Shown here: one piece after another, positions 1 to 64,000 of the stretch
Layout of the letters: each line of letters starts with the position of its first letter
How positions within the stretch are numbered: position 1 is the first letter of the stretch
Source of the DNA: Escherichia phage PP01
Reading direction: 5' to 3' (one strand)
Sequence record: NC_054930.1
DNA length: 64,000 nucleotides
Translations under genes and position numbers: made by a program
The notes under the pieces: model-generated
Database searches by the model: none
Told to the model about the DNA's origin: nothing
Seen by the model: only the letters and a program-made list of their open reading frames with translations

Positions 1-1474
1 TTTCAGCAATATCACGCCAAGTAAATAAAAGAGCAATATCAATTCGTGCTTTTTCACCTTGACTAAATGAAGCATAACTAAAATCTTCACGACCACGGGA
101 TTTAATTGTCTCATTAAATTCTTCATCTAATGTAAACACATAATCCGCTTCCATTATTTTAAGATAATGGTTAATCTGCTTATTAAATAATGGAATGTAC
201 TTTTTAATAATAGCACCTTTAATACCAGAATCTTTGAGCATATCAGTCAAAATTCCTCGGTGGTATTTTTCCATTACTAAATTAGTTTTTGTCTTAACAA
301 TTTTATCAAGTTCTTCTTGAAGCAGTGCTATTTCATCAGCATGGTCAATAAACTCAGAAGATGCTTTTTCTATAGCCGCTTTAACCTTTTTAGCTTTATC
401 TACCGTCGTGATTAGAGATTGCTTTTTATTGCGAATATCATTTGCCAACGACTGTTGGGTTTTAATATTATCTCGGTATTCATCAACAAGAACTTTTAAA
501 TTATCACGATGTGTTGAAAGCTGTTCAAACGAATGCGTACATTCAGAAACTTTATCTTTAATTTTAGAAACAACTTTATCACCGGAACTTAATTGTGACA
601 AACAGGTTGGACATAATCCACCTTCGTGATACATATTAATGACTTTATTATACGAGTCAATTTTTGATTTAATTAAAACTGCTTCTTGACCGATTTTATT
701 AAATGCATCAGTAGGGTCTTCATCTAAAACAATATTAACTAATCTTTCGTTAGCTTCTTCTATTTCCGATTTTAGCGTTCTAGCTTCTTTTGCCAAATCA
801 TCATACATATTTTGCAGACGAGTAAGGTTGTCACCCGTTAATTTTTTCTGGCGTTCAACGTTATCATTATATATTTTAATTTGTTGGATAATACTATCTT
901 TTTTAACATCAAGCACTTGGTTCTGCGAATTTAATTCACGTATTAGTGCTTTATTAAGCTTATCCATTTCAGCTAATGTTCCTACCTCAAGCAAGTCTTC
1001 CACAAGCTTTCTTCGTGCAGGGGTCGACAAACCCATGAAAGGGGTATACCCTGCTGTACCAAGAACAACAATCTGCTTGAAACTGGCATATGACATTCCG
1101 ATAAGCTGTTCAAATTCTGCTTGGAAATCTTTACTGCTGGCAGATTCATTAAGACGTGTACCGTTAACGGTGATTTCGAAAACGTTTGGTTTTTGTCCTC
1201 TTTTGATATAGTACTTTTTCTCATCATATTCCATCCACAGTTCAACTAAAAGTTCTTTCTTATTTGTGCTGTTTATTAATTGACCTTTCTTTACATCACG
1301 AAATGGCTTGCCAAAAAGCCCAAATGTGATGGCTTCTAGCATAGTAGACTTACCACCGCCATTTCGCCCAGTAATAAGAGTTTTTTGAACCTTATCTAAT
1401 TGAATGTCAACTCCATTTTGACCAACTGACATTATATTTTTATATTTTACTCTATTAAGTTTAAATGATTTCAT
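1..1474 (-). CDS. 46: Recombination endonuclease subunit gp46 (SbcC/Rad50-like ATPase); 3' part cut by window edge
   Basis: Minus-strand frame open from window start to an ATG at ~1472-1474; N-terminus MKSFKLNRVKYKNIMSVGQNGVDIQLDKVQKTLITGRNGGGKS with Walker A. Absent from ORF track because it has no in-window stop. Confidence 0.85.
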   Translation of the reverse strand, partial: MKSFKLNRVKYKNIMSVGQNGVDIQLDKVQKTLITGRNGGGKSTMLEAITFGLFGKPFRDVKKGQLINSTNKKELLVELWMEYDEKKYYIKRGQKPNVFEITVNGTRLNESASSKDFQAEFEQLIGMSYASFKQIVVLGTAGYTPFMGLSTPARRKLVEDLLEVGTLAEMDKLNKALIRELNSQNQVLDVKKDSIIQQIKIYNDNVERQKKLTGDNLTRLQNMYDDLAKEARTLKSEIEEANERLVNIVLDEDPTDAFNKIGQEAVLIKSKIDSYNKVINMYHEGGLCPTCLSQLSSGDKVVSKIKDKVSECTHSFEQLSTHRDNLKVLVDEYRDNIKTQQSLANDIRNKKQSLITTVDKAKKVKAAIEKASSEFIDHADEIALLQEELDKIVKTKTNLVMEKYHRGILTDMLKDSGIKGAIIKKYIPLFNKQINHYLKIMEADYVFTLDEEFNETIKSRGREDFSYASFSQGEKARIDIALLFTWRDIAE

Positions 1475-1489
1475 TTTGTATCCAATTGT

Positions 1490-2344
1490 TCACAATGAAG
1501 AAAATTCTTTAACTAAAGCCTGTAATGAAGCCTCTATTGGATATCCATTCTTAACTAACATTTTCCTAAACATTACATGTTTAGGACGATTATATGATAT
1601 CCACAATTCATACAATTTATCTTTATTATCCCAATGATAGCCTTTTCGTCGAGATGCTATATGAGCTTTTCTAATCTCCGGATTTTTCCAACTAGCAGCT
1701 ACTGAATTTGATATAGCTATTTTATATTCAGGTTTTGATAAAGCAGCACGAACAGCCTTTTGGTGTTTAATTTTATTTTCTTCGTTATTAAACCATTCCC
1801 TTGAAGCCATTGAAATTTTTTGTTTTGTTTTAAAATTATTTAATCTTTCTTTATTATCTTTCCTATTTTTTGCTACTGAAAAATATTTTAATGCCCTTTC
1901 TCTAGCAGCATTTCTATTTTGCGGATTTGAATAATACTGTTGAAGCCTTTTTGATATTGTGTCACTTACATCTTGTTTTATAAAACTATATTCAGCAGCT
2001 ATTAAATCAACTTCGGCTAAAGATAAATTTTTATATGTTTTTCCTGACATCATTCTATTTAAAGCATTTAACATTTTTCCATTTTTACCTTTTGCTAATA
2101 AGAAGTGTGCTTTAAAATGATTAAAATGACTTAAATTAACTAAATTCCATGTAGATTTTAAATATTCAGGAAATATTGATTTAGGAAGCACGTGGTGTGC
2201 TTCCGTTTTACCTGGAGTTTTAACAGTTGAATTCACAGAAATAAAATTAATGTAAGACTTGGCGTCTTCTTCACTCAACGCTAATTTTTCAACTAATTCC
2301 TTTATTAAAAATTCATCATTAATGTCAAGTTTAAAATTCTTCAC
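1490..2344 (-). CDS. Free-standing HNH-family homing endonuclease-like protein (Mob-like), 284 aa
   Basis: ORF track; HNH-like motif EAHHVLPKS...NLVNLSHFNHFKAH; basic C-terminal half; GTG start overlapping the stop of the upstream small ORF. Confidence 0.6.
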   Translation of the reverse strand: MKNFKLDINDEFLIKELVEKLALSEEDAKSYINFISVNSTVKTPGKTEAHHVLPKSIFPEYLKSTWNLVNLSHFNHFKAHFLLAKGKNGKMLNALNRMMSGKTYKNLSLAEVDLIAAEYSFIKQDVSDTISKRLQQYYSNPQNRNAARERALKYFSVAKNRKDNKERLNNFKTKQKISMASREWFNNEENKIKHQKAVRAALSKPEYKIAISNSVAASWKNPEIRKAHIASRRKGYHWDNKDKLYELWISYNRPKHVMFRKMLVKNGYPIEASLQALVKEFSSL

Positions 2345-2556
2345 AAAAGATTCCTTTTAATGTATCTTTTAGACCATTCTATCATATCATCATAATCTAA
2401 AAAGTATTCATCAAATTCAGCCATGCAAACAACACCTTGTGCTGTTTTTGATGTAATATAAATTATTCCAACATATCTAGAATCTTCTTCGGTATAATCA
2501 ATGTTTGCTATGAATTCATCATTAATGTCAAATGTCGAAAACTTCACAGTATGCAT
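2341..2556 (-). CDS. Hypothetical small protein (~71 aa; start taken at internal Met)
   Basis: ORF track 2341..2604; internal start MHTVKFSTFDINDEF avoids overlap with upstream ORF and shares the ...DINDEF N-terminal motif with the adjacent HNH ORF. Confidence 0.4.
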   Translation of the reverse strand: MHTVKFSTFDINDEFIANIDYTEEDSRYVGIIYITSKTAQGVVCMAEFDEYFLDYDDMIEWSKRYIKRNLL

Positions 2557-2791
2557 CCTTAATACAAGATACAGCCATATCTCGCAATGATTTAGGTGTG
2601 TCATTATCTAAAATGTTGAAGTTAAAAGATACAGCCCAGTCAGTGCAGACCGTAACCTTTTTAATACAATTATCTTCAACCTCTAGCGGTTCAAACCAAT
2701 ATTCAATAATTTCTTTATGCCCAATATCATCTTTTACTTCGCATTCAAAATGCTGACTCATCATAACATTTTTAAATTCATCAAAAGTCAT
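2528..2791 (-). CDS. Hypothetical protein, 87 aa
   Basis: ORF track; same strand as neighbours; stop overlaps the next gene's start. Confidence 0.45.
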   Translation of the reverse strand: MTFDEFKNVMMSQHFECEVKDDIGHKEIIEYWFEPLEVEDNCIKKVTVCTDWAVSFNFNILDNDTPKSLRDMAVSCIKDAYCEVFDI

Positions 2792-3807
2792 TGTGTTGCC
2801 TCTACATATAACTGATTTGCATATTGAATAAGTGCTTCGCGGTCAGAATCAGTGATGTCTGGAATTGCATTAATATATTCTTCCATCAACGTTTGAAGAG
2901 ATTGAACTTCAACTTCTTCACTATCATCTGACTCGACAGAGTTATCAATCTTTGACACAACTCGTAATGAATGCACAACTTTTTCTAGTTCAGATTCGAA
3001 CTTCGTTAGATTTTTGTCTACTTCAGTTACTATAACACGTACTGATAGATTTGTAAAATCTTTATAGTCAATTTTTCCTTTAAATGGATAATGAATTCTA
3101 CGATGCCAGGTAGTATTGTTTGGAATAAATTCCATTCGTTCTGTTTCTGTATCAAACATCCAGAACCCGCGAGGGTCATTCTCGTCACCTGCAGTTAGTG
3201 TCCATGGTGTCCCAATATATCTGACGTTTGCAGCCTCAGAAATAGTATGGAAGTGACCAGACCACACTTCTTTATAAGTCTTAAGGAAATCAGGTTCAAG
3301 ACCGTGAGATTTCATTCCTTTATAAAAATAAAATCCATTCAGTTCCCAGTGACCAACACAAAAAGAAGCAGATGAAGTTTTGATGTGTTCAAGAATTTCA
3401 CCAGTATTTTCTTCGCACATCCAAGGAATTAAATCAATCAAACATCCGTCAAAATCTACTGTAGTAGGCTTATCATATACTTTAACATTAGGATATTTAG
3501 CCAAAAGCTCAGTAGAAGCATTTGGAGTTAAAGTATTTTTAAAGTGCATATCATGGTTTCCTACAACAGTATGTAGGGTAATACCAGCATCATCAAGCAT
3601 TTGAACTATTTCACGAGCGAACTCCATAGTTTTATGCGTGATTGCTTTTCGCACATCAAAAATATCGCCGTATTGAATCCATGTAGTAATTCCGTTTTTC
3701 TTAGAATATTCTATTGCTTGTTTAATTCCATCCAACTGAATGGATTGAACCCACTCATCATCGGCTTTAACACCTAAATGCCAATCACCTAAATTTAAAA
3801 TTTTCAT
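2788..3807 (-). CDS. 47: Recombination nuclease subunit gp47 (Mre11-like metallophosphoesterase)
   Basis: 339 aa, same length as T4 gp47; phosphoesterase motifs GDWHLG, GDIFD, GNHD, GHWE, GHFH. Confidence 0.9.
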   Translation of the reverse strand: MKILNLGDWHLGVKADDEWVQSIQLDGIKQAIEYSKKNGITTWIQYGDIFDVRKAITHKTMEFAREIVQMLDDAGITLHTVVGNHDMHFKNTLTPNASTELLAKYPNVKVYDKPTTVDFDGCLIDLIPWMCEENTGEILEHIKTSSASFCVGHWELNGFYFYKGMKSHGLEPDFLKTYKEVWSGHFHTISEAANVRYIGTPWTLTAGDENDPRGFWMFDTETERMEFIPNNTTWHRRIHYPFKGKIDYKDFTNLSVRVIVTEVDKNLTKFESELEKVVHSLRVVSKIDNSVESDDSEEVEVQSLQTLMEEYINAIPDITDSDREALIQYANQLYVEATQ

Positions 3808-3967
3808 ATATCAAGAACCGTCATTGAAATGCAAAATAAAATTATTGAAATAAATCCATCTGGAGTACTAAAGAACCCAATCCAACATGCTCTGGTGAAT
3901 AGATAAAACGCTAGAAAAAGTATCACATATCCAAGAAATATCATTATATCAAACTCCGTATAAAGCT

Positions 3968-3985
3968 AAAGGGCCGAAGCCCTTT
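3968..3985 (-). terminator. Stable stem-loop with UUCG tetraloop on the minus-strand RNA, at the a-gt stop
   Basis: aaagggc-cgaa-gcccttt palindrome (loop reads UUCG on the minus transcript). Confidence 0.5.
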
Positions 3986-5186
3986 ATTTTGTAATAATGT
4001 CAAACTGTTCTTTAAAGCAGAAGCTTGAATCTTGATGCTGATACAAAAATTCATAAGCTTTTTCGCGTTCACGGTCATAAAGAGCTCGGTCAGATGACAG
4101 TTCTTTAATACGCTCAAATGTTGATTCCATGTCATTTTCATCAAACCAAACGATACCGCTATCATGAGAAATTAACGGAGTATTATCAACACGGAATTTT
4201 AAATTTTCGCCAGTAGATTTCCAAAATACCGGAATTGTTCCACACGCACCAAGCTCGAGATGAGTATATTCTAAAGAACGCTGTAGATATTTTTTATCTA
4301 ATTTACTCAGCTGATAACCAAATCCGGATTTACTCATGCGTTCAAGCATTTCGCTATTTACATAACGGTCGAGAATTTGCGTTGGCAAATTAGGAGCAAT
4401 TTTAATTTGGTCTACTTGATGAAGACGATAATACTCGTATGGAATTCCTTTTTCTTTAATAGGAATGAACGCTGGAGAACGTTCCAGACCTTCCATAACA
4501 GTACTTAGTCCTGCAGGTTTAAGATGTTTTTCGTGAAAATCAAACATCTGATAAAAGCCTTTCCATGTAGTAGTACGACCAATCCAACGGTTGATATTCA
4601 TGTTAATTTCAGAAACATCTTTCCAGTAAGTTGATCGAACCTTCGCAATATCCATAGGAGGCTGAAAGTTATATACGGTCGGTGCTTCTTCAATATCATC
4701 AAACAAAGAAACTGTTTCTGGATACCATTCTTTCATTAAAACTTTATTAAAATCACCATTATCAGAATGGCTAAAAATAACATCAGCTCGACGAACAGTT
4801 TCTTCTAATCCCAAATTTCGGCGCAAAGAAAGAGAAGAATGGTCATGTTGATAAACTACAACACGAACCGAAGGTTTAATGTTATCAATAATTTTTTTAT
4901 AGTTATTAATCGTGTCTTCTTCAACTGAAGTAGCAGGAACTGAATTGATAATTAGAATATCACAATCATTTACCAACTTAAGTGTTTTATCGTATTCTTT
5001 TGCCAATAAAACCGGAATTGAAAATGACTTATAATCATGTGCGCAATTACGAGTAAATGATTTATCTTTAGCATAAACCAAAGTTACTTCATGACCATTT
5101 TTAATAAACCAATCACGTTGCTCAAGAGAAAATTTAGTTACACCACAACCTTCAAGACCTCGAGCCATAAAAATGCATACTTTCAT
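3984..5186 (-). CDS. a-gt: DNA alpha-glucosyltransferase (HMC-DNA glucosylation)
   Basis: 400 aa, same length as T4 alpha-GT, and N-terminus (MKVCIFMARGLEGCGVTKF...) matching my recollection of it. Confidence 0.88.
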   Translation of the reverse strand: MKVCIFMARGLEGCGVTKFSLEQRDWFIKNGHEVTLVYAKDKSFTRNCAHDYKSFSIPVLLAKEYDKTLKLVNDCDILIINSVPATSVEEDTINNYKKIIDNIKPSVRVVVYQHDHSSLSLRRNLGLEETVRRADVIFSHSDNGDFNKVLMKEWYPETVSLFDDIEEAPTVYNFQPPMDIAKVRSTYWKDVSEINMNINRWIGRTTTWKGFYQMFDFHEKHLKPAGLSTVMEGLERSPAFIPIKEKGIPYEYYRLHQVDQIKIAPNLPTQILDRYVNSEMLERMSKSGFGYQLSKLDKKYLQRSLEYTHLELGACGTIPVFWKSTGENLKFRVDNTPLISHDSGIVWFDENDMESTFERIKELSSDRALYDREREKAYEFLYQHQDSSFCFKEQFDIITK

Positions 5187-5253
5187 TTAATATCCTCATT
5201 GTTTTGGTTTATTTTACCAAAAATTTATAAAGCAATATAGGAGCCGAAGCTCC

Positions 5254-5426
5254 TATCCACATAATACACCATACAGAGGCTCATTAGAGCTTCTAAATTT
5301 TATGCGCTTATATGTTATAGTTCCTTCTGCTTTAGCTTTATCATGAGACTCTTTAAAGCGTCTCATCATTTCTACTTTAGAGGAACGAATTTTATTATAA
5401 TCTATTTCAGAAGTCTGGGCGTTCAT
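5254..5426 (-). CDS. Small hypothetical ORF (~57 aa), below ORF-track cutoff
   Basis: Hand translation of minus strand: MNAQTSEIDYNKIRSSKVEMMRRFKESHDKAKAEGTITYKRIKFRSSNEPLYGVLCG; stop lies in a UUCG hairpin; coordinates approximate. Confidence 0.3.
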
Positions 5427-5429
5427 CTT

Positions 5430-5636
5430 TCACAGTTGCCACCATTTTTTGACTTGATAAGAATCAACCCACACTTTCATATTAGGGTCTGCTCTTACAA
5501 TAGGAGGATTAACTTCTTTGATTGAACTATCATGGTATTCTTTTTCAGAAATTTTCACGCAAAGATGACCATTCAAAGATTCAGTAAATCCTGCATTAAT
5601 TTTAAGACGCTTGAATTTTACGTGTGTAAGCATCAA
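5430..5636 (-). CDS. Hypothetical protein, 68 aa
   Basis: ORF track; co-directional early-region ORF. Confidence 0.4.
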   Translation of the reverse strand: MMLTHVKFKRLKINAGFTESLNGHLCVKISEKEYHDSSIKEVNPPIVRADPNMKVWVDSYQVKKWWQL

Positions 5637-5919
5637 TCATATCCTCAATCTGCGATCTAGTAGTCTTCCAAAGAATACTAATAAGTTCATCGTTATATGG
5701 CTGTTTTAGAATATCCCGACTTTTCTTGATAGCATATTCGTATTGAGCAAAATTATTGTTTTCAGCTGCAATCTGAGCGTGCTTGTAAAGACGGTTCAGT
5801 TCGCGTTTGTTTTTAGACAATAACTTATTTGCTTTTCTTTCTGCTTCAAGACGGTTCTTTTCTTCAATAGAAGAAATAAGCTTTTCCACTTCATCATTAA
5901 TTTCGGGTTTATCAGTCAT
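5602..5919 (-). CDS. Hypothetical coiled-coil protein, 105 aa
   Basis: ORF track; charged heptad-rich sequence. Confidence 0.5.
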   Translation of the reverse strand: MTDKPEINDEVEKLISSIEEKNRLEAERKANKLLSKNKRELNRLYKHAQIAAENNNFAQYEYAIKKSRDILKQPYNDELISILWKTTRSQIEDMIDAYTRKIQAS

Positions 5920-5920
5920 A

Positions 5921-6139
5921 TTATTTCTCTAATATAAAATAAAAATCATCATCTGTTAAATGATACCGATAGTTTAATTCTACACCATTAGATTTAAAAG
6001 CGGTATCATACGGATTTTCTGGATCAATATCAATGTCAAGAGCTAAAACTTCCCTGAGATACATTTTAAGTAAATAGGGAATAGCTTCAACTTCAGGTAT
6101 TTCTTCCAAGAATCCGGAGAGGTTAATCGTTAGCCTCAT
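5921..6139 (-). CDS. Hypothetical protein, 72 aa
   Basis: ORF track; tightly packed with neighbours. Confidence 0.5.
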
Positions 6140-6680
6140 ATAAAAAATCCAAACTAGGAGAATCGTCTACAACACTTTTCTTTTCAGCCCCTGGTGTTCT
6201 ATAGGTTGATTCTTCGTAATGCGTCATTTTATCGTAGATGTCTTGAATAAAAGTTTCATCTACTAACGCAACCATATCGTCGTCACGACTGTCATAGACA
6301 TTGTGAACGAAGTAACTATATTTCTTTGCAACTTCCTTACGTTCTTTTTTAATACGTTGGACGAATGCATTAAAACAAGCTTGAGTTATATATGCATGTG
6401 GGTTTTTATATTTCGTTTCATCAAAATTATGAAGCCCCTTAATAGAAGCTTCTATACCATCTGCAATCATTTCTTGTTTCCAAGACTGGGTGTATCCTGA
6501 AAAGTTGAAACGTTTAGATAAGCCTTCTGCAATAAGCATAATGGCTAATCCGATGGTATCATTCTGACGAACTACTTTATTTGGGTCTTTATTATTTGCT
6601 AATTCTGTTTTCCAATCAATAATAGCTTGTAAAAGCTCTTTATTGTTTACGTAATTATATTTAGGCTTAGTTTCTGACAT
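6123..6680 (-). CDS. 55: Late-transcription sigma factor gp55
   Basis: ORF track 6123..6686; sequence [30 protein letters not shown]... matches T4 gp55 (185 aa when started at MSETK). Confidence 0.92.
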
Positions 6681-6758
6681 TTTCACCTCTTAGCTCAATT
6701 CATAGATCTATTATATCATAATATTTGAAGATCTATCTTAAAGCATAGAGGATATCAG

Positions 6759-7028
6759 TTATCTAAGTAAACAGTATGCTTGGAATACTTTCTCCATCAT
6801 CTTTTTAAATTCATGAATATCTATATAATGACTAGTTAGATCAGCATGATATAAAAAGTCTAAAAACTTTTCATGTGTACTAACATATTCACTTTCATTT
6901 AATTCAGAAACATGGCTTTCCCAATATCCAACACCAGTCTTATTTGGGAAAAATGAAATTTTCATGTATTGGTCAACATAGAAAATGCCATAATTTTCAA
7001 TAGTAATAGAAATATTAATAAATTTCAT
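6759..7028 (-). CDS. Hypothetical protein, 89 aa
   Basis: ORF track. Confidence 0.5.
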   Translation of the reverse strand: MKFINISITIENYGIFYVDQYMKISFFPNKTGVGYWESHVSELNESEYVSTHEKFLDFLYHADLTSHYIDIHEFKKMMEKVFQAYCLLR

Positions 7029-7240
7029 ACATTCATCAACTTAGCCGCTTCGAGAGCTGCATCTAGTGAATCAAATTGATCGACATATTCAATCAGTTTG
7101 CCGTAATTAGCGTATAACCACCATTGGCTAAATTCATACTCAAGGATAAATCCATTTCCTTCAATTTGAGTTAAACCAATGCCATTTGTATTTACTTCAT
7201 ACCCAGCAAGACGTAAATCGTTAATAAGAGCTTCGTTCAT
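7025..7240 (-). CDS. Hypothetical protein, 71 aa
   Basis: ORF track; start/stop overlap with neighbours. Confidence 0.5.
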   Translation of the reverse strand: MNEALINDLRLAGYEVNTNGIGLTQIEGNGFILEYEFSQWWLYANYGKLIEYVDQFDSLDAALEAAKLMNV

Positions 7241-7242
7241 AA

Positions 7243-7569
7243 TTATACCTTAGTAATTTTCAGGTCTGCAAATTTTTTCTTGCGTTGATTTTTCATACGA
7301 CGAATAGTTTTATCGGAAATTTCATGCTTTTGATAAGCTTTAGATTCTACACCAAAAGCTTTAACATCAAATTCTGACAAGATATATTGAACCAACAATT
7401 CACGGACAGTATTTCGTCCAATTTTCTGATCATTCTGTTTCATCGTCTGATGAAGCTCTTTTTCCCATTTATCCAAAATTTGAGGAGTTACAATATCGCC
7501 TTTTTCTAGCAAAGAAACTACTTTATCATATGCGTAAGAATTGATGGCGTTTTTAATTTGAATAGTCAT
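7243..7569 (-). CDS. Hypothetical protein, 108 aa
   Basis: ORF track. Confidence 0.55.
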   Translation of the reverse strand: MTIQIKNAINSYAYDKVVSLLEKGDIVTPQILDKWEKELHQTMKQNDQKIGRNTVRELLVQYILSEFDVKAFGVESKAYQKHEISDKTIRRMKNQRKKKFADLKITKV

Positions 7570-7608
7570 ACATTATCCTCAATTACGTTAAAATTTTATT
7601 ATCCAAAA

Positions 7609-7622
7609 AGGGCCGAAGCCCT
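7609..7622 (-). terminator. UUCG-tetraloop stem-loop after the 66-aa ORF
   Basis: agggc-cgaa-gccct palindrome immediately 3' of the ORF stop on the minus strand. Confidence 0.45.
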
Positions 7623-7822
7623 TAGCTAAACTGTTTGGCACCCTTCCAGCCTTCGTACATCATTGCGACTGACAATGACAAAGCTCCTTCGCATGCTGCA
7701 TACTTATTATTCCAGAACCAATTTAGAAAAACTTCATCCTCAATACCATTGTGTTTCATGTTCTGGAAAAATTTGGCGCGTTCTTCACGAAGCTTTTGCG
7801 ATAACATAGATTCAGGATTCAT
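7622..7822 (-). CDS. Hypothetical protein, 66 aa
   Basis: ORF track. Confidence 0.45.
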   Translation of the reverse strand: MNPESMLSQKLREERAKFFQNMKHNGIEDEVFLNWFWNNKYAACEGALSLSVAMMYEGWKGAKQFS

Positions 7823-7961
7823 TTAAATTTTCCAGTTACCGTTTTCATCAATAAATTTAATCCAGTCATTTACTGACCACTTAGTTGTATCGCCTTTTGG
7901 AGTAACATTTAAAGTATATAGCCCTTGCTTAAAAAGCATTCGTTTGATATTCATATTTTCC

Positions 7962-8294
7962 TCAGCTGTAACGATAGCACTCGTTTGATTTACGCTTAGC
8001 AACTAGTTGAGAAGTATTATAATCAAAATCATCGTCAATGTAAACTGATTTTTTCAACTTTCTTACTTCACCACGTAATTGGCGATTTAGCTCATCTTTA
8101 ACTTCTGAATCAATACCTTTCATTCTACGCCATTTATCTGAGCGAAAAATGTTTTCAACCATATCTTTATGACTTACACCGTCTGGAGCTTTACGCTTTC
8201 CAAAATAGTCATAATCACGCACTTTTAAGTCTTTACGACGATACGTTTTACCCATGGAGTTTAATTTCCTTAGCAACTGAACTAAATGCAGCAC
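7962..8294 (-). CDS. Hypothetical basic protein, 110 aa
   Basis: ORF track. Confidence 0.5.
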   Translation of the reverse strand: MLHLVQLLRKLNSMGKTYRRKDLKVRDYDYFGKRKAPDGVSHKDMVENIFRSDKWRRMKGIDSEVKDELNRQLRGEVRKLKKSVYIDDDFDYNTSQLVAKRKSNECYRYS

Positions 8295-8430
8295 GATCGC
8301 AAATCATGCGTTTATGTAACTTGAGTATAATATAGCAAACTTCAAAACTATTTACATGAGTAACACGAACAGCATTACCATTAATGAGATAATACTGTCC
8401 CTTTTTAATTTCTTTATCAACCACAACCAT
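8248..8430 (-). CDS. Hypothetical protein, 60 aa
   Basis: ORF track; sits directly downstream of an early promoter. Confidence 0.35.
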   Translation of the reverse strand: MVVVDKEIKKGQYYLINGNAVRVTHVNSFEVCYIILKLHKRMICDRAAFSSVAKEIKLHG

Positions 8431-8460
8431 ATCAAATCCTCAAAGGCAATTCATATGTTA

Positions 8461-8512
8461 ATAATACCACGGTTTGAACTTGTTGTAAACAACTTTGTGA
8501 AAAATATTTTAG
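8461..8512 (-). promoter_or_regulatory. T4-type early promoter (-35 GTTTAC, extended -10, A/T-rich upstream element)
   Basis: Plus strand reads ataataccac...tgtaaacaactttgtgaaaaatatttt, the reverse complement of the conserved early-promoter pattern that recurs across this window. Confidence 0.6.
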
Positions 8513-8588
8513 GGAATGACAAGAAGGGAACGATAGCTTAGAATGGTAATATACAGAATGCGAGAAAGAAAGGCCCAGAGGGCCCGTC

Positions 8589-8882
8589 TTAATCTTCTAT
8601 GATATCTCTATCATATCCAAGTGAAATGAGAGTTTCTTTGAAGTGTTTAATGTTCTTTTGTCTAGAATCATTAATGAAAATGACTGGATAACGAATGTTA
8701 AGAGATGTGAATCCAGCGCGTTTAGCAAGAGATACAATCAGCGGACGATCATACTCAATCTTACCATTATTTGTAAGAACTTTATAGAAAGTAAAAGGAG
8801 CATTGAGCTCCTTTAGAAGTTTTGTAACTGATTGACATCCAGGACAACGACCTACTTCATCTGGAATTCCATAGACTTCAAT
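8589..8882 (-). CDS. nrdH: Thioredoxin-fold redoxin (NrdH/glutaredoxin-like, CPGC active site); start codon uncertain
   Basis: ORF track 8589..9041 contains EVYGIPDEVGRCPGCQS; its first ~53 codons overlap ORF 8884..9195 and no in-frame ATG/GTG/TTG follows the overlap, so the true start may be non-canonical. Confidence 0.55.
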   Translation of the reverse strand: MEVYGIPDEVGRCPGCQSVTKLLKELNAPFTFYKVLTNNGKIEYDRPLIVSLAKRAGFTSLNIRYPVIFINDSRQKNIKHFKETLISLGYDRDIIED

Positions 8883-8883
8883 C

Positions 8884-9195
8884 TTATTCTTTAAGTTCGA
8901 GTTTTGTTCCACGAGAAATAATTCCTTGGTAAGCCCAATAAGGAGGATTAACAGAATCCTCACCAGAGTTTTCTTCAGGAAAATAAACCTGGATAACGAA
9001 GCCGGATTCATCAAAGGTAAAATAAACCGTAGGCAGTTCACCTAACAAATCGGCACGAGCGTTGATTTCTTCGAGGTCTTGTTCACGTCCAGCCCAGAAG
9101 CTTGGGTTCAGACTACATTCATAGAAATAATAGTCATTACCGAACATATCAAAACCATTCCAACTCTCTACTACATACCGCTCAAAACTAATCAT
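8884..9195 (-). CDS. Hypothetical protein, 103 aa
   Basis: ORF track. Confidence 0.5.
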   Translation of the reverse strand: MISFERYVVESWNGFDMFGNDYYFYECSLNPSFWAGREQDLEEINARADLLGELPTVYFTFDESGFVIQVYFPEENSGEDSVNPPYWAYQGIISRGTKLELKE

Positions 9196-9197
9196 AA

Positions 9198-9413
9198 TTA
9201 AGCCTTTTTATCAAGAACAGCATTCAGCTTATTAGTAATTTTATCCAGACGCTCATTGAACTCACTAGAAGATAGTCCTTTTTCTGGAGAAATCAAACTA
9301 ATCACGAAAAATATAGCAATAAAAGGAATAAGGAAAATAGCTCCAACTGCCATAAACAAAAAGAATGTTACGGTTGTAAGAAAATCAGCTAAACCTTTAC
9401 GAAATTTATACAT
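9198..9413 (-). CDS. Small membrane protein, 71 aa
   Basis: ORF track; hydrophobic span LTTVTFFLFMAVGAIFLIPFIAIFFVISLI. Confidence 0.5.
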   Translation of the reverse strand: MYKFRKGLADFLTTVTFFLFMAVGAIFLIPFIAIFFVISLISPEKGLSSSEFNERLDKITNKLNAVLDKKA

Positions 9414-9528
9414 ATTTTACCCTTAATTAATTAACCAAGCATTGATAAGCACTAAACTATATTGGGAATAAAATTCTGGACCAAAATGAAAAATCATATC
9501 ATTTATAGTATCCATAATGTAATTCAAT

Positions 9529-9999
9529 TTAATCATGTTTCCACACCCCATCGGTATTTGACCAAAGTCGCTGATTATCTGATCCTCGCCACAGCTTTTT
9601 GGTCGGAAGATTTTTCTCATACTTCCCATCAATAATAACATCAACATATTTAAGCATTTCTAGTTGTTTAATATCTTCAAACTTATATCCTGTCCACAAC
9701 CAAATGCTTTTATTTGGATAAAGATTTTTTACTGTTTGAACAATGCAATGAACAACATCTCGGTTATCAGGATAGAGAGGGTCTCCTCCAGTTATAGTTA
9801 ATCCTTCTATATAATCATTATTCAAACATTCAATTAATTGTTCCAGCGTTTCACCAGTGAATGGAATGCCATTTCTAGCATTCCATGTTGATTTATTATA
9901 ACACCCTTCACATTTATGCAAACAACCTGTAACGAAAAGAACGACCCTGCAACCAGGGCCATTCACAAAGCAGCACGGGTATATTCTGTCATAATTCAT
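9529..9999 (-). CDS. nrdG: Anaerobic ribonucleotide reductase activating protein (radical SAM)
   Basis: ORF track 9529..10020; Cys cluster CCFVNGPGCRVVLFVTGCLHKCEGCYN; start at MNYDRIYP gives 156 aa as in T4. Confidence 0.85.
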   Translation of the reverse strand: MNYDRIYPCCFVNGPGCRVVLFVTGCLHKCEGCYNKSTWNARNGIPFTGETLEQLIECLNNDYIEGLTITGGDPLYPDNRDVVHCIVQTVKNLYPNKSIWLWTGYKFEDIKQLEMLKYVDVIIDGKYEKNLPTKKLWRGSDNQRLWSNTDGVWKHD

Positions 10000-10826
10000 A
10001 ATAATATCCAATTTTTCCAAGCTTCATCAGTAGAATTACAGCGTTTTAGTATAAGATGTCTAGAAACTTTTATGGCATTTGAGCACTTTTTAATTGAATC
10101 ATATTTAATACCGTCAACTGAAACGGTTTTGCTAGTTGGAGAAATTTTTCCATACATTGGATTTTTTGAACCAACTTGAAGTCCTTTTAAAGCTTTTGAA
10201 AGCTTTTGTCTAGATTCCAATGACATGGGAGAATTCTTTTTACCTTCAATAATTCGCTTGCGATGAAGTTCGCGTTCTTCTTCACTCAAAGAATTGTAAT
10301 ATTTTTTAACACCGTTTGATATAGATAATTTATCTTTCTCAGACCGCTCTCCAGCTAATTTACTTCTAACATCTTTTCGCTTCATAGCTATGCTTACGGC
10401 TTTATTTAAATTTGCTTGATGCTCTGGCGTACGTTTATATTTCTTTAAAGCACGTGAAATAGCTATTTTAGTTTCTTCTGTTCTCTTTTTACCTTTATTT
10501 GCTAAACTATTTTTGCGGCGATGTTCAAGTGTCTGTTCATAGGCAGTTCCACCTTTTCCACCAGGTTTAATATTATATGTATTTTCTTTTAGACAATACT
10601 CTTCGGTTACAAGTTCAGCTTCTTTATCATACATTTGTTTTTCATTATCAAAAACATGTAAAATTTCTTTATTAAAATTTTTTCTACCATATTTTAATAA
10701 AGCGGCACGAATCAATGTTCCTGACCCCATATAACCGTCATTTATGTTATCGGTGCTATGCGCACCGATATATTCCTTTGAATTAATTATATTTGTTATT
10801 TTATAAATTATATAATACCTATGCAT
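9996..10826 (-). CDS. GIY-YIG homing endonuclease (Seg-like), 276 aa, free-standing between nrdG and nrdD
   Basis: N-terminal GIY-YIG module YIIYKITNIINSKEYIGAHST...YMGSG; N-terminal ~70 aa closely parallel segB in this window; basic C-terminal DNA-binding half. Confidence 0.8.
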   Translation of the reverse strand: MHRYYIIYKITNIINSKEYIGAHSTDNINDGYMGSGTLIRAALLKYGRKNFNKEILHVFDNEKQMYDKEAELVTEEYCLKENTYNIKPGGKGGTAYEQTLEHRRKNSLANKGKKRTEETKIAISRALKKYKRTPEHQANLNKAVSIAMKRKDVRSKLAGERSEKDKLSISNGVKKYYNSLSEEERELHRKRIIEGKKNSPMSLESRQKLSKALKGLQVGSKNPMYGKISPTSKTVSVDGIKYDSIKKCSNAIKVSRHLILKRCNSTDEAWKNWILL

Positions 10827-12636
10827 GTTTTACTCGTTTTACCATTTCTTTCATTTTACCTAAATTCCATGGAACAACGCTAGGAGTTCCAAGATAACCG
10901 CATGTTCTTCTTATGGTGTTCATCTTTTTAGGATCAGTTTCTCCACAAATAGAACAAACAAATCCGTTTTCAGTAGGAGTCATTTCATGGGTACTTCCAC
11001 ACGTAAAACATTTATCTACCGGCATGTTAACACCAAAATAATCTAAATGTTGTGCAGCATAATCCCATACGGCCTCAAGACCCTTTAAGTTATTTTTCAT
11101 ATCAGGAAGTTCAACATAAGAAATGTGACCGCCTGTCGCAATGAAATGATATGGCGCTTCACGAGAAATCTTTTCAAACGGAGTAATATTTTCTTCTACT
11201 GAAACATGGAAACTGTTAGTGTACCAGCCTTTATCGGTAACATCTTTTACGCTTCCATATTTTTCTGTATCGAGTTTACAGAAGCGATAACAAAGGTTTT
11301 CAGCAGGAGTAGAATACAAGCTAAAAGCAAAACCGGTTCTTTCAGTCCACTGCTTAAGACGAGCATTCATTTTAGTCAAAATTTCCTGTCCAATATCACG
11401 ACCGACAAGAATATTCAATTCGTGAATACCAATGTATCCTAGGGACACTGAACTTCTACCGTTTTTAAATAACTCAATTATGTCGTCATCAGGTTTAAGA
11501 CGAACCCCGAATGCACCTTCTTGGTAAAGAATAGGAGCAACAGTCGCTTTAACTCCTTTTAAGGAACTAATTCTACACATCAAAGCTTCAAAACACAAAT
11601 CCATACGTTCATTGAATAATTCAACAAATTTCTGTTCATTGAACTGTGTTCCAATATAAGAATCTAACGCGATGCGAGGAAGATTCAGTGTTACAACACC
11701 AAGATTATTACGTCCATCAAGAATTTCATTACCAGTCGAATCTTTCCATACGCTCAAGAAACTACGGCAACCCATTGGAGAAACAGGAACAGATGAACCA
11801 GTGATAGCTTTATTGTTCTTAGCTGAAATAATATCAGGATACATCCTTTTGCTTGCACACTCTAGAGCAAGCTGCTTAATATCATAGTTCGGATCGTCTT
11901 TATAAAGATTAACACCTTCTTCAACGAACATAACAAGTTTAGGGAAAATAGGAGTTATCCCATCACGACCAAGACCTTTAATACGATTTTTCAGAATTGC
12001 TTTCTGAATCATTCGTTCAGTCCAGTCAGTTCCCGTACCAAATGTAATTGTTACAAAAGGCGTTTGTCCGTTTGAACTAAAGAGAGTATTTACTTCATAT
12101 TCATAAGCTTGGAACGCATCGTATACGTCTTTTTCTGTTTTAGATTGGGCATAATTCAACGCGTCAGCGATTTGCCATTTTTCTGCATCCTCAATATGTT
12201 TTGCATAGGTGCGTTTAACATAAGGAGAAAGGACTTTATCTACATTCGCAAAAGTCGTTCCACCGTATTGATGGGAAGCAACCTGTGCAGTAATTTGTGC
12301 CATAATTGCAGTAGCAACACCGATTGATTTAGGAGTTTCAATCTGTGCATTACCGAGCTTAAATCCGTTCTCAAGCATTCCTTTTAAATCTACTAAACAG
12401 CAATTAGTAAATGGAAGAGCAGGGGAATAATCAATATCATGGAAATGAATAATTCCGCTTTCATGCGCTTTCATAATAAAAGACGGGACCATATTTTTGG
12501 CAATGTGTTTAGACACAATACCAGCCATAAGGTCCCGTTGAGTTGGAAAAACACGAGAATCTTTATTAGCATTCTCGTTTAAAAGGTCTTTATTAGTTTT
12601 ATGAATCAATCCTTCAATTTCTTTTTCAATTGTCAT
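10819..12636 (-). CDS. nrdD: Anaerobic ribonucleoside-triphosphate reductase (glycyl-radical enzyme), uninterrupted
   Basis: 605 aa; C-terminal Zn ribbon (CFTCGSTHEM...CSICG) and glycyl-radical motif RRTCGYLG; one continuous ORF with no intron. Confidence 0.93.
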   Translation of the reverse strand: MTIEKEIEGLIHKTNKDLLNENANKDSRVFPTQRDLMAGIVSKHIAKNMVPSFIMKAHESGIIHFHDIDYSPALPFTNCCLVDLKGMLENGFKLGNAQIETPKSIGVATAIMAQITAQVASHQYGGTTFANVDKVLSPYVKRTYAKHIEDAEKWQIADALNYAQSKTEKDVYDAFQAYEYEVNTLFSSNGQTPFVTITFGTGTDWTERMIQKAILKNRIKGLGRDGITPIFPKLVMFVEEGVNLYKDDPNYDIKQLALECASKRMYPDIISAKNNKAITGSSVPVSPMGCRSFLSVWKDSTGNEILDGRNNLGVVTLNLPRIALDSYIGTQFNEQKFVELFNERMDLCFEALMCRISSLKGVKATVAPILYQEGAFGVRLKPDDDIIELFKNGRSSVSLGYIGIHELNILVGRDIGQEILTKMNARLKQWTERTGFAFSLYSTPAENLCYRFCKLDTEKYGSVKDVTDKGWYTNSFHVSVEENITPFEKISREAPYHFIATGGHISYVELPDMKNNLKGLEAVWDYAAQHLDYFGVNMPVDKCFTCGSTHEMTPTENGFVCSICGETDPKKMNTIRRTCGYLGTPSVVPWNLGKMKEMVKRVKHA

Positions 12637-13106
12637 TTTAAACTCTTTCTAAGCTGCTTCTTAAATGAAGCTATTAATTGTGTTTTAGTGTCAGATTCAT
12701 TATATTCAAATCCTCTTTGAAGCATCTCAGCCATCATTTCCTCTTTTCCTAAACGAGAAAATTCCTTTGATTTATCTCCAACGAAGTTAGGGTGAATATT
12801 ATTTTGGGTGTAATCGGATTTTAAATAAGTAAGTAAATTTTCTAGCCATTCAAGATAATCAACACCTTGTCCCTTTAAGCCAGAACGATTGAATTTATGC
12901 TTCATTTGACCTTCTGCAGCATTACAGAGATTACATAGCAACCCACGTACCTTTCCTGCTTTTGGTCCATTTAATTCATGGTCATGGTCAAGGTGATTAG
13001 CTTGAACATCAGGATTTAGTTCTCGTTGGCAAATTAAGCATTTACCGTTTTGTGCATCATAAAATTTCTGTTTTTCTTCTTTGTATAATTTGCCAGTCAA
13101 TAACAT
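12633..13106 (-). CDS. 49: Endonuclease VII (Holliday-junction resolvase)
   Basis: 157 aa; Zn-binding CLICQ...HLDHDHE...CNLCN motifs as in T4 endo VII. Confidence 0.9.
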   Translation of the reverse strand: MLLTGKLYKEEKQKFYDAQNGKCLICQRELNPDVQANHLDHDHELNGPKAGKVRGLLCNLCNAAEGQMKHKFNRSGLKGQGVDYLEWLENLLTYLKSDYTQNNIHPNFVGDKSKEFSRLGKEEMMAEMLQRGFEYNESDTKTQLIASFKKQLRKSLK

Positions 13107-13112
13107 AATAAA

Positions 13113-13141
13113 ACCCTTACCTTGAATAGATAAGGGTATTT
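13113..13141 (-). promoter_or_regulatory. Stem-loop spanning the gene 49 ribosome-binding region
   Basis: accctta...taagggt palindrome immediately 5' of the gene 49 ATG on the minus strand; T4 gene 49 has a hairpin that sequesters its initiation site in the long transcript. Confidence 0.45.
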
Positions 13142-13147
13142 ATTATT

Positions 13148-13323
13148 TTCAAGTATTGTAAAACATTCGATGCAATCGCTTATATTGTCGAATCATCTTT
13201 TTAGTAGGACGAGAATAAGTTCCTATACAAGTGGTCATATTAGGGTCAGTAGGACTTCCTTTAATAAAAAGTTTCCAAACCTTACCGCCATTTAACTTTT
13301 CAGTATAAATTAATTCGGTTTTC
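13148..13323 (-). CDS. Small hypothetical ORF (~58 aa), below ORF-track cutoff
   Basis: Hand translation: MKTELIYTEKLNGGKVWKLFIKGSPTDPNMTTCIGTYSRPTKKMIRQYKRLHRMFYNT; coordinates approximate. Confidence 0.3.
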
Positions 13324-13324
13324 A

Positions 13325-13789
13325 TTAAAACGCTCGGTCAGAAAAAGAAATTTGAGTTTCAAGCCATTCAATATATTCTGCCGCAGCTTGCATCAAATTT
13401 CCTTCATAACCATCGTTATTTTCTTGTGCAGCTAATTTAGCTAATGCATATGAAATGCGTTCACCTTGAAAAGCGGCTTTAGGTTTATGAATAACTTGAT
13501 CAACTCGTTCTACGACCTCTTCAATTTCGCCATTTTCTGTGGATTCAGTATTCCACAAGCACCAATACGTAATTGGCTTATCATAGATGTTAATAATCTT
13601 TCCATCAGAAAGTTCAATTTCAATAATTCCAGTATCAGGTTCTATATCATCTTCGCATTCTTTTGCAAGTTCACGAACTTTAAAGACAGTACCTGCACTA
13701 AGTTCCGGCCAGTAATTACACAGCCCTTTATCAGCACGATTAATTCTAAACCACTTATCTACTGTAATCATGTCCCATCTCCATATCAA
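13325..13789 (-). CDS. Hypothetical protein, 154 aa (at the position of the 49-to-nrdC interval that holds pin in T4)
   Basis: ORF track; identity with T4 pin not verifiable from sequence alone. Confidence 0.5.
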   Translation of the reverse strand: MIWRWDMITVDKWFRINRADKGLCNYWPELSAGTVFKVRELAKECEDDIEPDTGIIEIELSDGKIINIYDKPITYWCLWNTESTENGEIEEVVERVDQVIHKPKAAFQGERISYALAKLAAQENNDGYEGNLMQAAAEYIEWLETQISFSDRAF

Positions 13790-13894
13790 TTAAGTCATTT
13801 ATCGTTGGTTCATTATATACTGTTTCTTCATCAGTGTAAACCGGTTCTTCCGGCTCTGGCTCTACAGTTTCCCATCTAGCCGCCCACCAGGGTT

Positions 13895-14215
13895 TTATAG
13901 CGTAATCCATTCTCGTATTGTCTGAGTTACTACGCGTTCACGAGGCTCGACTAGTTCAACAGTTGGAACTGCATAATACCAGTCAGAATGGTAAGAACCT
14001 GAGCGAGATTCATTTACGGAAACATGTACATTATGTTTCGGACTAAAATAAACGCACTGCCGATATTGGCATTTGCCATCTTGTACCCAATCTTCTATTT
14101 CGACAGGTTTAAGATAATCCGAAAAATCGAAATCATAATTTTCTGAAAATGCATCATGGTCTTCGATGATTTCACTCAGAACTGCATCAACATCTAATTT
14201 ATTTTCAATAGTCAT
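13895..14215 (-). CDS. Hypothetical protein, 106 aa
   Basis: ORF track. Confidence 0.5.
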   Translation of the reverse strand: MTIENKLDVDAVLSEIIEDHDAFSENYDFDFSDYLKPVEIEDWVQDGKCQYRQCVYFSPKHNVHVSVNESRSGSYHSDWYYAVPTVELVEPRERVVTQTIREWITL

Positions 14216-14226
14216 TTGTCACCACT

Positions 14227-14436
14227 TTAATTTCGCAATTTATTAAGTTCTTCATAATCAATCCAGGATTCTAATCCTGATGGCAAATCAGATTCAATTT
14301 CCCAAAGAAGCTCTTCAATTTTCTGAAGACGATCTAATTCTTCGGCAGGAATAGTAACCATTGACGGAGTTCTTGATACACTAATATCGTAAATCATATT
14401 TACCCCAGTTTGACCATGCAATCGCCATATTTCCAT
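14227..14436 (-). CDS. Hypothetical protein, 69 aa
   Basis: ORF track. Confidence 0.45.
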   Translation of the reverse strand: MEIWRLHGQTGVNMIYDISVSRTPSMVTIPAEELDRLQKIEELLWEIESDLPSGLESWIDYEELNKLRN

Positions 14437-14615
14437 TTAGAAATAGACTTTTCACCGTTAGAATAATAAACTTCGAGTTTAGCACGATTATTTTTAATTT
14501 GAATAACCTTTGCTGTCATCAAAGTTCCATACCCGTAATAAACTGCAACCTCATCACCTACATATACCGCGCTTCCGCGGTAGTCATGGATATAATCAGT
14601 TCCTTCGAGCATCAT
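14400..14615 (-). CDS. Hypothetical small protein, 71 aa
   Basis: ORF track. Confidence 0.45.
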   Translation of the reverse strand: MMLEGTDYIHDYRGSAVYVGDEVAVYYGYGTLMTAKVIQIKNNRAKLEVYYSNGEKSISKWKYGDCMVKLG

Positions 14616-14875
14616 TTAAAGTATTCCCGCAATTGGTCAAATCCACCAATATGACTTCCATCAGGAGCAAATACTTGTGGCATTGTCAACCCAATTTGAG
14701 TATCACGACCTAGTTTCGTCAGAAGCTCAGCGATTTTCTCATCATCAAAAACACCTTTTTCCGGCATAATGTTGATAAATTCAAATGGCTGTTTCTTCAC
14801 AGTCAAGAGACGTTTTGCATTATCGCAATACACACATTTATGGATGCTGCTATCATAACCATATACTTTAAACAT
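14612..14875 (-). CDS. nrdC: Phage glutaredoxin/thioredoxin
   Basis: 87 aa; active site CVYC; length and sequence as T4 NrdC. Confidence 0.88.
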   Translation of the reverse strand: MFKVYGYDSSIHKCVYCDNAKRLLTVKKQPFEFINIMPEKGVFDDEKIAELLTKLGRDTQIGLTMPQVFAPDGSHIGGFDQLREYFK

Positions 14876-14876
14876 A

Positions 14877-15119
14877 TTATTCCTTAATTCCTAGTACTTG
14901 TTTAAAAGTCTCGTCGTAATCAAGACTTTGACCTGTTTGTTCTTTATGTTTGTATATAATATCACTTACTTCTGATAGCATATTTTTATATGAACGAGTT
15001 AAAGCAGATTTAAGCACGCTATATCTATCAGGAAATTTACCGTGTTCATTATAATACGCTATTGCTAATTCACGGACTGCCTTTTCAGCAGTCTCCATAT
15101 ATTCTTTACGCTTTGTCAT
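14877..15119 (-). CDS. Hypothetical protein, 80 aa
   Basis: ORF track. Confidence 0.5.
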
Positions 15120-15402
15120 TTTCTTCTCGGTTAAATCGGTGTTTGCAATGACGGCATTTATAACGAAGATTACTAGTCTGCCAATGAACTAATTGTACCT
15201 GTTCGGTACCACATTCAGGACAATTAGGAACGTTTTTAGAAGCCCTTTCGCGACGTTCAACCATAGCCATAATGGCATCCCAAGCTGGAGGTTTAAAATC
15301 TAAATCGTCAGTAACTAGCAGTCCTTTATCAAACCCAGCGCATGGAGTCCATTCAGGAAAATCTGAAGCTTCGGCAATATCTTCTAATAAACGCTTTTTC
15401 AT
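15106..15402 (-). CDS. Zinc-ribbon protein, 98 aa
   Basis: CPECG...CRHCKH four-Cys ribbon. Confidence 0.5.
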
Positions 15403-16325
15403 TTCAGTACCTCAATAGCATCACGTAAACCATTTGCTTTGGCGGTTAAAGCCTTAATAACTTTAGTATGCTCTTCAATCTGTTTTTCAACTTCAATCAA
15501 ACGAGCACTGAGATATTCGCGTTCTTCTTTCATAGTATCATTCCCATGATTAGGCTTTGGCGTAGGTTTAAATTTACTAGGGTCCTTTAACTTAATAACA
15601 ACTTTAGTTTCAAACAGTGAAAGACCATAATTCGTATTATCATCAAAGGATTCAACTACGTCCATTTTAGACAATAACGTGCGAAGATTATAAGTCAAAG
15701 AACGAATCGTTTTATTATGTTTATTAGCTTCACATGGTTTCATATATGGAAGATTTTTATATATTTCATGTGGAGCACAAACAATAATTGACAATTCAAA
15801 TGGTCCATTCTGTGATGATGGAATGAATTTAGCCGTAACCCAATCTTTTACATTTACATTAATAGTACGGTCATCGCCATGACAAAACAGTCTACGAGAA
15901 TGCTTAAAAAGCATATTCACATTATTATTAAATTCATGTGAAAACTCACTAGCAAATTTTTCTTTACTATTTTTAGAAAACCATTCTTCTAAATAAGTTC
16001 TTTTCACGTCATTAATAATATTAAATGTAACAACATTAGCATTTGATACATTAGTCTCAATGTAGCTTGGATACATAAATTTTTTAACATTATTAACAGC
16101 TATCACAGAAGATAGTAATCGGGAACGTTTGAACCACTCTAGCAAAGAACCAAGAGAATGTGAATACGCATTTTGTGTATCTTTACAAATATGGTTTTCC
16201 CATCCAATATAGTCTAAAAAATCACGAAGAATATTATTGATTACTGCTCTATGTCCTATCTGATAATTACGATGTTTAGTAATAAGACTGTCAAAATAAT
16301 CAATATAATGTTTACGAGTTTTCAT
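15399..16325 (-). CDS. Hypothetical protein, 308 aa, with C-terminal coiled coil (array member 1)
   Basis: ORF track; Pro/Lys linker (KFKPTPKPN) then heptad-rich C-terminus ([31 protein letters not shown]). Confidence 0.6.
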   Translation of the reverse strand: MKTRKHYIDYFDSLITKHRNYQIGHRAVINNILRDFLDYIGWENHICKDTQNAYSHSLGSLLEWFKRSRLLSSVIAVNNVKKFMYPSYIETNVSNANVVTFNIINDVKRTYLEEWFSKNSKEKFASEFSHEFNNNVNMLFKHSRRLFCHGDDRTINVNVKDWVTAKFIPSSQNGPFELSIIVCAPHEIYKNLPYMKPCEANKHNKTIRSLTYNLRTLLSKMDVVESFDDNTNYGLSLFETKVVIKLKDPSKFKPTPKPNHGNDTMKEEREYLSARLIEVEKQIEEHTKVIKALTAKANGLRDAIEVLK

Positions 16326-16377
16326 GTTCTTCTCACTTGGTTAATGATTTATACTCCGAGCCATCCTTGGCTTTAAA

Positions 16378-17379
16378 TTACTTAATTAACTGTAAAGCTT
16401 GTTCCAAACGATCAAGGCGATTAACAGATTCTTCCCAAATCCTTTTAGCCTTCTCATATTCTTTCTGCGCTTTATTAGAAATTTCTAGAACTTCTTTATA
16501 AGCTTTTTCTAGTGCAATAACTTCTGGACGAATTTCTATCGGTTCAGGCGAATCGTCAAGACATTCCATTAGTTCTTCAAGGGTAGTTTCTTCTTTAGGA
16601 GTATTCACAATTTCATCACATTTTTGTTGGTAAATTTCTTTATCAGTCGGTGAGTACGTACGTTTCACTTCACGAAGGCTAATTATAATTTTATATCCTT
16701 CCCAACCACACATATTTTTGAAAGGATATGTATGAATACTTTTTACGGTTTCCATACAGCCCAAAGCCGCCTCTAATTGATAAGTTATAGTGCTAGCAAT
16801 TGAGAAAAATTTATTAATATTCTTTTGGTTAGCGTTTGGTGTAAAAAATCCATAATTCACAAAAATAGCTACTTTATTTTTATCAAGCTCATATTCTTTT
16901 ACGATAATCATATCAGAAGCCAAAGGATGAATTTGACGATAATCGCCATAACATAATTTAGAAGCTGATTTTAGAATCTGTCCTTTGAAAAGCCTGAAAT
17001 TACTAATCCAACGACGAGTAAAAATATTCTCAGGGTCTTCTTTATTATTAAGATGATAAGAATTAACATCACCGAACCAATTATATCCTACTACATCTTT
17101 AGTTCGTTTAATTTCTTTCCCAAATTTACCAAGAATATCTCTGTTGACTAAGTATGAAAGAAGACGAGACCCTTTAAAGGTTTTCTTAATGTCATCTTTA
17201 TCTGTACGACTAGAAATTTCACGAACTTCGTGAATAAATCTGCTGGAAGAAACAATGCTTACATCAATATTATTGAGCCATTGATTGATAATAGAAAGAA
17301 CACTATTCTGACTAGACATAGGTTTAACTTTATCATCAATAACGCTATTGAATGATTTGATATATTCGTTACGAGTCAT
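16378..17379 (-). CDS. Hypothetical protein, ~333 aa, with C-terminal coiled coil (array member 2)
   Basis: ORF track 16378..17430; start moved to MTRNEYIK, which has a GGAG ribosome-binding site and lies downstream of the early promoter at ~17408-17460. Confidence 0.6.
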   Translation of the reverse strand: MTRNEYIKSFNSVIDDKVKPMSSQNSVLSIINQWLNNIDVSIVSSSRFIHEVREISSRTDKDDIKKTFKGSRLLSYLVNRDILGKFGKEIKRTKDVVGYNWFGDVNSYHLNNKEDPENIFTRRWISNFRLFKGQILKSASKLCYGDYRQIHPLASDMIIVKEYELDKNKVAIFVNYGFFTPNANQKNINKFFSIASTITYQLEAALGCMETVKSIHTYPFKNMCGWEGYKIIISLREVKRTYSPTDKEIYQQKCDEIVNTPKEETTLEELMECLDDSPEPIEIRPEVIALEKAYKEVLEISNKAQKEYEKAKRIWEESVNRLDRLEQALQLIK

Positions 17380-17407
17380 ATTAATCTCCTCAGTAGAAAG
17401 TAAGAAC

Positions 17408-17460
17408 ATTATACCACATCCTTGTGGCAAAGTAAACTAGTTTAGTGCATTTAGTGCATT
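17408..17460 (-). promoter_or_regulatory. T4-type early promoter
   Basis: Plus strand attataccac...gtaaactagtttagtg (reverse complement of -10 / GTTTAC / UP pattern). Confidence 0.5.
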
Positions 17461-18327
17461 GTTCAGTTTAGAACGTTGCTTCGTGAGATTTTTGACTTTT
17501 TCTTGAGCTTTTTCTAGCATCTTTTCAGCTTCTAGCACTTCATTAGTTGCTTTAACGAGTTCATCATCTACTGCCTTGATAGACTTCTCAATCGCATCGG
17601 CATGCCATTTTTCAACAGGTTTAAGACTCGGATTTTCAACAGGAAGAAAATTCACTTTATTGAATTTCCATGCATCCTTATTACCTGAACTATACATCCA
17701 AAATTTAGGATCGTTTGATGAGTAATTGGATAAATTTAAATTTAAGTTATCTTGCACTTCTTGCTTTTTCTCTTGCGTGACTTCGTCCTTTCTCAAAAAT
17801 TCATATTTAAATGAAACGATCATATCAAGTTCATATGTTGTTGTGTCTAATTTAAATCGTTCGAAATGTTGTGAAATCTTAGACTGAACAGCAGCAACAA
17901 CATCCATATACTTAAATGCTTCTGTCAACTGCGATTTAAGACATTCGCAAATTGAAAGAGAATTTTTTGTATTAGGTTTAAAGCTAATTCGTGCAGTTCT
18001 GTTATTTTCTTTTAATGGTCTTACTTCCATCTGAAGAGTATAACCGTCAAATTTCAGGTTCTTTAAGTTAATGTCAGAACCTTTTAATCGACTAGCCGTC
18101 GACAAAATTTGCTTTAATTGTCTACGGAACAGAGCAATAAATCTCCATTCAATACGATAATGATTTGGATTGAAAAATCCAGATGATAAATCGACCTTAC
18201 TTTGACCAACGCCTTGAACAAATAGAGGATTTTTATAATCAATAGTTTTACAGAAATCGGTGAGTTGCTCACGAGCAGTCATTTGTGTAATATACCCCCG
18301 CTTTACTAAAATGACGTAACCATTCAC
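17437..18327 (-). CDS. Hypothetical protein, ~296 aa, with C-terminal coiled coil (array member 3); start uncertain
   Basis: ORF track; C-terminus EVLEAEKMLEKAQEKVKNLTKQRSKLNNALNALN. Confidence 0.55.
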   Translation of the reverse strand: MNGYVILVKRGYITQMTAREQLTDFCKTIDYKNPLFVQGVGQSKVDLSSGFFNPNHYRIEWRFIALFRRQLKQILSTASRLKGSDINLKNLKFDGYTLQMEVRPLKENNRTARISFKPNTKNSLSICECLKSQLTEAFKYMDVVAAVQSKISQHFERFKLDTTTYELDMIVSFKYEFLRKDEVTQEKKQEVQDNLNLNLSNYSSNDPKFWMYSSGNKDAWKFNKVNFLPVENPSLKPVEKWHADAIEKSIKAVDDELVKATNEVLEAEKMLEKAQEKVKNLTKQRSKLNNALNALN

Positions 18328-18463
18328 TGCTATTCATATATTTAAAGTGAATATCACGATTAACTTTATCAGGGTCTAAATTATTTTGGCACAAAAATGT
18401 CATAACATCACGAGTATAGCTGGCATTACGAACCATATCTTCAATTTGAGAACGAGTTTTCAT
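18269..18463 (-). CDS. Hypothetical protein, 64 aa
   Basis: ORF track; overlaps the 5' end of the downstream ORF. Confidence 0.35.
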   Translation of the reverse strand: MKTRSQIEDMVRNASYTRDVMTFLCQNNLDPDKVNRDIHFKYMNSSEWLRHFSKAGVYYTNDCS

Positions 18464-18471
18464 GGTGTTCC

Positions 18472-19305
18472 TTAAGATTTAAGTAAATCAACAATTTTAA
18501 TTAACTTTTCACGCTCAGATTTAGCTTTACTACTCAATCCAGATAGTCTGAAAATTTCATCGTCATATTGTTGAATAGAAATATTCAGCTCTTCAATCTG
18601 CTTATTAAAATAATCAATTTGTTCAGAATGTTTTTCGTTACTACGAACTGGTACAGGTTTTGTAGGCAATTTAGTTGAACTGGATTCATCCGGGCGATAA
18701 ATTAAAATACAACTTGAACCAATAGGGCATTTTGCACCAGATGAATATTCTAATGTTCCAGCTTCTTTTAAAACTTCAAAAGCTAAACAGAGATGATGCC
18801 CCATATTAACATAATCTGTAGAGTGAGCTCTGATGTAATAATCATCGCCACGAATACTAAATTTAAAGCATTTAAGGTCTTCTGTATTATTGGTCTTAAA
18901 AATCATTTGTTTATCTAGACCTTTAGCTAATCGAGCGCCTAATGCTAATAATCGGCGTTGATTTTCCCACAAATCCGCAATCATTTGATCGAATGATAAT
19001 TTTGGCATCAGTCGACCATAAAGGTCATATCCTTTATTATAATTACGAAGAATTTCACTCGCATTAATACGAGACAACGCTCCAATTTTATTAAGGGCTT
19101 TCATAATACGATTAGATAAACTCATTCCAGACCCGTTTGTTCGCTGTAAATGTTTTTCTAATCCAAATCCAATATCAACTTTAAACTTATCTAAAATTTC
19201 TGCATGAACATCTCTGTCGATAACATTCAAATCCAAAGTTGAGTTAAATCTATGAAAAAATTTATCTGGCTCTGCACTGCGAAATACAGTCCATTCATTC
19301 ATCAT
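18472..19305 (-). CDS. Hypothetical protein, 277 aa, with C-terminal coiled coil (array member 4)
   Basis: ORF track; linker LPTKPVPV then heptad-rich C-terminus. Confidence 0.6.
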   Translation of the reverse strand: MMNEWTVFRSAEPDKFFHRFNSTLDLNVIDRDVHAEILDKFKVDIGFGLEKHLQRTNGSGMSLSNRIMKALNKIGALSRINASEILRNYNKGYDLYGRLMPKLSFDQMIADLWENQRRLLALGARLAKGLDKQMIFKTNNTEDLKCFKFSIRGDDYYIRAHSTDYVNMGHHLCLAFEVLKEAGTLEYSSGAKCPIGSSCILIYRPDESSSTKLPTKPVPVRSNEKHSEQIDYFNKQIEELNISIQQYDDEIFRLSGLSSKAKSEREKLIKIVDLLKS

Positions 19306-19368
19306 TTTTTATTAACTAAAGATTTAATTACTGCATTGACATTATTAATTACTACTGACATATTTTCC

Positions 19369-19776
19369 TCACTCAATTTCAATTTTACTAAATACACAGA
19401 ATATGATTGAACAGACTACATAAGCACCACACACAGATTGAACTAATACCATCCCAAAGAACCAAACAATATTATCAAACAATGTTTGTTTTACGTCGAA
19501 AGGACGTAAACTTACAGTAATATTATCACCTTTTTCTATTGAAGAATACATCTCTGGGGAAATATATTCACTAAATCTATAACCGTCTTTGAGTTCATAT
19601 ACGGCAATAAACGATAAACTAGACCCTTTTCCTTGTGTTCCTGTAATGGTATTAACTACAGTAACATCATAATCTTTATAATGCATATAATCATTAATTG
19701 CGTAATAACCGTATGCAACTACTACACATAAACAACATATCAATAAATTCAATCTTTTAATTATCAACTGTTTCAT
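19369..19776 (-). CDS. Membrane protein, 135 aa (N- and C-terminal hydrophobic helices)
   Basis: ORF track; hydrophobic segments LNLLICCLCVVVAYGYY and IVWFFGMVLVQSVCGAYVVCSIIFCVF. Confidence 0.55.
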   Translation of the reverse strand: MKQLIIKRLNLLICCLCVVVAYGYYAINDYMHYKDYDVTVVNTITGTQGKGSSLSFIAVYELKDGYRFSEYISPEMYSSIEKGDNITVSLRPFDVKQTLFDNIVWFFGMVLVQSVCGAYVVCSIIFCVFSKIEIE

Positions 19777-19831
19777 AATAATCTCAATTAAAAGGGCTTA
19801 GAACCATTATACCATCCTTGGTATAAAGCGG

Positions 19832-20359
19832 TTATGCGAGTGCCGTCTTTAACCGTTCTTCAAACTTCCGAAGAGTATTTTGGCGTTCAGCTCTTTGCTT
19901 TTTGTAAGTTTCAATACGCTCTGAAATGAGAGTGTATCGTTCATTTACTGATTCTTTCATAAAATCAGGAATTTCACGAGAAGCTTTAATCTCGTCAAAT
20001 TTATCAATAACAGCTTGCTCTTCAGCAATTAAGTTATCATACATTAAAATATCTTTCTTGATGAACTCAATATCTTCTTGAGTTACACGAGATAATTTAG
20101 ATGCTTTATCCTTTTTGTACTGTTCGTTAGTATCACGAGACCAATGTAATGTACGATTTTTATTCGTATTCTTGTAAATTTCTACAATACCAATCTCATC
20201 AATAATAACGATCCAATTCCAGCGGGATTTGTAAATTTGTCCTCCATCAACAGCGATTTCACCTCCGATTGAGATGTCGTTAAAGAACTTGCTTTGTGCT
20301 TCAGATTTAAATTTACCATCGTTGTAATTTACTAAGTTGAAAATATCTTTAGCGTTCAT
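19832..20359 (-). CDS. Hypothetical protein, 175 aa
   Basis: ORF track; GGAGG ribosome-binding site; downstream of early promoter. Confidence 0.6.
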   Translation of the reverse strand: MNAKDIFNLVNYNDGKFKSEAQSKFFNDISIGGEIAVDGGQIYKSRWNWIVIIDEIGIVEIYKNTNKNRTLHWSRDTNEQYKKDKASKLSRVTQEDIEFIKKDILMYDNLIAEEQAVIDKFDEIKASREIPDFMKESVNERYTLISERIETYKKQRAERQNTLRKFEERLKTALA

Positions 20360-20392
20360 TTTCTGTTCCTCCGTAGTTGATAGTTGTATAGT

Positions 20393-20445
20393 ACCACAGA
20401 GGAACAGTCTTGTAAACCACTAAAAGAAACTTCTTTCACAATTTT
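20393..20445 (-). promoter_or_regulatory. T4-type early promoter
   Basis: Plus strand gttgtatagtaccac...tgtaaaccact. Confidence 0.6.
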
Positions 20446-20734
20446 TTCCACTGAACCATGCGCTCACTGCTTTCTTAGTCTCAGGAGCAGTGTTATCCAT
20501 AAACCATTCAAAGGCAGCCTTTTTATGATTCTGGAGGGCTTCTCGGGCTTTAATCTGCTCACGGTCTATTAACACTAACATGTGAGCCTTTCTTGTCACC
20601 ATGGGCTTCTTATGATTTTTTGAATACTCCCAGTCATTTGTCCATCGCATTGTTGTTGCGAACTGAAATACTGCTTCTTTAATTTTAGTTTCGTAAATTT
20701 CATGAGCCTTTGAGTATAACATCACTACCTCCAT
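20420..20734 (-). CDS. Hypothetical protein, 104 aa
   Basis: ORF track. Confidence 0.5.
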   Translation of the reverse strand: MEVVMLYSKAHEIYETKIKEAVFQFATTMRWTNDWEYSKNHKKPMVTRKAHMLVLIDREQIKAREALQNHKKAAFEWFMDNTAPETKKAVSAWFSGKNCERSFF

Positions 20735-20823
20735 TCACCAGTTTAATTCTAGTCATCTTTTTAATGGCAGTCCATATAATCTATTTCTGAACTGCCTTTT
20801 TGTCATAGAAGTCCTCTTATGAA

Positions 20824-21804
20824 TTATTTCAGAAGAGTAACCTCAGCAATTTCTTCCCAACCGTTTTTGTCGGTCATAATAAAGTCAGCAAGATAAAGAG
20901 CAGTACGCAGTGAAACATTGCGTAAACGATTAACATTAACTTTCATCCATGATAATGCTTTATAAGTTTCTTCATCAGAAAGACCGCGCTTTTGCATCAT
21001 GTCAGTTGAAAGAATAACATCTTCAACCCTGACCATAATTTCTTCATTAGTGTGAACACCCAAATCTAAATAAACCGAGCGGGACACTAATGCTTGTAAG
21101 TGTGGAGCAAGTTTAGTACCACGGTCTAATTCGCGGTCAATGTCAACGTTTGTGATAAAAACAATCGTTCCTTTAAATTCAAACTCACGGTCAATGCCTT
21201 TTTCTTCTAAGTAAGAAGATGCAGTGCTCCAGCAGACTTTACGGGTCTCTCCAGTGTCCAGAGCGGCTTTTAGAAGATTAAGAATGTCCATATCAGAGAA
21301 AACATCCACATCATCAATCAAAAGGACAGAATTCTCTTCACGATTATTCCAAAGCTGCTCATAAAGACCAATACCAGAGATTTTACCATTAATGCTTTTA
21401 TATTCAATGTATCCGTTATCATTTGCTTTATTTAAAGCTTTATCTAAAGAATACGTTTTACCAATACCTGCTGCGCCAGAGATAATTAATGAACGAATAT
21501 TTCCATTAATAATACCATTCGTCATCATTCCCATAACATTAAATCTTTTATTAATGCGGGTTTTCATATCTTCATACGATTCTTTAACTTCTTCAACTTT
21601 TACACCATCATATGAAATATCTGATTTGTAAACCCAAACACCGCGACGTTTACCGTCAATTTCAACAAAAACTTTACCATCTCCTTGTGCATCTACCGGA
21701 GCATTATCTGGGAACCATTCGCCTAAGAGCTCAAAAGTTCCAGAGATTTCTTTACCGAAGTAGATACCCTTATTGATAGTTACAGTTTTCATTTTATTCT
21801 CCAA
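20824..21804 (-). CDS. AAA+/P-loop ATPase, 326 aa
   Basis: Walker A GAAGIGKT, Walker B VLLIDDVD; GGAG ribosome-binding site; early promoter upstream. Confidence 0.7.
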   Translation of the reverse strand: MENKMKTVTINKGIYFGKEISGTFELLGEWFPDNAPVDAQGDGKVFVEIDGKRRGVWVYKSDISYDGVKVEEVKESYEDMKTRINKRFNVMGMMTNGIINGNIRSLIISGAAGIGKTYSLDKALNKANDNGYIEYKSINGKISGIGLYEQLWNNREENSVLLIDDVDVFSDMDILNLLKAALDTGETRKVCWSTASSYLEEKGIDREFEFKGTIVFITNVDIDRELDRGTKLAPHLQALVSRSVYLDLGVHTNEEIMVRVEDVILSTDMMQKRGLSDEETYKALSWMKVNVNRLRNVSLRTALYLADFIMTDKNGWEEIAEVTLLK

Positions 21805-21823
21805 ATCTGTATCAGTTGATAGT

Positions 21824-21878
21824 TGTATAGTACCATAAAGCTTTATGCTTGTAAACCGTTTTGTGAAAAATTTTTGAA
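21824..21878 (-). promoter_or_regulatory. T4-type early promoter
   Basis: Plus strand gttgtatagtaccat...tgtaaaccgttttgtgaaaaatttttg. Confidence 0.65.
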
Positions 21879-21883
21879 ATAAA

Positions 21884-21905
21884 AAGGGAGCCCGAAGGCT
21901 CCCTT
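21884..21905 (-). terminator. Rho-independent terminator / UUCG-tetraloop hairpin
   Basis: gggagcc-cgaa-ggctccc with a U-run on the minus transcript, right after the stop of the 337-aa gene. Confidence 0.7.
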
Positions 21906-21906
21906 A

Positions 21907-22920
21907 TCATTTATAATAACTTCGGTGGTTTTCAAGATAAACCCTCTCAAGGAAGTCATCCCAGAAACTCATGTCTACTTTTTGCTGCATACCGTTCTTA
22001 GAAGCTTCAATGGATGCTGCTTCTACTTGATCGACCACATCTTCCAAAAACTCTTGAACAGTTTTAAATGGATGCTTACCCAACTTCACGTCGAGAATAA
22101 ATGAAGCATCTTGGAGTGGATAAACCAAGTCACCAGTTTTGTAAATTTCCAATAGTTGGAGTCCACCACGACAAGCATGGCTCAAAGCTTTCCAGTCAAT
22201 GCCCTCATTCGCTTCAGCTTTACGAGCGCGTTCACCGTATTCGGCATCAAGTTTATTCAATGACTGCTTGAGCTCTGTAATTGATAACGTTGTTTGGTAC
22301 TTACGTCCAAGAACAGTATAGAACGTTTGCGGGCCTGTTTTCTCATGATTATGGAACACCCATTCACAGAACTCGTTTTCAGGGAGTCTGTGTTTGATAT
22401 CTTCTACTTTAGTACGACGAAGTCTATCAGGGATTCCTTCTTGATAATCAACCCACTGGTCAGGGATTTGATTAACTACTTTCAATACATCACGTAATGC
22501 GGCCAAACGAGAACCCTTGACACCGTATTTAGAAGCTTGCTTGCGGACATATCCTAAATAGGATTTCATGTTAGTTGTATAAAACCGTGAACGATTGTCT
22601 TGGATAAATTTCCATACATCAGGCAAATCAGATTTAACCACTAGTTCAGGCGGAGTGTGAAGCATATCCAATGCTACAGTTTCACCATCTGCTGCTAATT
22701 TAAAGAAATACTTAAGACTGTATAGTTCATGGTCAATATCATCTTTAGTGTTTTTAGATGATGTGTTGTTAGTGTTTTTACTCATATGCTCTTTAACATT
22801 TCCGATAAGAATATCGCGAGCACGAGGAACAAAGATTTCTTTAAAATCTACATCAGATTCTGGAGTAGAAGTTCCATAAAGATGACTACCAAAATAGCTT
22901 TTCATTACTGTTTTCATCAT
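21907..22920 (-). CDS. Putative Pol-beta-superfamily nucleotidyltransferase-like protein, 337 aa
   Basis: N-terminal GS...DxD-type motif YFGSHLYGTSTPESDVDF; remainder unassigned. Confidence 0.5.
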   Translation of the reverse strand: MMKTVMKSYFGSHLYGTSTPESDVDFKEIFVPRARDILIGNVKEHMSKNTNNTSSKNTKDDIDHELYSLKYFFKLAADGETVALDMLHTPPELVVKSDLPDVWKFIQDNRSRFYTTNMKSYLGYVRKQASKYGVKGSRLAALRDVLKVVNQIPDQWVDYQEGIPDRLRRTKVEDIKHRLPENEFCEWVFHNHEKTGPQTFYTVLGRKYQTTLSITELKQSLNKLDAEYGERARKAEANEGIDWKALSHACRGGLQLLEIYKTGDLVYPLQDASFILDVKLGKHPFKTVQEFLEDVVDQVEAASIEASKNGMQQKVDMSFWDDFLERVYLENHRSYYK

Positions 22921-23378
22921 TCAGCCTTATATTCAATAACAGGACATACTTTAGCTTTACGCGCTTTTAAAAATTCGACGATAATAGATTTCTTGGGTTG
23001 AATAGGAGGTAAGCCTTTATACGCCCTATCAATATTTTCTACATGTAAAGCATAATCCTTTTTCCATTTATAATCTTTATATTTTTCATGCAGTTGTGCA
23101 GGAATAACAAATGAACCGATAATAAGTAAAACAACCAAAAGCGCAAGTATAAATGCTGATGGAAGAAGAGTCCATAAACTACCGAAAATAAGCCAACGTT
23201 GTAGGCTTTCTGCACAAATAATTGTTAGCCCTACGAGTATAGTACACCCAAAAATAGAAACGAAAAATGTAGGAATGGCAATAGACCAAAAATATGCGCA
23301 TAGTGTCTTAGGTCGTTGCCATTCATCGTTAAACAATTTGAATAATTTATAGTGCCAAGAGTTTTCATTAATAATCAT
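22917..23378 (-). CDS. Multi-pass membrane protein, 153 aa
   Basis: ORF track; several hydrophobic helices. Confidence 0.55.
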   Translation of the reverse strand: MIINENSWHYKLFKLFNDEWQRPKTLCAYFWSIAIPTFFVSIFGCTILVGLTIICAESLQRWLIFGSLWTLLPSAFILALLVVLLIIGSFVIPAQLHEKYKDYKWKKDYALHVENIDRAYKGLPPIQPKKSIIVEFLKARKAKVCPVIEYKAE

Positions 23379-23380
23379 AA

Positions 23381-23902
23381 TTATCCTTTCATTGAAGGCG
23401 TAACGGTTGTTAAATACTTAATCATCGCTTCAGCTTCTGATTTTGATAATGAAATTTCTCCATTGTTTTGACGAATAGAAATAAAATCCGGATGACGGTC
23501 ACCACCAGCTTTTAAAACACACATATAAGTATCAGTTTCATCTTCAATATTTGAAATGATTGAAGCAGTTCCGCATGAATGCGGTTTTTGATAAATCAAT
23601 ACAGCTTTTCTTCCGCCATTTGACTGTTCATAAACTTTTAATACATCAAACAAATCACTTCTTTTATCAATAGCTAAAATGTTATTTTCATCTTCAATGT
23701 TAAATCCTTCGGATACTTCATAAAGTGTTACCCATAAATCACCGATGTCAATAACAGCATTTACTTTTCCACGGCTTTCAAGAGTATGACAAATTTTCTT
23801 GATTTCGTCATAACTCATTTTAATAATATCATCTCCTTGACTAAGAAAGATGTCATTTTTAAATTCAACACGAATTAAACCGCTTTCACTTGAAATAAAC
23901 AT
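23381..23902 (-). CDS. Hypothetical protein, 173 aa (tandem paralog A)
   Basis: ORF track; shares GFNIE...and C-terminal ...EA.A(M/L)(I/K).YL..V.P(S/T)M motifs with the next ORF. Confidence 0.55.
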   Translation of the reverse strand: MFISSESGLIRVEFKNDIFLSQGDDIIKMSYDEIKKICHTLESRGKVNAVIDIGDLWVTLYEVSEGFNIEDENNILAIDKRSDLFDVLKVYEQSNGGRKAVLIYQKPHSCGTASIISNIEDETDTYMCVLKAGGDRHPDFISIRQNNGEISLSKSEAEAMIKYLTTVTPSMKG

Positions 23903-23908
23903 ATTTCC

Positions 23909-24454
23909 TCACTTTGAAATCATAGTTGGAATAACAGAATCAAGATAAGTCTTTAGTGCAATAGCTTCGTCTTTGGTAAATGTGACAATATGCGATCGAA
24001 AATCATCAATTTGACGAATAGTTAAGACATCTCCATCTTCATAACATTTTGATACGTTTAAAACAGTTTCATCATTCTGATTGCAAGCGTTAGTAATAAT
24101 AGCATTGCAATTTTTAAACCATTTTAAACTATGTTTTCTTTCATTAGAATAATAAAAATATTTAATCTTAGTTATAAAATTATCCCAATTATTAATTGAT
24201 AAGCATATTGACTCGCTTTCAATATTAAATCCTGGGCATAAAGAATAGAAATGAATTTTATGCTCATCATTAATGCTTACAATTTTATCAGTATAAGAAT
24301 TTTCAATTTGGGTTAAACGAACAATTTCGTTAGGCGTAAAATATAGCATATCGTCTTCTTGTGTCAAACGATACATATTATTTACTTTTTCTATAGCCAA
24401 TTCACCAAAAAGTGAACTAACTTCTAATACTAATCGTTTCGCCTCACTCATCAC
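23909..24454 (-). CDS. Hypothetical protein, 181 aa (tandem paralog B)
   Basis: ORF track; paralogous to 23381..23902. Confidence 0.55.
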   Translation of the reverse strand: MMSEAKRLVLEVSSLFGELAIEKVNNMYRLTQEDDMLYFTPNEIVRLTQIENSYTDKIVSINDEHKIHFYSLCPGFNIESESICLSINNWDNFITKIKYFYYSNERKHSLKWFKNCNAIITNACNQNDETVLNVSKCYEDGDVLTIRQIDDFRSHIVTFTKDEAIALKTYLDSVIPTMISK

Positions 24455-24584
24455 TGTATACTCCTCTGAATCATATCAATAATGTTGTTCACCAGATTAT
24501 AAGTAAACATTGGGTAATTATATTGAATCATCACATACACAACAAACAAAATTTTCATTCTCTTCTCCTTGACAGTTGACAAGA

Positions 24585-24635
24585 TTACTATACCATAACC
24601 TTGCCAACTTGTAAACCATTAAATGACGTTTTCAA
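24585..24635 (-). promoter_or_regulatory. T4-type early promoter
   Basis: Plus strand tactataccataaccttgccaacttgtaaaccatt. Confidence 0.5.
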
Positions 24636-24780
24636 TAAAATTCTGAAGCTTTGTGTGAGCATCAACCATGATTTTCATTTCTTCTTTTGCGAAAGCTGTA
24701 CCTCTTTCCCGAGCAGAATACTCATAGTCAGAAACTGCATTAGCATATTCTTCAATTAGTTTCATTAAAAACATCTGCTT
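24610..24780 (-). CDS. Small hypothetical ORF (~56 aa), below ORF-track cutoff
   Basis: Hand translation: MKTEKQMFLMKLIEEYANAVSDYEYSAREGTAFAKEEMKIMVDAHTKLQNFIENVI; coordinates approximate. Confidence 0.3.
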
Positions 24781-24781
24781 T

Positions 24782-24976
24782 TCAGTTTTCATTATTCCAC
24801 CTAATCATTTCAAGATATTGAACTAACTTAGCTTTAGATTTATCCAAATCCTTTTTAGCTGCTTCTATACCGTCGTATGAATATCCTTCACAATGCTCAA
24901 CTGCTAATTGATATGAATCTATTTCAATATCACGTGCTAATTTAATGATTTTTTCAAACTGTTCGCGTGTTAGCAT
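24782..24976 (-). CDS. Hypothetical protein, 64 aa
   Basis: ORF track. Confidence 0.5.
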   Translation of the reverse strand: MLTREQFEKIIKLARDIEIDSYQLAVEHCEGYSYDGIEAAKKDLDKSKAKLVQYLEMIRWNNEN

Positions 24977-24978
24977 AC

Positions 24979-25218
24979 TTAAACTCTCGTATTATGATCG
25001 ATAATTTCATCAAGAAACATATCTAACGCTTCTAAAGCATTATCAACTTTAGCTTCAAGTTCATCAATACCTTTATTTGCAATGCCTGACGAAAACCAAG
25101 CAAAGTCACTAAGTTCCTCATCTGCTTTACGAATTAAAGCTACCAATTCTTTAATCTTATCCGCTTGTTCGATACTAATCATTATTCCACCACATATGAA
25201 AGAGAGAATATTGCACAC
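24979..25218 (-). CDS. Hypothetical protein, 79 aa
   Basis: ORF track. Confidence 0.5.
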
Positions 25219-25370
25219 GCCATGTGAGTTGCAACTTCATCACACATATTATAACGTTTCTTAAGAAGTTCTACAAGTTCTTCACTAGTAACTTCATCCA
25301 TGTCGACGAAAAAATCACCATTAATGATGACGTAGATATTTCCTTCTTGATTAAGTGCTTCAATTTTCAT
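25182..25370 (-). CDS. Hypothetical protein, ~62 aa (start at MKIEALNQ)
   Basis: ORF track 25182..25415; internal ATG has a GGAG ribosome-binding site and lies downstream of the early promoter. Confidence 0.45.
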
Positions 25371-25393
25371 GATGTTCTCCTCTTTATCCGATG

Positions 25394-25440
25394 GTTGTAT
25401 AGTACCACGGCTCAAACGAAAAGTAAACCGGTAAAATGAA
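25394..25440 (-). promoter_or_regulatory. T4-type early promoter
   Basis: Plus strand gttgtatagtaccacgg...aagtaaaccgg. Confidence 0.6.
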
Positions 25441-25442
25441 AA

Positions 25443-25462
25443 AAGTCTCCCGAAGGAGACTA
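25443..25462 (-). terminator. UUCG-tetraloop hairpin terminator
   Basis: gtctcc-cgaa-ggagac after the stop of the 128-aa gene. Confidence 0.6.
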
Positions 25463-25465
25463 ATG

Positions 25466-25852
25466 TTATTCGAGGGAAAGAAGATACTTACTCTGGTAAA
25501 ACATCCCAGTAATATCATCTATCGTGCTTTGAATGGCTGGAGGCATTTCTTTATAAATGCTATTAGATTGGTCTAGTATGCGATCAATCATTTTAATTGT
25601 GTCGGTAGGAAGTTTACTGGCATCTGGAATTAAAGGTGTGTATTTTCTACCAGAATACCCCAAATATTGCTCACCAAATTTATCAATCAAATCTGGCAAC
25701 TCGGAGAAAATAAAATCGTATGCTTTGTGTCTAGCATAACTTTTAGTTTCAAAATGCGCAGAATGAAAATAAGCTTGTGCAGCCATTAATAAACCTAAGT
25801 ATTCATCTGCCTTTGAAGGTTTTCCACTTTGTGAAAAGTCGCTGAATTTCAT
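25466..25852 (-). CDS. Hypothetical protein, 128 aa (rI.-1 position)
   Basis: ORF track; immediately downstream of rI on the same strand. Confidence 0.55.
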
Positions 25853-26142
25853 TCAGTCTCCAATTTAATGTTCATAATTCTAGCGTATGATTGTGCCATC
25901 TCCGCGCCTCGTTCTATACATTCAAAATCAGAAGAGCACGGGTCATTTTTATAGGTCGTTCTCATAAAACTATAGAACTGTTCAGATGATTCTACGCTTT
26001 TATTTTCAAAAAGCATATAAACATGTCTAATACCAGATTCCATAAATTTATCAAAATGAGGATCGACATTCGCTTCAATCGATGGAGATAAAACAAATGA
26101 CAATCCTAGCATGGCAAATAGTGCCGTTGCTTTTAAGGCCAT
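25849..26142 (-). CDS. rI: Lysis-inhibition regulator RI (signal-anchored periplasmic protein)
   Basis: 97 aa; N-terminal signal anchor MALKATALFAMLGLSFVLSPSIEA; length and sequence as I recall T4 RI. Confidence 0.8.
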   Translation of the reverse strand: MALKATALFAMLGLSFVLSPSIEANVDPHFDKFMESGIRHVYMLFENKSVESSEQFYSFMRTTYKNDPCSSDFECIERGAEMAQSYARIMNIKLETE

Positions 26143-26154
26143 AAAGGCCTCCTA

Positions 26155-26367
26155 TCATTTTTGTCCTGTATTTACTTTATGCCGATGCACGGCCTTAACT
26201 TTATCAAGGTATTTTTCAAAATTTCGCAATCTAGTATAGTCTGCCGGAGATTGGTTGAGTGATACTTCTCGACGCAAAGCTGAAATGATATTTCCAACTT
26301 CCCTACGAATTTCATCTAATTGAAGCACAGTAAGATTGCGAAGTTGCTTTTCAGTTAATTGTAGCAT
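26155..26367 (-). CDS. Hypothetical protein, 70 aa
   Basis: ORF track. Confidence 0.5.
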
Positions 26368-26409
26368 ATATACCCCTTTAGTTAGATAAACCTATTTATA
26401 ACTTTTGCA

Positions 26410-26991
26410 CTAACCGAGCTTTTTAGTTAATTCATTCCAATGTTTTCTACACAAAGAAACATAAATTTCATCACCTATACAGATTTGATTACCTTCTTTA
26501 ACTGGTGTTCCATCTTCCATTAATCGAGCTGTCATGATCGCTTTTTTGCCGCAATGACAAACTGCCTTTAGTTCAATAAGTTTATCTGCAATCGCTAAAA
26601 GTTCTTTAGAACCTTCAAATAATTTTCCAGCGAAATCAGTCCTTAATCCATAAGCCATAACAGGAACATTATATGTATCAACAATTCGGCTCAATTGATG
26701 TACTTGTTCAGTTTTTAAAAACTGAGCTTCATCTACAAATACGCAATGAATATCTTTTTGTGCTTCAGCCCATTTATAGAATTCGAAAATGTCCATATCA
26801 TCTGTAATAATATTCGCTTCCTGCTTAATTCCAATGCGAGAAACGACTTCACAGACAGAATCGCGAGTATCAATAGCAGGCTTAAGAACTAATACACTCA
26901 TTCCACGTTCTTTATAATTATGTGCAGCAGTCAAAAGAGAAGCAGATTTTCCAGCATTCATTGCTGCATAAGTAAAAATTAAACTCGCCAT
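26410..26991 (-). CDS. tk: Thymidine kinase
   Basis: 193 aa; P-loop MNAGKS; Zn-binding CHCGKKA...C..C motifs. Confidence 0.93.
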   Translation of the reverse strand: MASLIFTYAAMNAGKSASLLTAAHNYKERGMSVLVLKPAIDTRDSVCEVVSRIGIKQEANIITDDMDIFEFYKWAEAQKDIHCVFVDEAQFLKTEQVHQLSRIVDTYNVPVMAYGLRTDFAGKLFEGSKELLAIADKLIELKAVCHCGKKAIMTARLMEDGTPVKEGNQICIGDEIYVSLCRKHWNELTKKLG

Positions 26992-27000
26992 ATCACCTTC

Positions 27001-27186
27001 TTAAAGCGTATTCACATAAGCTATTAATTCGTTTTCTTTCTTATCAAACCGGTCAGCAAATTCTTCTTGTTGTTCGGGAGATAGCGGGCCGTATTCATCA
27101 TAAAAGGTGTTTGCTTCTGCATGCTCATCTAGAAGTTCATGGATAAGCTCAAACAATTTATCTTTTTGTTCTTTACTCAGACTCAT
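27001..27186 (-). CDS. Hypothetical acidic protein, 61 aa
   Basis: ORF track. Confidence 0.5.
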   Translation of the reverse strand: MSLSKEQKDKLFELIHELLDEHAEANTFYDEYGPLSPEQQEEFADRFDKKENELIAYVNTL

Positions 27187-27355
27187 ATATTAATTTCCAG
27201 GAGTTTTAAAATAATTCGCTTTTGCTTAAATATTTCCGTAGTTAAATGGTCAGTATCTTTTTGACCGATTCCAATGGCAAAACCTTTATTAACAGCGAGT
27301 TCAATTAAATTATCAAGCTCACGTAACACTTCATATTGTAACTCAAAATTATTCA
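27183..27355 (-). CDS. Small hypothetical ORF (~57 aa), below ORF-track cutoff
   Basis: Hand translation beginning MNNFELQYEVLRELDNLIELAVNKGFAIGIGQKD...; coordinates approximate (my hand count around here disagreed with the ORF track by 1 nt). Confidence 0.3.
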
Positions 27356-27580
27356 TTTTGGTTTACCTTCTTTAACGAAATCAGGATAAGGATAAAATCC
27401 TGAATAAAATCCTTCACCTTTATGATTGATGCATCCTTTATTAGAACAATAGCACCAATAATCGAAATCACAAGCCATTTCATCATTACATAAAGCAAAA
27501 ACAACTGGCCATTCACACTTTTCGCAGTGGGCATTTTTAAGAATACTAGTTTGGCTCATAACCATGTAACCTTTAAACAA
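27353..27580 (-). CDS. Cys-rich small protein, 75 aa
   Basis: ORF track; multiple CxxC pairs (CEKCEW, CNDEMAC, CYCSNKGC). Confidence 0.5.
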   Translation of the reverse strand: MFKGYMVMSQTSILKNAHCEKCEWPVVFALCNDEMACDFDYWCYCSNKGCINHKGEGFYSGFYPYPDFVKEGKPK

Positions 27581-27768
27581 TATTCTTCTACGTGCTGTTT
27601 ACGACCTTTCTTATCAATAAAGGTATATTCAACGAATGTTCCAATATAGTCTTTATCTACATCATGAGGACTATTAATTGGGCATTTAGTACGGCAAATG
27701 CGTTCCCATTGACGAATAATTTCCACTTTGTTTTTAGGATCAAACGGATGCGGGTAATGTACTTTCAT
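27556..27768 (-). CDS. Hypothetical protein, 70 aa
   Basis: ORF track. Confidence 0.5.
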   Translation of the reverse strand: MKVHYPHPFDPKNKVEIIRQWERICRTKCPINSPHDVDKDYIGTFVEYTFIDKKGRKQHVEEYCLKVTWL

Positions 27769-28219
27769 AATCCACCACTATTAAATCAATATCAGGAGTA
27801 AACATGTCGATTAATTTAGAAACCTTATCCCAATCACCGCCAGCAATACCACAACCTATGCGTGGAATGTAAATTACTGGTTTAAACAAAAGGGTCTCTG
27901 CCTGTAGATTTAATTCTATCATGCAGTTTACTAAAGCACCATAATCAAGATTAGGACCCGGTTCGTATTGCGTATACAGGTTATAGCACATACTAAATCC
28001 TGTAGGATTATGTTTAAAAACAATAGACATATCGCCTAATTTATCACGAGAACCGTACTCGGTAGTAGTTTTATCTATTTCTAAAATTTTGGGATAGGCT
28101 CTTGCTAATTGACCCGCTACACCAGAGCCCATTGTGTGGAAGCAGTTGCATCCGTGCGCAATAATATTACCTTGAAGAAATAGGGCGACAATATCGCCCT
28201 TGATATATTTTACAATCAT
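27740..28219 (-). CDS. Macrodomain-like protein (ADP-ribose binding/processing fold), 159 aa
   Basis: Macrodomain signature pattern GDIVALFLQGNIIAHGCNCFHTMGSGVAGQLARAYP ... PRIGCGIAGGDW. Confidence 0.6.
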   Translation of the reverse strand: MIVKYIKGDIVALFLQGNIIAHGCNCFHTMGSGVAGQLARAYPKILEIDKTTTEYGSRDKLGDMSIVFKHNPTGFSMCYNLYTQYEPGPNLDYGALVNCMIELNLQAETLLFKPVIYIPRIGCGIAGGDWDKVSKLIDMFTPDIDLIVVDYESTLPASV

Positions 28220-28557
28220 CTAGTACTCAATCCTCGATTATAAGAATCTACCAAACGGTCAACCATTGAATGACAAGCGGCTTTATCTTTCTCCTCCGCA
28301 ACTGAACATTCTAAGGTATTCCACTTTTTAGCATATCGTTTTAACAATGTATCATTTTTATATCTGCTTGATTTATCTCTTTCTCCGTCTTTATATGCAT
28401 ATATTAATTTCTGCGCAAATTCAGCTTGGCATGCTTTATTTTTCCCACAATAATCCGCGGCAGTACGGTTTACATACTCTCTAATTTCAGTATATGATGT
28501 ATCTGCTAACGCAGAAAATGAAATTAATCCTATACATAAAACCAAAATTTTAGTCAT
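28216..28557 (-). CDS. Secreted small protein with signal peptide, 113 aa
   Basis: N-terminal signal peptide MTKILVLCIGLISFSALA; four Cys. Confidence 0.55.
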   Translation of the reverse strand: MTKILVLCIGLISFSALADTSYTEIREYVNRTAADYCGKNKACQAEFAQKLIYAYKDGERDKSSRYKNDTLLKRYAKKWNTLECSVAEEKDKAACHSMVDRLVDSYNRGLSTR

Positions 28558-29095
28558 TTACTATTTCCAAAAGTTTATTATTTTTAAGGTAATTAGCCTT
28601 TTCTAGGACTTCAGAAGCATATTTAGAACCTGCTTTAACATTCCATCCCGAATTATAAGAGGATATCGCCTTTCTTATATCGCCCTTATGTATATTTAAC
28701 CAATAAGAAAGTTCAATGTACGCCCAGGAAGCTGAATTGGACCGTTTATTCAACATTCTTTTTATTTCAGCATCGGTCATATTATAACCAAGTTCCTTAA
28801 CTCTTGCTCGCATAGTCGGCAAATAATTTTGGAACATTCCATAGGCATGATGCTTTGGTTTAGATTTTAAATTAACTCCGGCAGAGCTTTCTTGCCATAA
28901 AATAGCAGCCATTATATGACCTAATCCGCTCTTATGGATATTTTTGTGTGTTTTATATTTTCCATCCTTAGAAAATTGTTCCCCGAATTGATACGCGTAA
29001 CGCATGTTATCGAGTTGGACATTACTGAAAGTATGCTCGGAGCTATGTGCCATCATAGAAATGGCCAATAGACCAGCGAGTAGTGCTTTTCTCAT
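28550..29095 (-). CDS. Secreted lytic-transglycosylase-like (SLT-domain) protein, 181 aa
   Basis: Signal peptide MRKALLAGLLAISMMAHS; SLT-like catalytic region LWQESSAG ... SYNSGWN. Confidence 0.55.
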   Translation of the reverse strand: MRKALLAGLLAISMMAHSSEHTFSNVQLDNMRYAYQFGEQFSKDGKYKTHKNIHKSGLGHIMAAILWQESSAGVNLKSKPKHHAYGMFQNYLPTMRARVKELGYNMTDAEIKRMLNKRSNSASWAYIELSYWLNIHKGDIRKAISSYNSGWNVKAGSKYASEVLEKANYLKNNKLLEIVND

Positions 29096-29102
29096 GCTTA
29101 CC

Positions 29103-29564
29103 TCATTGAGTTTTAATTACTGCTTTAGAAGCCTTTCCTGGTAAACGACGACTGTTAATAATTGCCATCCTGCATTGAAGCGACGGGTCTTTGAACTTCG
29201 CATTAGGTTTACAAACTGTAAATCCAAGCCAAAGATTTCCATCTGTGATTTCTAAACGCCCAGGACGATATTCAACCCCATCAATAAAATCCTCGTCAAT
29301 GTCAGGACGCGGAGGCATACTCAGGAATTCATTAACTTCTAAAACATGGTCTTTTATTTTATGGAATAATTCAAAAACATATGTCTCATCAATCTCCCGT
29401 TGAATTGCACGATCAAGAAGATGTTGAGAATATTTTAGATGAAACGATGAGACCCCTGCTGCTTTTGATGCCTCACGAATCTCATTGTTAATTTGACGAA
29501 ACTCCGACTCAAAGTGACGACGGAGCTTATTTCGACGGATAAAAACTTCTATGTTGATAGTCAT
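29103..29564 (-). CDS. regB: Sequence-specific endoribonuclease RegB
   Basis: 153 aa; sequence (MTINIEVFIRRNKLRRHFESEFRQ...) matches my recollection of T4 RegB; early promoter just upstream. Confidence 0.8.
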   Translation of the reverse strand: MTINIEVFIRRNKLRRHFESEFRQINNEIREASKAAGVSSFHLKYSQHLLDRAIQREIDETYVFELFHKIKDHVLEVNEFLSMPPRPDIDEDFIDGVEYRPGRLEITDGNLWLGFTVCKPNAKFKDPSLQCRMAIINSRRLPGKASKAVIKTQ

Positions 29565-29589
29565 GTTATTCTCCTCTTAACTGATAGAA

Positions 29590-29640
29590 AAATTATACCA
29601 CAGTCAAGAGGAAAAGTAAACAGTTATTCTTTAAATCTAA
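29590..29640 (-). promoter_or_regulatory. T4-type early promoter
   Basis: Plus strand aattataccacagtcaagaggaaaagtaaacagtt. Confidence 0.55.
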
Positions 29641-29944
29641 TCAATTTATTCATAGACTTTGAAACTTCTGCACGAACCTCATGTAGGTTTTTAAGCTGTT
29701 CAAGACGCTGCTCATAGTAAGCAATTTCATCTTCTTCGAGACAGTCCTGCGAATCTTCTTTAAGATAACGTGCATAGTCCTGGAAAGCTTTACGGACTAC
29801 TTCCTGGAAGTCATCAAGACTTTGAATTTTCTTAGGAGCAACAGATACACGACGAGGGGCAGTATAATATTCATAACCAAACCCTGCGCTTAATTGAGCC
29901 ATTAATATTTTTCCTCTGGTTGGAACACAGCACGACAAGCCCAC
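29624..29944 (-). CDS. Hypothetical protein, 106 aa
   Basis: ORF track. Confidence 0.5.
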
Positions 29945-30168
29945 ATACTGGCTTCTTTGAGTTTCGTTTTAGCAATAGTTAACTGATCGAGGCTTTCAGC
30001 ATAATTCTTTGCGAATTCACAGTCTTCACAATTATCTAGTGCTTCCCAGAATTCATCATACAAAGCATCAAAGATAAGTCCTAAACGAACTTCAGCATCT
30101 TTGATAGCATTCACTTTACCGATTTTCTCTTCAGTGTGCGGCTTATAACCTTTAATGTCTTCAATCAT
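29902..30168 (-). CDS. Hypothetical protein, 88 aa
   Basis: ORF track. Confidence 0.5.
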
Positions 30169-30382
30169 ATTTTACTTCCTCGCCAGTACATAAATCATAT
30201 TCAACTAAACGAATAGGTTCATGAATGCCATATCCCTGAACAGAAATTTCTGTCGTAGGATAAATTCCACTAATATCACCCATGTTCCATGCTTCATTAA
30301 ATTGCTGTTCGCCTGAATTACTAAACCACTCGGCGAAAGCATTTAGCACATCTTTAGAACCTTCAATAATTATCTTTGCCAT
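30161..30382 (-). CDS. Hypothetical protein, 73 aa
   Basis: ORF track. Confidence 0.5.
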   Translation of the reverse strand: MAKIIIEGSKDVLNAFAEWFSNSGEQQFNEAWNMGDISGIYPTTEISVQGYGIHEPIRLVEYDLCTGEEVKYD

Positions 30383-30756
30383 TACAAGCTCTCAGTAAAG
30401 GTACGAGCGATAACGTCGCGCTGCTGTTCCGGAGTCAGAGAGTTAAAGCGAACTGCATAACCTGATACACGGATGGTCAGCTGCGGATATTTTTCCGGAT
30501 GCTTAACTGCATCTTCCAGAGTTTCACGACGCAGAACGTTAACATTCAGGTGTTGACCACCTTCAATTTTAACCGTAGGCTGTGGTTCAATTTCAATTTC
30601 ACGGGCATGCAAACCGTAGAAAATTTCCGGGTCTACAAAAGAGTCCTCTTTAAAGGTTTTAGAGACAATAATTCGTGCTTGAATACCATCTTCAAAATAA
30701 ATAGTACCTTTATGCGTGCCTTCAAGAATTTGATATGCTTTCATATAACCTCTCAA
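30382..30756 (-). CDS. Autonomous glycyl-radical cofactor (GrcA/YfiD-like; T4 Y06I-type)
   Basis: C-terminal ~60 aa ([60 protein letters not shown]) look essentially identical to E. coli YfiD, including glycyl-radical motif RVSGYAV. Confidence 0.88.
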
Positions 30757-31082
30757 TTAGAAAATAAATTTATCCAAGATTGCTCTTTAATTAAAAATGG
30801 CTCAGAATCATATGCCATTAAACTTTGGGTAATTAGTCCTTTAAAAGGCCCATCAATAAATTCCATGGTAAAATATGGAATTTTATTCATTAATCTTGCA
30901 TTAGGAGCCGTGCACAAAACTCTGCATCCTTTGAATACACCTTTTTGTAATTTGTATTGCTTAGGATAAAATTCGCTCAAGACGTTGTTATTTGCCAAAA
31001 TTTCAAAATGATTCACCAATTTATTTTTAATAGTTTTTGGCGAAAAATAAAGATATTCGAAAAGTTGCGTATCTGTCATCAT
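30753..31082 (-). CDS. Hypothetical protein, ~109 aa (start at MMTDTQ)
   Basis: ORF track 30753..31133; start moved to avoid overlap with upstream ORF. Confidence 0.45.
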
Positions 31083-31618
31083 TGCATTCCAATTACGAAA
31101 AACTGCGGACGAGTAATACCACCAATGCAACATTTACTATTGCAACAGTAATGCACAGTTTCAATATGAATATCGTAAATTTTATCCATATCAGGAGCTT
31201 TAACAGGCTCATCAATTATATACAAAATTCGTGAAAGCGATAAACCTCTGAACTTACTTCCTTTATTGCCAATAAAACTACGCACAGAATCAGTAAATAA
31301 ACGAAAACGTATATCATCATTAGAATAACGCGAAAATTCCTTTTTAATGTTATTTGCAGAAATTTTAGCGTAAGCTGAAGTGTTAGAAAGAACAATAACT
31401 GTTCCACCATCATACAGCCAATTAGCAGCAAAGTTAGTCACAGCAGTTGATTTACCAGATTGACGTCCACCATCTAGTCGAAGTGTGCAATACTGTTTGA
31501 GTAAGTCTTCAAATGGTGGGATATAATCGTTTTTACAAATTTCTTCTACTCTAGCATCAGAATGGTGTGTAAAAGCATTCATCAGGGATAGATAAGGACC
31601 AGTTAAAAATGTTCTCAT
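31079..31618 (-). CDS. P-loop NTPase-like protein, 179 aa
   Basis: Walker A-like GGRQSGKST; sits at the locus where I expect denV in T4. Confidence 0.55.
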   Translation of the reverse strand: MRTFLTGPYLSLMNAFTHHSDARVEEICKNDYIPPFEDLLKQYCTLRLDGGRQSGKSTAVTNFAANWLYDGGTVIVLSNTSAYAKISANNIKKEFSRYSNDDIRFRLFTDSVRSFIGNKGSKFRGLSLSRILYIIDEPVKAPDMDKIYDIHIETVHYCCNSKCCIGGITRPQFFVIGMQ

Positions 31619-31770
31619 TTCTTCTCTCTAAATTTGGGCCATTCCGTGGCGCATGAATTGTCCATTTCTGTATTTACCCATTACCGCACTTGGGCTCGAC
31701 CTTATTACAGGTTGGCGGGAATCCCTCACAGAACCATGAGGTCCAGCTTGTTCCCATATTTCTTATTTGC

Positions 31771-32244
31771 TTATTTGAACGATTTAACGTACTGAATAGA
31801 ACCTTTACTATTCACAAAGGCAATTTTACCATTTTTGTTATACATGGTAGCAGTACGTTGATAGCCATAAGTTTGTTTACCAGATTGATAACCAACTAAT
31901 GCAAAATTATCTTCACCCATTTTATTCTGTTTAGCGCGAATGCGTTCATGACCATGTGCCATAAGAACCTTAGCATCACCAGTTGCAATGGATCGACGAG
32001 TTTTTTCATCTTCAACTGTATTAACAAAGTCGTCAAATGAATCAAATTTAGCATGAGATTTATTATACAGTTTTCCATCTACTGCATAATTATATCCTTG
32101 TACATCCATCTCAACTTCTGTACCATCATCTAATACAGCAGTAATTTTCTGTCCTTTTTTAAATTTCAAAAGATCAGTAAAAGATTCAGCAATAATTTGA
32201 GAATTAATAGCTGCTTCAGTAATAAATTCTTGATATGTTTTCAT
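31771..32244 (-). CDS. Internal (head-packaged) protein with capsid-targeting leader, 157 aa
   Basis: N-terminal MKTYQEFITEA matches the T4 IPII/IPIII capsid-targeting sequence; located beside e like the T4 ipII/ipIII genes. Confidence 0.7.
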   Translation of the reverse strand: MKTYQEFITEAAINSQIIAESFTDLLKFKKGQKITAVLDDGTEVEMDVQGYNYAVDGKLYNKSHAKFDSFDDFVNTVEDEKTRRSIATGDAKVLMAHGHERIRAKQNKMGEDNFALVGYQSGKQTYGYQRTATMYNKNGKIAFVNSKGSIQYVKSFK

Positions 32245-32260
32245 GTGTATCCTTTAATTT

Positions 32261-32578
32261 TTATTCTTTAGGGAAGTTTTTAGAATATGCATCATAAAGC
32301 TTATTTCCAATACGGCGGAAAACTCTAGCCGCAAAACGATTTTCTGGGTTTTTAATCATGATTTGCATCATATAAGTACCCGCGTCAGAAAGAGCTTCTT
32401 CATAGTACCCGTTAATTTCTTTAAGAGTCCTACGTTTACCGCCAGGACCATCAACAGTGATTTTCCATTTACCTGTAGAAGTGCGACTTGGCGGCTCAAC
32501 TTGTTCAATCCAGATATAACCGCCTTCTACACGTTGTCCTGCAGCAGATTCTGCAATAAATTCTTGATAGGTTTTCAT
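32261..32578 (-). CDS. Internal (head-packaged) protein with capsid-targeting leader, 105 aa
   Basis: N-terminal MKTYQEFIAESA; early promoter upstream. Confidence 0.7.
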   Translation of the reverse strand: MKTYQEFIAESAAGQRVEGGYIWIEQVEPPSRTSTGKWKITVDGPGGKRRTLKEINGYYEEALSDAGTYMMQIMIKNPENRFAARVFRRIGNKLYDAYSKNFPKE

Positions 32579-32629
32579 GTGTTTCCTTTAAATATTTTAA
32601 TTAGTAATTTGTCTCTTCAAGCAACTGTG

Positions 32630-33635
<1,006 letters not shown>

Positions 33636-33654
<19 letters not shown>

Positions 33655-33998
33655 TCACTCACAAACTCTTTCATTGATTCATTTTCAATATAAGACATGT
33701 AGCTATTATATTCTTTTAATTGTATTTTGTAATCCTTTTTTCTTTGCCAATTTATTTTAAAATTATCATAATGAAAATATAACATGGTACCAAAGAATGA
33801 AAATAATGAAATAATTTTAGTATAGTGAAGTTCACTCCAAACTTCTGTTATATTTACTGTGCCGTCGATGTTTAAAATAAGACAGTCAATTAACAATCCA
33901 AAAAGACTACCCGCAAGAGCTGCAGCCAACGCCACAGCAAAAATTAAAAATGACTCAGGAAGCGAATATTTGGCTTTATTTAGTTTTGGCTTTTGCAT
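33636..33998 (-). CDS. Small two-helix membrane protein, 120 aa (membrane paralog 1)
   Basis: Hydrophobic helices FLIFAVALAAALAGSLFGLLIDCLIL and IISLFSFFGTMLYF; basic tail WQRKKDYKIQLKEY...MKEFVSD. Confidence 0.55.
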
Positions 33999-34393
33999 CG
34001 TGATTCCTTAACAAATTTCATAATTTCATCAAATTCATACGCAGCAAGTTTAAGCTGATATTCCTTTTTAATCTTTTTACACTGTGCTTTCCAATCACGT
34101 ACGCGTTTACGATAATGCCTTCCTTGATACCAGTATCCTACCCAATTTACAGGTACTAATAAAAATGGAACTATTAATGGAAGAATTAGCATTAATACAA
34201 GTATTTCGCCAGAATCAATATCAGTCATAACATCTAAAACACCTCCAATAATCAATAGAATTACAAATGATATGAGTATAACAGGACCTATTAATACATC
34301 AGTAGAAATTAGCTGGCGCTTTAATTCATACTTCAAAGGTTTACTTGGAAGGTATAGTGATGGCTTTGACATATTCTCTACATTCCTTAACAA
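33980..34393 (-). CDS. Small two-helix membrane protein, 137 aa (membrane paralog 2)
   Basis: Same architecture and similar tail (KKIKKEYQLKLAAYEFDEIMKFVKE) as 33636..33998. Confidence 0.55.
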   Translation of the reverse strand: MLRNVENMSKPSLYLPSKPLKYELKRQLISTDVLIGPVILISFVILLIIGGVLDVMTDIDSGEILVLMLILPLIVPFLLVPVNWVGYWYQGRHYRKRVRDWKAQCKKIKKEYQLKLAAYEFDEIMKFVKESRCKSQN

Positions 34394-34949
34394 ATTTTTC
34401 TAGTAATAAATCGCTTTCAAAATTAGGATTTTCCACGAATTTATCAAAAAGATCATCAACGATAGTTAAGATATTCTTTTTATTAAGAATACGCTTATTT
34501 TCATATTTTGTTTCAGAATCAACTATAAGAGTAAAGAAATATTTCTTGCCCCGAAATTTTACAGTAGTATCAATATAGAATAAATTTGACTTTTGTAAAT
34601 TACGTTTAAACCATGCATCACTTAAACTATAAACGCCGAGATAATCATAATCGTCGTTTAAATAACAGACCGTCCATTCAGGAGAAACAAAATCAGTAAA
34701 TTCAACGTCAAAATCGCATGTTAATAAATGAATTGATTCAATGCTGTTAATAAGTATTCCAGGACGTATTAAAGACTTTTTACCTCTAGAAAATCTTCCA
34801 GAAAGACTTTCATCAGTTTCATATGAAGAACCCCAATAATAATTACGCCCTTCTGCCATACGTTTAAGAGCATTTAGTAATTGGTCTGGAACATCAACCT
34901 GTCTTTGGAACTCTTCAAACATTGAATTGAAATCACTTTGCATTTTCAT
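34341..34949 (-). CDS. Hypothetical protein, 202 aa
   Basis: ORF track. Confidence 0.55.
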   Translation of the reverse strand: MKMQSDFNSMFEEFQRQVDVPDQLLNALKRMAEGRNYYWGSSYETDESLSGRFSRGKKSLIRPGILINSIESIHLLTCDFDVEFTDFVSPEWTVCYLNDDYDYLGVYSLSDAWFKRNLQKSNLFYIDTTVKFRGKKYFFTLIVDSETKYENKRILNKKNILTIVDDLFDKFVENPNFESDLLLEKFVKECREYVKAITIPSK

Positions 34950-34968
34950 TCCTATTTACTCCAAGTAA

Positions 34969-34984
34969 TAGGGGCCGAAGCCCC
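34969..34984 (-). terminator. UUCG-tetraloop hairpin
   Basis: aggggc-cgaa-gcccct between two genes. Confidence 0.5.
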
Positions 34985-34990
34985 TTATCA

Positions 34991-35584
34991 TTATTTCAGA
35001 GAATTAATATATTCCTGAACATCGGCAGAGGTAGTTTCAACCCCAGAAATATTACCATTAAAGGTTTCAACTCGAGCAAGGGTATCTTCAATATCAACCT
35101 TAGTCAGTGCTGCAATTTCAACTACATCATCAGCAGTACTAATTCCAAGGGCATTTGCTGCGCGAGTTTCACGGATATATTCCAATTTAACTGCGAGTTC
35201 TTGACGAGCATCATCTAACTCAACTACTTTCTTGGCGATTTCAATTCGCATTTCAGCATAACCGTCAGCTTTAGTAGTCAACTGCTCAGCTGTTCGACGA
35301 TATAGTAAACCGAGTTTAGCATGCATTGTTACATCTTGACCTTCGGAAAGAAGTTTACGAATTTCACGCTCTTTTGATTCGGCTTGTCGATTCTTTTCGA
35401 CAATAAGTTCACGAATACGCTTTTCTTCATTAATAGATTTAACGGAAGCAGTTTTTAGATCTTTAATCTTATCAAGTAGTTTTGCTGCCGCAGCAGTATA
35501 CTGTTCTTCAACAGATAGATTTTTAGCCATAGCAGAACCAAGTTTAGTGCGAATAAACTCAACAATTTTCTTCAGTGTGTTCAT
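34991..35584 (-). CDS. Coiled-coil protein, 197 aa
   Basis: ORF track; long heptad-rich helical regions; no enzymatic motif seen. Confidence 0.55.
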
Positions 35585-35640
35585 AGTATTTCCTTAGGTT
35601 GGTATAATTAGATAATATCACGTTTTAATAGATTGTAAAC

Positions 35641-35976
35641 TTATTCTTCGTCTAGCTCGTCGATAAAGACGTTGATGGCCTCGATAACGGCATCATTGAT
35701 AGCCAATAAAATAAAATCATCGTCAGTACCTTTAGAAGATTCTAAAGCATTGATATATGCTTGGTTGGCGAGTTCCCAAGCCTTTTTAAAATAAGGAGCT
35801 TCATCATCAGGACAAATATCCCGCACGCCTTCAAAGATACGTTTGGCATAATCTAACACCCATTGTACAGGCATGTTTTGAGAACGTTCGTTAAACTCTT
35901 TAAAGTCCTTAGATTCAAAAAGCTCTTCAGGATAATTATTTCTATTACAAAAAGCTTTACTAAAGTTACGTTTCAT
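35641..35976 (-). CDS. Hypothetical acidic protein, 111 aa
   Basis: ORF track. Confidence 0.5.
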   Translation of the reverse strand: MKRNFSKAFCNRNNYPEELFESKDFKEFNERSQNMPVQWVLDYAKRIFEGVRDICPDDEAPYFKKAWELANQAYINALESSKGTDDDFILLAINDAVIEAINVFIDELDEE

Positions 35977-36032
35977 AATGTTTTCCTCATTTGTATAGGC
36001 TCATAATATCTCAATCATGAGCCTATGTAAAC

Positions 36033-36308
36033 TTATTTCATATTATTGAAATATTCTTCTGCGATTTCGTCGTTATCATGGTAAACTTTAGAAGACAGTT
36101 TAACATAACTTTCAGCAGTGAACATGTTAATCACAACCTTTACAGTATACCACTGACCGTCTTCATTGCCCATTACCGCATAAGTTTCAAACATCGGATG
36201 ATCAGGACCGATAACTTTAATATCATTCACTGTACGACCGAAATCTTCTGAAACACATTTCATAAAGAAGTTGAACAGTTCGCCGTAATTATCCATTTCG
36301 TTCTCCAA
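36033..36308 (-). CDS. Hypothetical protein, 91 aa
   Basis: ORF track; early promoter directly upstream. Confidence 0.55.
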   Translation of the reverse strand: MENEMDNYGELFNFFMKCVSEDFGRTVNDIKVIGPDHPMFETYAVMGNEDGQWYTVKVVINMFTAESYVKLSSKVYHDNDEIAEEYFNNMK

Positions 36309-36334
36309 GTTGTTTTCTGTATCAGTAGTTGATA

Positions 36335-36395
36335 GTTGTATAGTACCATGGAAGAACAGGGATGTAAACAGTTTTGTGAAAAATTTTTAAAAAAT
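36335..36395 (-). promoter_or_regulatory. T4-type early promoter
   Basis: Plus strand gttgtatagtaccatgg...gatgtaaacagttttgtgaaaaattttt. Confidence 0.65.
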
Positions 36396-36505
36396 TTTAG
36401 AGAATTCTAGGGTCAGGAGGGGCAATTAAAAGGTAGGATAATATATTATAAAGGGTATAAACCAAATGATGCCTAGAGAGGCCCGGAAAGGCCTAGATAC
36501 CAAAA

Positions 36506-36529
36506 AGCCCCAACCTTTCGGCTGGGGCT
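36506..36529 (-). terminator. Rho-independent terminator hairpin (repeat copy 1)
   Basis: agcccca...tggggct stem with a U-run on the minus transcript; near-identical copy at 37063-37086. Confidence 0.6.
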
Positions 36530-36536
36530 AAGAATG

Positions 36537-37010
36537 TTATTTGATTTGTTTAGCAGACCAAATGCGGTCTTTAATAATTTTTTGGATGTCTTCAACATAC
36601 TCTAGGTCATGAGCATGTGGATTATCTTTGAAACTATAAGCACGAGCTAGCTTTTGGCCTTCAGTTTTGATTACTAAAAGCTCTTTAAGGATAGCTTCAT
36701 ATCTGGAGATAATTCCTTTAACAATATTTTTTTCTTGTGCAGCTTTAGGATCTGCTTTAGGAGCAGGTTTACCCGAAGCCTTTGCAAAAGCAGCGCCAGT
36801 AGCAACTAGACTTTTCCAGGCCATACTAACCGCATTTCCTGTAAATCCTTCTGCTTTCATGCCGCGAGCAAATTGGAATCGCGATTCGTCAGAAGCATCT
36901 TTATAAGAATATTTACCCGCTGCAATGGCTGCTTTTGCGACAGCTTGAATTTCGGTGCTAGATGCTTCATTTAACACCGCTTCATTTAAAAATTGAGTAT
37001 ATGATTTCAT
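36537..37010 (-). CDS. Putative internal-protein-like gene with capsid-targeting-like leader, ~158 aa
   Basis: ORF track gives 36537..37187; start moved to internal MKSYTQFLNEA (resembles MKTYQEFIAEA), which has an AGGAAA ribosome-binding site and a TATAAATA late promoter ~40 nt upstream; Ala/Lys-rich basic protein. Confidence 0.55.
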   Translation of the reverse strand: MKSYTQFLNEAVLNEASSTEIQAVAKAAIAAGKYSYKDASDESRFQFARGMKAEGFTGNAVSMAWKSLVATGAAFAKASGKPAPKADPKAAQEKNIVKGIISRYEAILKELLVIKTEGQKLARAYSFKDNPHAHDLEYVEDIQKIIKDRIWSAKQIK

Positions 37011-37048
37011 CTTATTTCCTGTTTTAATTCGTGGATTTAATATACTAA

Positions 37049-37056
37049 TATTTATA
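37049..37056 (-). promoter_or_regulatory. Late promoter (TATAAATA)
   Basis: Plus strand tatttata, reverse complement of TATAAATA, located between the terminator hairpin and the 158-aa gene's start. Confidence 0.6.
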
Positions 37057-37062
37057 CTAAAA

Positions 37063-37086
37063 AGCCCCAACCTTTCGGTCGGGGCT
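37063..37086 (-). terminator. Rho-independent terminator hairpin (repeat copy 2), 3' of the tRNA/stable-RNA block
   Basis: agcccc...ggggct stem with a U-run on the minus transcript. Confidence 0.6.
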
Positions 37087-37094
37087 AAGCCTTG

Positions 37095-37400
37095 CGGCAA
37101 CCTTGTCGGGGTTCCACCTGCTAAGGCAAGTGTTTGTACGAAACGCCGGGATTCGAACCCGGTTATTAAGTAGTTGACGCTACTCAATATTTTTAAAAGG
37201 CCATATCTCGACCATATCCGAACGTTCCGTCAAAAACGCTACTCGGCTTATGGCAAAGATATTTCCTCGAATCGATAATTCGGTGCGCCGTTTCTGCTGT
37301 GATATAAGGGGGCATTAACAAAACATAAAGATTTATTAATGCCAGTCCTTACCCAGGGAACATCAGTCCGACGACTTACCGGTAGCGACCCGGTTTCTTG
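37095..37400 (-). ncRNA. tRNA-like stable RNA region (candidate counterpart of T4 species 1/2 RNAs)
   Basis: No protein-coding signal; T-arm-like CCGGGTTCGAATCCCGG on the minus strand (~37146-37162) without canonical acceptor pairing; lies between tRNA-Arg and a terminator. Boundaries not determined. Confidence 0.35.
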
Positions 37401-37402
37401 TT

Positions 37403-37479
<77 letters not shown>

Positions 37480-37482
37480 TAA

Positions 37483-38148
37483 TTAAAATTTCATTTTTCG
37501 ACCTTTAAACCATCCTTCTGGAATTGGGTCAGTTTTCTTAATACGTTTAGAAACTTTTTCATCCAATGAATGAATCCACATCATGCCAAATTGGGAATTC
37601 TTTTCACCTTGTTGGTGTTTATTTCTGGCGTGAGATTCTTTCATTTTATTAATAGTTTCAGGAGTATGGGTCTTACCCAAGAAAGATTTAGTATTTAAAA
37701 ATTTCTCTCTATACTTAGGATTATCCCAAAGCTGTTTAAACCTTTCTGAACCCATTTTACGATATTTTTCTTTAAGGTCTGGGTCGTTCTCAAATCTGGT
37801 TTTAAAAGCGGCAGCTCCTTTTAAGGAAGCTTCTTTCTTTTTATCCAAATATTCTTTAGTGTTTAAATGGTCCCAACCACCTTCACCACCTAATTTCAGA
37901 TTATAAACATCAGGGCGCTTTAAAAACTCTTCAGTCACAATATTCTTTTCTGACTCAAACATAGAGGTTTTATCGTCAAAGAACTCTAATATTTCTTTAG
38001 AAAAATTTTCTATACCATATTTATCTTGGGCTCTTTTTAATAATTTACCAGAACCCATATATCCATCATCTAAATTTTCGGTAGAATGAGCGCCTATATA
38101 GATTTTATTATTAATTTTATTTGTTATTTTATAAATGTAATGGAACAT
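37483..38148 (-). CDS. segB: GIY-YIG homing endonuclease SegB
   Basis: 221 aa; GIY-YIG motif HYIYKITNKINNKIYIGAHST...YMGSG; embedded in the tRNA cluster as in T4. Confidence 0.85.
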   Translation of the reverse strand: MFHYIYKITNKINNKIYIGAHSTENLDDGYMGSGKLLKRAQDKYGIENFSKEILEFFDDKTSMFESEKNIVTEEFLKRPDVYNLKLGGEGGWDHLNTKEYLDKKKEASLKGAAAFKTRFENDPDLKEKYRKMGSERFKQLWDNPKYREKFLNTKSFLGKTHTPETINKMKESHARNKHQQGEKNSQFGMMWIHSLDEKVSKRIKKTDPIPEGWFKGRKMKF

Positions 38149-38189
38149 AAATATCTCCTATTTCTAAGAGTATTTATGTTCCCAAAATA

Positions 38190-38261
38190 TGGCCCTGGGT
38201 GGAATTGAACCACCATCTGGCGATTATGAGTCGCTTGCTTGAACCTTCCAGCTACAGGGCC
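38190..38261 (-). tRNA. tRNA with anticodon CAT (Ile, AUA-decoding, by analogy to T4; or Met)
   Basis: Acceptor GGCCCTG/CAGGGCC, anticodon loop CTCATAA, T-arm GGTGG-TTCAATT-CCACC. +/-2 nt. Confidence 0.7.
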
Positions 38262-38267
38262 TTGATA

Positions 38268-38340
38268 TGCTGATTGACGGAATCGAACCGCCGACGTCCT
38301 CATTACAAGTGAGGTGCTCTACCTACTGAGCTAAATCAGC
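38268..38340 (-). tRNA. tRNA-Thr (anticodon TGT)
   Basis: Acceptor GCTGATT/AATCAGC, anticodon loop CTTGTAA, T-arm GGCGG-TTCGATT-CCGTC. +/-2 nt. Confidence 0.8.
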
Positions 38341-38347
38341 GAAATTA

Positions 38348-38434
38348 CGGAGGCGATAGGATTTGAACCTATGAGTCGCCGGAGCGACTGCCGGTTTTCA
38401 AGACCGGTGCATTAAACCACTCTGCCACGCCTCC
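38348..38434 (-). tRNA. tRNA-Ser (anticodon TGA), long variable arm
   Basis: Acceptor GGAGGCG/CGCCTCC, anticodon loop CTTGAAA, T-arm ATAGG-TTCAAAT-CCTAT; 2-nt spacer to tRNA-Pro. +/-2 nt. Confidence 0.8.
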
Positions 38435-38436
38435 AG

Positions 38437-38510
38437 TCTCCGCGGCAGGATTTGAACCTGCGACATTCTGCTCCCAAAGCAGACGCTCTACCAAACTGAG
38501 CTACACGGAG
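38437..38510 (-). tRNA. tRNA-Pro (anticodon TGG)
   Basis: Acceptor CTCCGTG/CGCGGAG (one G-U), anticodon loop TTTGGGA, T-arm GCAGG-TTCAAAT-CCTGC. +/-2 nt. Confidence 0.8.
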
Positions 38511-38522
38511 TAAATTAAATTT

Positions 38523-38594
<72 letters not shown>

Positions 38595-38600
38595 AAACTT

Positions 38601-38687
38601 TGGTACGAGAAGTGGGACTCGAACCCACAAGGAAATCATTCCGCAGCATTTTAAGTGCTGTGCCTTTACCAATTTGACCATTCTCGC
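38601..38687 (-). tRNA. tRNA-Leu (anticodon TAA), long variable arm, CCA encoded
   Basis: Acceptor GCGAGAA/TTCTCGT, anticodon loop CTTAAAA, T-arm GTGGG-TTCGAGT-CCCAC; 1-nt spacer to tRNA-Gln. +/-2 nt. Confidence 0.8.
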
Positions 38688-38688
38688 G

Positions 38689-38761
38689 CTGGGAATAAAG
38701 GACTCGAACCTTTGCATCCTGGAATCAAAATCCAGTGCCTTACCAACTTGGCTAATTCCCA
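38689..38761 (-). tRNA. tRNA-Gln (anticodon TTG)
   Basis: Minus strand reads TGGGAATTAGCCAAGTTGGTAAGGCACTGGATTTTGATTCCAG...GGTTCGAGTCCTTTATTCCCAG, matching my recollection of T4 tRNA-Gln. +/-2 nt. Confidence 0.85.
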
Positions 38762-38858
38762 ATTATTAACAAAGGCTCTCTAACAAGAACCCTTGATGAT
38801 AGAGGGTATTAATCAGTGCGGTATGAGTTAATAATAACAAATAATTCTTAAAGCATAT

Positions 38859-39146
38859 TTACCATTTATGATAATACATATTTACGATGCATTCAAGACC
38901 TAAAGGATTCTTGAAAATATCATATTCAAGAGGACCTTTTTCCGTTTCAATAAAGAAATCAAAGTTAACTGTATTAAATTTACGGTCTTCCTTCACTAAT
39001 TTAACTTGAGAAGATGAACGGTCAATGTAAACCTTTTCAACTTCAAAACATGTTAAAACGCCATAATCATCAATCAAGGCTTTAGCCGCGTCTTGATCAT
39101 ATTTATATCCATTTTCAATGGACGATACTTTAGCATAAAGAATCAT
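38859..39146 (-). CDS. Hypothetical protein, 95 aa
   Basis: ORF track; no capsid-targeting leader. Confidence 0.5.
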   Translation of the reverse strand: MILYAKVSSIENGYKYDQDAAKALIDDYGVLTCFEVEKVYIDRSSSQVKLVKEDRKFNTVNFDFFIETEKGPLEYDIFKNPLGLECIVNMYYHKW

Positions 39147-39148
39147 TA

Positions 39149-39558
39149 TCAGCCTTCATCAACAATAGTATGAGTGTGGGCATTTACGATTTGCCACCAG
39201 TCGAAACGATTGGAACCATAATCTGGTTTATTTTCATTTTCTTTAATGATATCACGCAGTTTATCTTCTGTTTCAGCATACGCAATTAAATCATCATATC
39301 CGCCACAAGGATAATAATTATCACCTGCGAATAAAAGAAAATTTACCTTAGATGGATTTACGTAATAATGGTCTTTAGGATATTTAGTTCCTCTCCAATC
39401 AGTTACTTCAACATAACGGTAAGAAAATCCATTTTTACTTTCAATCCAACTCCACGCTTCAAAAGGAGTATTAAAAACTTTATCAGGTATTAAATTACCT
39501 TCAAAATGAGAAGGATTTGCATAATCCCAGCATAAACATAGTATTCGTTAATACTCAT
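39149..39558 (-). pseudogene. Frame-disrupted gene: 22-codon ATG-initiated ORF followed in another frame by a ~133-codon stop-free frame with no ATG/GTG/TTG
   Basis: Hand translation of minus strand: MSINEYYVYAGIMQILLILKVI* from ATG ~39556-39558; adjacent frame open from ~39547 to ~39149 (...CWDYANPSHFEGNLIPDKVF...NAHTHTIVDEG). Either a frameshift pseudogene or a recoded gene. Confidence 0.4.
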
Positions 39559-39744
39559 CTATTCACCTTTAGAAATTTTATCCATAACGATAGCGATTAA
39601 ACCAATTAAAAATGCTACTACAAGCGAAAACACATTTTCTGCTGTAGTTAATAATCCGCATATAAATCCAACAAACATTGAAAAACTAAAAGCGGAAGCA
39701 GAAATTGCAATAGCAACATTTCGAATTAATTCACAACGTTTCAT
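39559..39744 (-). CDS. Small membrane protein, ~61 aa (start at MKRCELIRN)
   Basis: ORF track 39559..39804; internal ATG has a GGAG ribosome-binding site and lies downstream of the promoter; hydrophobic helices. Confidence 0.5.
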   Translation of the reverse strand: MKRCELIRNVAIAISASAFSFSMFVGFICGLLTTAENVFSLVVAFLIGLIAIVMDKISKGE

Positions 39745-39769
39745 TTTATTCTCCTCAGTAGTTGATAGG

Positions 39770-39830
39770 GTAATAGTATCACTACTAAAACCCCGTGTAA
39801 ACAACTTTGTGAAATTATTTTAAATCTTCT
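39770..39830 (-). promoter_or_regulatory. T4-type early promoter (repeat copy A, 3' of the ipI-locus gene)
   Basis: Plus strand ggtaatagtatcacta...gtgtaaacaactttgtgaaattattttaaatc; near-identical to the copy at ~40100-40160. Confidence 0.6.
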
Positions 39831-40072
39831 AATCGTTTCTTCATCTTAGAACCATTTTTAGCGATTTCTCCTGCGTCAGAGCATAATGCTAAAAGTGCTT
39901 TAACTTTAGTTTGGTCTCCTTTAAAAGACGAAGGATCGACTGCAGCAGCAAGTTCTTTAATACGAGAGAAAAGACGCTCAGCTTCAGCTAAAGCCATTCC
40001 AAGCTTTACTTCCATACCATGAGAAGATTCAGTGATAATAGTTTCTGTAGCAAACTCTTTATAAGTTTTCAT
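39815..40072 (-). CDS. Internal-protein-like gene with capsid-targeting leader at the ipI locus, 85 aa
   Basis: N-terminal MKTYKEFATETIITE leader; located between the tRNA region and 57B, where T4 carries ipI; sequence differs from what I recall of T4 IPI. Confidence 0.65.
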   Translation of the reverse strand: MKTYKEFATETIITESSHGMEVKLGMALAEAERLFSRIKELAAAVDPSSFKGDQTKVKALLALCSDAGEIAKNGSKMKKRLEDLK

Positions 40073-40099
40073 TTTATTTTTCCTAATTAATTTTGATGA

Positions 40100-40842
<743 letters not shown>

Positions 40843-40843
<1 letters not shown>

Positions 40844-41568
40844 TATAGTACCTTTAGTGTATTTTTAATTTTAGAAAAAAGTTCTTCAAGAGAACCATCG
40901 TTTGTAATTACTAAATCGCCATCACGAATTGGCAATCCAGCTTCTGTAATATGTGTATCATTGGATTTTTGACCAGGACGAACTACATGAATTACTGTAG
41001 CACCCATCGCCCTAGCCGCATCCATTTCATGATCTTGACGGGTATCAGGAACGATATAATAATCATAACCTGAGTTAAATTTATCAAGATAATCTAAAGC
41101 AAATAATTTTACCCAGTACATGCGGTCGAAGTTATTAACAATCAAATCCGTACCTAGGGCTTGCATCAGACGACGGACTGACCATTGATCTTCAATATTA
41201 TTTATAACGTCAATAATCTTGTTAAATGCTACGAAATTAACTGATTCTTGTCCTTCGTCATCAAAAACAAACACACCTTTAATTGGGCTTTTACCATTAA
41301 GATAGCAAAATGCTTGTTCCATAATGGTGATTACTTCTAATTTAGTCAGATTTAAATTAGTCTCACGATCATAGTCAATTCCTTCAAACTCTTTACGAGT
41401 TAAGCAAGGATAGTCAGTGTTTGCTGCAAATACTCCCCATGCATAAGCCAATGCATCCTTAATAGGACCAGCAAGTTGATATTTAACTGCAGAATAATTA
41501 TTCATAATAAAATCTGCAGTAGTATCTTTTCCACTACGCTTTACACCACTTAAAAAGATTAGTTTCAT
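40843..41568 (-). CDS. 1: Deoxynucleoside monophosphate kinase
   Basis: ORF track 40843..41607; start at MKLIFLSGVKRSGKDTTADF gives 241 aa as in T4 gp1; P-loop GVKRSGKDT. Confidence 0.9.
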
Positions 41569-41617
41569 ATGTTTCTCCTCAAATTTAATTAAGATTATAA
41601 CACACAAAACTGAAGCA

Positions 41618-42148
41618 TTAAACTTCTGCTATAATTTTTCCATCTTTTTCTACTTGAAAATACGTATAAGGAATCGTTGCTGTACATACTAAAGCCGGGT
41701 CTGAATCTTCTGTGTAGCTAAATTCTACTTCAGACAGGTCAGAAACCCAGGGCTTATAAAAATTTATTGACATCACGATTTCAGTTTTACTATTATCTAA
41801 AATGTAAAGCGTAATGTATTCAGGACCTGTTTTTTGGGCAGTATTTTCGCCTGTAAGATAGTTACTAGTTCCTAGCATCCATTCATACATTCCTATCCAT
41901 GACTTAAGCTCTTCATCAACTATAAATCTCACGATGAGTGGATCATACTCGAATGTAACACCTGGACGTTGTGCTCGGCCCAGTCCAAACGGCCCAGTCA
42001 CGGTATCAGTAACAGGTATTCTAATTCCTGGAATAGGAACTGACTGAGCATTTAAAGTAAAAGCAGATGTAGTATTACTATGTGGTATTGATACTACAAA
42101 GTTAGTTGTATTTGCTTGGTTAAAAATTTGTTGCAGAGCTTGCGACAT
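41618..42148 (-). CDS. 3: Tail completion / sheath stabiliser protein gp3
   Basis: ORF track 41618..42229 begins at a TTG; internal ATG (MSQALQQIFNQ) has a GAGGAA ribosome-binding site and gives 176 aa. Confidence 0.82.
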   Translation of the reverse strand: MSQALQQIFNQANTTNFVVSIPHSNTTSAFTLNAQSVPIPGIRIPVTDTVTGPFGLGRAQRPGVTFEYDPLIVRFIVDEELKSWIGMYEWMLGTSNYLTGENTAQKTGPEYITLYILDNSKTEIVMSINFYKPWVSDLSEVEFSYTEDSDPALVCTATIPYTYFQVEKDGKIIAEV

Positions 42149-42254
42149 ATATTCCTCATAATGCTTTATAACTGTTGGTGGTATAATGGGTCTAAGTCCC
42201 TTCCATTCAATTCCATTTAGAACAAACAACAGAAAAGAATGGAAGATAATAGAA

Positions 42255-43079
42255 TTAGATATTTGACCAGACTTTGTTTGCAGAGAAACGTTTTCCTTTT
42301 GAAACGAACTGCTGAAGTGGCATCAACACAACGTTCGCCCAGTCTTTCGGGGCGATTTCAACAAGGCTACCCATAATATTACCAGGTATATATGCCTTAA
42401 TCATTTGGTCTGCACCCCTAAATCCTTTCACTTGACTCCAATCAATTTTTAATTTCGTTTTATTAGTAATAGTAGGTGTATTTGAATATTGCTTTAAAAG
42501 CTCTTCTAGGAATTGCTGACGAGCTTTAGGTGGAATATAGTGCAAGTTTAATCCGTACATTAAATTATGCTTACCTAAACCAAGGTAAATTATCAAAGGA
42601 AATTTATCCCAGTAAGGAAGAGTTTCCTTGTGTTTAGCATCATAAGCAAAAGCATATATTCGTCCCGGCTGCGGGCGAACAACTTTATGCCCTTTTACTT
42701 GCTTAATAGTTTCAGCAAACCACTTTCTGGTTTTATTATTAATTGCTGCGCCTTCATTACGAATTTTATCGCGCAATGTTTGTCTGAATGAATTTATCAT
42801 AAGCAGTTGTCTTTCTTGCTTATTGAGTTTATTCATTGGTTTTGATTCAAGCTTTTGAATCTTTTCAGCCGTTTTAATTCCTGAAGCATATTTTGACATT
42901 GCTGAAGTAAACGTAGAGTATTTGATTCCTCTTTCTTCAGCAAATTGCTTTCCTGTCATTCCTTTTGCTTTGGCCTTTTTATATTCAAGACCTATCTGAA
43001 TCCATTTCTTTTCGTTTAATGATTGCTTAACCTTTGGAACTTGAGGAGTGCTTTCATTAATTATTTGAAAAATAGCCAT
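42255..43079 (-). CDS. 2: DNA end-protector protein gp2
   Basis: 274 aa; position and length as T4 gp2. Confidence 0.88.
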
Positions 43080-43531
43080 TATGCCCCCTTAAAGCCAAGA
43101 GCTCGTAATCCATCTTCTGTTAGAATTCTAAATTTTATTCCACGCTTTTCAGCTAAAGATTGTGCTGCTTTCCATTTGTCAGTATTAACAGAATATGTAT
43201 AAATTTCATTCATAAATCTTTTCTTCGCTGCAGTTGTTAGATGTGCCGGTTTAACTGGTGGTTGTGTTTCTTTTTTAGGTTTTATTTCAATAAAAAATTC
43301 TTGTCCAGAAGAATCTTTCATCCAAATATCCATGAAGTATCTACGTTTTTTCCCTTCTGCATTACAAAAATAAGGAATTACTGCTGTTTCACTACCCCAT
43401 GCAATAATTTCTGGATTTTTATCTAACCATTCAAAAAAGAATTTTTCCCAATTTGATCTATACGTAATTTTTTTAGGGTCACCTCTATACTTTGATATAT
43501 TTTTAGGAACCCATTTTCCAGAATATGCCAT
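43079..43531 (-). CDS. 4: Head completion protein gp4
   Basis: 150 aa; position and length as T4 gp4; divergent from gene 53. Confidence 0.88.
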
Positions 43532-43542
43532 TGGATTCTCCT

Positions 43543-43550
43543 TATAAATA
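43543..43550 (+). promoter_or_regulatory. Late promoter (TATAAATA) for gene 53
   Basis: Exact TATAAATA ~30 nt upstream of the gene 53 ATG, in the 4/53 divergent intergenic region. Confidence 0.75.
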
Positions 43551-43578
43551 GATAATATATTTATAAACAGGAGGGCCC

Positions 43579-44169
43579 ATGCTCTTTACATTTTTTGATC
43601 CGATTGAATATGCGGCCAAAACGGTGAATAAAAACGCGCCGACTATTCCTATGACAGATATTTTTAGAAACTATAAAGACTATTTTAAACGCGCTCTTGC
43701 GGGATACCGCTTACGTACTTATTATATCAAAGGTTCACCACGCCCGGAAGAATTAGCAAATACTATATATGGAAATCCACAGTTGTATTGGGTTTTATTG
43801 ATGTGTAATGATAATTATGATCCATATTATGGATGGATTACTTCGCAAGAAGCTGCTTATCAAGCATCTATACAAAAATACAAAAATGTAGGTGGAGATC
43901 AAATAGTATATCACGTGAATGAGAATGGTGAAAAATTTTATAATTTAATATCATACGATGATAATCCATATGTTTGGTATGACAAAGGTGATAAAGCTAG
44001 AAAATATCCTCAATATGAAGGAGCACTTGCTGCGGTCGATACGTATGAAGCGGCTGTTCTTGAAAATGAAAAACTTCGTCAAATAAAAATAATAGCAAAA
44101 TCAGACATCAATTCATTTATGAACGACCTTATACGTATAATGGAGAAATCTTATGGAAATGATAAGTAA
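43579..44169 (+). CDS. 53: Baseplate wedge protein gp53
   Basis: 196 aa; GGAGGG ribosome-binding site; start of the plus-strand late block. Confidence 0.9.
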   Translation: MLFTFFDPIEYAAKTVNKNAPTIPMTDIFRNYKDYFKRALAGYRLRTYYIKGSPRPEELANTIYGNPQLYWVLLMCNDNYDPYYGWITSQEAAYQASIQKYKNVGGDQIVYHVNENGEKFYNLISYDDNPYVWYDKGDKARKYPQYEGALAAVDTYEAAVLENEKLRQIKIIAKSDINSFMNDLIRIMEKSYGNDK

Positions 44170-45880
44170 TAACCTTAATTGGTTTGTTGGTGTTGTTGAA
44201 GATAGAATGGACCCATTAAAATTAGGTCGTGTTCGTGTTCGTGTGGTTGGTCTGCATCCACCTCAAAGAGCACAAGGTGATGTAATGGGTATTCCAACTG
44301 AAAAATTACCATGGATGTCAGTTATTCAACCTATAACTTCTGCAGCAATGTCAGGAATTGGAGGTTCTGTTACAGGGCCAGTAGAAGGAACTAGAGTTTA
44401 TGGTCATTTTTTAGACAAATGGAAAACTAACGGAATTGTCCTTGGCACGTATGGTGGAATAGTTCGCGAAAAACCGAATAGACTTGAAGGATTTTCTGAC
44501 CCAACTGGGCAGTATCCTAGACGTTTAGGAAATGATACTAACGTACTAAACCAAGGCGGAGAAGTAGGATATGATTCCTCTTCTAACGTTATTCAAGATA
44601 GTAACTTAGACACCGCAATAAATCCCGATGATAGACCACTATCAGAGATTCCAACCGATGATAATCCAAATATGTCAATGGCTGAAATGCTTCGCCGTGA
44701 TGAAGGATTAAGATTAAAAGTTTATTGGGATACCGAAGGATATCCGACAATTGGTATTGGTCATCTTATCATGAAACAGCCAGTTCGTGATATGGCTCAA
44801 ATTAATAAAGTTTTATCAAAACAAGTTGGTCGTGAAATTACTGGAAACCCAGGTTCTATTACGATGGAAGAGGCGACGACTTTATTTGAGCGTGATTTGG
44901 CTGATATGCAACGTGATATTAAATCACATTCTAAAGTAGGACCAGTCTGGCAAGCTGTCAACCGTTCTCGTCAAATGGCGTTAGAAAATATGGCATTTCA
45001 GATGGGTGTTGGTGGTGTAGCTAAATTTAACACAATGTTAACTGCTATGTTAGCAGGAGATTGGGAAAAAGCATATAAAGCCGGTCGTGATTCATTGTGG
45101 TATCAACAAACAAAAGGCCGTGCATCCCGTGTTACTATGATTATTCTTACGGGAAATTTGGAATCATATGGTGTTGAAGTGAAAACCCCAGCTAGGTCTC
45201 TATCAGCAATGGCTGCTACTGTAGCTAAATCTTCTGACCCTGCTGACCCTCCTATTCCAAATGACTCGAGAATTTTATTCAAAGAACCAGTTTCTTCATA
45301 TAAAGGTGAATATCCATATGTTCACACAATGGAAACTGAAAGCGGTCATATTCAAGAATTTGATGATACCCCTGGGCAAGAACGATACAGATTAGTTCAT
45401 CCGACAGGAACATATGAGGAAGTATCACCGTCAGGAAGAAGAACAAGAAAAACTGTTGATAATTTGTATGATATAACCAACGCTGATGGTAATTTTTTGG
45501 TAGCCGGTGATAAAAAGACTAACGTCGGTGGATCAGAAATTTATTACAACATGGATAATCGTCTTCACCAAATAGATGGAAGCAATACAATATTTGTACG
45601 TGGCGACGAAACTAAGACGGTTGAAGGTAATGGAACTATCCTAGTTAAAGGTAATGTTACTATTGTAGTTGAAGGCAATGCTGACATTACAGTTAAAGGA
45701 GATGCTACCACTTTAGTTGAAGGAAATCAAACTAACACAGTAAATGGAAATCTTTCTTGGAAAGTTGCTGGGACAGTTGATTGGGACGTTGGTGGCGATT
45801 GGACGGAAAAAATGGCATCTATGAGTTCTATTTCATCTGGTCAATACACAATTGATGGATCGAGGATTGACATTGGCTAA
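44153..45880 (+). CDS. 5: Baseplate hub / tail lysozyme / cell-puncturing protein gp5
   Basis: 575 aa; central lysozyme domain (MLRRDEGLRLKVYWDTEGYPTIGIGHLI) and C-terminal VxGxxxxxx beta-helix repeats. Confidence 0.95.
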   Translation: MEMISNNLNWFVGVVEDRMDPLKLGRVRVRVVGLHPPQRAQGDVMGIPTEKLPWMSVIQPITSAAMSGIGGSVTGPVEGTRVYGHFLDKWKTNGIVLGTYGGIVREKPNRLEGFSDPTGQYPRRLGNDTNVLNQGGEVGYDSSSNVIQDSNLDTAINPDDRPLSEIPTDDNPNMSMAEMLRRDEGLRLKVYWDTEGYPTIGIGHLIMKQPVRDMAQINKVLSKQVGREITGNPGSITMEEATTLFERDLADMQRDIKSHSKVGPVWQAVNRSRQMALENMAFQMGVGGVAKFNTMLTAMLAGDWEKAYKAGRDSLWYQQTKGRASRVTMIILTGNLESYGVEVKTPARSLSAMAATVAKSSDPADPPIPNDSRILFKEPVSSYKGEYPYVHTMETESGHIQEFDDTPGQERYRLVHPTGTYEEVSPSGRRTRKTVDNLYDITNADGNFLVAGDKKTNVGGSEIYYNMDNRLHQIDGSNTIFVRGDETKTVEGNGTILVKGNVTIVVEGNADITVKGDATTLVEGNQTNTVNGNLSWKVAGTVDWDVGGDWTEKMASMSSISSGQYTIDGSRIDIG

Positions 45881-46409
45881 TATACTTCCAATGAGCGCTG
45901 ATTTAGGAGAATCCATGGAAGGTTCTTCTATCGACGTCACCTTTACCGCTCAATTAGAAACAGGTGAAACGTTAGTATCTATAAATATAACTAGTTACGA
46001 AGAAACTCCTGGGGTTTTAGTAGAAGAAAATCGCTTATATGGAACATATGAATCTGTATTTGGTTTCGGAAATGACGCGTTGAAATATCGTTTAGGCGAT
46101 GAATTTAAAACTGCTGCTTCATGGGAAGAACTTCCTACTGATTCTGATACTCAGCTGTATTTGTGGAAAGCTCCTCAAAATCTCCAGAAGACATTCACTT
46201 ACGAAGTAACATTAATATATGACTACCAAGAACAAAGTGAATCTGGAGGTTCTGGCAGTAATTCTAGGTCATCTTCTGATACTACTGAACCGACAGATCC
46301 TCCTGCTCCAGTAAGAAAAACACTTGTTAAAAATTATACTAAAACTATAGTTGGAAATTGGAGTCGTTGGGCTAATAAATTGAGAAGCTATGTATATGAG
46401 AGGCCATAA
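45852..46409 (+). CDS. 5.1: Gene 5.1-like protein (start uncertain; overlaps gene 5 end)
   Basis: ORF track 185 aa; sits between 5 and 5.4. Confidence 0.6.
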   Translation: MMDRGLTLANILPMSADLGESMEGSSIDVTFTAQLETGETLVSINITSYEETPGVLVEENRLYGTYESVFGFGNDALKYRLGDEFKTAASWEELPTDSDTQLYLWKAPQNLQKTFTYEVTLIYDYQEQSESGGSGSNSRSSSDTTEPTDPPAPVRKTLVKNYTKTIVGNWSRWANKLRSYVYERP

Positions 46410-46703
46410 ATGTCAGGATTAAGTTATGATAAGTGTGTTACTGCTGGCCATGAAGCTTGGCCTCCAACAGCTGTGAATGCCACACAAAGTAAAGTATTCA
46501 CTGGAGGAATTGCTGTTCTAGTAGCAGGCGATCCAATTACAGAACATACAGAAATTAAAAAGCCATATGAAACACATGGCGGAGTGACACAACCTAGAAC
46601 TTCTAAGGTATATGTCACTGGAAAGAAAGCTGTTCAAATGGCTGATCCAATATCATGCGGTGATACTGTGGCTCAGGCATCATCTAAAGTATTCATTAAA
46701 TAG
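46410..46703 (+). CDS. 5.4: PAAR-repeat spike-tip protein gp5.4
   Basis: 97 aa; compact Cys/His-containing PAAR-like fold ([20 protein letters not shown]...). Confidence 0.85.
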
Positions 46704-46711
46704 GATTTAAA

Positions 46712-48694
46712 ATGGCAAATACCCCTGTAAATTATCAATTAACAAGAACAGCAAATGCTATTCCCGAGATATTCGTCGGGGGTACGTTTGCTGAAATAAA
46801 ACAAAACCTCATTGAATGGCTTAATGGCCAAAATGAATTTTTGGATTATGATTTTGAAGGCTCAAGATTAAACGTTCTGTGTGACCTTTTGGCTTATAAT
46901 ACGCTGTACATTCAACAGTTTGGTAATGCTGCTGTATATGAAAGCTTTATGCGTACTGCTAACTTACGAAGTTCAGTTGTTCAAGCTGCACAAGATAACG
47001 GATATTTACCTACGTCAAAATCTGCTGCGCAGACCGAAATTATGTTAACATGCACTGACGCATTGAATAGGAATTACATTACAATTCCTCGCGGAACTCG
47101 CTTTTTAGCATATGCAAAAGATACTTCTGTTAATCCATATAACTTCGTTTCTACCGAAGACGTTATTGCTATTCGTGATAAAAATAACCAATATTTTCCG
47201 CGTTTAAAATTGGCCCAGGGACGTATAGTAAGAACTGAAATCATTTATGATAAATTAACGCCTATTATCATTTATGATAAAAATATTGATAGAAACCAGG
47301 TTAAATTATATGTTGATGGAGCGGAATGGATTAACTGGACGAGAAAGTCAATGGTTCATGCTGGTTCAACATCAACGATTTATTATATGAGTGAAACTAT
47401 TGATGGAAACACTGAATTCTATTTTGGTGAAGGTGAAATTTCTGTTAATGCTTCTGAAGGAGCTTTGACCGCTAATTATATTGGAGGTCTTAAACCTACT
47501 CAGAACTCTACGATTGTTATTGAGTACATCAGTACTAATGGTGCTGACGCGAACGGAGCAGTCGGATTTTCATACGCAGATACATTAACAAATATAACTG
47601 TCATCAATATTAATGAAAATCCAAACGGTGACCCAGATTTTGTTGGGGCAGATGGAGGCGGTGATCCAGAAGATATTGAGCGTATTCGCGAATTGGGTAC
47701 TATTAAACGCGAAACCCAGCAACGATGCGTAACTGCGACTGACTATGATACATTCGTTTCAGAGAGATTCGGTTCTATTATTCAGGCAGTTCAGACTTTC
47801 ACTGATTCTACTAAACCTGGGTATGCATTTATTGCTGCTAAACCTAAATCAGGTCTGTATTTAACTACCGTACAGCGTGAAGATATTAAAAATTATCTCA
47901 AAGACTATAATTTGGCTCCTATTACACCATCAATTATTTCTCCTAATTATCTTTTTATTAAGACTAATTTAAAAGTCACATATGCTTTAAATAAACTGCA
48001 AGAATCCGAGCAGTGGCTTGAAGGTCAAATAATTGATAAAATTGATCGCTATTATACCGAAGATGTAGAAATTTTTAACTCGTCTTTCGCTAAATCTAAG
48101 ATGTTAACTTATGTAGATGATGCAGATCATTCTGTCATTGGTTCATCAGCGACTATTCAAATGGTTCGTGAAGTACAAAACTTCTATAAAACACCTGAAG
48201 CAGGTATTAAATACAATAATCAAATAAAAGATCGTTCTATGGAATCTAATACGTTTTCATTTAATTCTGGACGAAAGGTTGTAAATCCTGATACTGGTTT
48301 AGAAGAAGATGTATTATATGACGTTCGTATAGTATCAACAGACCGAGATTCTAAAGGAATTGGTAAAGTTATTATTGGTCCATTTGCTTCTGGCGATGTT
48401 ACAGAAAATGAAAACATTCAGCCATATACAGGCAATGATTTTAATAAATTAGCAAATTCTGATGGACGCGACAAATACTATGTTATCGGTGAAATAAATT
48501 ATCCGGCTGACATGATTTATTGGAATATCGCTAAAATTAATTTAACATCTGAAAAATTTGAGGTTCAGACTATTGAATTATATTCTGACCCAACCGATGA
48601 TGTTATCTTTACTCGCGATGGTTCACTGATTGTATTTGAAAATGACTTACGTCCACAATACTTAACTATCGATTTGGAGCCTATATCACAATGA
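46712..48694 (+). CDS. 6: Baseplate wedge protein gp6
   Basis: 660 aa, same length as T4 gp6. Confidence 0.93.
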   Translation: MANTPVNYQLTRTANAIPEIFVGGTFAEIKQNLIEWLNGQNEFLDYDFEGSRLNVLCDLLAYNTLYIQQFGNAAVYESFMRTANLRSSVVQAAQDNGYLPTSKSAAQTEIMLTCTDALNRNYITIPRGTRFLAYAKDTSVNPYNFVSTEDVIAIRDKNNQYFPRLKLAQGRIVRTEIIYDKLTPIIIYDKNIDRNQVKLYVDGAEWINWTRKSMVHAGSTSTIYYMSETIDGNTEFYFGEGEISVNASEGALTANYIGGLKPTQNSTIVIEYISTNGADANGAVGFSYADTLTNITVININENPNGDPDFVGADGGGDPEDIERIRELGTIKRETQQRCVTATDYDTFVSERFGSIIQAVQTFTDSTKPGYAFIAAKPKSGLYLTTVQREDIKNYLKDYNLAPITPSIISPNYLFIKTNLKVTYALNKLQESEQWLEGQIIDKIDRYYTEDVEIFNSSFAKSKMLTYVDDADHSVIGSSATIQMVREVQNFYKTPEAGIKYNNQIKDRSMESNTFSFNSGRKVVNPDTGLEEDVLYDVRIVSTDRDSKGIGKVIIGPFASGDVTENENIQPYTGNDFNKLANSDGRDKYYVIGEINYPADMIYWNIAKINLTSEKFEVQTIELYSDPTDDVIFTRDGSLIVFENDLRPQYLTIDLEPISQ

Positions 48695-51600
48695 CAGTAA
48701 AAGCACCTTCAGTCACTAGTCTCAGAATTTCCAAGTTATCCGCAAATCAGGTGCAAGTACGCTGGGATGACGTTGGTGCTAATTTCTACTATTTTGTAGA
48801 AATCGCTGAGACAAAAACAGACTCGGGGGAAAATCTCCCGAGCAATCAATACCGATGGATTAATTTAGGATATACAGCAAATAATAGTTTCTTTTTTGAT
48901 GATGCTGATCCACTAACATCATACATCATTAGAGTAGCTACGGCGGCGCAAGATTTTGAGCAGTCTGATTGGGTTTATACAGAAGAGTTTGAAACTTTTG
49001 CTACGAATGCTTATACATTTCAAAACATGATTGAAATGCAATTAGCCAATAAATTCATTCAGGAAAAATTTACTCTTAATAATTCTGATTATGTTAATTT
49101 TAATAATGATACTATAATGGCTGCATTGATGAATGAATCGTTCCAATTCAGCCCATCATATGTTGATGTTTCATCAATCAGTAATTTTATTATTGGTGAA
49201 AATGAGTATCATGAAATACAAGGTTCCATTCAGCAAGTATGTAAGGATATTAACCGAGTTTATTTGATGGAATCAGAAGGGATTCTATATCTTTTTGAGC
49301 GCTATCAACCCGTAGTTAAAGTATCTAATGATAAAGGACAAACCTGGAAAGCTGTAAAGCTCTTCAATGACCGTGTAGGATATCCTTTATCTAAGACAGT
49401 ATATTACCAATCTGCAAACACAACATACGTTCTAGGATACGACAAGATTTTCTACGGCCGCAAATCTACTGATGTTAGATGGTCAGCTGATGATGTCAGA
49501 TTTAGTTCACAGGATATAACATTCGCTAAACTTGGCGACCAATTACATCTAGGATTTGATGTAGAAATTTTTGCCACTTATGCGACTTTACCAGCGAATG
49601 TATACCGCATCGCAGAAGCTATTACTTGCACCGATGATTACATTTACGTTGTCGCCAGAGACAAAGTTAGATACATAAAAACGAGTAATGCACCTATAGA
49701 TTCTGATCCATTATCTCCGACATATTCGGAAAGACTTTTTGAACCTGATACCATGACTATAACCGGAAATCCTAAAGCAGTATGCTATAAAATGGATTCT
49801 ATCGGTGATAAAGTTTTTGCTCTTATTATTGGTGAAGTTGAAACATTAAATGCTAATCCGAGAACTTCAAAAATAATTGATTCTGTTGATAAAGGAGTAT
49901 ATGTTTTAAATCATGACGAAAAAACATGGAAAAGAGTTTTCGGTAATACCGAAGAAGAAAGAAGACGTATTCAACCCGGATATGCGAATATGTCAACTGA
50001 CGGTAAATTAGTTTCTCTATCTTCGAGTAATTTTAAATTTTTAAGTGATAACATTGTTAATGACCCTGAAACTGTGGTGAAATACCAGTTAATCGGTGCT
50101 GTTAAATATGAATTTCCTCGTGAATGGTTAGCTGATAAGCATTATCATATGATGGCATTTATAGCGGATGAAAAATCTGATTGGGAGACTTTTACTCCTC
50201 AACCAATGAAATACTACGCAGAACCGTTCTTTAACTGGTCTAAAAAATCTAACACACGTTGTTGGATAAACAACTCTGATAGAGCTGTAGTAGTTTATGC
50301 TGATTTAAAATACACCAAAGTTATAGAAAATATTCCGGAAACATCACCAGATAGATTAGTTCATGAATATTGGGATGATGGTGATTGTACTATAGTAATG
50401 CCAAATGTTAAATTCACTGGATTTAAAAAATACGCATCAGGAATGCTTTTCTACAAATCCTCTGGTGAAATAATTTCTTACTATGATTTTAACTATCGTG
50501 TGAGAGATACAGTAGAAATTATTTGGAAGCCAACTGGTGTATTTTTAAAAGCATTTTTACAAAACCAAGAGCATGAGACTCCTTGGTCACCAGAAGAAGA
50601 GCATGGATTAGCTGATCCTGATTTAAGACCATTGATTGGCACAATGATGCCTGATTCTTATTTGCTACAGGATTCGAATTTTGAGGCATTTTGCGAAGCA
50701 TATATTCAGTATCTTTCTGATGGATATGGAACTCAGTATAACAATTTACGAAATTTAATTCGTAATCAGTATCCACGAGAAGAGCATGCATGGGAATATT
50801 TGTGGTCAGAGATATATAAAAGAAACATTTATTTAAATGCTGACAAACGTGATGCTGTTGCGAGATTCTTTGAATCGCGTAGCTATGATTTTTATTCTAC
50901 TAAAGGAATTGAAGCATCATACAAGTTTCTTTTTAAAGTTCTTTATAATGAAGAAGTTGAAATTGAAATTGAATCTGGGGCTGGTACTGAATATGACATA
51001 ATCGTTCAATCTGATTCTTTAACTGAAGATTTAGTAGGACAAACGATTTATACAGCCACAGGAAGATGTAATGTTACTTATATAGAAAGAAGTTATTCTA
51101 ATGGTAAATTGCAATGGACCGTAACTATTCATAATCTTTTGGGAAGATTAATTGCTGGTCAAGAAGTTAAAGCAGAAAGACTCCCTAGTTTTGAAGGCGA
51201 AATTATTCGTGGGGTTAAAGGAAAGGATTTGCTTCAAAACAATATAGACTATATTAATAGAAGTAGATCATACTATGTAATGAAAATTAAATCCAATTTA
51301 CCTTCTTCCCGCTGGAAATCTGACGTTATTCGTTTTGTTCATCCAGTAGGATTTGGATTTATAGCAATTACTCTTTTAACGATGTTTATTAATGTTGGTT
51401 TAACTCTTAAACACACAGAGACTATAATTAATAAATACAAAAACTATAAATGGGATTCTGGATTACCTACTGAATATGCTGATAGAGTAGCTAAATTAAC
51501 TCCAACCGGTGAAATTGAGCATGATTCAGTAACAGGCGAAGCAATTTATGAGCCTGGCCCAATGGCTGGTGTAGAATATCCTCTTCCTGATGACTATAAT

Positions 51601-51789
51601 GCTGAAAATAATAATTCAATATTTCAAGGTCAATTGCCGTCTGAACGACGTAAATTAATGAGTCCTCTATTTGATGCTTCTGGAACAACATTTGCGCAAT
51701 TTAGAGATTTAGTTAATAAACGTCTAAAAGACAATATAGGAAATCCAAGAGACCCTGAAAATCCAACACAGGTTAAAATAGATGAATGA
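48691..51789 (+). CDS. 7: Baseplate wedge protein gp7
   Basis: 1032 aa, same length as T4 gp7. Confidence 0.93.
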   Translation: MTVKAPSVTSLRISKLSANQVQVRWDDVGANFYYFVEIAETKTDSGENLPSNQYRWINLGYTANNSFFFDDADPLTSYIIRVATAAQDFEQSDWVYTEEFETFATNAYTFQNMIEMQLANKFIQEKFTLNNSDYVNFNNDTIMAALMNESFQFSPSYVDVSSISNFIIGENEYHEIQGSIQQVCKDINRVYLMESEGILYLFERYQPVVKVSNDKGQTWKAVKLFNDRVGYPLSKTVYYQSANTTYVLGYDKIFYGRKSTDVRWSADDVRFSSQDITFAKLGDQLHLGFDVEIFATYATLPANVYRIAEAITCTDDYIYVVARDKVRYIKTSNAPIDSDPLSPTYSERLFEPDTMTITGNPKAVCYKMDSIGDKVFALIIGEVETLNANPRTSKIIDSVDKGVYVLNHDEKTWKRVFGNTEEERRRIQPGYANMSTDGKLVSLSSSNFKFLSDNIVNDPETVVKYQLIGAVKYEFPREWLADKHYHMMAFIADEKSDWETFTPQPMKYYAEPFFNWSKKSNTRCWINNSDRAVVVYADLKYTKVIENIPETSPDRLVHEYWDDGDCTIVMPNVKFTGFKKYASGMLFYKSSGEIISYYDFNYRVRDTVEIIWKPTGVFLKAFLQNQEHETPWSPEEEHGLADPDLRPLIGTMMPDSYLLQDSNFEAFCEAYIQYLSDGYGTQYNNLRNLIRNQYPREEHAWEYLWSEIYKRNIYLNADKRDAVARFFESRSYDFYSTKGIEASYKFLFKVLYNEEVEIEIESGAGTEYDIIVQSDSLTEDLVGQTIYTATGRCNVTYIERSYSNGKLQWTVTIHNLLGRLIAGQEVKAERLPSFEGEIIRGVKGKDLLQNNIDYINRSRSYYVMKIKSNLPSSRWKSDVIRFVHPVGFGFIAITLLTMFINVGLTLKHTETIINKYKNYKWDSGLPTEYADRVAKLTPTGEIEHDSVTGEAIYEPGPMAGVEYPLPDDYNAENNNSIFQGQLPSERRKLMSPLFDASGTTFAQFRDLVNKRLKDNIGNPRDPENPTQVKIDE

Positions 51790-52786
51790 TTCAAGTGTTA
51801 TCTATCGTGCGATAGTTACTTCAAAATTTAGAACAGAAAAAATGTTGAATTTTTATAATTCAATTGGAAGTGGTCCGGATAAAAACACTATCTTTATCAC
51901 ATTTGGAAGATCAGAACCGTGGTCATCAAATGAAAATGAGGTGGGCTTTGCCCCACCTTATCCAACCGATTCTGTATTAGGAGTAACTGACATGTGGACG
52001 CATATGATGGGAACAGTAAAAGTTCTTCCATCAATGCTTGATGCAGTTATTCCTCGTCGAGATTGGGGAGATACTAGATATCCGGATCCGTATACATTTA
52101 GAATTAACGATATTGTAGTGTGTAACTCAGCTCCTTACAACGCTACTGAATCAGGCGCAGGCTGGTTAGTATATCGTTGTTTAGATGTTCCTGATACCGG
52201 AATGTGCTCAATAGCATCTTTAACTGATAAGGATGAATGCCTTAAATTAGGCGGAAAATGGACACCTTCTGTTAGGTCAATGACTCCTCCTGAAGGTCGA
52301 GGAGATGCTGAAGGAACAATTGAACCTGGGGACGGGTATGTATGGGAATATCTTTTTGAGATTCCGCCTGATGTATCTATAAATAGATGCACGAATGAAT
52401 ATATCGTGGTTCCTTGGCCTGAGGAATTAAAAGAAGACCCGACTAGATGGGGATATGAAGATAATCTCACTTGGCAACAAGATGATTTTGGATTAATTTA
52501 CCGTGTTAAGGCAAATACTATCCGTTTTAAAGCATATTTAGATTCAGTTTATTTTCCTGAAGCTGCATTGCCAGGAAATAAAGGATTTAGACAAATATCA
52601 ATAATCACGAATCCTCTTGAAGCTAAAGCTCATCCAAATGACCCAAACGTTAAAGCTGAAAAGGATTATTATGACCCAGAAGATTTAATGAGGCATTCGG
52701 GCGAAATGATTTATATGGAAAATAGGCCACCTATTATTATGGCAATGGATCAAACAGAAGAAATCAATATTCTGTTTACATTTTAA
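51782..52786 (+). CDS. 8: Baseplate wedge protein gp8
   Basis: 334 aa, same length as T4 gp8. Confidence 0.93.
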   Translation: MNDSSVIYRAIVTSKFRTEKMLNFYNSIGSGPDKNTIFITFGRSEPWSSNENEVGFAPPYPTDSVLGVTDMWTHMMGTVKVLPSMLDAVIPRRDWGDTRYPDPYTFRINDIVVCNSAPYNATESGAGWLVYRCLDVPDTGMCSIASLTDKDECLKLGGKWTPSVRSMTPPEGRGDAEGTIEPGDGYVWEYLFEIPPDVSINRCTNEYIVVPWPEELKEDPTRWGYEDNLTWQQDDFGLIYRVKANTIRFKAYLDSVYFPEAALPGNKGFRQISIITNPLEAKAHPNDPNVKAEKDYYDPEDLMRHSGEMIYMENRPPIIMAMDQTEEINILFTF

Positions 52787-52789
52787 ATT

Positions 52790-52818
52790 AAGGGAGCCCA
52801 TGGGCTCCCTTTTTTCTT
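52790..52818 (+). terminator. Rho-independent terminator after gene 8
   Basis: gggagccca-tgggctccc hairpin followed by a run of T. Confidence 0.8.
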
Positions 52819-52826
52819 TATAAATA
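52819..52826 (+). promoter_or_regulatory. Late promoter (TATAAATA) for gene 9
   Basis: Exact TATAAATA ~25 nt upstream of the gene 9 ATG, directly after the terminator. Confidence 0.75.
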
Positions 52827-52850
52827 TTATAAACTCATAAGGAAACCGCT

Positions 52851-53717
52851 ATGTTCATTCAAGAACCAAAGAAATTGATTGATACCGGCGAAATTGGTAA
52901 CGCTTCTACTGGTGATATCTTATTCGACGGTGGTAATAAAATTAATAGTGATTTTAACGCAATTTATAATGCGTTTGGCGATCAGCGTAAAATGGCAGTA
53001 GCAAATGGCACCGGAGCTGATGGTCAAATTATCCATGCTACTGGATATTATCAAAAACACTCTATTGCTGAGTATGCAACTCCAGTAAAAGTTGGCACTA
53101 GACATGATATTGATACCTCTACTGTAGGTGTTAAAGTTATTATTGAAAGAGGAGAACTTGGCGATTGTGTTGAATTCATTAACTCTAATGGATCAATATC
53201 AGTTACTAATCCTTTAACGATTCAGGCTATTGATTCAATTAAAGGTGTTTCAGGTAATTTAGTAGTAACTACTCCATATAGTAAAGTTACTTTACGCTGT
53301 ATTTCATCTGATAATTCTACGTCGGTTTGGAATTATTCTATTGAAAGCATGTTTGGTCAAAGGGAATCACCAGCTGAAGGTACATGGAATATTTCTACAT
53401 CCGGATCAGTTGATATTCCACTATTTCATCGCACTGAATACAATATGGCTAAATTGTTAGTTACATGCCAGTCAGCAGATGGAAGAAAAATTAAAACAGC
53501 AGAAATAAATATTCTTGTAGATATTATTAATTCAGAGGTCATTTCTTCTGAATATGCTGTCATGCGAGTTGGGAATGAAACCGAAGAAGACGAAATCGCT
53601 AATATTGCATTTAGTATTAAAGAAAATTATGTAACGGCGACTATAAGTTCTTCAACTGTCGGTATGAGAGCAGCAGTTAAAGTTATCGCTACGCAGAAAA
53701 TCGGGGTGGCTCAATAA
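52851..53717 (+). CDS. 9: Baseplate long-tail-fibre attachment protein gp9
   Basis: 288 aa, same length as T4 gp9. Confidence 0.93.
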   Translation: MFIQEPKKLIDTGEIGNASTGDILFDGGNKINSDFNAIYNAFGDQRKMAVANGTGADGQIIHATGYYQKHSIAEYATPVKVGTRHDIDTSTVGVKVIIERGELGDCVEFINSNGSISVTNPLTIQAIDSIKGVSGNLVVTTPYSKVTLRCISSDNSTSVWNYSIESMFGQRESPAEGTWNISTSGSVDIPLFHRTEYNMAKLLVTCQSADGRKIKTAEINILVDIINSEVISSEYAVMRVGNETEEDEIANIAFSIKENYVTATISSSTVGMRAAVKVIATQKIGVAQ

Positions 53718-55522
53718 TGAAACAAAATATTAATATCGGTAATGTTGTAGATGATGGTACCGGTGACTACCTGCGTAAAGGTGGTATAAAAATAAATGAA
53801 AACTTTGATGAGCTTTATTACGAGCTTGGTGACGGTAATGTTCCATATTCAGCTGGTGCCTGGAAAACTTATAATGCTTCATCAGGACAAACATTAACAG
53901 CAGAATGGGGAAAATCATATGCCATTAACACTTCATCTGGAAGAGTAATTCTACAACTTCCTAAAGGAACTGTTAATGATTATAATAAAGTAATTAAAGC
54001 TAGGGATGTATTTGCAACATGGAATGTTAATCCAGTTACTCTAGTAGCCGCTTCCGGTGATACTATTAAAGGATCATCGTCATCAGTTGAAATTAATGTT
54101 CAATTTAGCGATTTAGAATTAGTTTATTGTGCTCCAGGACGTTGGGAATATGTCAAAAACAAACAAATTGACAAAATTATTAGTTCAGATATTAGTAATG
54201 TAGCACGTAAAGAATTTTTAGTCGAAGTTCAAGGACAAACAGACTTTTTAGATGTTTTCCGTGGAACTAGCTATAATGTTAATAACATCCGAGTAAAACA
54301 CCGCGGTAATGAATTATATTATGGCGATGTATTTAGTGAAAACAGTGACTTTGGCTCTCCTGGGGAAAATGAAGGAGAATTGATTCCTCTTGATGGATTT
54401 AATATTAGGTTAAGACAGCCTTGTAATATTGGTGACACTGTTCAAATTGAAACATTTATGGATGGTGTATCACAATGGAGAAGTTCATATACAAGACGCC
54501 AAATAAAAGTATTAGATTCAAAATTAACGTCAAAAACTTCTTTAGAAGGAAGTATTTACGTTACTGATTTATCAACAATGAAATCAATTCCATTCTCTGC
54601 ATTTGGATTAATTCCTGGAGAACCTATTAATCCTAATTCTCTTGAAGTTCGTTTTAATGGAATTTTACAGCAACAAGCTGGAACAGCCGGATATCCTCTG
54701 TTTTTGTGTGAAGGTGCTAATTCAGATACGCAAGCAGGATGTATATCTCTTGGTGGTGAATGGAAAGAATCGAATACAGATTATTCTATAGAATATGAAG
54801 ATGGAAAACCTGTCAGTCTTTTATTTGATAGAAAATTTGAATCCGGCGATATAATCGTTATAACATGGTTCAATAATGATTTAGGAACTCTTTTAGAAAA
54901 AGATGACATTATTGAATTAACTGATGACCGTTATGTTAGTAAAGGATCATCTACTGAAGTTACTGGTGATGTAGCCTTAACAGATTTTGATAAAATCGGT
55001 TGGCCAAATGTTGAAAAAGTTGATTCTTATACTAGAACGTATAATTCAATATCATCTATTTTCGATAGCATTTATCCTGTTGGTTCAATTTATGAAAATG
55101 CTATAAATCCAAATAATCCAGTGACTTATATGGGATTTGGTTCATGGAAATTATTTGGTAAAGGGCAGGTTTTAGTAGGATGGAATGATGATGTTACAGA
55201 TCCAAACTTTGCATTAAACAATAATGATTTAGATTCTAGCGGAAATCCTTCACATACCGCCGGTGGAACAGTTGGTACAACATCAGTAACGCTTGAAAAC
55301 GCAAATCTTCCTGCGACTAAAACTGATGAAAGAGTTTTAATTGAAGACGAAAATGGATCAGTTATTATTGGAGGATGTCAATATGACCCAGACGAAACTG
55401 GTCCTATATATACAAAATATCGTGAAGACTACGCAACAACAAACTCTTCACATACTCCTCCTGCTAATATTAGTAATATTCAACCGTCTATTACTGTATA
55501 CCGTTGGATAAGGATTGCATAA
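53717..55522 (+). CDS. 10: Baseplate protein gp10
   Basis: 601 aa (T4 gp10 about 602 aa). Confidence 0.93.
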
Positions 55523-56181
55523 TGAGTTTACTTAATAATAAAGCGGGAGTTATTTCCCGCTTAGCAGATTTTCTTGGTTTTAGAACTAAGAAAAATGATA
55601 TTTCGGTTATGAATAATCAGCCGGTAGGCGCTGTAACAATTTCACAAATAGCAAAAGGTTTTTATGACCCAAATGTAGAATCTGCTATCAATGATGTTAG
55701 AAATATGGCAGAGCAACAGGTTGGAGCTGTATTAATTAATATAAGTGGCGTATCTCCTACCGGAGTGCAACAAACAGACTATTGGTCATTTGAAGGAACT
55801 GTTACTGATACTTCAGCCAAACCAGGTGACCCAGTTATTGTTAACATGTTTGGTATTCCAGTTAAAGCTACTAACGGAATGACTTCAATTGAATTTACCA
55901 GTGCCGTTAGAATAGCTCTACAGGAAATGGTTGCAAAATTTATTGCAATTGATTCATTTGAAGACCATCCTACCATAGGAAATAAAATACAAGTTAAGTA
56001 TTTGGATAACCAAGAACATATCTTAGAGCAATACTCTGATAAAGGAATTACTTTCAAACAAGAAATAATTTCTCCTTCTAAACCTGGATATGGAACTTGG
56101 CAATTATTAGGTGCGCAAACTGTCACGTTAGATAGTCACACACAACCTACAGTATTTTATTATTTTGAGAGAATAGCATGA
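55522..56181 (+). CDS. 11: Baseplate protein gp11 (short-tail-fibre attachment)
   Basis: ORF track 55504..56181; start at [12 protein letters not shown] gives 219 aa as in T4 and overlaps the gene 10 stop (TAATG). Confidence 0.9.
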
Positions 56182-57734
56182 GTAATAATACATATCAGCA
56201 CGTATCAAATGAATCAAAATATGTTAAATTCGATCCAGTGGGATCGAATTTTCCTGACACTGTTACGACGGTGCAGTCTGCATTATCAAAAATAAGTAAT
56301 ATCGGCGTAAATGGTATTCCTGATGCATCTATGGAAGTTAAAGGAATAGCAATGATTGCATCAGAGCAAGAGGTTTTAGATGGAACAAATAATTCTAAAA
56401 TCGTTACACCAGCTACATTAGCAACAAGATTATTGTATCCAAATGCTACTGAAACTAAATATGGTTTAACGCGTTATTCAACAAATGAAGAAACATTAGA
56501 AGGCTCAGATAATAATTCATCAATAACACCGCAAAAACTGAAATACCATACTGATGATGTGTTCCAAAATAGATATTCGTCTGAGTCGTCAAACGGGGTT
56601 ATTAAAATATCATCTACACCTGCAGCTTTGGCTGGAGTTGATGATACTACGGCAATGACTCCATTAAAAACCCAAAAACTTGCAATAAAATTAATTTCAC
56701 AAATAGCTCCTTCCGAAGATACTGCATCAGAATCTGTGAGAGGTGTAGTTCAATTATCTACTGTTGCGCAAACTCGTCAAGGAACTCTCCGCGAAGGATA
56801 TGCAATTTCTCCGTATACCTTTATGAATTCTGTTGCAACACAAGAATATAAGGGTGTTATACGTTTAGGAACACAATCGGAAATTAACAGTAATTTAGGA
56901 GATGTTGCAGTAACAGGTGAAACACTAAATGGTCGAGGAGCTACTGGTTCTATGCGTGGAGTCGTCAAATTAACGACGCAGGCCGGTATTGCCCCCGAAG
57001 GTGATAGCTCTGGAGCATTAGCATGGAACGCAGATGTAATTAATACTCGCGGTGGACAAACTATTAATGGTTCTTTAAATTTAGATCATCTTACAGCAAA
57101 CGGAATCTGGTCGCGCGGCGGAATGTGGAAAAATGGCGATCAACCTGTTGCCACTGAAAGATATGCGTCAGAAAGGGTTCCAGTTGGAACTATTATGATG
57201 TTTGCGGGAGATTCAGCACCTCCGGGTTGGATTATGTGCCACGGTGGAACAGTGTCAGGAGATCAATATCCTGATTATAGAAACACAGTTGGAACAAGAT
57301 TTGGTGGTGATTGGAATAATCCAGGGATTCCTGATATGCGAGGTCTTTTCGTCAGAGGAGCGGGCACCGGCGGTCATATTTTAAATCAACGAGGACAAGA
57401 TGGTTATGGGAAGGATAGACTTGGTGTAGGATGTGATGGAATGCATGTTGGCGGTGTTCAAGCACAACAAATATCATACCATAAACATGCTGGTGCCTGG
57501 GGTGAAAATGGAAATAACAGAGGTTATGCACCGTTTGGCGCATCTAATGGCAGTGGATATTTAGGCAATGGTAGAAGCGCCGACTGGGACAACCATTTGT
57601 TCTTTACTAATGACGGATTTGAAATGGGTGGTCCTCGTGACTCGTTCGGCACGTTAAATCGCGAAGGATTAATTGGTTATGAAACTAGACCATGGAATAT
57701 ATCATTAAACTATATTATTAAAATTCATTACTAA
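56178..57734 (+). CDS. 12: Short tail fibre protein gp12
   Basis: 518 aa; Gly/Asn-rich C-terminal receptor-binding region. Confidence 0.92.
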
Positions 57735-57743
57735 GGATTACAA

Positions 57744-59201
57744 ATGATTGAATTAAAAGATTTACCTTTTGTTGATAGCGTTCCTGGCGAAGGTCAGGAA
57801 CGTATTTCATGGATTAAAAATGGTGAAGAAATACTAGGAGCTAGTACTAAGTATGGAAACGATGGATCAATGAATAGACCAACTGTTTCCGTGTTTAAAA
57901 ATGTCGAAGTTCTTGATGAAAATGTGGGAATTCTTAAAACTGCCGTTGAAACATCACAGGAAGATATTAAAACAATTCAAGGCATTTTAGATGTATCAGG
58001 AGATATAGAAGCACTATCGCAGATCAGCGTTAATAAAAATGATATATCAAATTTAAAGACACTCACAAATGAACACACTGATATATTAAATGGTACAAAT
58101 ACTACAGTTGATCGCATTCTTTCTGATATAGGTCCATTTAATGAGCAAGCAAATTCAGTTTATAGAACGATTAGAAATGATTTGCTGTGGATTAAAAGGG
58201 AATTAGGACAATATGCTGGACAAGATATTAATGGTCTTCCTGTTGTAGGAAATAGCAGCACGGGAATGAAGCATCGTATCATTAATAATACAGATGCTAT
58301 AACTTCCCAAGGAATACGTCTAAGCGATTTGGAAGAAAAATTTATTGAATCTGATGTAGGTTCACTGACAATTGAAGTCGGAAATCTTAGACAAGAACTT
58401 GGACAAAGACCATCTTCATTCAGTGAAAGCATATATTCACGTGTGCATAATTTAGATCAATCTCAGATTAATCTTAGTTCCGAAATTAAATCTATCAAAA
58501 CTTCTATTGGATATCCAGGAAATACTTCAATAATCACAGATGTCAATGTCAATAGTCAAGAAATTTCAGCTTTAAATGATGAACTAAATAAAAGCGGAGG
58601 TGTTAAACAACGATTAACTATTATTGAAACATCGATTGGTTCAGATGATATTCCTTCTAGTATTAAAGGTCGAATTAAAGATAATACTACTTCTATTGAA
58701 TCTTTAAATGGAATTGTAGGTGAAAACACCTCGTCTGGTTTAAGAGCCAATGTTTCATGGTTAAACCAAATTGTTGGAACTGATTCTAGCGGTGGACAAC
58801 CTTCTCCTCCTGGGTCTCTTTTAAATAGAATTTCAACAGTTGAAACTTCCGTTAATAGATTGAACAATGATGTTCAAAACTTACAAGTTGAAATTGGTAA
58901 TAACAATTCCGGAATTAAAGGACAAGTTGTAGCATTAAATAAATTAGTAAATGGAACAAATCCAAATGGCTCAACTGTCGAAGAACGCGGATTGACTAAT
59001 TCAATAAAAGCTAATGAGACTAACATTGCTTCAATTAATCAAGAGATTCGTAGCATTAAAAGCGATGTATCTTCATTACAAAGGGATGTCCAGACTTTAC
59101 AGGAAGCCGGTTATATTCCTGAAGCTCCAAGAGATGGGCAAGCTTACGTTCGTAAAGACGGCGAATGGGTATTGCTTTCTACCTTTTTATCACCAGCATA
59201 A
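57744..59201 (+). CDS. wac: Fibritin (whisker) protein
   Basis: 485 aa; long coiled coil and C-terminal foldon [27 protein letters not shown]. Confidence 0.95.
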
Positions 59202-59204
59202 CAT

Positions 59205-59220
59205 GGGGCCGCAAGGCCCC
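59205..59220 (+). terminator. GNRA-tetraloop stem-loop between wac and 13 (possible attenuator)
   Basis: ggggcc-gcaa-ggcccc; no strong T-run follows. Confidence 0.4.
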
Positions 59221-59232
59221 AAAGGATTTTAA

Positions 59233-60934
<1,702 letters not shown>

Positions 60935-60975
60935 TAAATATTATAAACTAATTAAAGCCCAGATTAGGAGAAGTC

Positions 60976-64000
<3,025 letters not shown>

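Follow-up and report, generated by a model that had tools for sequence, protein, structure and literature searches.

The recombination genes 47 and 46 of Escherichia phage PP01 are separated by 1,313 nt (1475-2787), measured on the minus strand from the gene 47 stop at 2788 to the gene 46 ATG at 1474-1472. Positions refer to the window, the entire 64,000-nucleotide stretch of NC_054930.1 that was analysed. The locus raises the question of which part of this interval is foreign, where it entered and how gene 46, an essential gene, retains a start of its own. In agreement with the initial annotation, which put the interval at about 1.3 kb, it contains a 284-aa ORF (2344..1490, minus strand) with the motif EAHHVLP...NLVNLSHFNHFKAH and two small ORFs. 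Contrary to the initial premise, 47 and 46 are not neighbours in T4: genes 46.2 and 46.1 intervene in T4 and in ~447 other Tequatrovirus records that lack the endonuclease gene. Since T4 carries both, the cassette comprises 870 bp and one gene, not 1.3 kb with three, and the two small ORFs, previously counted as parts of it, are resident T4 genes.

Layout of the locus and insertion junctions

The features of the locus, in the direction of transcription, are as follows.

2788-3807, minus strand: gene 47 (SbcD/Mre11-like recombination nuclease subunit), 339-aa ORF; resident, outside the cassette
2528-2791, minus strand: gene 46.2, resident small gene (Pfam PF25721 T4_Y03C, E 2.6e-43; PHROG 2192)
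2341-2547, minus strand: gene 46.1, 68 aa, GTG start, DUF5487; resident, also in T4
2513-2529, minus strand: presumed source copy of the 17-mer GACATTAATGATGAATT, codons 7-12 of 46.1 (DINDEF)
2352-2356, minus strand: Shine-Dalgarno AAGGA, of gene 46 in T4 and of the endonuclease ORF here
2327-2344, minus strand: captured original gene 46 start GTG AAG AAT TTT AAA CTT (MKNFKL), now endonuclease codons 1-6
2327-2335, minus strand: left copy of the 9-nt direct repeat TTTAAACTT flanking the insert (alignments)
1457-2326, minus strand: 870-bp insertion relative to T4 (pairwise and 15-genome alignments)
2310-2326, minus strand: putative 46.1 fossil in the endonuclease ORF, codons 7-12 (DINDEF); exact 17-mer, in register with 46.1
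1490-2344, minus strand: Mob-type HNH homing endonuclease ORF, 284 aa, intact (PHROG, AlphaFold2, BFVD, RefSeq annotation)
2093-2206, minus strand: predicted HNH (beta-beta-alpha-Me) core, residues 47-84, EAHHV ... WNLVNLS HFNHFKAH (prediction and conservation)
1640-1972, minus strand: helical region, residues ~125-235, with three NUMOD3-like repeats; presumed DNA-binding module
1475-1489, minus strand: 15-nt spacer ACAATTGGATACAAA, cassette-borne; only a weak GGA Shine-Dalgarno for gene 46
1457-1465, minus strand: right copy of the 9-nt direct repeat TTTAAACTT (alignments)
1409-1474, minus strand: replacement gene 46 start (ATG AAA TCA, MKS) and carrier-type patch, nt 1-66, codons 1-22
1-1474, minus strand: gene 46 (Rad50/SbcC-like ATPase subunit), translation MKSFKLNRVKYKNIMSVGQNGVDIQLDKVQKTLITGRNGGGKST; 3' end outside the window

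The counterpart of the gene 47 ORF is annotated as gp47 in RB68, T2, T4 and T6, and 46.2 is also found in T4 and other genomes without the endonuclease gene. The start of 46.1 is assigned to GTG 2547 because it is supported by Pfam DUF5487 (E 4e-49; the match covers residues 20-85 when the ORF is read from the upstream ATG), by PHROG 2327 (match spanning residues 1-68 of 68) and by the T4 annotation (207 nt).

The alignment with T4 is unbroken through GTGAAGAATTTTAAACTT and picks up again at TTTAAACTTAATAGAG, the sequence from 46.1 through GTGAAGAATTTTAAACTT being identical to T4; the corresponding record span measures 831 nt in genomes lacking the endonuclease gene, against 1701 nt in the query. 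The MKNFKL start of the endonuclease ORF is identical at 18/18 nt to the gene 46 start of T4, C40, RB5 and other such genomes, and is contiguous with the 46.1 homology. These alignments place the insertion within gene 46, directly behind its sixth codon. The extra DNA proposed in the initial annotation is confirmed, and its proposed site between the two genes has to be moved into the gene 46 coding sequence. Owing to the 9-nt repeat, the insertion can be placed equally at 1466-2335.

On the left side, the same comparison shows the endonuclease ORF to have taken over the AAGGA Shine-Dalgarno of gene 46 and its first six codons, whose GTG overlaps the 46.1 stop. The overlap of the endonuclease GTG with the TGA of the upstream ORF (GTGA, 2341-2344) was correctly described before. 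A GTGA overlap also joins 46.1 and 46 in the cassette-free Gaprivervirus UPEC07, which indicates that the arrangement is ancestral. On the right side, the cassette 3' end supplies gene 46 with the 15-nt spacer and a new ATG-AAA-TCA start (MKSFKL). Gene 46 in carriers begins ATGAAATCA, and gp46 is full length, with the changes N3S and I22V. The gene 46 start is present twice, on the left as GTGAAGAATTTTAAACTT and on the right as ATGAAATCATTTAAACTT. A junction duplication had been suggested and is present, but it consists of this gene 46 start and not of the 17-mer shared with 46.1; the main duplication had been overlooked.

RNA hairpins sequestering either start site were not detected (z = -0.06 for the spacer and gene 46, 0.11 for the endonuclease start), and the cassette contains neither a T4 late promoter (TATAAATA) nor a properly spaced MotA box. 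An origin of the spacer from the 3' end of a Mosigvirus-like 46.1 was also considered and rejected: the upstream alignment scores no better than shuffles (p = 0.12). Only a 15-nt ATGAAATCATTTAAA match holds.

The endonuclease protein

The 284-aa protein matches phrog_655 'homing endonuclease' (E 7.8e-45) over residues 1-282 and phrog_12434 'HNH endonuclease' (E 4e-15), and RefSeq records label the ORF 'homing endonuclease'. Searches of the protein itself against Pfam and NCBIfam, HNH and NUMOD3 models included, gave no significant match, and a PDB sequence search and a model search of solved structures gave no direct match. An exhaustive protein search yielded 967 relatives at E <= 1e-3, where a k-mer-indexed search had found only 6 proteins. 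Among 47 aligned relatives, 5 match Pfam HNH models, 17 match NUMOD3 (PF07460) and 3 the I-HmuI NUMOD-like model; the best PF01844 E value among the five is 5e-5, and other relatives match HNH_4 or HNH_5.

Residues H50, H51, P54, N67, H76 and H80 are conserved in at least 90% of these 47 relatives. The AlphaFold2 model (pLDDT 95) predicts strands at residues 47-51 and 68-72 and a helix at 73-84, onto which the near-invariant H50, H51, N67, H76 and H80 map. The predicted core thereby combines the beta-hairpin followed by a helix with the conserved His and Asn residues of the HNH (beta-beta-alpha-Me) superfamily, in which the helix belongs to the metal finger, the His ending strand 1 acts as general base, the Asn is structural and a helical His or Asn binds the metal. 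Of the 42 BFVD fold matches at E <= 1e-3, every named one is a homing, HNH or NUMOD endonuclease, T4 MobC included. The annotated mobC, mobD and mobE genes are matched by tblastn at 25-36% identity, and by sequence the protein is placed in the Mob family. Downstream of the core, three NUMOD3-like repeats are indicated by internal DNA repeats D2-D4 and an all-helical prediction. The earlier assignment to an HNH-type homing endonuclease is upheld by PHROG 655/12434, by the Pfam HNH and NUMOD3 matches of relatives and by the Mob/HNH folds in BFVD. The gene is free-standing: it is a separate ORF whose stop lies 15 nt ahead of the gene 46 ATG, and an Rfam search of the window found no intron.

Distribution of the cassette and the gene 46 patch

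The cassette occurs in 70 of 517 Tequatrovirus records, about one in seven, and is absent from ~86%; the carriers are closely related, so these counts overstate the number of independent events. Presence at this site in all T4-like genomes, which the initial annotation had named as the outcome that would speak against it, is therefore not what is observed. The insert is 98.3-100% identical among carriers, while the flanks are 95-99% identical to the window, and no intermediate forms were found. The 284-aa ORF is intact in six of eight sampled carriers. The reading frame is broken by a -1 frameshift in the RB68 copy and, at a different site, by a -2 deletion in that of T2; by sequence, decay in T2 is independent of that in RB51/RB68. 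The endonuclease ORF in the phage vB_EcoM_P8 record is truncated by a mis-called start.

Three states are seen in Tequatrovirus: a divergent empty allele (~353 records), a T4-type empty allele with 2 mismatches to the carrier patch (~75 records) and the occupied state (70 records). The patch, gene 46 nt 1-66, is invariant in 8/8 sampled Tequatrovirus carriers. Compared with cassette-free RB5-type genomes, carriers match at 43/57 positions in the patch and at 524-528/534 in nt 67-600. The majority cassette-free allele encodes YQNIMSVGG[NS]PI, as in cassette-free Mosigvirus and Gelderlandvirus. On the 46.1 side, genome alignment reveals no carrier-associated differences.

The same pattern recurs in other genera. 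A homologue lies always immediately upstream of gene 46, in 10/163 Mosigvirus and 5/16 Gelderlandvirus records besides the 70/517 of Tequatrovirus. Between carriers and cassette-free genomes, identity is 25/36 in the patch against 526/534 in nt 67-600 in Mosigvirus, and 40-42/66 against 510-517/534 in Gelderlandvirus. With identity at 47/57 positions, the carrier patches of Tequatrovirus and Gelderlandvirus resemble each other more than either resembles the cassette-free allele of its own genus. Mosigvirus also shows divergent-empty, carrier-type-empty and occupied states. The nearest homologues in Mosigvirus and Gelderlandvirus begin where the resident upstream-coupled gene starts: in Mosigvirus G2469, a homologue (44% aa identity) stands in place of 46.1 and retains its first 7 codons, ATGACGAAGACTGATTATGAA, and in Gelderlandvirus Melville it follows 47 with an ATGA overlap.

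From these comparisons, the divergent patch in gene 46 nt 1-66, which has sharp boundaries in all three genera, is probably the endonuclease target, and it is a candidate target or immunity region travelling with the endonuclease gene. The association is imperfect, as ~75 cassette-free Tequatrovirus records, T4 included, have the carrier-type patch, and the patch could therefore be a pre-insertion background rather than a co-converted immunity tract.

The patchy distribution could also arise if the cassette were ancestral to Tequatrovirus and had been lost by repeated deletion between the repeats, combined with ordinary homologous recombination, with an endonuclease that has ceased to drive its own spread here or never did so. 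Such a history would fit phage ELT1, whose sequence is 154/154 identical to the predicted 9-nt-repeat-deletion product (T4 differs by 2 nt), the T4-type genomes with a carrier-type patch and no gene, and the several frameshifted copies. It is nevertheless considered unlikely. The higher identity of the insert than of the flanks speaks for recent spread and against old vertical descent; the ORF is mostly intact in the sampled carriers; the majority cassette-free gp46 N-terminus is the one shared with cassette-free Mosigvirus and Gelderlandvirus; and the 46.1/46 GTGA coupling is common to Gaprivervirus, so that the empty B-type state looks ancestral.

Slightly less likely again is a domesticated protein that attacks co-infecting relatives by marker exclusion without homing, regulates gene 46 or assists the gp46/47 nuclease; its position would then be functional and not parasitic. 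The place directly upstream of gene 46 is kept in three genera despite only 44% protein identity, and the ORF controls the translation start formerly used by gene 46. Known T4 endonucleases double as autorepressors, according to PMC2988022. Against a domesticated role, the gene is absent from 94% of Mosigvirus and 11/16 Gelderlandvirus records as well as from most of Tequatrovirus, frameshifted copies are tolerated in the viable laboratory phages T2 and RB51, and an operator-like copy of the gene 46 patch was not found near the ORF start.

Origin of the 17-mer, proposed mechanism and related systems

The two genes share a 5' segment, GTGAAG followed by 12 nt and GACATTAATGATGAATT, as had been pointed out. 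That both encode KxxxxDINDEF holds if 46.1 starts at GTG 2547, and fails for a start at ATG 2604. The 17-mer occurs exactly twice in the window (2310-2326 and 2513-2529), against an expected count of 0.08 even with 2 mismatches allowed, and a repeat search extends the similarity of the 46.1 and endonuclease 5' segments to 45 nt at 78% identity. None of 151 endonuclease-family relatives has a DINDEF-like N-terminus, and Gaprivervirus UPEC07, from a cassette-free genus, has NLDDEF at the same place in 46.1. The motif D-[IL]-[ND]-D-E-F is ancestral in 46.1 and absent from the 151 relatives, which argues for transfer from 46.1 to the endonuclease. The copy in the endonuclease ORF is interpreted as the remnant of a past fusion to 46.1; on the alignments it is a second, embedded piece, separate from the insertion junction. 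Among carriers it varies, with GATATT in T2 and GRNsp7 and GACCTT in F26. A 46.1-fused intermediate was not found in a Tequatrovirus genome, IMG/VR viral contigs included, and an exact-pattern scan of these contigs for the endonuclease 5' end gave no match. The notion of 46.1 as a decayed N-terminal endonuclease fragment was discarded, since over its full length 46.1 is not homologous to the endonuclease family (hhalign probability 0.1%).

It is very improbable that the shared segment (GTGAAG...GACATTAATGATGAATT) is kept for a common function (translational enhancer, downstream box or protein-binding site) or was copied from the endonuclease into 46.1: both copies are equally far from a GTG coupled to an upstream stop and the slight variation among carriers shows that the segment is not absolutely fixed, but the motif has the ancestry just described, a real fusion of the 46.1 start to the endonuclease exists in Mosigvirus, and RNA structure was not detected (z = 0.11).

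The explanation that we consider likely for the locus as a whole is that a free-standing Mob-type cassette (1457-2326), specific for the gene 46 5' end, captured the start of that gene and homes together with a re-coded patch, after an earlier fusion to 46.1. That the enzyme cleaves, which allele it targets and that the cassette is inherited preferentially are all inferred from sequence comparison. Translational coupling to 46.1 would yield small amounts of the endonuclease. In a mixed infection, the enzyme would cut cassette-free gene 46 either inside the codon 6-22 patch or at its right edge; the majority RB5-type allele, encoding YQNIMSVGGNPI, would be the likeliest target. Through double-strand-break repair, a process in which gp46/47 take part, the endonuclease gene and the re-coded, self-resistant patch would be copied together.

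As for its history, the element may first have been fused to the 46.1 start, as in present-day Mosigvirus. The 46.1 and 46 starts are similar (both GTGAAG...TT), and an unequal exchange between them, in register, could then have put the element behind an intact 46.1. The donor lineage would putatively have had ATGAAATCATTTAAACTTAATAGAG 3' of an endonuclease gene. Deletion between the 9-nt repeats would remove the cassette and leave a resistant, cassette-type gene 46.

A broader proposal extends homing across genera and is held tentatively, at somewhat less than even likelihood. The mobile unit would consist of a Mob-type endonuclease gene and the re-coded first 22 codons of the essential gene 46, would seize whichever resident coupled start lies upstream and would keep leader fossils of earlier hosts; the T4 gene 46 5' end would be the footprint of a lost copy. 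If so, the seized start is that of 46 in Tequatrovirus, that of 46.1 in Mosigvirus and the 47-coupled start in Gelderlandvirus, and public genomes display the sensitive empty, occupied and decayed states, followed by precise loss via the 9-nt junction repeat to a resistant empty state.

Free-standing homing endonucleases shape mosaicism and marker exclusion in T-even phages. To our knowledge, targets are known for only a handful of them, and harmless integration beside essential genes is poorly documented. In Aeromonas phage Aeh1 a mobE insertion splits nrdA, and in T4 mobA lies between the topoisomerase genes 39 and 60 ('genes in pieces'). Like the PP01 cassette, these are Mob-type genes within conserved essential coding sequence whose function is preserved. 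There, however, the host gene yields two functional polypeptides, whereas in PP01 the cut falls after codon 6, the short piece goes to the endonuclease and a duplicate start restores gp46. The Allomyces macrogynus mitochondrial atp6-ORF360 hybrid and similar fungal ORFs are free-standing endonucleases fused in frame to a host gene. There too the cassette carries its own copy of a host gene end that replaces the resident one, and the displaced fragment stays beside the insert. The fungal cases are the mirror image (host gene 3' end), are mitochondrial and involve GIY-YIG or LAGLIDADG enzymes. I-HmuI, the HNH nicking endonuclease of Bacillus phage SPO1, likewise has an HNH core followed by extended helical DNA-binding modules, but is intron-encoded.

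The closest relatives by architecture are T4 MobA-E, which share the same PHROG (655) and an HNH/NUMOD3-type organization with the 284-aa protein. Both the T4 Mob genes and the cassette are free-standing, lie beside a conserved DNA-metabolism gene and are sporadic among T-even phages; the T4 paralogues differ in having only ~25-36% identity and in occupying sites other than gene 46. The mobE start overlaps the nrdA stop (UAAUGA), interpreted as translational coupling in PMC2988022. The PP01 endonuclease start codon similarly overlaps the stop of the upstream gene, but unlike mobE the cassette has seized the start codon, Shine-Dalgarno and six codons of its target and brings a replacement start. 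In the intronless homing of SegF and SegG in T4, flanking markers travel with the endonuclease gene (as cited in PMC2988022 and PMC2993671). The cassette resembles these systems in that a free-standing endonuclease gene adjoins its presumed target and a substitution cluster in the neighbouring gene sets carriers apart from sensitive genomes. SegF and SegG are GIY-YIG and not HNH enzymes, and their cleavage and exclusion are demonstrated, whereas those of the cassette are predicted. A description of the element was not found in full-text literature searches or in term look-ups within PMC2988022, PMC2993671 and PMC10448857; the only trace is one 'other HNH' gene counted in T2, T6 and RB51.

The locus offers a natural example of a selfish gene that captures the translation start of an essential gene, with compensation by a cassette-borne duplicate start, and of a patch, candidate for a target or immunity region, that recurs in three genera. 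The gene 46 product belongs to a Rad50/Mre11-like complex that processes double-strand breaks, so the element may sit in the machinery that repairs its own breaks. The predicted cleavage window is gene 46 nt about 15-70; T6 and EC121-like phages would act as donors, T2 and RB51 as dead donors, T4-type genomes as resistant and RB5-type genomes as sensitive recipients. On the practical side, annotation pipelines mis-call starts at the 46.1/46 locus. In the RB5, teqdroes and slur04 records, gene 46 is shortened by such a start mis-call.

Insertion within the beginning of gene 46

The window belongs to Tequatrovirus, and all genes in its 46-47 region lie on the minus strand:

3807..2788, minus: gene 47
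2791..2528, minus: 46.2 (Pfam T4_Y03C, E 2.6e-43)
2547..2341, minus: 46.1, GTG start (DUF5487, E 4e-49; PHROG 2327 over 1-68 of 68)
2344..1490, minus: 284-aa ORF, its GTG overlapping the 46.1 TGA
1489..1475, minus: 15-nt spacer
from ATG 1474, minus: gene 46, extending past the left window end

The 284-aa ORF is confirmed, as are the HNH-like motif in it and the GTGA by which it overlaps the upstream ORF. The initial annotation took genes 47 and 46 to be adjacent in T4, but T4 and about 447 other records carry 46.2 and 46.1 between them; the cassette, described as about 1.3 kb with three ORFs, is reduced to 870 bp of extra DNA relative to T4, with the 284-aa ORF as its sole gene. Window 1300-3000 is 98.3-99.1% identical to the listed genomes carrying the endonuclease gene (carriers), including EC121, RB51/RB68, T6 and T2.

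In the alignment, homology with T4 is unbroken from 46.1 through GTGAAGAATTTTAAACTT, which in T4 is the start of gene 46 (MKNFKL), with a GTG overlapping the 46.1 stop, and picks up again at TTTAAACTTAATAGAG, so that the insertion splits gene 46 behind its sixth codon. The endonuclease ORF has acquired the resident Shine-Dalgarno (AAGGA), the GTG start and the first six gene 46 codons, while the 3' end of the cassette provides ACAATTGGATACAAA-ATG-AAA-TCA to gene 46, and gp46 of the carrier begins with MKSFKL. A 9-nt direct repeat, TTTAAACTT, flanks the insert on both sides. Because cassette-free Gaprivervirus UPEC07 likewise couples 46.1 to 46 through GTGA, the T4-like arrangement is ancestral and the carrier arrangement derived.

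The 5' segment shared by 46.1 and the 284-aa ORF centers on a 17-mer, GACATTAATGATGAATT, present exactly twice in the 64 kb (window 2310-2326 and 2513-2529; expected count 0.08, two mismatches allowed), within a repeat of 45 nt (78% identical). In both ORFs the 17-mer makes up codons 7-12, in register; beyond it, 46.1 has no homology to the endonuclease family. UPEC07 46.1 has NLDDEF where Tequatrovirus 46.1 carries this motif. Because codons 7-12 match 46.1, where the motif is ancestral, and the motif is missing from 151/151 endonuclease relatives retrieved, the leader is chimeric: six gene 46 codons, six 46.1 codons, then the endonuclease proper. The junction duplication proposed initially is present, but the duplicated piece is gene 46, not 46.1. 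In UPEC07 (L006), the starts of 46.1 (ATGAAGACTTTTGAATTT) and gene 46 (GTGAAGACTTTTAAGCTT) have 11 contiguous nt in common, in register, both encoding MKTF; the gene 46 start may have been captured once before, by 46.1 on its entry.

Neither the endonuclease start nor the gene 46 start shows a late promoter, a MotA box at the proper spacing or significant RNA structure; the ORF is therefore most likely expressed from the captured GTG by translational coupling to 46.1, as proposed for mobE and nrdA (PMC2988022).

The 284-aa protein

The protein itself has no match in Pfam, NCBIfam or PDB sequence searches. Its PHROG family is 655, 'homing endonuclease' (E 7.8e-45), which also contains the T4 Mob proteins; a second match is to PHROG 12434 'HNH endonuclease' (E 4e-15). 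An exhaustive search of 1.84 billion representatives yields 967 relatives with a single close cluster (44% identity); Pfam matches among 47 aligned relatives are HNH (5/47), NUMOD3 (17/47) and I-HmuI NUMOD-like (3/47). The near-invariant residues H50, H51, P54, N67, H76 and H80 map, in an AlphaFold2 model (pLDDT 95), to strand 47-51, strand 68-72 and helix 73-84, the predicted beta-beta-alpha-Me core, C-terminal of which the model shows a long helical repeat region. Solved-structure searches with the whole model gave nothing informative; a viral predicted-structure library gave 42 matches at E <= 1e-3, the named ones being homing, HNH or NUMOD endonucleases, including T4 MobC. On the PHROG matches, conserved residues, modelled core and predicted-structure matches, the protein's sequence and predicted fold place it among the Mob-type HNH homing endonucleases. 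RefSeq already annotates the element as a homing endonuclease, and it falls within an established class, that of Mob-type free-standing homing endonucleases.

A terminator scan picked up, on the antisense strand, a perfect 9-bp-stem palindrome (GGAAGCAC ... GTGCTTCC, window 2184-2204) that coincides exactly with the codons for TEAHHVLP, the putative catalytic His-His.

Distribution, candidate target patch and allele states

The endonuclease gene occurs in 70/517 Tequatrovirus records rather than in all T4-like genomes. The finding is real, and the initial proposal of a mobile HNH endonuclease cassette is upheld. The insert is 98.3-100% identical among carriers, with no intermediate forms among the Tequatrovirus carriers compared.

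Gene 46 nt 1-66 (the patch) is identical in 8/8 sampled carriers and diverges from the cassette-free alleles compared below.

Identity of carrier and cassette-free gene 46 alleles
Tequatrovirus carrier vs RB5-type (majority empty allele): patch 43/57 (nt 10-66); nt 67-600, 524-528/534
Mosigvirus carrier vs cassette-free: patch 25/36 (nt 31-66); nt 67-600, 526/534
Gelderlandvirus carrier vs cassette-free: patch 40-42/66 (nt 1-66); nt 67-600, 510-517/534

In all three genera the encoded peptide is YQNIMSVGG(N/S)PI for cassette-free alleles and Y(K/S)NIMSVGQ... for carrier alleles. Between Tequatrovirus and Gelderlandvirus, the carrier patches share 47/57 positions, each being farther from its own genus's cassette-free allele, while the adjacent 57 nt group strictly by genus. 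On the 46.1 side, the alignment shows no carrier-associated differences. Recognition or cutting of cassette-free gene 46 within this stretch by the enzyme would produce such a pattern, since sequence from the cut to the endonuclease gene would then always be co-converted. The best guess for the cut site is the right patch edge, at nt about 63-66.

Close homologues, at 44% aa identity, are confined to Mosigvirus G2469 and Gelderlandvirus Melville, where each sits directly before gene 46 and shares 14 nt with its start. In Mosigvirus (10/163 records), the homologue stands in place of 46.1, retaining its first seven codons, ATGACGAAGACTGATTATGAA (MTKTDYE), and the 14-nt overlap with 46.2; it is a living example of the 46.1 fusion implied by the Tequatrovirus fossil. 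In Gelderlandvirus (5/16 records), it is joined to the end of 47 by an ATGA overlap, at the position where a GTGA overlap otherwise opens the resident downstream gene. Takeover of a resident, translationally coupled start is thus recurrent in this lineage.

The cassette-borne gene 46 start of Tequatrovirus (ATGAAATCATTTAAA, window 1466-1474) equals the resident start of cassette-free Mosigvirus mar005P1 (L018, 1781-1795), and cassette-free Gelderlandvirus STML-198 has the start found in the Mosigvirus carrier (GTGAAAACATTTAA); these matches, only 9-15 nt long, hint at a chain of cross-genus transfers. In Salmonella phage S16 (L021, locus about 990-1196), the 46.1-like ORF is annotated from an ATG, but its true start is probably a GTG about 80 nt further upstream that overlaps the stop of gene 47 (VKLHEFNLGNGW...).

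A 154-nt probe was built to represent what a deletion between the two TTTAAACTT copies should leave; carriers match its right-hand 98 nt perfectly.

Matches to the 154-nt probe
154/154: ELT1 (L019, MZ892903, locus 1801-1954), cassette-free Tequatrovirus, exact deletion product
2 mismatches (GGGATT for GGAGTT): about 75 records, T4-type
About 14 mismatches: about 353 records, RB5-type

The same three states exist in Mosigvirus. With its two-mismatch probe match, T4 has the carrier-type 5' end of gene 46 but no endonuclease gene: this is either the trace of a lost copy or the background of the first insertion. In ELT1, the annotation gives two short ORFs in the place of 46.2, which may be disrupted there.

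Decay, annotation and the remaining window

The ORF is intact in 6/8 sampled copies. The RB68 (hence RB51) copy has a -1 frameshift in an A6 run, cutting the protein to 208 aa, and the T2 copy a -2 deletion in an A4 run at another site, cutting it to 204 aa; these inactivating indels, at the equivalents of window 1821 and 1735-1736, are independent. Petrov et al. 2010 (PMC2993671) list one 'other HNH' gene each for T2, T6 and RB51, probably this endonuclease gene. A literature search found no description of the element's junctions or target. Apparently new are how the cassette captures the start of gene 46 and makes up for it with a duplicate, its fossil leader, and its constant association with the 5' end of gene 46 across genera, with the patch travelling along.

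Gene 46 is shortened by 42 nt in several records (RB5, teqdroes, slur04 and PTE-Eco15, L013, L015, L016 and L017, and P8, L011, were examined), beginning at the internal ATG of KNIMS, not at the GTG coupled to 46.1; one record in the same group has the endonuclease ORF cut to 747 nt. Start-codon mis-annotation at this locus is systematic across records.

The 64-kb window holds no further Mob-type paralogue (tblastn) and no group I intron at the Rfam gathering score, against mobB, mobC, mobD and an nrdD intron in the equivalent T4 interval; PP01 is thus poor in mobile elements, like T2. Eight tRNA genes cluster on the minus strand (window 37403-38761), with a 710-nt gap (37480-38189) between tRNA-Arg and tRNA-Met, the place that segB occupies in T4.

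Follow-up and report, generated by a model that had tools for sequence, protein, structure and literature searches.

A predicted homing endonuclease gene, segH, at the nrdD/nrdG junction of a T4-like phage genome segment

A 276-codon open reading frame (ORF) located between nrdD and nrdG in a segment of the Escherichia phage PP01 genome (NC_054930.1) is very probably segH, a free-standing, promoter-less gene of T-even phages that is predicted from its sequence to encode a GIY-YIG homing endonuclease. We place the probability of this assignment at about 93%. The gene is already known by name, through GenBank entries, and through a paper dedicated to it. Below we describe its locus, its relatives, and its distribution, and we consider the diverged sequences that travel with it as well as the other genes that occupy the same site. 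Throughout, "the window" refers to the whole 64,000-nucleotide stretch of DNA that was analyzed.

Results and discussion

The ORF between nrdD and nrdG corresponds to segH

The window is a segment of a T4-like (Tequatrovirus) genome. Genes on its minus strand are arranged in the order 49, nrdD, the 276-aa ORF, and nrdG, such that the ORF noted in the initial annotation is indeed present between the two nrd genes. The features relevant to this locus, and to its relative segB, are as follows.

9529-9999, minus strand: nrdG, encoding the activase (Pfam Fer4_12, E 2.5e-48; start as annotated in T6, T2, and RB3)
9911-10896, minus strand: 986-bp tract identical to phage EC121, comprising the nrdD tail, segH, and the nrdG 5´ end; an apparent mobile unit (nearest mismatches at 9910 and 10897)
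9996-10826, minus strand: segH coding sequence, 276 aa, ATG start (ORF; identity to SegH; PHROG 314)
10008-10151, minus strand: predicted C-terminal I-TevI-like helix-turn-helix DNA-binding module, aa 226-273 (Pfam, BLASTP)
10143-10529, minus strand: basic linker with NUMOD3-type repeats, about aa 100-228 (Pfam NUMOD3 and inspection by eye)
10542-10826, minus strand: N-terminal GIY-YIG nuclease domain, about aa 1-95, with Y8 (GIY), Y19 and G21 (YIG), E69, and N85
10819-10902, minus strand: diverged nrdD 3´ tail that travels with segH and encodes ...GTPSVVPWNLGKMKEMVKRVKHA instead of ...GNPNERGFNLGKNKEIMHRVKHQ
10819-12636, minus strand: nrdD, encoding the large subunit of anaerobic ribonucleotide reductase, 605 aa, intron-less (single ORF; Pfam NRDD, E 6.5e-172)
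12633-13106, minus strand: gene 49 (endonuclease VII)
37483-38148, minus strand: segB, within a tRNA cluster (83% identical to T4 SegB over all 221 aa; Pfam GIY-YIG, E 7.2e-6)

Both neighbors of segH are overlapped by it. Specifically, the segH ATG shares 8 nt (ATGCATAG, 10819-10826) with the 3´ end of nrdD. An overlap of this length had been correctly recognized, but it had been assigned to the start of nrdD. Position 10819 is the low window coordinate of this minus-strand gene and therefore lies at its stop codon, opposite its translational start. At the other end of segH, the stop codon and the nrdG ATG share the 4 nt ATGA (9996-9999), which agrees with the few nucleotides originally proposed and which assumes that nrdG begins at the ATG annotated in T6, T2, and RB3. 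A TTG at position 10020 was dismissed as the nrdG start, being a mere mechanical upstream extension from the ORF listing.

The protein encoded by the ORF is 100% identical over 276 aa to RB3 SegH (ABI48949.1), the top tblastn match in the phage collection. The corresponding record (AY262138.2) annotates the product as "SegH homing endonuclease" and places its gene between nrdD and nrdG. Similarly, 271 of the 276 residues (98%) are identical in T6 SegH, and the T6 genome (MH550421) carries an annotated segH in the order nrdG-segH-nrdD-49, as in the window. Sister deposits of the gene come from LZ2 (AY262139) and T6 (AY262137), and PHROG 314 ("homing endonuclease") matches the window protein with an E value of 2.4e-60. 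Neither this match nor the complete identity to a deposited SegH can be put down to chance. The original proposal of a free-standing GIY-YIG endonuclease of the intronless homing or marker exclusion type agrees with the annotation and publication of this gene as SegH, and on that comparison it appears to be well founded.

The name goes back to Sandegren, Nord and Sjöberg (NAR 2005, 33:6203), who described SegH as the product of a GIY-YIG gene found in place of the T4 HNH gene mobC. SegH reportedly acts as an endonuclease that cleaves close to its own gene, cuts the DNA of both segH-containing and segH-lacking phages, and homes in mixed infections. The replacement of mobC by segH between nrdD and nrdG is mentioned in a bioRxiv paper and in a 2010 review (PMC2988022), both of which cite Sandegren et al. 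2005, and the sentences concerned give no SegH cleavage site.

The labels attached to this gene vary among database records. In the genomes of RB3, RB5, RB6, RB7, RB9, and RB10 (KM606994-KM606999, NC_025419) it is called "segD", whereas the original RB3 deposit (AY262138) uses segH. The best match of the protein in T4 is SegD, and the label used for RB3 and RB5 through RB10 therefore probably reflects annotation transfer. Other complete genomes list the product as a "hypothetical protein". Exposing these mislabeled copies of segH in complete genomes is of practical value.

Predicted domain architecture of SegH

An alignment of seven Seg domains (SegH, the SegB of the window, and T4 SegA through SegE) reveals no variation at Y8, Y19, G21, E69, and N85 or in the DGYMGSG motif. 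When a profile of these seven sequences is searched against the PDB, the top matches are two structures of the I-TevI catalytic domain (1LN0 and 1MK0, E 0.0016), and SegH residues Y8, Y19, G21, E69, and N85 align with I-TevI Y6, Y17, G19, E75 (one register off), and N90. At the position of the catalytic Arg27 of I-TevI, nine residues are deleted from all of the Seg proteins, and because of this deletion no SegH counterpart of Arg27 can be placed by alignment. PDB searches with a single sequence, either full-length SegH or its C-terminal 84 aa, returned only noise. The Pfam SegE_GIY-YIG model gives a weak match to SegH alone (18.6 bits versus a cut-off of 25), and PF01541 has no reported match to it.

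Within the linker that follows, Pfam NUMOD3 matches residues 200-228 with 33.8 bits, above its cut-off of 20.4, and further NUMOD3-like repeats are recognizable by eye only. The C-terminus is matched by the Pfam I-TevI_DNA-bd model (E 3e-4; 21.1 bits, under the cut-off of 27) and is aligned by BLASTP with I-TevI residues 194-243 (E 0.003). Together, these weak but consistent matches suggest that SegH ends in an I-TevI-like helix-turn-helix.

Relationship of SegH to SegB and other Seg proteins

The initial annotation regarded the ORF as paralogous to segB, with similar N-terminal regions and divergent C-terminal halves. This division is borne out by pairwise BLASTP alignment of the two window proteins, in which 52 of 99 residues (53%) are identical with an E value of 3e-34, and only in the N-terminal part. 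The C-terminal halves are unrelated. Such a strong N-terminal match might indicate that segH is an ortholog or a recent duplicate of segB, an idea to which we give almost no credence once the Seg proteins of T4 are considered. The N-terminal domain of SegH is about equally similar to those of T4 SegB (54%), SegA (46%), SegC (45%), and SegE (45%) as judged by BLASTP. Moreover, the T4 relative with the lowest E value is SegD, which is also the only one to align with SegH end to end (32% identity over 263 residues).

The window has its true segB elsewhere, with 83% identity to the T4 protein, whereas SegH lacks both full-length likeness to T4 SegB and a site in the tRNA cluster; only its N-terminal 90-99 aa align, at 53-54% identity. 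The segB duplicate was rejected on this comparison of T4 Seg proteins, given that SegD is closest and that the N-terminal likeness extends across the family. Thus, what holds of the proposed paralogy is kinship at the family level; the special closeness to segB does not hold, as SegA through SegE are alike in their 45-54% identity and SegD is the best match.

The segB gene of the window resides inside a cluster of eight tRNA genes (37403-38761, minus strand) in the order Arg, segB, Met(CAU), Thr, Ser, Pro, Gly, Leu, and Gln. The T4 counterpart of the CAU tRNA, listed here as Met, is annotated as tRNA-Ile.

Distribution and conservation of segH

Judged by sequence comparison, the distribution of segH is that of a mobile element. 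A DNA query with segH matches 71 phage records, of which 69 are full length and 53 are at least 99% identical, and a query with T4 mobC matches 32 records, all at 99% identity or more. A query spanning the junction (nrdG 5´ region, segH, and nrdD 3´ region) matches 814 records, 68 of them with segH. Of 60 records taken at even intervals from these 814, 42 have an empty 948-bp site in which nrdD and nrdG overlap directly by ATGA, as in T2. Among close relatives, segH is thus sporadic, and both it and mobC are rare relative to the empty site.

The degree of conservation also differs between the gene and its surroundings. Relative to EC121, segH has no mismatches in 831 positions, whereas nrdD is 97.1% and nrdG 98.7% identical. 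Because the cassette is more conserved than its flanks and is found in a minority of otherwise syntenic genomes, segH is likely to have spread laterally in recent times.

Decayed or interrupted copies were also observed. In phage PD112 (MH837626, about 1940-2180), 243 bp from the two ends of segH are left, with 100% identity to the window, and 588 bp of internal sequence are deleted. The PD112 locus keeps the segH-type nrdD tail, and its gene 49 region is replaced by something unrelated (about 63% identity). In phages sutha and FL18, segH is annotated as two ORFs, and the gene in sutha spans 835 bp versus 831.

segH and the nrdD intron are independent elements

As stated in the initial annotation, nrdD of the window is a single uninterrupted ORF of 605 codons, whereas T4 nrdD carries an intron. 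Alignment of the two genes confirms that the T4 intron is absent from the window. This 1033-nt group I intron encodes I-TevII and follows nucleotide 538 of T4 nrdD, which corresponds to window position 12098/12099. T4 has both the intron and mobC, T2 has neither, and the window and T6 have segH without the intron. A tie between segH and the absence of the intron was ruled out by segH-containing genomes that carry the intron, including EC128, CE1, and others, in which the region is longer by about 1030 bp and its match is split in two. Because such genomes exist, the lack of the intron has no connection with segH, and intron and segH are independent elements.

Diverged flanks accompany segH

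Alignment of the junction demonstrates that the last ~75 nt of nrdD are strongly diverged in segH-containing genomes. A single 100-nt bin holds 19 mismatches to T2, and the other bins contain 0-8. Similarly, 11 of the 14 amino acid differences between NrdD of the window and that of T4 are located in the 22 C-terminal residues, directly behind the glycyl-radical motif RRTCGYLG. The 84-nt tail is present in only 79 records, almost all of which have segH, and the peptide it encodes is at least 95% identical in these 79 records and at most 74% identical in all others. No donor lineage for this tail was found by blastn or tblastn in the phage collection, where the range between 95% and 74% is empty. 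This restriction to 79 records, together with the lack of intermediates, suggests that the tail is tightly linked to segH and that its donor lies outside the collection. In at least eight records the segH-type tail is present but segH itself is missing, and several of them have mobC.

On the opposite side of segH, the first ~40 nt of nrdG (about 9960-9999) also form a variant, with MNYDRIYPCCFV in place of the T2 sequence MNYDRFYPCDFV. This nrdG 5´ variant is common to the segH-containing genomes and phage Ozark. The linked NrdD tail is a convenient marker with which to follow homing and recombination events at the nrdD/nrdG locus.

One possible but rather doubtful explanation for these flanks is that they are self-immunity patches: SegH would cut the T2/T4-type sequence just after the glycyl-radical motif, and the segH-containing allele would have been recoded. 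The concentration of mismatches and amino acid changes at the junction is consistent with this idea, as is the near-confinement of the tail to segH-containing records, and the position of the diverged flanks favors protection. Homing endonucleases are also described as often targeting sequence that codes for critical residues (PMC2988022). However, the tail is found beside mobC as well, in 8 records that include SHFML-11, and it could also be no more than a flank of the donor lineage that was carried along by co-conversion. SegH reportedly cuts the DNA of phages with and without segH, in which case an immunity patch would be unnecessary. Furthermore, SegB cuts the DNA of T4 itself, an activity thought to be curbed by expression level (PMC2330249).

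Far less probable still, in our view, is that segH of the window is an inactive relic, or that it has been domesticated as a DNA-binding regulator or as a promoter of local recombination or amplification, as with T6 SegB. Decayed copies do exist in PD112 and probably in sutha and FL18, and a host-beneficial role has been reported for T6 SegB, which amplifies anti-defense loci according to a 2026 paper (PMC13096335). Nevertheless, the window allele is full-length and intact, matches the deposited RB3 SegH in every residue, and keeps all conserved GIY-YIG positions. The near-identity of the 53 records with at least 99% identity, inside flanks that are more divergent, argues for recent spread rather than old decay.

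Other genes occupy the nrdD/nrdG slot

The slot that holds segH in the window is occupied in T4 by the HNH gene mobC. Codons one to seven of nrdG (MNYDRIY) are repeated at the start of the T4 gene (T4 region 5519-5539), which suggests that mobC was inserted into the 5´ end of nrdG and thereby duplicated the nrdG start. A third occupant is found in phage Ozark (MT682713, 1930-2769), where a 279-aa HNH-like "hypothetical protein" is 38% identical to MobC around the HNH motif. The Ozark ORF begins with a duplicate of the first 13 codons of a T2-type nrdG, and the real nrdG downstream has the 5´ variant of segH-containing phages.

Exchange between occupants may have left its trace in phage SHFML-11 (KX130861, 1601-1720), in which mobC adjoins a segH-type nrdD tail. 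The junction reads ...AAACATGCATAGG and then GTTAAACACCAATGAATTATGAC, such that the segH-type tail is joined to a T4-type remainder and mobC. The join is located at the 9-nt sequence ATGCATAGG, which is common to both allele types and is out of register, and a 13-nt relic of the T4-type nrdD end remains between the nrdD stop and the mobC start. From its sequence, this arrangement seems to have arisen by microhomology recombination, with one endonuclease gene taking the place of the other.

Taken jointly, these observations permit a tentative reading that goes beyond the identification of segH and that we hold with limited conviction. At least three endonuclease genes unrelated to one another (segH, mobC, and the Ozark-type HNH gene) may compete for the nrdD/nrdG junction. 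In this reading, segH would move as a unit of ~1 kb that brings with it a variant start of nrdG and its own recoded NrdD C-terminus, which begins directly behind the glycyl-radical motif. The occupants would then be exchanged by microhomology recombination. Should the recoded flanks confer resistance to one or more of these nucleases, the locus would offer a compact illustration from nature of how competing homing endonucleases engage in arms races over target sites. A battleground of three endonucleases with co-travelling resistance alleles would, if true, be a modest refinement of known biology.

Another HNH-type ORF resembling homing endonucleases lies elsewhere in the window (1490-2344, minus strand; 284 aa), immediately downstream of gene 47 (2788-3807). 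PHROG 655 ("homing endonuclease") matches this ORF with an E value of 7.8e-45, and no Pfam family does. The encoded protein is 36% identical to the Ozark slot ORF and 30% identical to T4 MobD, and T4 has no mob gene at this position.

Expression and proposed mechanism

Neither the T4 late promoter consensus (TATAAATA) nor a MotA-box middle promoter consensus has a match upstream of or inside segH. One TGCTTTA occurs inside the gene with the wrong spacing to a -10 element. The absence of such consensus elements fits a promoter-less cassette. The gene is probably co-transcribed with nrdD, being read from upstream nrdD or gene 49 transcripts. Because the segH ATG overlaps the nrdD stop codon, translation would probably occur at a low level by re-initiation. 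Inefficient translation by re-initiation has been described for several free-standing endonucleases of T4 (2010 review, PMC2988022).

The 5´ part of nrdG contains a sigma-70-like promoter with an extended -10 element (TTTGCA-16-TATAAT, 10/12 matches; window 9895-9964, minus strand), and a terminator-like hairpin is likewise present within the nrdG coding sequence in this interval (9895-9964, minus strand). This stretch is nearly the same in T2, and thus the promoter and hairpin are not specific to segH.

By analogy with other Seg enzymes, SegH would bind a long, degenerate site through its C-terminal NUMOD3 and helix-turn-helix modules. The N-terminal GIY-YIG domain would then cut both DNA strands of a co-infecting phage close to its nrdD/nrdG junction, leaving 2-nt 3´ overhangs, and recombinational repair on the segH-containing template would copy the gene and its flanks into the cut genome. 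The outcome would be intronless homing, which would also be seen as localized marker exclusion. Intronless homing has been defined for SegF, SegG, and SegE (PMC2988022). The identity, position, domain make-up, patchy distribution, and conservation of segH above that of its flanks are established by the sequence comparisons, and the last of these lends indirect support to homing, whereas cleavage and homing themselves are ascribed to SegH on the model of its relatives.

We conclude that segH at nrdD/nrdG is a selfish element of the textbook type, and that the result is mainly a clean negative for novelty.

Comparison with known systems

The closest counterparts of the window gene are segH of RB3, T6, and LZ2, which are one and the same gene: protein identity reaches 100% with RB3 and 98% with T6, and the DNA is 99.8% identical to that of LZ2. 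These genes reside at the same site between nrdD and nrdG and overlap their neighbors in the same manner, and nothing sets the window gene itself apart from them. Unlike segH itself, the flanking nrdD and nrdG sequences of the window are 97-98% identical to every record, which indicates that the phage is a slightly different mosaic.

T4 MobC corresponds to SegH in slot and orientation, and its gene likewise overlaps its neighbors. However, MobC is a nuclease of another, unrelated family (HNH, Pfam PF01844) and has no sequence similarity to SegH. Its activity is given as "not determined" in the 2010 review (PMC2988022).

The T4 SegA through SegE proteins resemble SegH in their N-terminal GIY-YIG domain (45-54% identity), which contains the DGYMGSG motif, and in a modular organization with a variable C-terminal half for DNA binding. 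The review cited above attributes intronless homing to these proteins (PMC2988022). In contrast to SegH, they have other insertion sites, other target genes, and other C-terminal halves, and only SegD aligns with SegH end to end.

Finally, I-TevI and I-TevII, which are encoded by introns in T4 td and nrdD, respectively, belong to the same catalytic fold family as SegH, with ~29-30% identity over parts of SegH only. An endonuclease of the I-TevII type is encoded by an ORF inside a group I intron of its target gene, whereas segH resides between genes, outside of any intron and beside an nrdD that is itself intron-less.

Follow-up and report, generated by a model that had tools for sequence, protein, structure and literature searches.

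The nrdC.3–nrdC.6 array of Escherichia phage PP01: tandem paralogs with predicted coiled-coil tails and a probable role in counter-defence

T4 is the reference lytic phage, and in approximately 4 kb of its early region the sole functional assignment is the genetic anti-Dsr1 result for nrdC.5. The corresponding locus of phage PP01 raises the question of whether its large neighbouring genes have unrelated N-terminal domains (heads) that merely share a C-terminal helix, as an earlier note on this DNA described them, or belong to one family with a common function. If the four genes form a family of fixed architecture, the three without an assigned function become counter-defence candidates open to direct testing, and the strong variation of these genes between nearly identical T4-like phages would be explained. 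Such variation would therefore lead to host-range differences, and is relevant to the choice of phages for therapy.

Gene identities and frameshifts in PP01

The window, that is the whole stretch of 64,000 nucleotides analysed (NC_054930.1), contains the four consecutive large minus-strand genes that had been described, adjoining one another at 15399–19361. The DNA of this region is 97.9% identical to a Tequatrovirus and matches 501 phage records. The earlier note could assign none of the genes to a named T4 gene; however, relatives in GenBank carry the labels nrdC.3, nrdC.5 and nrdC.6, and the remaining gene is nrdC.4 because of the gene order among these three. Judged by sequence, the array is T4 nrdC.3-nrdC.4-nrdC.5-nrdC.6.

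The first two genes are intact. nrdC.3 (15399–16325, minus strand; 308 aa) encodes a head of approximately residues 1–247 and a Pro/Lys linker at approximately 248–262, is 96.4% identical to T4 nrdC.3, and is annotated as nrdC.3 at the matching position of phage RB51. Its product is a full-length member of phrog_1435 (E = 1.6e-100, residues 2–308 on profile positions 1–334). The product of its paralog nrdC.4 (16378–17379, minus strand; 333 aa) is likewise a full-length member of this group (E = 4.1e-165, residues 1–333 on positions 1–334), and all nrdC.4 homologs carry the precomputed family PF26897. Directly upstream of nrdC.4 lies a sigma-70-like promoter match (TTTACT-17-TATAAT with extended TG; 17408–17436, minus strand), which is a consensus match only, of a kind found in the region as often as expected from shuffled sequence.

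The other two genes are interrupted. nrdC.5 (17437–18463, minus strand) is split into a 64-aa open reading frame with the N-terminus (18269–18463) and a 296-aa downstream frame (17437–18327), as seen in alignment to phage SH_GT, with the interruption near codon 55; the cause is a +1 frameshift (an extra G) in a run of five G (18295–18299, minus strand). DUF7235 (PF23882; gathering score 30 bits) is matched over its full length, divided over the two frames: profile positions 1–58 on the 64-aa frame (56.5 bits) and 54–307 on the 296-aa frame (344.9 bits). Intact nrdC.5 in relatives encodes 340–342 aa, and after repair of the frameshift the PP01 protein is 94.4% identical to that of T4. nrdC.6 (18472–19361, minus strand) retains a 277-aa frame (18472–19305), and its first 19 codons (19302–19361), which close with TGA, lie in a different frame. 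A run of six A (19305–19310, minus strand) has seven in relatives, and the missing base truncates the N-terminus; the true start is at 19361, with a GAGG ribosome-binding site, and intact nrdC.6 in relatives encodes 296 aa. The truncated product still belongs to phrog_2257 (E = 1.3e-142, residues 2–277 on positions 20–303 of 303), the first approximately 19 profile positions being unmatched because of the A-run deletion, and its family also corresponds to the precomputed PF26899. Thus, of the lengths given earlier (308, approximately 333, approximately 296 and 277 aa), the first two stand, and the last two are those of frameshift-damaged nrdC.5 and nrdC.6. Both genes may be inactive in PP01, with nrdC.5 function possibly lost; alternatively, the frameshifts may have arisen through errors in sequencing.

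Shared C-terminal helices

All four proteins combine a globular head with a disordered, Pro-rich linker and, at the C-terminus, a helix of 45–55 residues in unbroken heptad register (the tail). The existence of a heptad-rich helix after a Pro-rich linker, proposed in the earlier note, was upheld by heptad ranking, by comparison with shuffled sequences and by AlphaFold2 models of nrdC.4 and nrdC.6. The ranking used the authors' own heptad score, not COILS or MARCOIL, on 89 non-overlapping open reading frames of the window; nrdC.5, nrdC.8, nrdC.3 and nrdC.4 took the first four places for the C-terminal heptad and nrdC.6 the sixth (scores of 0.49 for nrdC.5, the highest, and 0.44 for nrdC.3, the third). 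Hydrophobic occupancy of the a and d positions was 0.85–0.94 over 45–55 residues (z = 3.9–6.4 against composition-preserving shuffles), and the tails show the sequence features of coiled coils, namely hydrophobic heptads, at least four of them, in a continuous helix.

The helix of nrdC.3 (15402–15539, minus strand; residues 263–308, z = 3.9) ends in LRDAIEVLK. In nrdC.4 the tail (16381–16527, minus strand; z = 4.0) is modelled as a single, continuous 48-residue helix at residues 285–332, preceded by a disordered linker (16528–16572, minus strand; residues 270–284) with pLDDT <50 at 270–282; within this tail WEESTNRLDRLEQALELLK is nearly invariant among orthologs that are 40–55% identical overall. 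The last 55 residues form the tail of nrdC.5 (17440–17604, minus strand; z = 6.4), ending in LNNALNALN. The nrdC.6 tail (18475–18627, minus strand; last 51 aa) comprises two predicted helices joined by LSGLS in one continuous heptad register (z = 5.1 over the whole tail), which the model places at 246–272 and 278–295 after a disordered stretch at 228–241; tail residues are invariant across the family.

Distant orthologs of nrdC.3, nrdC.4 and nrdC.6 share 63–77% identity in the tail versus 41–60% in the head. A terminal motif, R-x-K-L-x-x-A-[ILV]-x-x-L-K, is common to all four families. The strict pattern L..[AVI][ILV]..L[KN] matches three of the four window tails and nothing else in the 527 frames of the six-frame translation; nrdC.4 narrowly fails, ending in LQLIK (Ile for Leu) where its orthologs end in LELLK. 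Beyond the last approximately 12 residues the tails are paralog-specific. The tails would be expected to form coiled-coil oligomers. Two features speak against this: Ala, Ser, Tyr and Trp occupy several core positions of nrdC.4, where a canonical leucine zipper would seldom have them, and the strongly conserved surface residues of the tails suggest an interface more specific than simple self-association.

Homology of the heads and evolution of the family

The heads had been considered unrelated to one another; profile-profile comparison, bridging proteins, PHROG cross-hits and AlphaFold/Foldseek results instead revealed one family of paralogs, so that the earlier idea of variable heads on a shared helix holds for the conserved heptad helix and fails for the heads, which are homologous. 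nrdC.3 and nrdC.4 both fall within phrog_1435, and hhalign relates them with a probability of 97.6% (E = 3.9e-12); nrdC.4 and nrdC.5 are collinear over their full length (80%, E = 1.4e-5). Direct hhalign pairs with nrdC.6 gave P of 0.006–0.12, not significant alone, and a merged profile of nrdC.3, nrdC.4 and nrdC.5 reached 51–74% against it (E = 3e-5 to 2e-4). The motifs FKxSRLLSxLxxRxxLxxF and xILxxAxRLxxGxD are collinear and aligned in all four families, and ALxxMDxVE is aligned in nrdC.3–nrdC.5 with a looser counterpart in nrdC.6. Furthermore, Klebsiella phage F48 gp057 joins an nrdC.4-like head to an nrdC.5-like tail: the whole protein matches phrog_1435 (1.7e-9), and its tail matches phrog_2351 (1.6e-10). 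A 335-aa protein of Enterobacter phage IME523, which shares a PHROG with gp057, matches phrog_2257 (nrdC.6; 7e-6), and the cross-hits of phrog_26858 members tie PHROGs 1435, 2351 and 2257 together. By sequence profiles, all four heads are homologous.

AlphaFold2 monomer models of nrdC.4 (mean pLDDT 84.4) and of nrdC.6, modelled as its intact ortholog P0122 (76.4), have an identical order of secondary-structure elements. The predicted layout is a helical N-terminal region, an α/β sandwich (β-hairpin, helix, β-hairpin), the disordered Pro-rich linker and an amphipathic helix of 45–55 residues. In Foldseek searches of BFVD both models matched the same seven uncharacterised Straboviridae proteins (304–370 aa), five with E values of 1e-3 to 5e-8 for both models (TM 0.40–0.48); the Serratia phage CBH8 and PS2 targets gave 8e-5 and 1e-4 when nrdC.4 was the query model, but only 4e-3 and 2e-3 when it was nrdC.6. 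As predictions, nrdC.4 and nrdC.6 therefore share one fold. Whole-length tandem paralogy of the four genes within one divergent family is well supported, with a weaker link for nrdC.6 than among the other three; that link depends on the merged profile, on proteins that bridge the families and on the structure predictions. Databases keep PF26897 (nrdC.3/nrdC.4), PF23882 and PF26899, and PHROGs 1435, 2351, 2257 and 26858, as separate families without annotated function; we propose here that they form one superfamily of common architecture.

The heads show a weak predicted likeness to tail terminator/tail completion proteins (lambda gpU-like fold). PADLOC, NCBIfam and solved structures gave no match for the family, and profile searches, Pfam and NCBIfam among them, gave no enzyme or DNA-binding signature. 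Many orthologs are labelled 'thioredoxin' in GenBank because of the position-based gene name nrdC.x. Thioredoxin and glutaredoxin families were absent from the Pfam and NCBIfam hits, and the predicted topology is one of helices and β-hairpins.

Sequence searches placed the family in T4-like phages (Straboviridae) and nowhere else: of 1.84e9 representative proteins, just 19 gave a hit at E ≤ 1e-3. nrdC.3–nrdC.5 evolve faster than their neighbours, with dN/dS of 0.18–0.27 against 0.01–0.07 for nrdC, gene 49, nrdC.10 and nrdC.11; nrdC.6 (0.09) is constrained like the housekeeping neighbours, and values are well below 1 throughout the array. nrdC.3 exists as two allele classes inside one genus (>90% and approximately 60% identity), related loci (L007–L016) without nrdC.3 have three members, and chimeras, split copies and pseudogenes occur. 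The nrdC.4 ortholog of phage 005 (L015) has lost most of the helix and retains the last 11 residues. In metagenomic protein P0233, an unrelated 120-aa head precedes an exact nrdC.5 tail; therefore, tails can move between heads. Narrow distribution and fast turnover together are the behaviour of accessory, arms-race genes.

Two other accounts of the common layout were considered. It is improbable that heads of unrelated origin each acquired, by domain shuffling, one common helix for oligomerisation or docking that brings them to a shared partner. P0233 and F48 gp057 are the kind of protein that shuffling would produce, and the tail is the best conserved segment in three of the four families (nrdC.3, nrdC.4 and nrdC.6), with a terminal motif that all four share; the phage 005 ortholog keeps its last 11 residues despite the loss of most of its helix. 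Against this, the heads are homologous and collinear in all four families, one fold is predicted for two of them (nrdC.4 and nrdC.6), and tails that are paralog-specific outside the last approximately 12 residues are ill-suited to one common docking site. Chance resemblance, with four unrelated genes each ending in a generic helix, could draw on the low complexity of the tail similarities and on weak matches to coiled-coil Pfam families. It is hardly credible, given that a stretch of 5 kb holds five of the six top-scoring C-terminal heptads of the 89 frames and that the strict terminal pattern is limited to these tails; the full-length homology already refutes it.

Counter-defence and comparison with known systems

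T4 nrdC.5 overcomes the SIR2 defence protein Dsr1, as a T4 deletion mutant regains plating on dsr1 cells when nrdC.5 is expressed in genetic complementation (Srikant et al., 2022, eLife; PMC9391042), and the neighbouring gene 49.2 inhibits OLD (PMC13096335). The link to host defence systems suggested earlier fits the Dsr1 result. The most probable reading (approximately 0.6) is that the array encodes early, dispensable anti-defence (host-range) proteins, in which the diverging heads provide target specificity and the tail oligomerises. Each head would bind and neutralise one particular host immune protein, which for nrdC.5 would be the SIR2 NADase Dsr1. The conserved tail would assemble a coiled-coil oligomer presenting several heads on flexible tethers, which could increase avidity or suit a target that is itself oligomeric. 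For nrdC.3, nrdC.4 and nrdC.6, we infer the anti-defence role itself, and for all heads, direct binding to an immune protein is presumed. Points against this reading are the weaker link of nrdC.6 to the other three, dN/dS values well below 1, with nrdC.6 constrained like its housekeeping neighbours, and the searches of PADLOC, NCBIfam and solved structures that gave no match.

It is unlikely, if conceivable, that the proteins are not anti-defence factors as such and instead serve as early host-takeover or scaffold factors acting on a host or phage process (e.g., transcription or nucleotide/NAD metabolism), with the nrdC.5 rescue on Dsr1 cells being indirect. Several points speak against such a role: the genes are dispensable and frequently undergo pseudogenisation and allele replacement, the region holds other anti-defence genes, and the enzyme or DNA-binding signatures sought in the profile searches were not found. 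The counter-defence reading can be extended, tentatively, to a modular anti-immunity toolkit, in which a coiled-coil 'chassis' oligomerises heads diversified by tandem duplication, allele replacement and head/tail recombination, and each paralog neutralises a different immune sensor, Dsr1 being the first known. The heads may then serve as decoys by resembling a phage structural protein, an idea that derives from the weak tail-terminator-like fold, and the shared C-terminal motif could allow mixed oligomers between paralogs.

DSAD1, a phage inhibitor of DSR2, counters a defence based on a SIR2-domain NADase and reportedly does so by binding to it. The mechanism proposed for the NrdC.5 head is of this kind; DSAD1 belongs to another phage group and has another target (DSR2, not Dsr1). 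The closest known relative is T4 NrdC.5 itself: the window gene is its ortholog, with the same position, DUF7235 and phrog_2351, although the window copy is interrupted as described. Paralogy with nrdC.3, nrdC.4 and nrdC.6, the domain layout and the mechanism are not described in the T4 nrdC.5 paper (PMC9391042). The dmd-tifA-adfA 'anti-TA island' and gp49.2 (anti-OLD) of T-even phages are likewise clustered, early, non-essential, rapidly turning-over and host-range-deciding genes (PMC9391042; PMC13096335). However, these encode unrelated small proteins, whereas nrdC.3–nrdC.6 represent the tandem expansion of one family of approximately 300 aa with a predicted coiled-coil tail.

Gene identity, annotation and reading frames

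The array comprises four consecutive minus-strand open reading frames (ORFs) at 15399-19361, namely nrdC.3 (15399..16325), nrdC.4 (16378..17379), nrdC.5 (17437..18463) and nrdC.6 (18472..19361). The four consecutive ORFs of the earlier note are present in the window, but two of them (the "296 aa" and "277 aa" genes) are damaged copies, and all four do correspond to named T4 genes, contrary to what the note says. GenBank relatives carry the labels nrdC.3 (in RB51), nrdC.5 (in AR1, KMB40 and slur03) and nrdC.6 (in JS10 and VR7); its position between the first two identifies the remaining gene as nrdC.4. Protein identity to T4 is 96.4% for nrdC.3, 90.1% for nrdC.4, 94.4% for nrdC.5 and 97.3% for nrdC.6. 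The array DNA (3.9 kb) shares 97.9% identity with Shigella phage vb_GEC_SH_GT (SH_GT) and is matched by 501 phage records, nearly all of Tequatrovirus. It is flanked upstream by endonuclease VII (gene 49), pin and the glutaredoxin gene nrdC, and downstream by nrdC.10 and nrdC.11. A promoter and terminator scan of the region gave no enrichment over shuffled sequence.

Orthologs of nrdC.3-nrdC.6 are widely annotated as "thioredoxin" in Tequatrovirus GenBank records. No thioredoxin-like domain is detectable and Pfam and NCBIfam profile searches do not support the label, which was apparently propagated from position-based gene names. The sole family found by a local Pfam search was DUF7235 on nrdC.5, with none for nrdC.3, nrdC.4 or nrdC.6; PADLOC and NCBIfam searches of the array proteins gave nothing meaningful, and PDB sequence searches returned only spurious matches to designed helical repeats and no solved structure. 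Among the neighbours, nrdC.10 is annotated in SH_GT as "clamp loader of DNA polymerase", which seems too specific a label for an AAA ATPase.

Single-nucleotide changes disrupt two of the four genes. An extra G in the G5 run at 18295-18299 splits nrdC.5, a single protein of 340-342 aa in relatives, into a 64-aa N-terminal ORF (18269-18463, minus strand; Pfam DUF7235 positions 1-58) and the downstream "296-aa" ORF (minus strand; DUF7235 positions 54-307), which starts at GTG. In nrdC.6, the run at 19305-19310 is one A short; the true start, which lies at 19361 behind a GAGG ribosome-binding site, opens a 19-codon ORF closed by TGA, and the 277-aa ORF begins at an overlapping ATG (the protein of relatives has 296 aa). 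Isolated 1-nt indels elsewhere are few and mostly intergenic in a 50-kb comparison with SH_GT. The two frameshifts may be real mutations or homopolymer sequencing errors.

Several small genes lie beside the array. The gene nrdC.2 (15106-15402, minus strand, 98 aa) encodes two CxxC pairs with weak zinc-ribbon Pfam matches. Its start codon and the stop codon of nrdC.3 overlap by 4 nt (ATGA), an arrangement suggestive of translational coupling. With a dN/dS of 0.29, nrdC.2 ranks with the fastest-evolving genes of the neighbourhood, and its length varies among phages (e.g., 129 aa in the related locus L004). A 106-aa ORF (13895-14215, minus strand) is a homolog of gene 49.2, whose T6 product has recently been reported to inhibit OLD, a defence nuclease (PMC13096335). 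The space between 49.2 and nrdC (14227-14615) is taken up by two small ORFs (69 and 71 aa) in this phage and by a single 102-aa gene in T4; SH_GT labels one of the two ORFs "antitoxin from a toxin-antitoxin system".

Shared tails and related heads

The earlier note had proposed unrelated N-terminal heads joined to a shared C-terminal coiled coil, and it is the tails that were borne out. Using a heptad score of our own (not COILS), the C-terminal 45-55 residues were the sole above-threshold segment in each array protein, in a single register. They exceeded composition-preserving shuffles (z = 3.9-6.4), with 85-94% of a/d positions hydrophobic. When 89 non-overlapping window ORFs were ranked by this score at their C-termini, the top four were nrdC.5, nrdC.8, nrdC.3 and nrdC.4, with nrdC.6 sixth. 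AlphaFold2 also predicted helices behind disordered linkers in the two proteins modelled: one 48-residue helix in nrdC.4 (285-332; pLDDT <50 at 270-282), and helices at 246-272 and 278-295 in nrdC.6, preceded by disorder at 228-241.

The tails are also conserved in sequence. In distant orthologs of nrdC.3, nrdC.4 and nrdC.6, tail identity is 63-77% versus 41-60% for the head. A terminal motif, R-x-K-L-x-x-A-[ILV]-x-x-L-K, is common to all four families and to relatives in other genera; its strict version is matched by three of the four window tails and by no other of the 527 six-frame ORFs, and the window nrdC.4 misses it narrowly by ending in LQLIK (Ile replacing Leu), where its orthologs have LELLK. 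Furthermore, every paralog has a tail sequence of its own that is conserved down to the surface residues, which argues against a generic zipper and for a specific interface, through self-association or with a partner. The last ~12 residues, shared by all four, would allow for a common partner or for mixed oligomers.

The claim that the heads are unrelated is contradicted by profile alignments, bridging proteins and predicted folds. Pairwise BLAST among the four proteins detected only nrdC.3-nrdC.4 (E 5e-5), both of which match phrog_1435 over their full length. A first hhalign run used shallow alignments and improved only with orthologs added from 14 related loci. The hhalign probability was 97.6% for nrdC.3 versus nrdC.4 (E 4e-12), 80% for nrdC.4 versus nrdC.5 after orthologs were added (E 1.4e-5, collinear over nearly the whole length), and 51-74% for nrdC.6 versus the merged nrdC.3+4+5 profile (E 3e-5 to 2e-4, over a ~70-column core). 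Two motifs (FKxSRLLSxLxxRxxLxxF and xILxxAxRLxxGxD) are in register across all four alignments; a third (ALxxMDxVE) lines up in nrdC.3, nrdC.4 and nrdC.5, and nrdC.6 has only a looser counterpart of it.

The AlphaFold2 models of nrdC.4 (pLDDT 84) and nrdC.6 (pLDDT 76) agree in how their elements follow one another. N-terminal helices come first, then two helix pairs, to which the two all-family motifs map, and then a long helix set between two beta-hairpins; the linker leads from there into the tail helix. Foldseek searches of BFVD with these models shared seven uncharacterised Straboviridae matches of 304-370 aa (from phages IME523, PM2, Mineola, fHyAci03, Acj61, CBH8 and PS2). Five of the seven had E 1e-3 to 5e-8 with both models (TM 0.40-0.48), and the Serratia phage CBH8 and PS2 proteins had 8e-5 and 1e-4 with the nrdC.4 model versus 4e-3 and 2e-3 with the nrdC.6 model.

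Bridging proteins strengthen the case for one family at the sequence level. Klebsiella phage F48 gp057 (315 aa), encoded at the syntenic position, pairs a head resembling nrdC.4 with a tail resembling nrdC.5. It reaches 60 bits with the merged HMM and matches both phrog_1435 (1.7e-9, full length) and phrog_2351, the nrdC.5 family (1.6e-10). It belongs to phrog_26858 together with a 335-aa protein of Enterobacter phage IME523, which in turn matches phrog_2351 and, over residues 148-333, the nrdC.6 family phrog_2257 (7e-6). The bridging proteins P0239 and P0240 came from a profile search of 1.84 billion proteins, in which nrdC.6 itself was not directly retrieved by the nrdC.3+4+5 profile. We conclude that nrdC.3-nrdC.6 are whole-length paralogs; the probable membership of nrdC.6, based on profiles, intermediates and predicted structures, is the weakest link. 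What is new here is that four known T4 genes are united as paralogs of a single family, whose coiled-coil tail is conserved.

The neighbouring nrdC.8 (19832-20359, minus strand, 175 aa) also ends in a strong heptad helix (second of the 89 ORFs; shuffle z = 4.3), and its head is a member of phrog_2274, a different family. It was left out as a fifth member, given that the match of the merged nrdC.3+4+5 HMM to its C-terminal half was weak (E 0.017, 8.7 bits) and hhalign gave P 0.09. The similarity may be coincidental, or nrdC.8 may be a distant relative that has been truncated.

Distribution and turnover

Members of the array were found across T4-like phages, with varying copy content. Only 19 of 1.84 billion representative proteins matched the nrdC.3+4+5 profile at E<=1e-3, which showed that the family is narrow in distribution, and tblastn relatives came from T4-like phages of Escherichia, Shigella, Klebsiella, Enterobacter, Edwardsiella, Kosakonia and Citrobacter. 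The related loci L007-L016 have nrdC.6, an nrdC.5-like gene and nrdC.4, and lack nrdC.3. The stretch of F48 (Marfavirus) searched holds one recognisable member, gp057, and the single neighbour tested (gp053) is unrelated; at the IME523 locus (Kanagawavirus), coverage extended to the 335-aa protein and one neighbour. Two consecutive BFVD accessions from Acinetobacter phage Acj61 (E5E4A1 and E5E4A2, 330 and 304 aa) both structurally match the nrdC.4 model, which suggests an independent tandem duplication in Acinetobacter T4-like phages.

Chimeric and damaged family members are common in relatives. In protein P0056, the middle of nrdC.5 runs into the C-terminal half of nrdC.3, with the junction at a short KVN/NVN stretch that both share, and ACG-C40 (NC_019399.1, 47512-47930) keeps only the nrdC.5 N-terminus, adjoining or joined to an nrdC.3 C-terminus. 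Protein P0233 (173 aa; locus L019, 120-641, on an 803-bp ENA contig) joins a foreign 120-aa head, unmatched in all of the fetched loci, to the exact tail of T4-type nrdC.5, and thus offers direct sequence evidence that the tail is transferable to a different head. The nrdC.4 gene is split in phage G8 (193 + 158 aa; L009, 9971-11003), is a fragment in T2, and in phage 005 (L015, 9941-10912) has a tail internally deleted for most of the helix, with the last 11 residues kept. The nrdC.6 ortholog of Shigella phage Sf25 (P0121; 97% identity across 88% of the query) has 378 aa, ~80 aa over the usual length, which may reflect a fusion or a mis-called start.

Within Tequatrovirus, nrdC.3 alleles fall into two classes (>90% and ~60% identity). 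Across seven Tequatrovirus loci, median dN/dS was 0.27 for nrdC.3, 0.19 for nrdC.4, 0.18 for nrdC.5 and 0.09 for nrdC.6, and 0.01-0.07 for nrdC, gene 49, nrdC.8, nrdC.10 and nrdC.11.

Proposed role in counter-defence

Literature searches found passing mention at most of nrdC.3, nrdC.4 and nrdC.6, and no mechanism for nrdC.5. In the model proposed here, the array proteins would be made early in infection, and each head would bind a host immune protein and block its action. The tail would form a coiled-coil oligomer displaying several heads on flexible proline-rich tethers, and head diversity would arise from duplication, allele replacement and recombination. The only functional data on the array are the published anti-defence role of nrdC.5, which in T4 overcomes the SIR2 defence protein Dsr1 (PMC9391042). 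Together with membership of one paralog family, this role makes nrdC.3, nrdC.4 and nrdC.6 three testable candidate counter-defence genes.

Follow-up and report, generated by a model that had tools for sequence, protein, structure and literature searches.

We analyzed two adjacent genes of Escherichia phage PP01 within a stretch of 64,000 nucleotides of its genome (NC_054930.1), called here the window. Gene A (23381..23902, 173 aa, RB32ORF097c type) and gene B (23909..24454) are located head to tail on the minus strand, and both open reading frames exist as an earlier sequence-only reading of this DNA had recorded them. Gene B is the ortholog of T4 MobD.1 (UniProt P39240), with 87-88% amino-acid identity and the same position downstream of the promoter Pe57954. 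It encodes 181 aa from the GTG at 24454 or 180 aa from the ATG at 24451; the latter product is identical to the annotated MobD.1 of PP01 and its ATG overlaps the TGA stop of the preceding mobD.2-like ORF, so that the ATG is the more likely start. The gene A protein is the deposited PP01 protein and occurs unchanged in phage Phaginator as well.

The region around the pair has 94-97% nucleotide identity to hundreds of Tequatrovirus (T4-like) genomes, with a T4-like order of genes on the minus strand: tk, rI.1, rI, rI.-1, mobD.5 to mobD.2, ORFs B and A, nrdC.11, nrdC.10, nrdC.9, and nrdC.8. By a consensus scan we detected the early promoter of the operon at 24587..24615 on the minus strand (GTTTACA, 17-nt spacer, TG-n-TATAGT; 10 of 12 positions plus the TG extension), which corresponds to T4 Pe57954. 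The -35 and -10 hexamers are the same in T4 and T6, the T4 spacer differs at two positions, and the transcription start maps to about T4 coordinate 57954; both Pe57954 and Pe57.9 have been published as early promoters of T4 (PMC6024815). The first gene downstream is the mobD.2-like small ORF (24451..24582, minus strand, identified from the ORF list and alignment with T4 mobD.2), for which Pfam gave no match. The B stop is separated from the A start by 6 nt, and the A ribosome-binding site spans the B stop. The gene encoding a 153-aa predicted membrane protein (22917..23378, minus strand, RB32ORF096c type, phrog_944 match) begins 2 nt past the A stop, and its own stop overlaps the start of nrdC.11 (21907..22920, minus strand), the next gene of the same transcription unit, encoding a nucleotidyltransferase of the RlaP family (Pfam PF10127, 95% identity to T4 nrdC.11). 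The mobD.2, B, A, membrane-protein, and nrdC.11 genes are thus one operon driven by an early promoter, in which the tight packing of the genes suggests co-transcription and their translation is probably coupled. This early region is variable across the relatives, with gain or loss of mobD, an extra DUF7438 copy, and a tudor-like gene.

A and B are almost certainly true paralogs of the MobD.1 (Pfam y05I) family, judging from several comparisons. BLASTP aligned A residues 3-171 with B residues 12-178 (27% identity, 52% positives, E 1e-12). In a phmmer search with A or B against the six-frame translation of the 64-kb window each protein matched only the other (E 2e-9 and 5e-10), and no extra family copies were found in the six frames of the window by phmmer with A or B or by the C-domain HMM. 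Both y05I domains were detected above the gathering score in both proteins, in N-then-C order: PF24449 (T4_y05I_N, gathering cut-off 24.9) in A with E 2e-33 and 115.2 bits and in B with E 7e-41 and 139.4 bits, and PF24448 (T4_y05I_C, gathering cut-off 27) in A with E 4e-23 and 81.9 bits and in B with E 1e-20 and 74.3 bits. Both proteins likewise match phrog_1502. With these BLASTP, phmmer, Pfam, and phrog_1502 matches the similarity, which extends over the full length, is neither due to chance nor confined to the termini. The internal GFNIE(D/S)E motifs noticed in the sequence-only reading are real (GFNIEDE at A residues 66-72, nt 23687-23707; GFNIESE at B residues 75-81, nt 24212-24232), and the core G-x-N-[IL]-E-x-E is kept in nearly all aligned full-length members, the exceptions being one last-position D and one S plus K in the core. 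The C-terminal ends are indeed the best-conserved stretch between A and B, but "near-identical" overstated the match, as 9 of the last 18 aligned residues are identical.

The genes and their paralogy are already catalogued in the Pfam models, the PP01 proteins, and the T6 annotation. In the T6 record, gene A is noted as "similar to mobD.1; RB32ORF097c" and the gene after it as "replaces mobD; RB32ORF096c", while the UniProt entry P39240 reads [quoted passage not shown]. In the full-text literature "mobD.1" was found in one review table only, and searches with "y05I", the accession numbers, and the Pfam identifiers returned nothing relevant. NCBIfam gave no meaningful match for A or B. The similarly sized nrdC.8 product (175 aa) was considered as a third paralog and rejected, because neither Pfam nor phmmer related it to A or B. 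The ART (ADP-ribosyltransferase) model of Pfam matched B at E 0.13 and DUF7189 matched A below its own cut-off; both were dismissed as noise.

T4 MobD.1 has the same two Pfam domains as A, a similar length, and the same predicted fold, but it is only 27% identical to A, and A is missing from T4. Homology of the window to T4 breaks at 22921, at the nrdC.11 start, and resumes at 23884. A relic of A is retained in T4, comprising the ribosome-binding site, the ATG, and the first six codons (MFISSG), and it heads a 23-codon ORF whose stop overlaps the mobD start. Based on this homology break and the retained start codons of A, the HNH homing-endonuclease cassette mobD overwrote A from codon 7 on, together with the 153-aa membrane-protein gene, in T4. 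By tblastn, A is present at 80% identity or more in 432 phage records, versus 47 records with MobD at 95% or more, so that the two-gene state is the common one in Tequatrovirus and the single-copy state of T4 is derived and atypical. In phage VR26, a mobD homolog (79% identity) is located between the membrane-protein gene and nrdC.11, with no gene loss.

The family is truly small, since a profile search of 1.84 billion representative proteins (exhaustive, clustered at 50%) returned only 23 family representatives. Full-length members are of the A type, of two B types, and of two other types (181-184 aa) that also occur in the single-copy loci L006-L012; the rest are fragments of these types, free-standing C-domain proteins (74-87 aa), and very long proteins that gave two weak repeat matches. 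Word-indexed homolog searches gave almost solely Tequatrovirus alleles. All members that could be located are in T4-like phage genomes, where the locus either shows synteny with the tk-nrdC region of T4 or belongs to the record of a T4-like phage. The loci L006-L012, from other genera, carry a single full-length gene at the same position, with 29-35% identity to B versus 24-28% to A; only C-domain genes are found at L011 and L013-L016, two of them in tandem at L014 and L016. The gene position between the small mobD.2-5 ORFs and the membrane-protein gene or nrdC.11 is conserved in several genera (L002-L016), and the order of family gene, membrane-protein homolog, and nrdC.11 was found in every fetched locus of other genera. 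The membrane-protein gene adjoins the C-terminal domain of the family in every sampled genus (synteny across L002-L016), T4 excepted, and this adjacency may be functional or merely syntenic.

Over the N-domain, A has 22-28% identity to B and the same range of identity to the single-copy orthologs in other genera, and it branches separately; the identity of B to these orthologs is 29-39%, and B groups with them. Because A is no closer to B than to these single-copy orthologs, the A-B split probably dates back at least to the separation of the genera, provided that A did not evolve much faster or arrive laterally. Tandem duplication followed by divergence, as the sequence-only reading had proposed, thus holds for the presence of adjacent head-to-tail paralogs; a recent duplication with rapid divergence is not supported, the split being ancient.

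The same distances bear on another origin, in which recombination with a distant relative brought A in beside the resident MobD.1, the tandem being a cassette insertion and not a duplication. The separate branch of the A N-domain, which is as far from B as from the orthologs in other genera, agrees with this. The C-terminal helix of A is about as similar to free-standing C-domain proteins in other genera as to that of B (39% against 31% over the C-domain; 63% over 27 residues), and the region demonstrably exchanges cassettes. However, the homolog and profile searches did not find an A-type gene outside Tequatrovirus that could be the donor, and the same distances would result if one copy had evolved faster since an old duplication. 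The short C-domain gave an unresolved neighbour-joining tree, on which we did not base a choice between the two origins. On balance we consider acquisition unlikely, but the distances fit either origin.

The dN/dS values were calculated by the Nei-Gojobori method from 11-12 Tequatrovirus loci at the level of genes and domains. We obtained 0.16 for A, with 0.13 for its N-domain and 0.31 for its C-domain (the highest value for any single domain), and 0.35 for B, or about 0.2-0.25 without the divergent PE37-type allele. The value for the 153-aa membrane-protein gene was 0.17, and those for the neighbours tk, nrdC.10, and nrdC.11 were 0.035, 0.055, and 0.067. A has at least 95% protein identity in 388 of the 480 matching records. 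Both A and B are under purifying selection, somewhat relaxed in comparison with the neighbours; nothing indicates diversifying selection, since dN/dS is far below 1 and A is well conserved in those 388 records. The dN/dS comparison across related phages thus came out opposite to the sequence-only reading, for which the pair was a hallmark of genes under diversifying selection.

That reading amounts to an arms-race locus, a tandem duplicate diverging under diversifying selection, with products acting in host range or anti-defence. Several observations would fit it: the early region, where mobD, the DUF7438 copy, and the tudor-like gene come and go; the two allele classes of B, about 50% apart within one genus; dN/dS values 2-5 times those of the flanking genes; and dispensability in the laboratory, which is frequent in accessory counter-defence genes. 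The purifying dN/dS (0.13-0.35, with no domain above 0.31), the conservation of A, and a split as old as the genera argue against it. A host-range role in adsorption is implausible, because the products are early, non-structural, acidic, cytoplasmic proteins. No defence system was linked to A or B, and PADLOC, which covers defence but not anti-defence proteins, gave no match for either at E up to 1. Taken together, we regard an arms-race origin of the pair as improbable, and purifying selection remains our description of both genes.

The variation that does occur in the pair is of another kind. The two allele classes of B are about 38% identical in the N-domain and have only two differences over the last 42 residues. 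Natural chimeras, with the N-terminal part of B and the C-terminal part of A, stand in place of the pair in three or more independent assemblies from read archives, and in the contigs L024-L026 the chimera is the only family gene at the locus. When the chimera at L024:3001-3540 was compared with B and A at the nucleotide level, the crossover point fell in the 10-nt GATGAAACTG of B (24064..24073, minus strand), which matches the same 10 nt in A (23533..23542, minus strand). The two copies of this sequence are located at a structurally equivalent position and provide the microhomology at the chimera junction. The B alleles, the B/A chimeras, and the replacement of A by mobD in T4 show that variation in the pair is modular cassette exchange. 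A 57% "divergent allele" of A in T2 was rejected, being a frameshifted copy of the ordinary allele.

A and B are dispensable, as the T4 block nrdC.11-mobD.3 can be deleted (PMC9825161) and B, A, and the membrane-protein gene are all frameshifted in T2. These T2 frameshifts, the split or truncated family genes in a few other records, the replacement in T4, and the deletable block might be taken as signs that A and B are decaying passengers with no function. We find this very improbable. The dN/dS values stay far under 1, nearly all of the roughly 480 records with A and 720 with B have an intact full-length copy, and genera that share only about 30% identity keep both the family and its location; dispensable but selected genes are the better description.

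For the structure of the two proteins, AlphaFold2 models were built from shallow family alignments (17 and 22 sequences), with mean pLDDT of 86.6 for B and 85.2 for A, block means of 84-97 in the N-domains, and about 66-90 in the C-domains. DSSP assigned to both models the predicted order E-E-E-E-H, E-E-E-E-H, then E-E-E-E-E-H, giving an N-domain of two beta-beta-beta-beta-alpha units and a C-domain of one unit with five strands and a helix. In A, the N-terminal two-repeat domain is predicted at residues 2-94 (23621..23899, minus strand) and the C-terminal single-repeat domain, from DSSP of the AlphaFold2 model and Pfam PF24448, at residues 100-171 (23390..23605, minus strand). In B, the N-terminal region is located at 24143..24436 (minus strand), and the C-terminal domain, a single repeat of five strands and a helix at residues 109-178 (23921..24130, minus strand), ends in the conserved YLxSVIPTM. 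By hhalign, repeat I is related to repeat III with 86% probability, and no relation was found between repeats I and II or II and III (probability below 1%).

We detected significant structural similarity of the models to solved members of the PC4-like fold (Whirly, PUR, and PC4), and we consider it very probable, from these models, that the family folds like the PC4-like superfamily with the Pur-alpha-type layout. A BFVD structure search gave sensible superpositions at E below 1e-3 for family members only. The PUR family was absent among the Pfam matches of A and B at E up to 1, and the family profile against the sequences of solved structures (PDB) gave nothing below E 0.1 and no PUR chain. 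PC4-like domains are of type I, with two repeats in one chain, or of type II, with two chains contributing one repeat each; a lone PC4-like repeat is unlikely to be stable, and Pur-alpha is the sole reported protein combining both types according to a 2020 review (PMC7549692). The phage proteins are predicted to have the three-repeat layout of Pur-alpha, with repeats I and II intramolecular (Pur-alpha PDB entries 3k44 and 5fgp) and repeat III separate (5fgo and 8chw). The phage proteins differ from Pur-alpha in having no detectable sequence relationship to it, in their acidic character, in lacking the Pur-alpha flanking regions, and in a third repeat predicted to be five-stranded.

Other proteins of this fold share part of the layout. 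Whirly proteins (PBF-2 p24, StWhy2) and the trypanosome MRP1/MRP2 are basic, tetrameric, and bind ssDNA or RNA, in contrast to the phage proteins, which are acidic and have the extra third repeat. Borrelia Bpur (3n8b), PC4, Sub1, the phage T5 PC4 homolog (4bg7), and YdbC have a single repeat, like the family C-domain and the free-standing 74-87 aa proteins, and in the solved examples such a repeat pairs with a second copy. SsgA-like proteins (3cm1), PsiB (3nct), and the KhtT N-domain (7agw) have the same fold with no sequence relationship and with other oligomeric arrangements; these proteins act by binding other proteins, an analogy that we take only as a lead.

We propose that repeats I and II would form an intramolecular PC4-like domain and that the third, single repeat at the C-terminus would dimerise the protein via a conserved amphipathic helix with YLxxV(I/T)P(T/S)M at its end. 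A PC4-like repeat on its own calls for a second one to pair with, which makes the C-terminal repeat a plausible dimerisation module, although AlphaFold gave a monomeric fold of the C-domain at moderate confidence and the domain may need no partner; we see the arguments for and against dimerisation through this repeat as balanced. The C-terminal helix and tail are strongly conserved (T/S-K-x-E-A...Y-L-x-x-V-I/T-P-T/S-M), and this feature, the conservation between A and B, and the existence of free-standing C-domain proteins would fit a dimerisation module by analogy with repeat III of Pur-alpha or with Bpur. Phages with a single copy would likely have homodimers, and B:B, A:A, or A:B dimers would be possible in phages with both genes; the A:B pairing is optional and not obligatory, because T4 has only B.

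Ligand binding would fall to the N-terminal domains. The pI is 4.2-5.8 in all but one of the 22 family members examined, with 4.5 for the N-domain of A and 4.8 for that of B. Conservation on the strands concerns acidic or polar residues (E, Q, D-D, N-x-E-x-E), which should lie on the exposed face of the sheet, because they alternate with hydrophobic residues. From this acidic composition and these residues we tentatively favor, as a weak preference, a protein as the ligand; nucleic acid seems somewhat less likely, and the low pI would argue against its binding, but an acidic overall charge is compatible with a local basic patch. The ligand could be a basic host partner, for example a nucleic-acid-binding protein that is sequestered or decoyed.

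The Pfam description of the family, "putative transcription factor", for which we found no experimental report, points in the other direction. On that reading, A and B are ssDNA- or RNA-binding regulators like Pur-alpha, Whirly, and PC4, whose sheet faces bind or melt nucleic acid and thereby modulate early phage or host transcription, replication, or mRNA fate. To our knowledge, all biochemically characterised PUR, Whirly, or PC4 proteins bind nucleic acid, which favors the Pfam label, and the analogy of the fold points to single-stranded nucleic acid. Given the low pI of the family, we hold such regulators to be somewhat unlikely and keep the protein ligand as our tentative choice. A more specific form of the protein-ligand proposal is a long shot: in phages with both genes the single C-terminal repeats of A and B could pair into the first heterodimeric "type II" PC4-like domain, the acidic sheet faces of the proteins could mimic nucleic acid and trap a host DNA- or RNA-binding protein early in infection, and the family would be the second after Pur-alpha with both intramolecular and intermolecular PC4-like domains. 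The role of the proteins would be that of a dimeric binder accessory to immediate-early host takeover. As a whole, the account of y05I paralogs with a Pur-alpha-like layout, a dimer formed through the C-terminal repeat, and an accessory host-takeover function has in our judgement an even chance of being correct.

The pair is largely ordinary, and with both genes catalogued already it matters little as found. The present analysis adds measured purifying selection and cassette exchange in place of the reading by diversifying selection, and it shows that T4, the reference phage, represents an atypical state, in which mobD overwrote A and the adjoining membrane-protein gene. It also provides a concrete, model-based hypothesis of a Pur-alpha-like three-repeat architecture for a functionally unstudied family. 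This predicted architecture and the possible heterodimer are the only part of wider interest. If the layout and the dimerisation are true, the phage proteins would be a compact bacterial-virus model of the PUR architecture, which the 2020 review held to be unique to Pur-alpha, and would open a way to study another of the numerous early T4-like phage genes that lack an explanation.

Gene A, the MobD.1 paralog of the tandem pair, has left a relic in phage T4 (9210-9283 of the T4 locus, corresponding to window 23884-23908), where its ribosome-binding site survives together with codons 1-6, the ATG included. These six codons begin a 23-codon relic ORF (MFISSGTDMCYKCKAKLNETKNQ), the TGA of which overlaps the ATG of the homing-endonuclease gene mobD, and this overlap suggests a possible coupling of T4 mobD translation to what is left of gene A, which mobD replaced. 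A mobD homolog with 79% amino-acid identity to T4 MobD was detected in phage VR26 (4969-5724 of locus L009). It is flanked by the membrane-protein gene on one side and nrdC.11 on the other, and the neighbouring genes are all kept; the insertion state of the same homing endonuclease therefore differs slightly in this other genus. In phage T2 (2940-4481 of locus L018), frameshifts disrupt each of three genes, namely MobD.1, gene A and the gene for the 153-aa membrane protein, and a 57% "divergent allele" of gene A suggested by tblastn was rejected because it is an artefact of the frameshifted T2 copy.

A near-consensus sigma-70-type candidate site (window 24340-24367, minus strand; TTGACA, 16-nt spacer, TATATT, with TG; 11/12 positions) falls in the 5' third of gene B, the T4 MobD.1 ortholog, on the coding strand. 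The promoter scan gave a site count not above that of shuffles and the surroundings of the site are AT-rich, suggesting that this match may be chance.

Directly upstream of the A/B pair lies a second tandem gene family, the three consecutive Pfam DUF7438 paralogs mobD.2a, mobD.3 and mobD.4 (window 24619-25218, minus strand; 57, 64 and 79 aa). Between mobD.2a and mobD.1, a fourth DUF7438 copy and an 88-aa "Phage_tudor" gene occur in other Tequatroviruses, both absent from the window. Homologs of MobD.1, MobD.4 and MobD.5 (window 23909-24454 and 24979-25415) are commonly labelled in RefSeq [quoted passage not shown] (e.g., in locus L002). Pfam scans did not support this label for any of the three, matching only y05I domains in MobD.1, only DUF7438 in MobD.4 and nothing in MobD.5, and the label seems to come from a confusion of gene names with T4 mobD, which stands for mobile endonuclease D.

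Downstream in the same transcription unit as the A/B pair are nrdC.10 (window 20824-21804, minus strand), encoding a P-loop/STAND-like NTPase with weak Pfam matches, and nrdC.11 (window 21907-22920, minus strand), encoding an RlaP-family nucleotidyltransferase. Together they resemble components of RNA-repair or defence-related modules.

Loci L014 and L016 (3812-4319) carry two tandem genes of the MobD.1 family that consist of the C-terminal domain only, in overlapping reading frames of about 96 aa and 80 aa. Thus, tandem duplication in the MobD.1 family recurs in another T4-like phage lineage.
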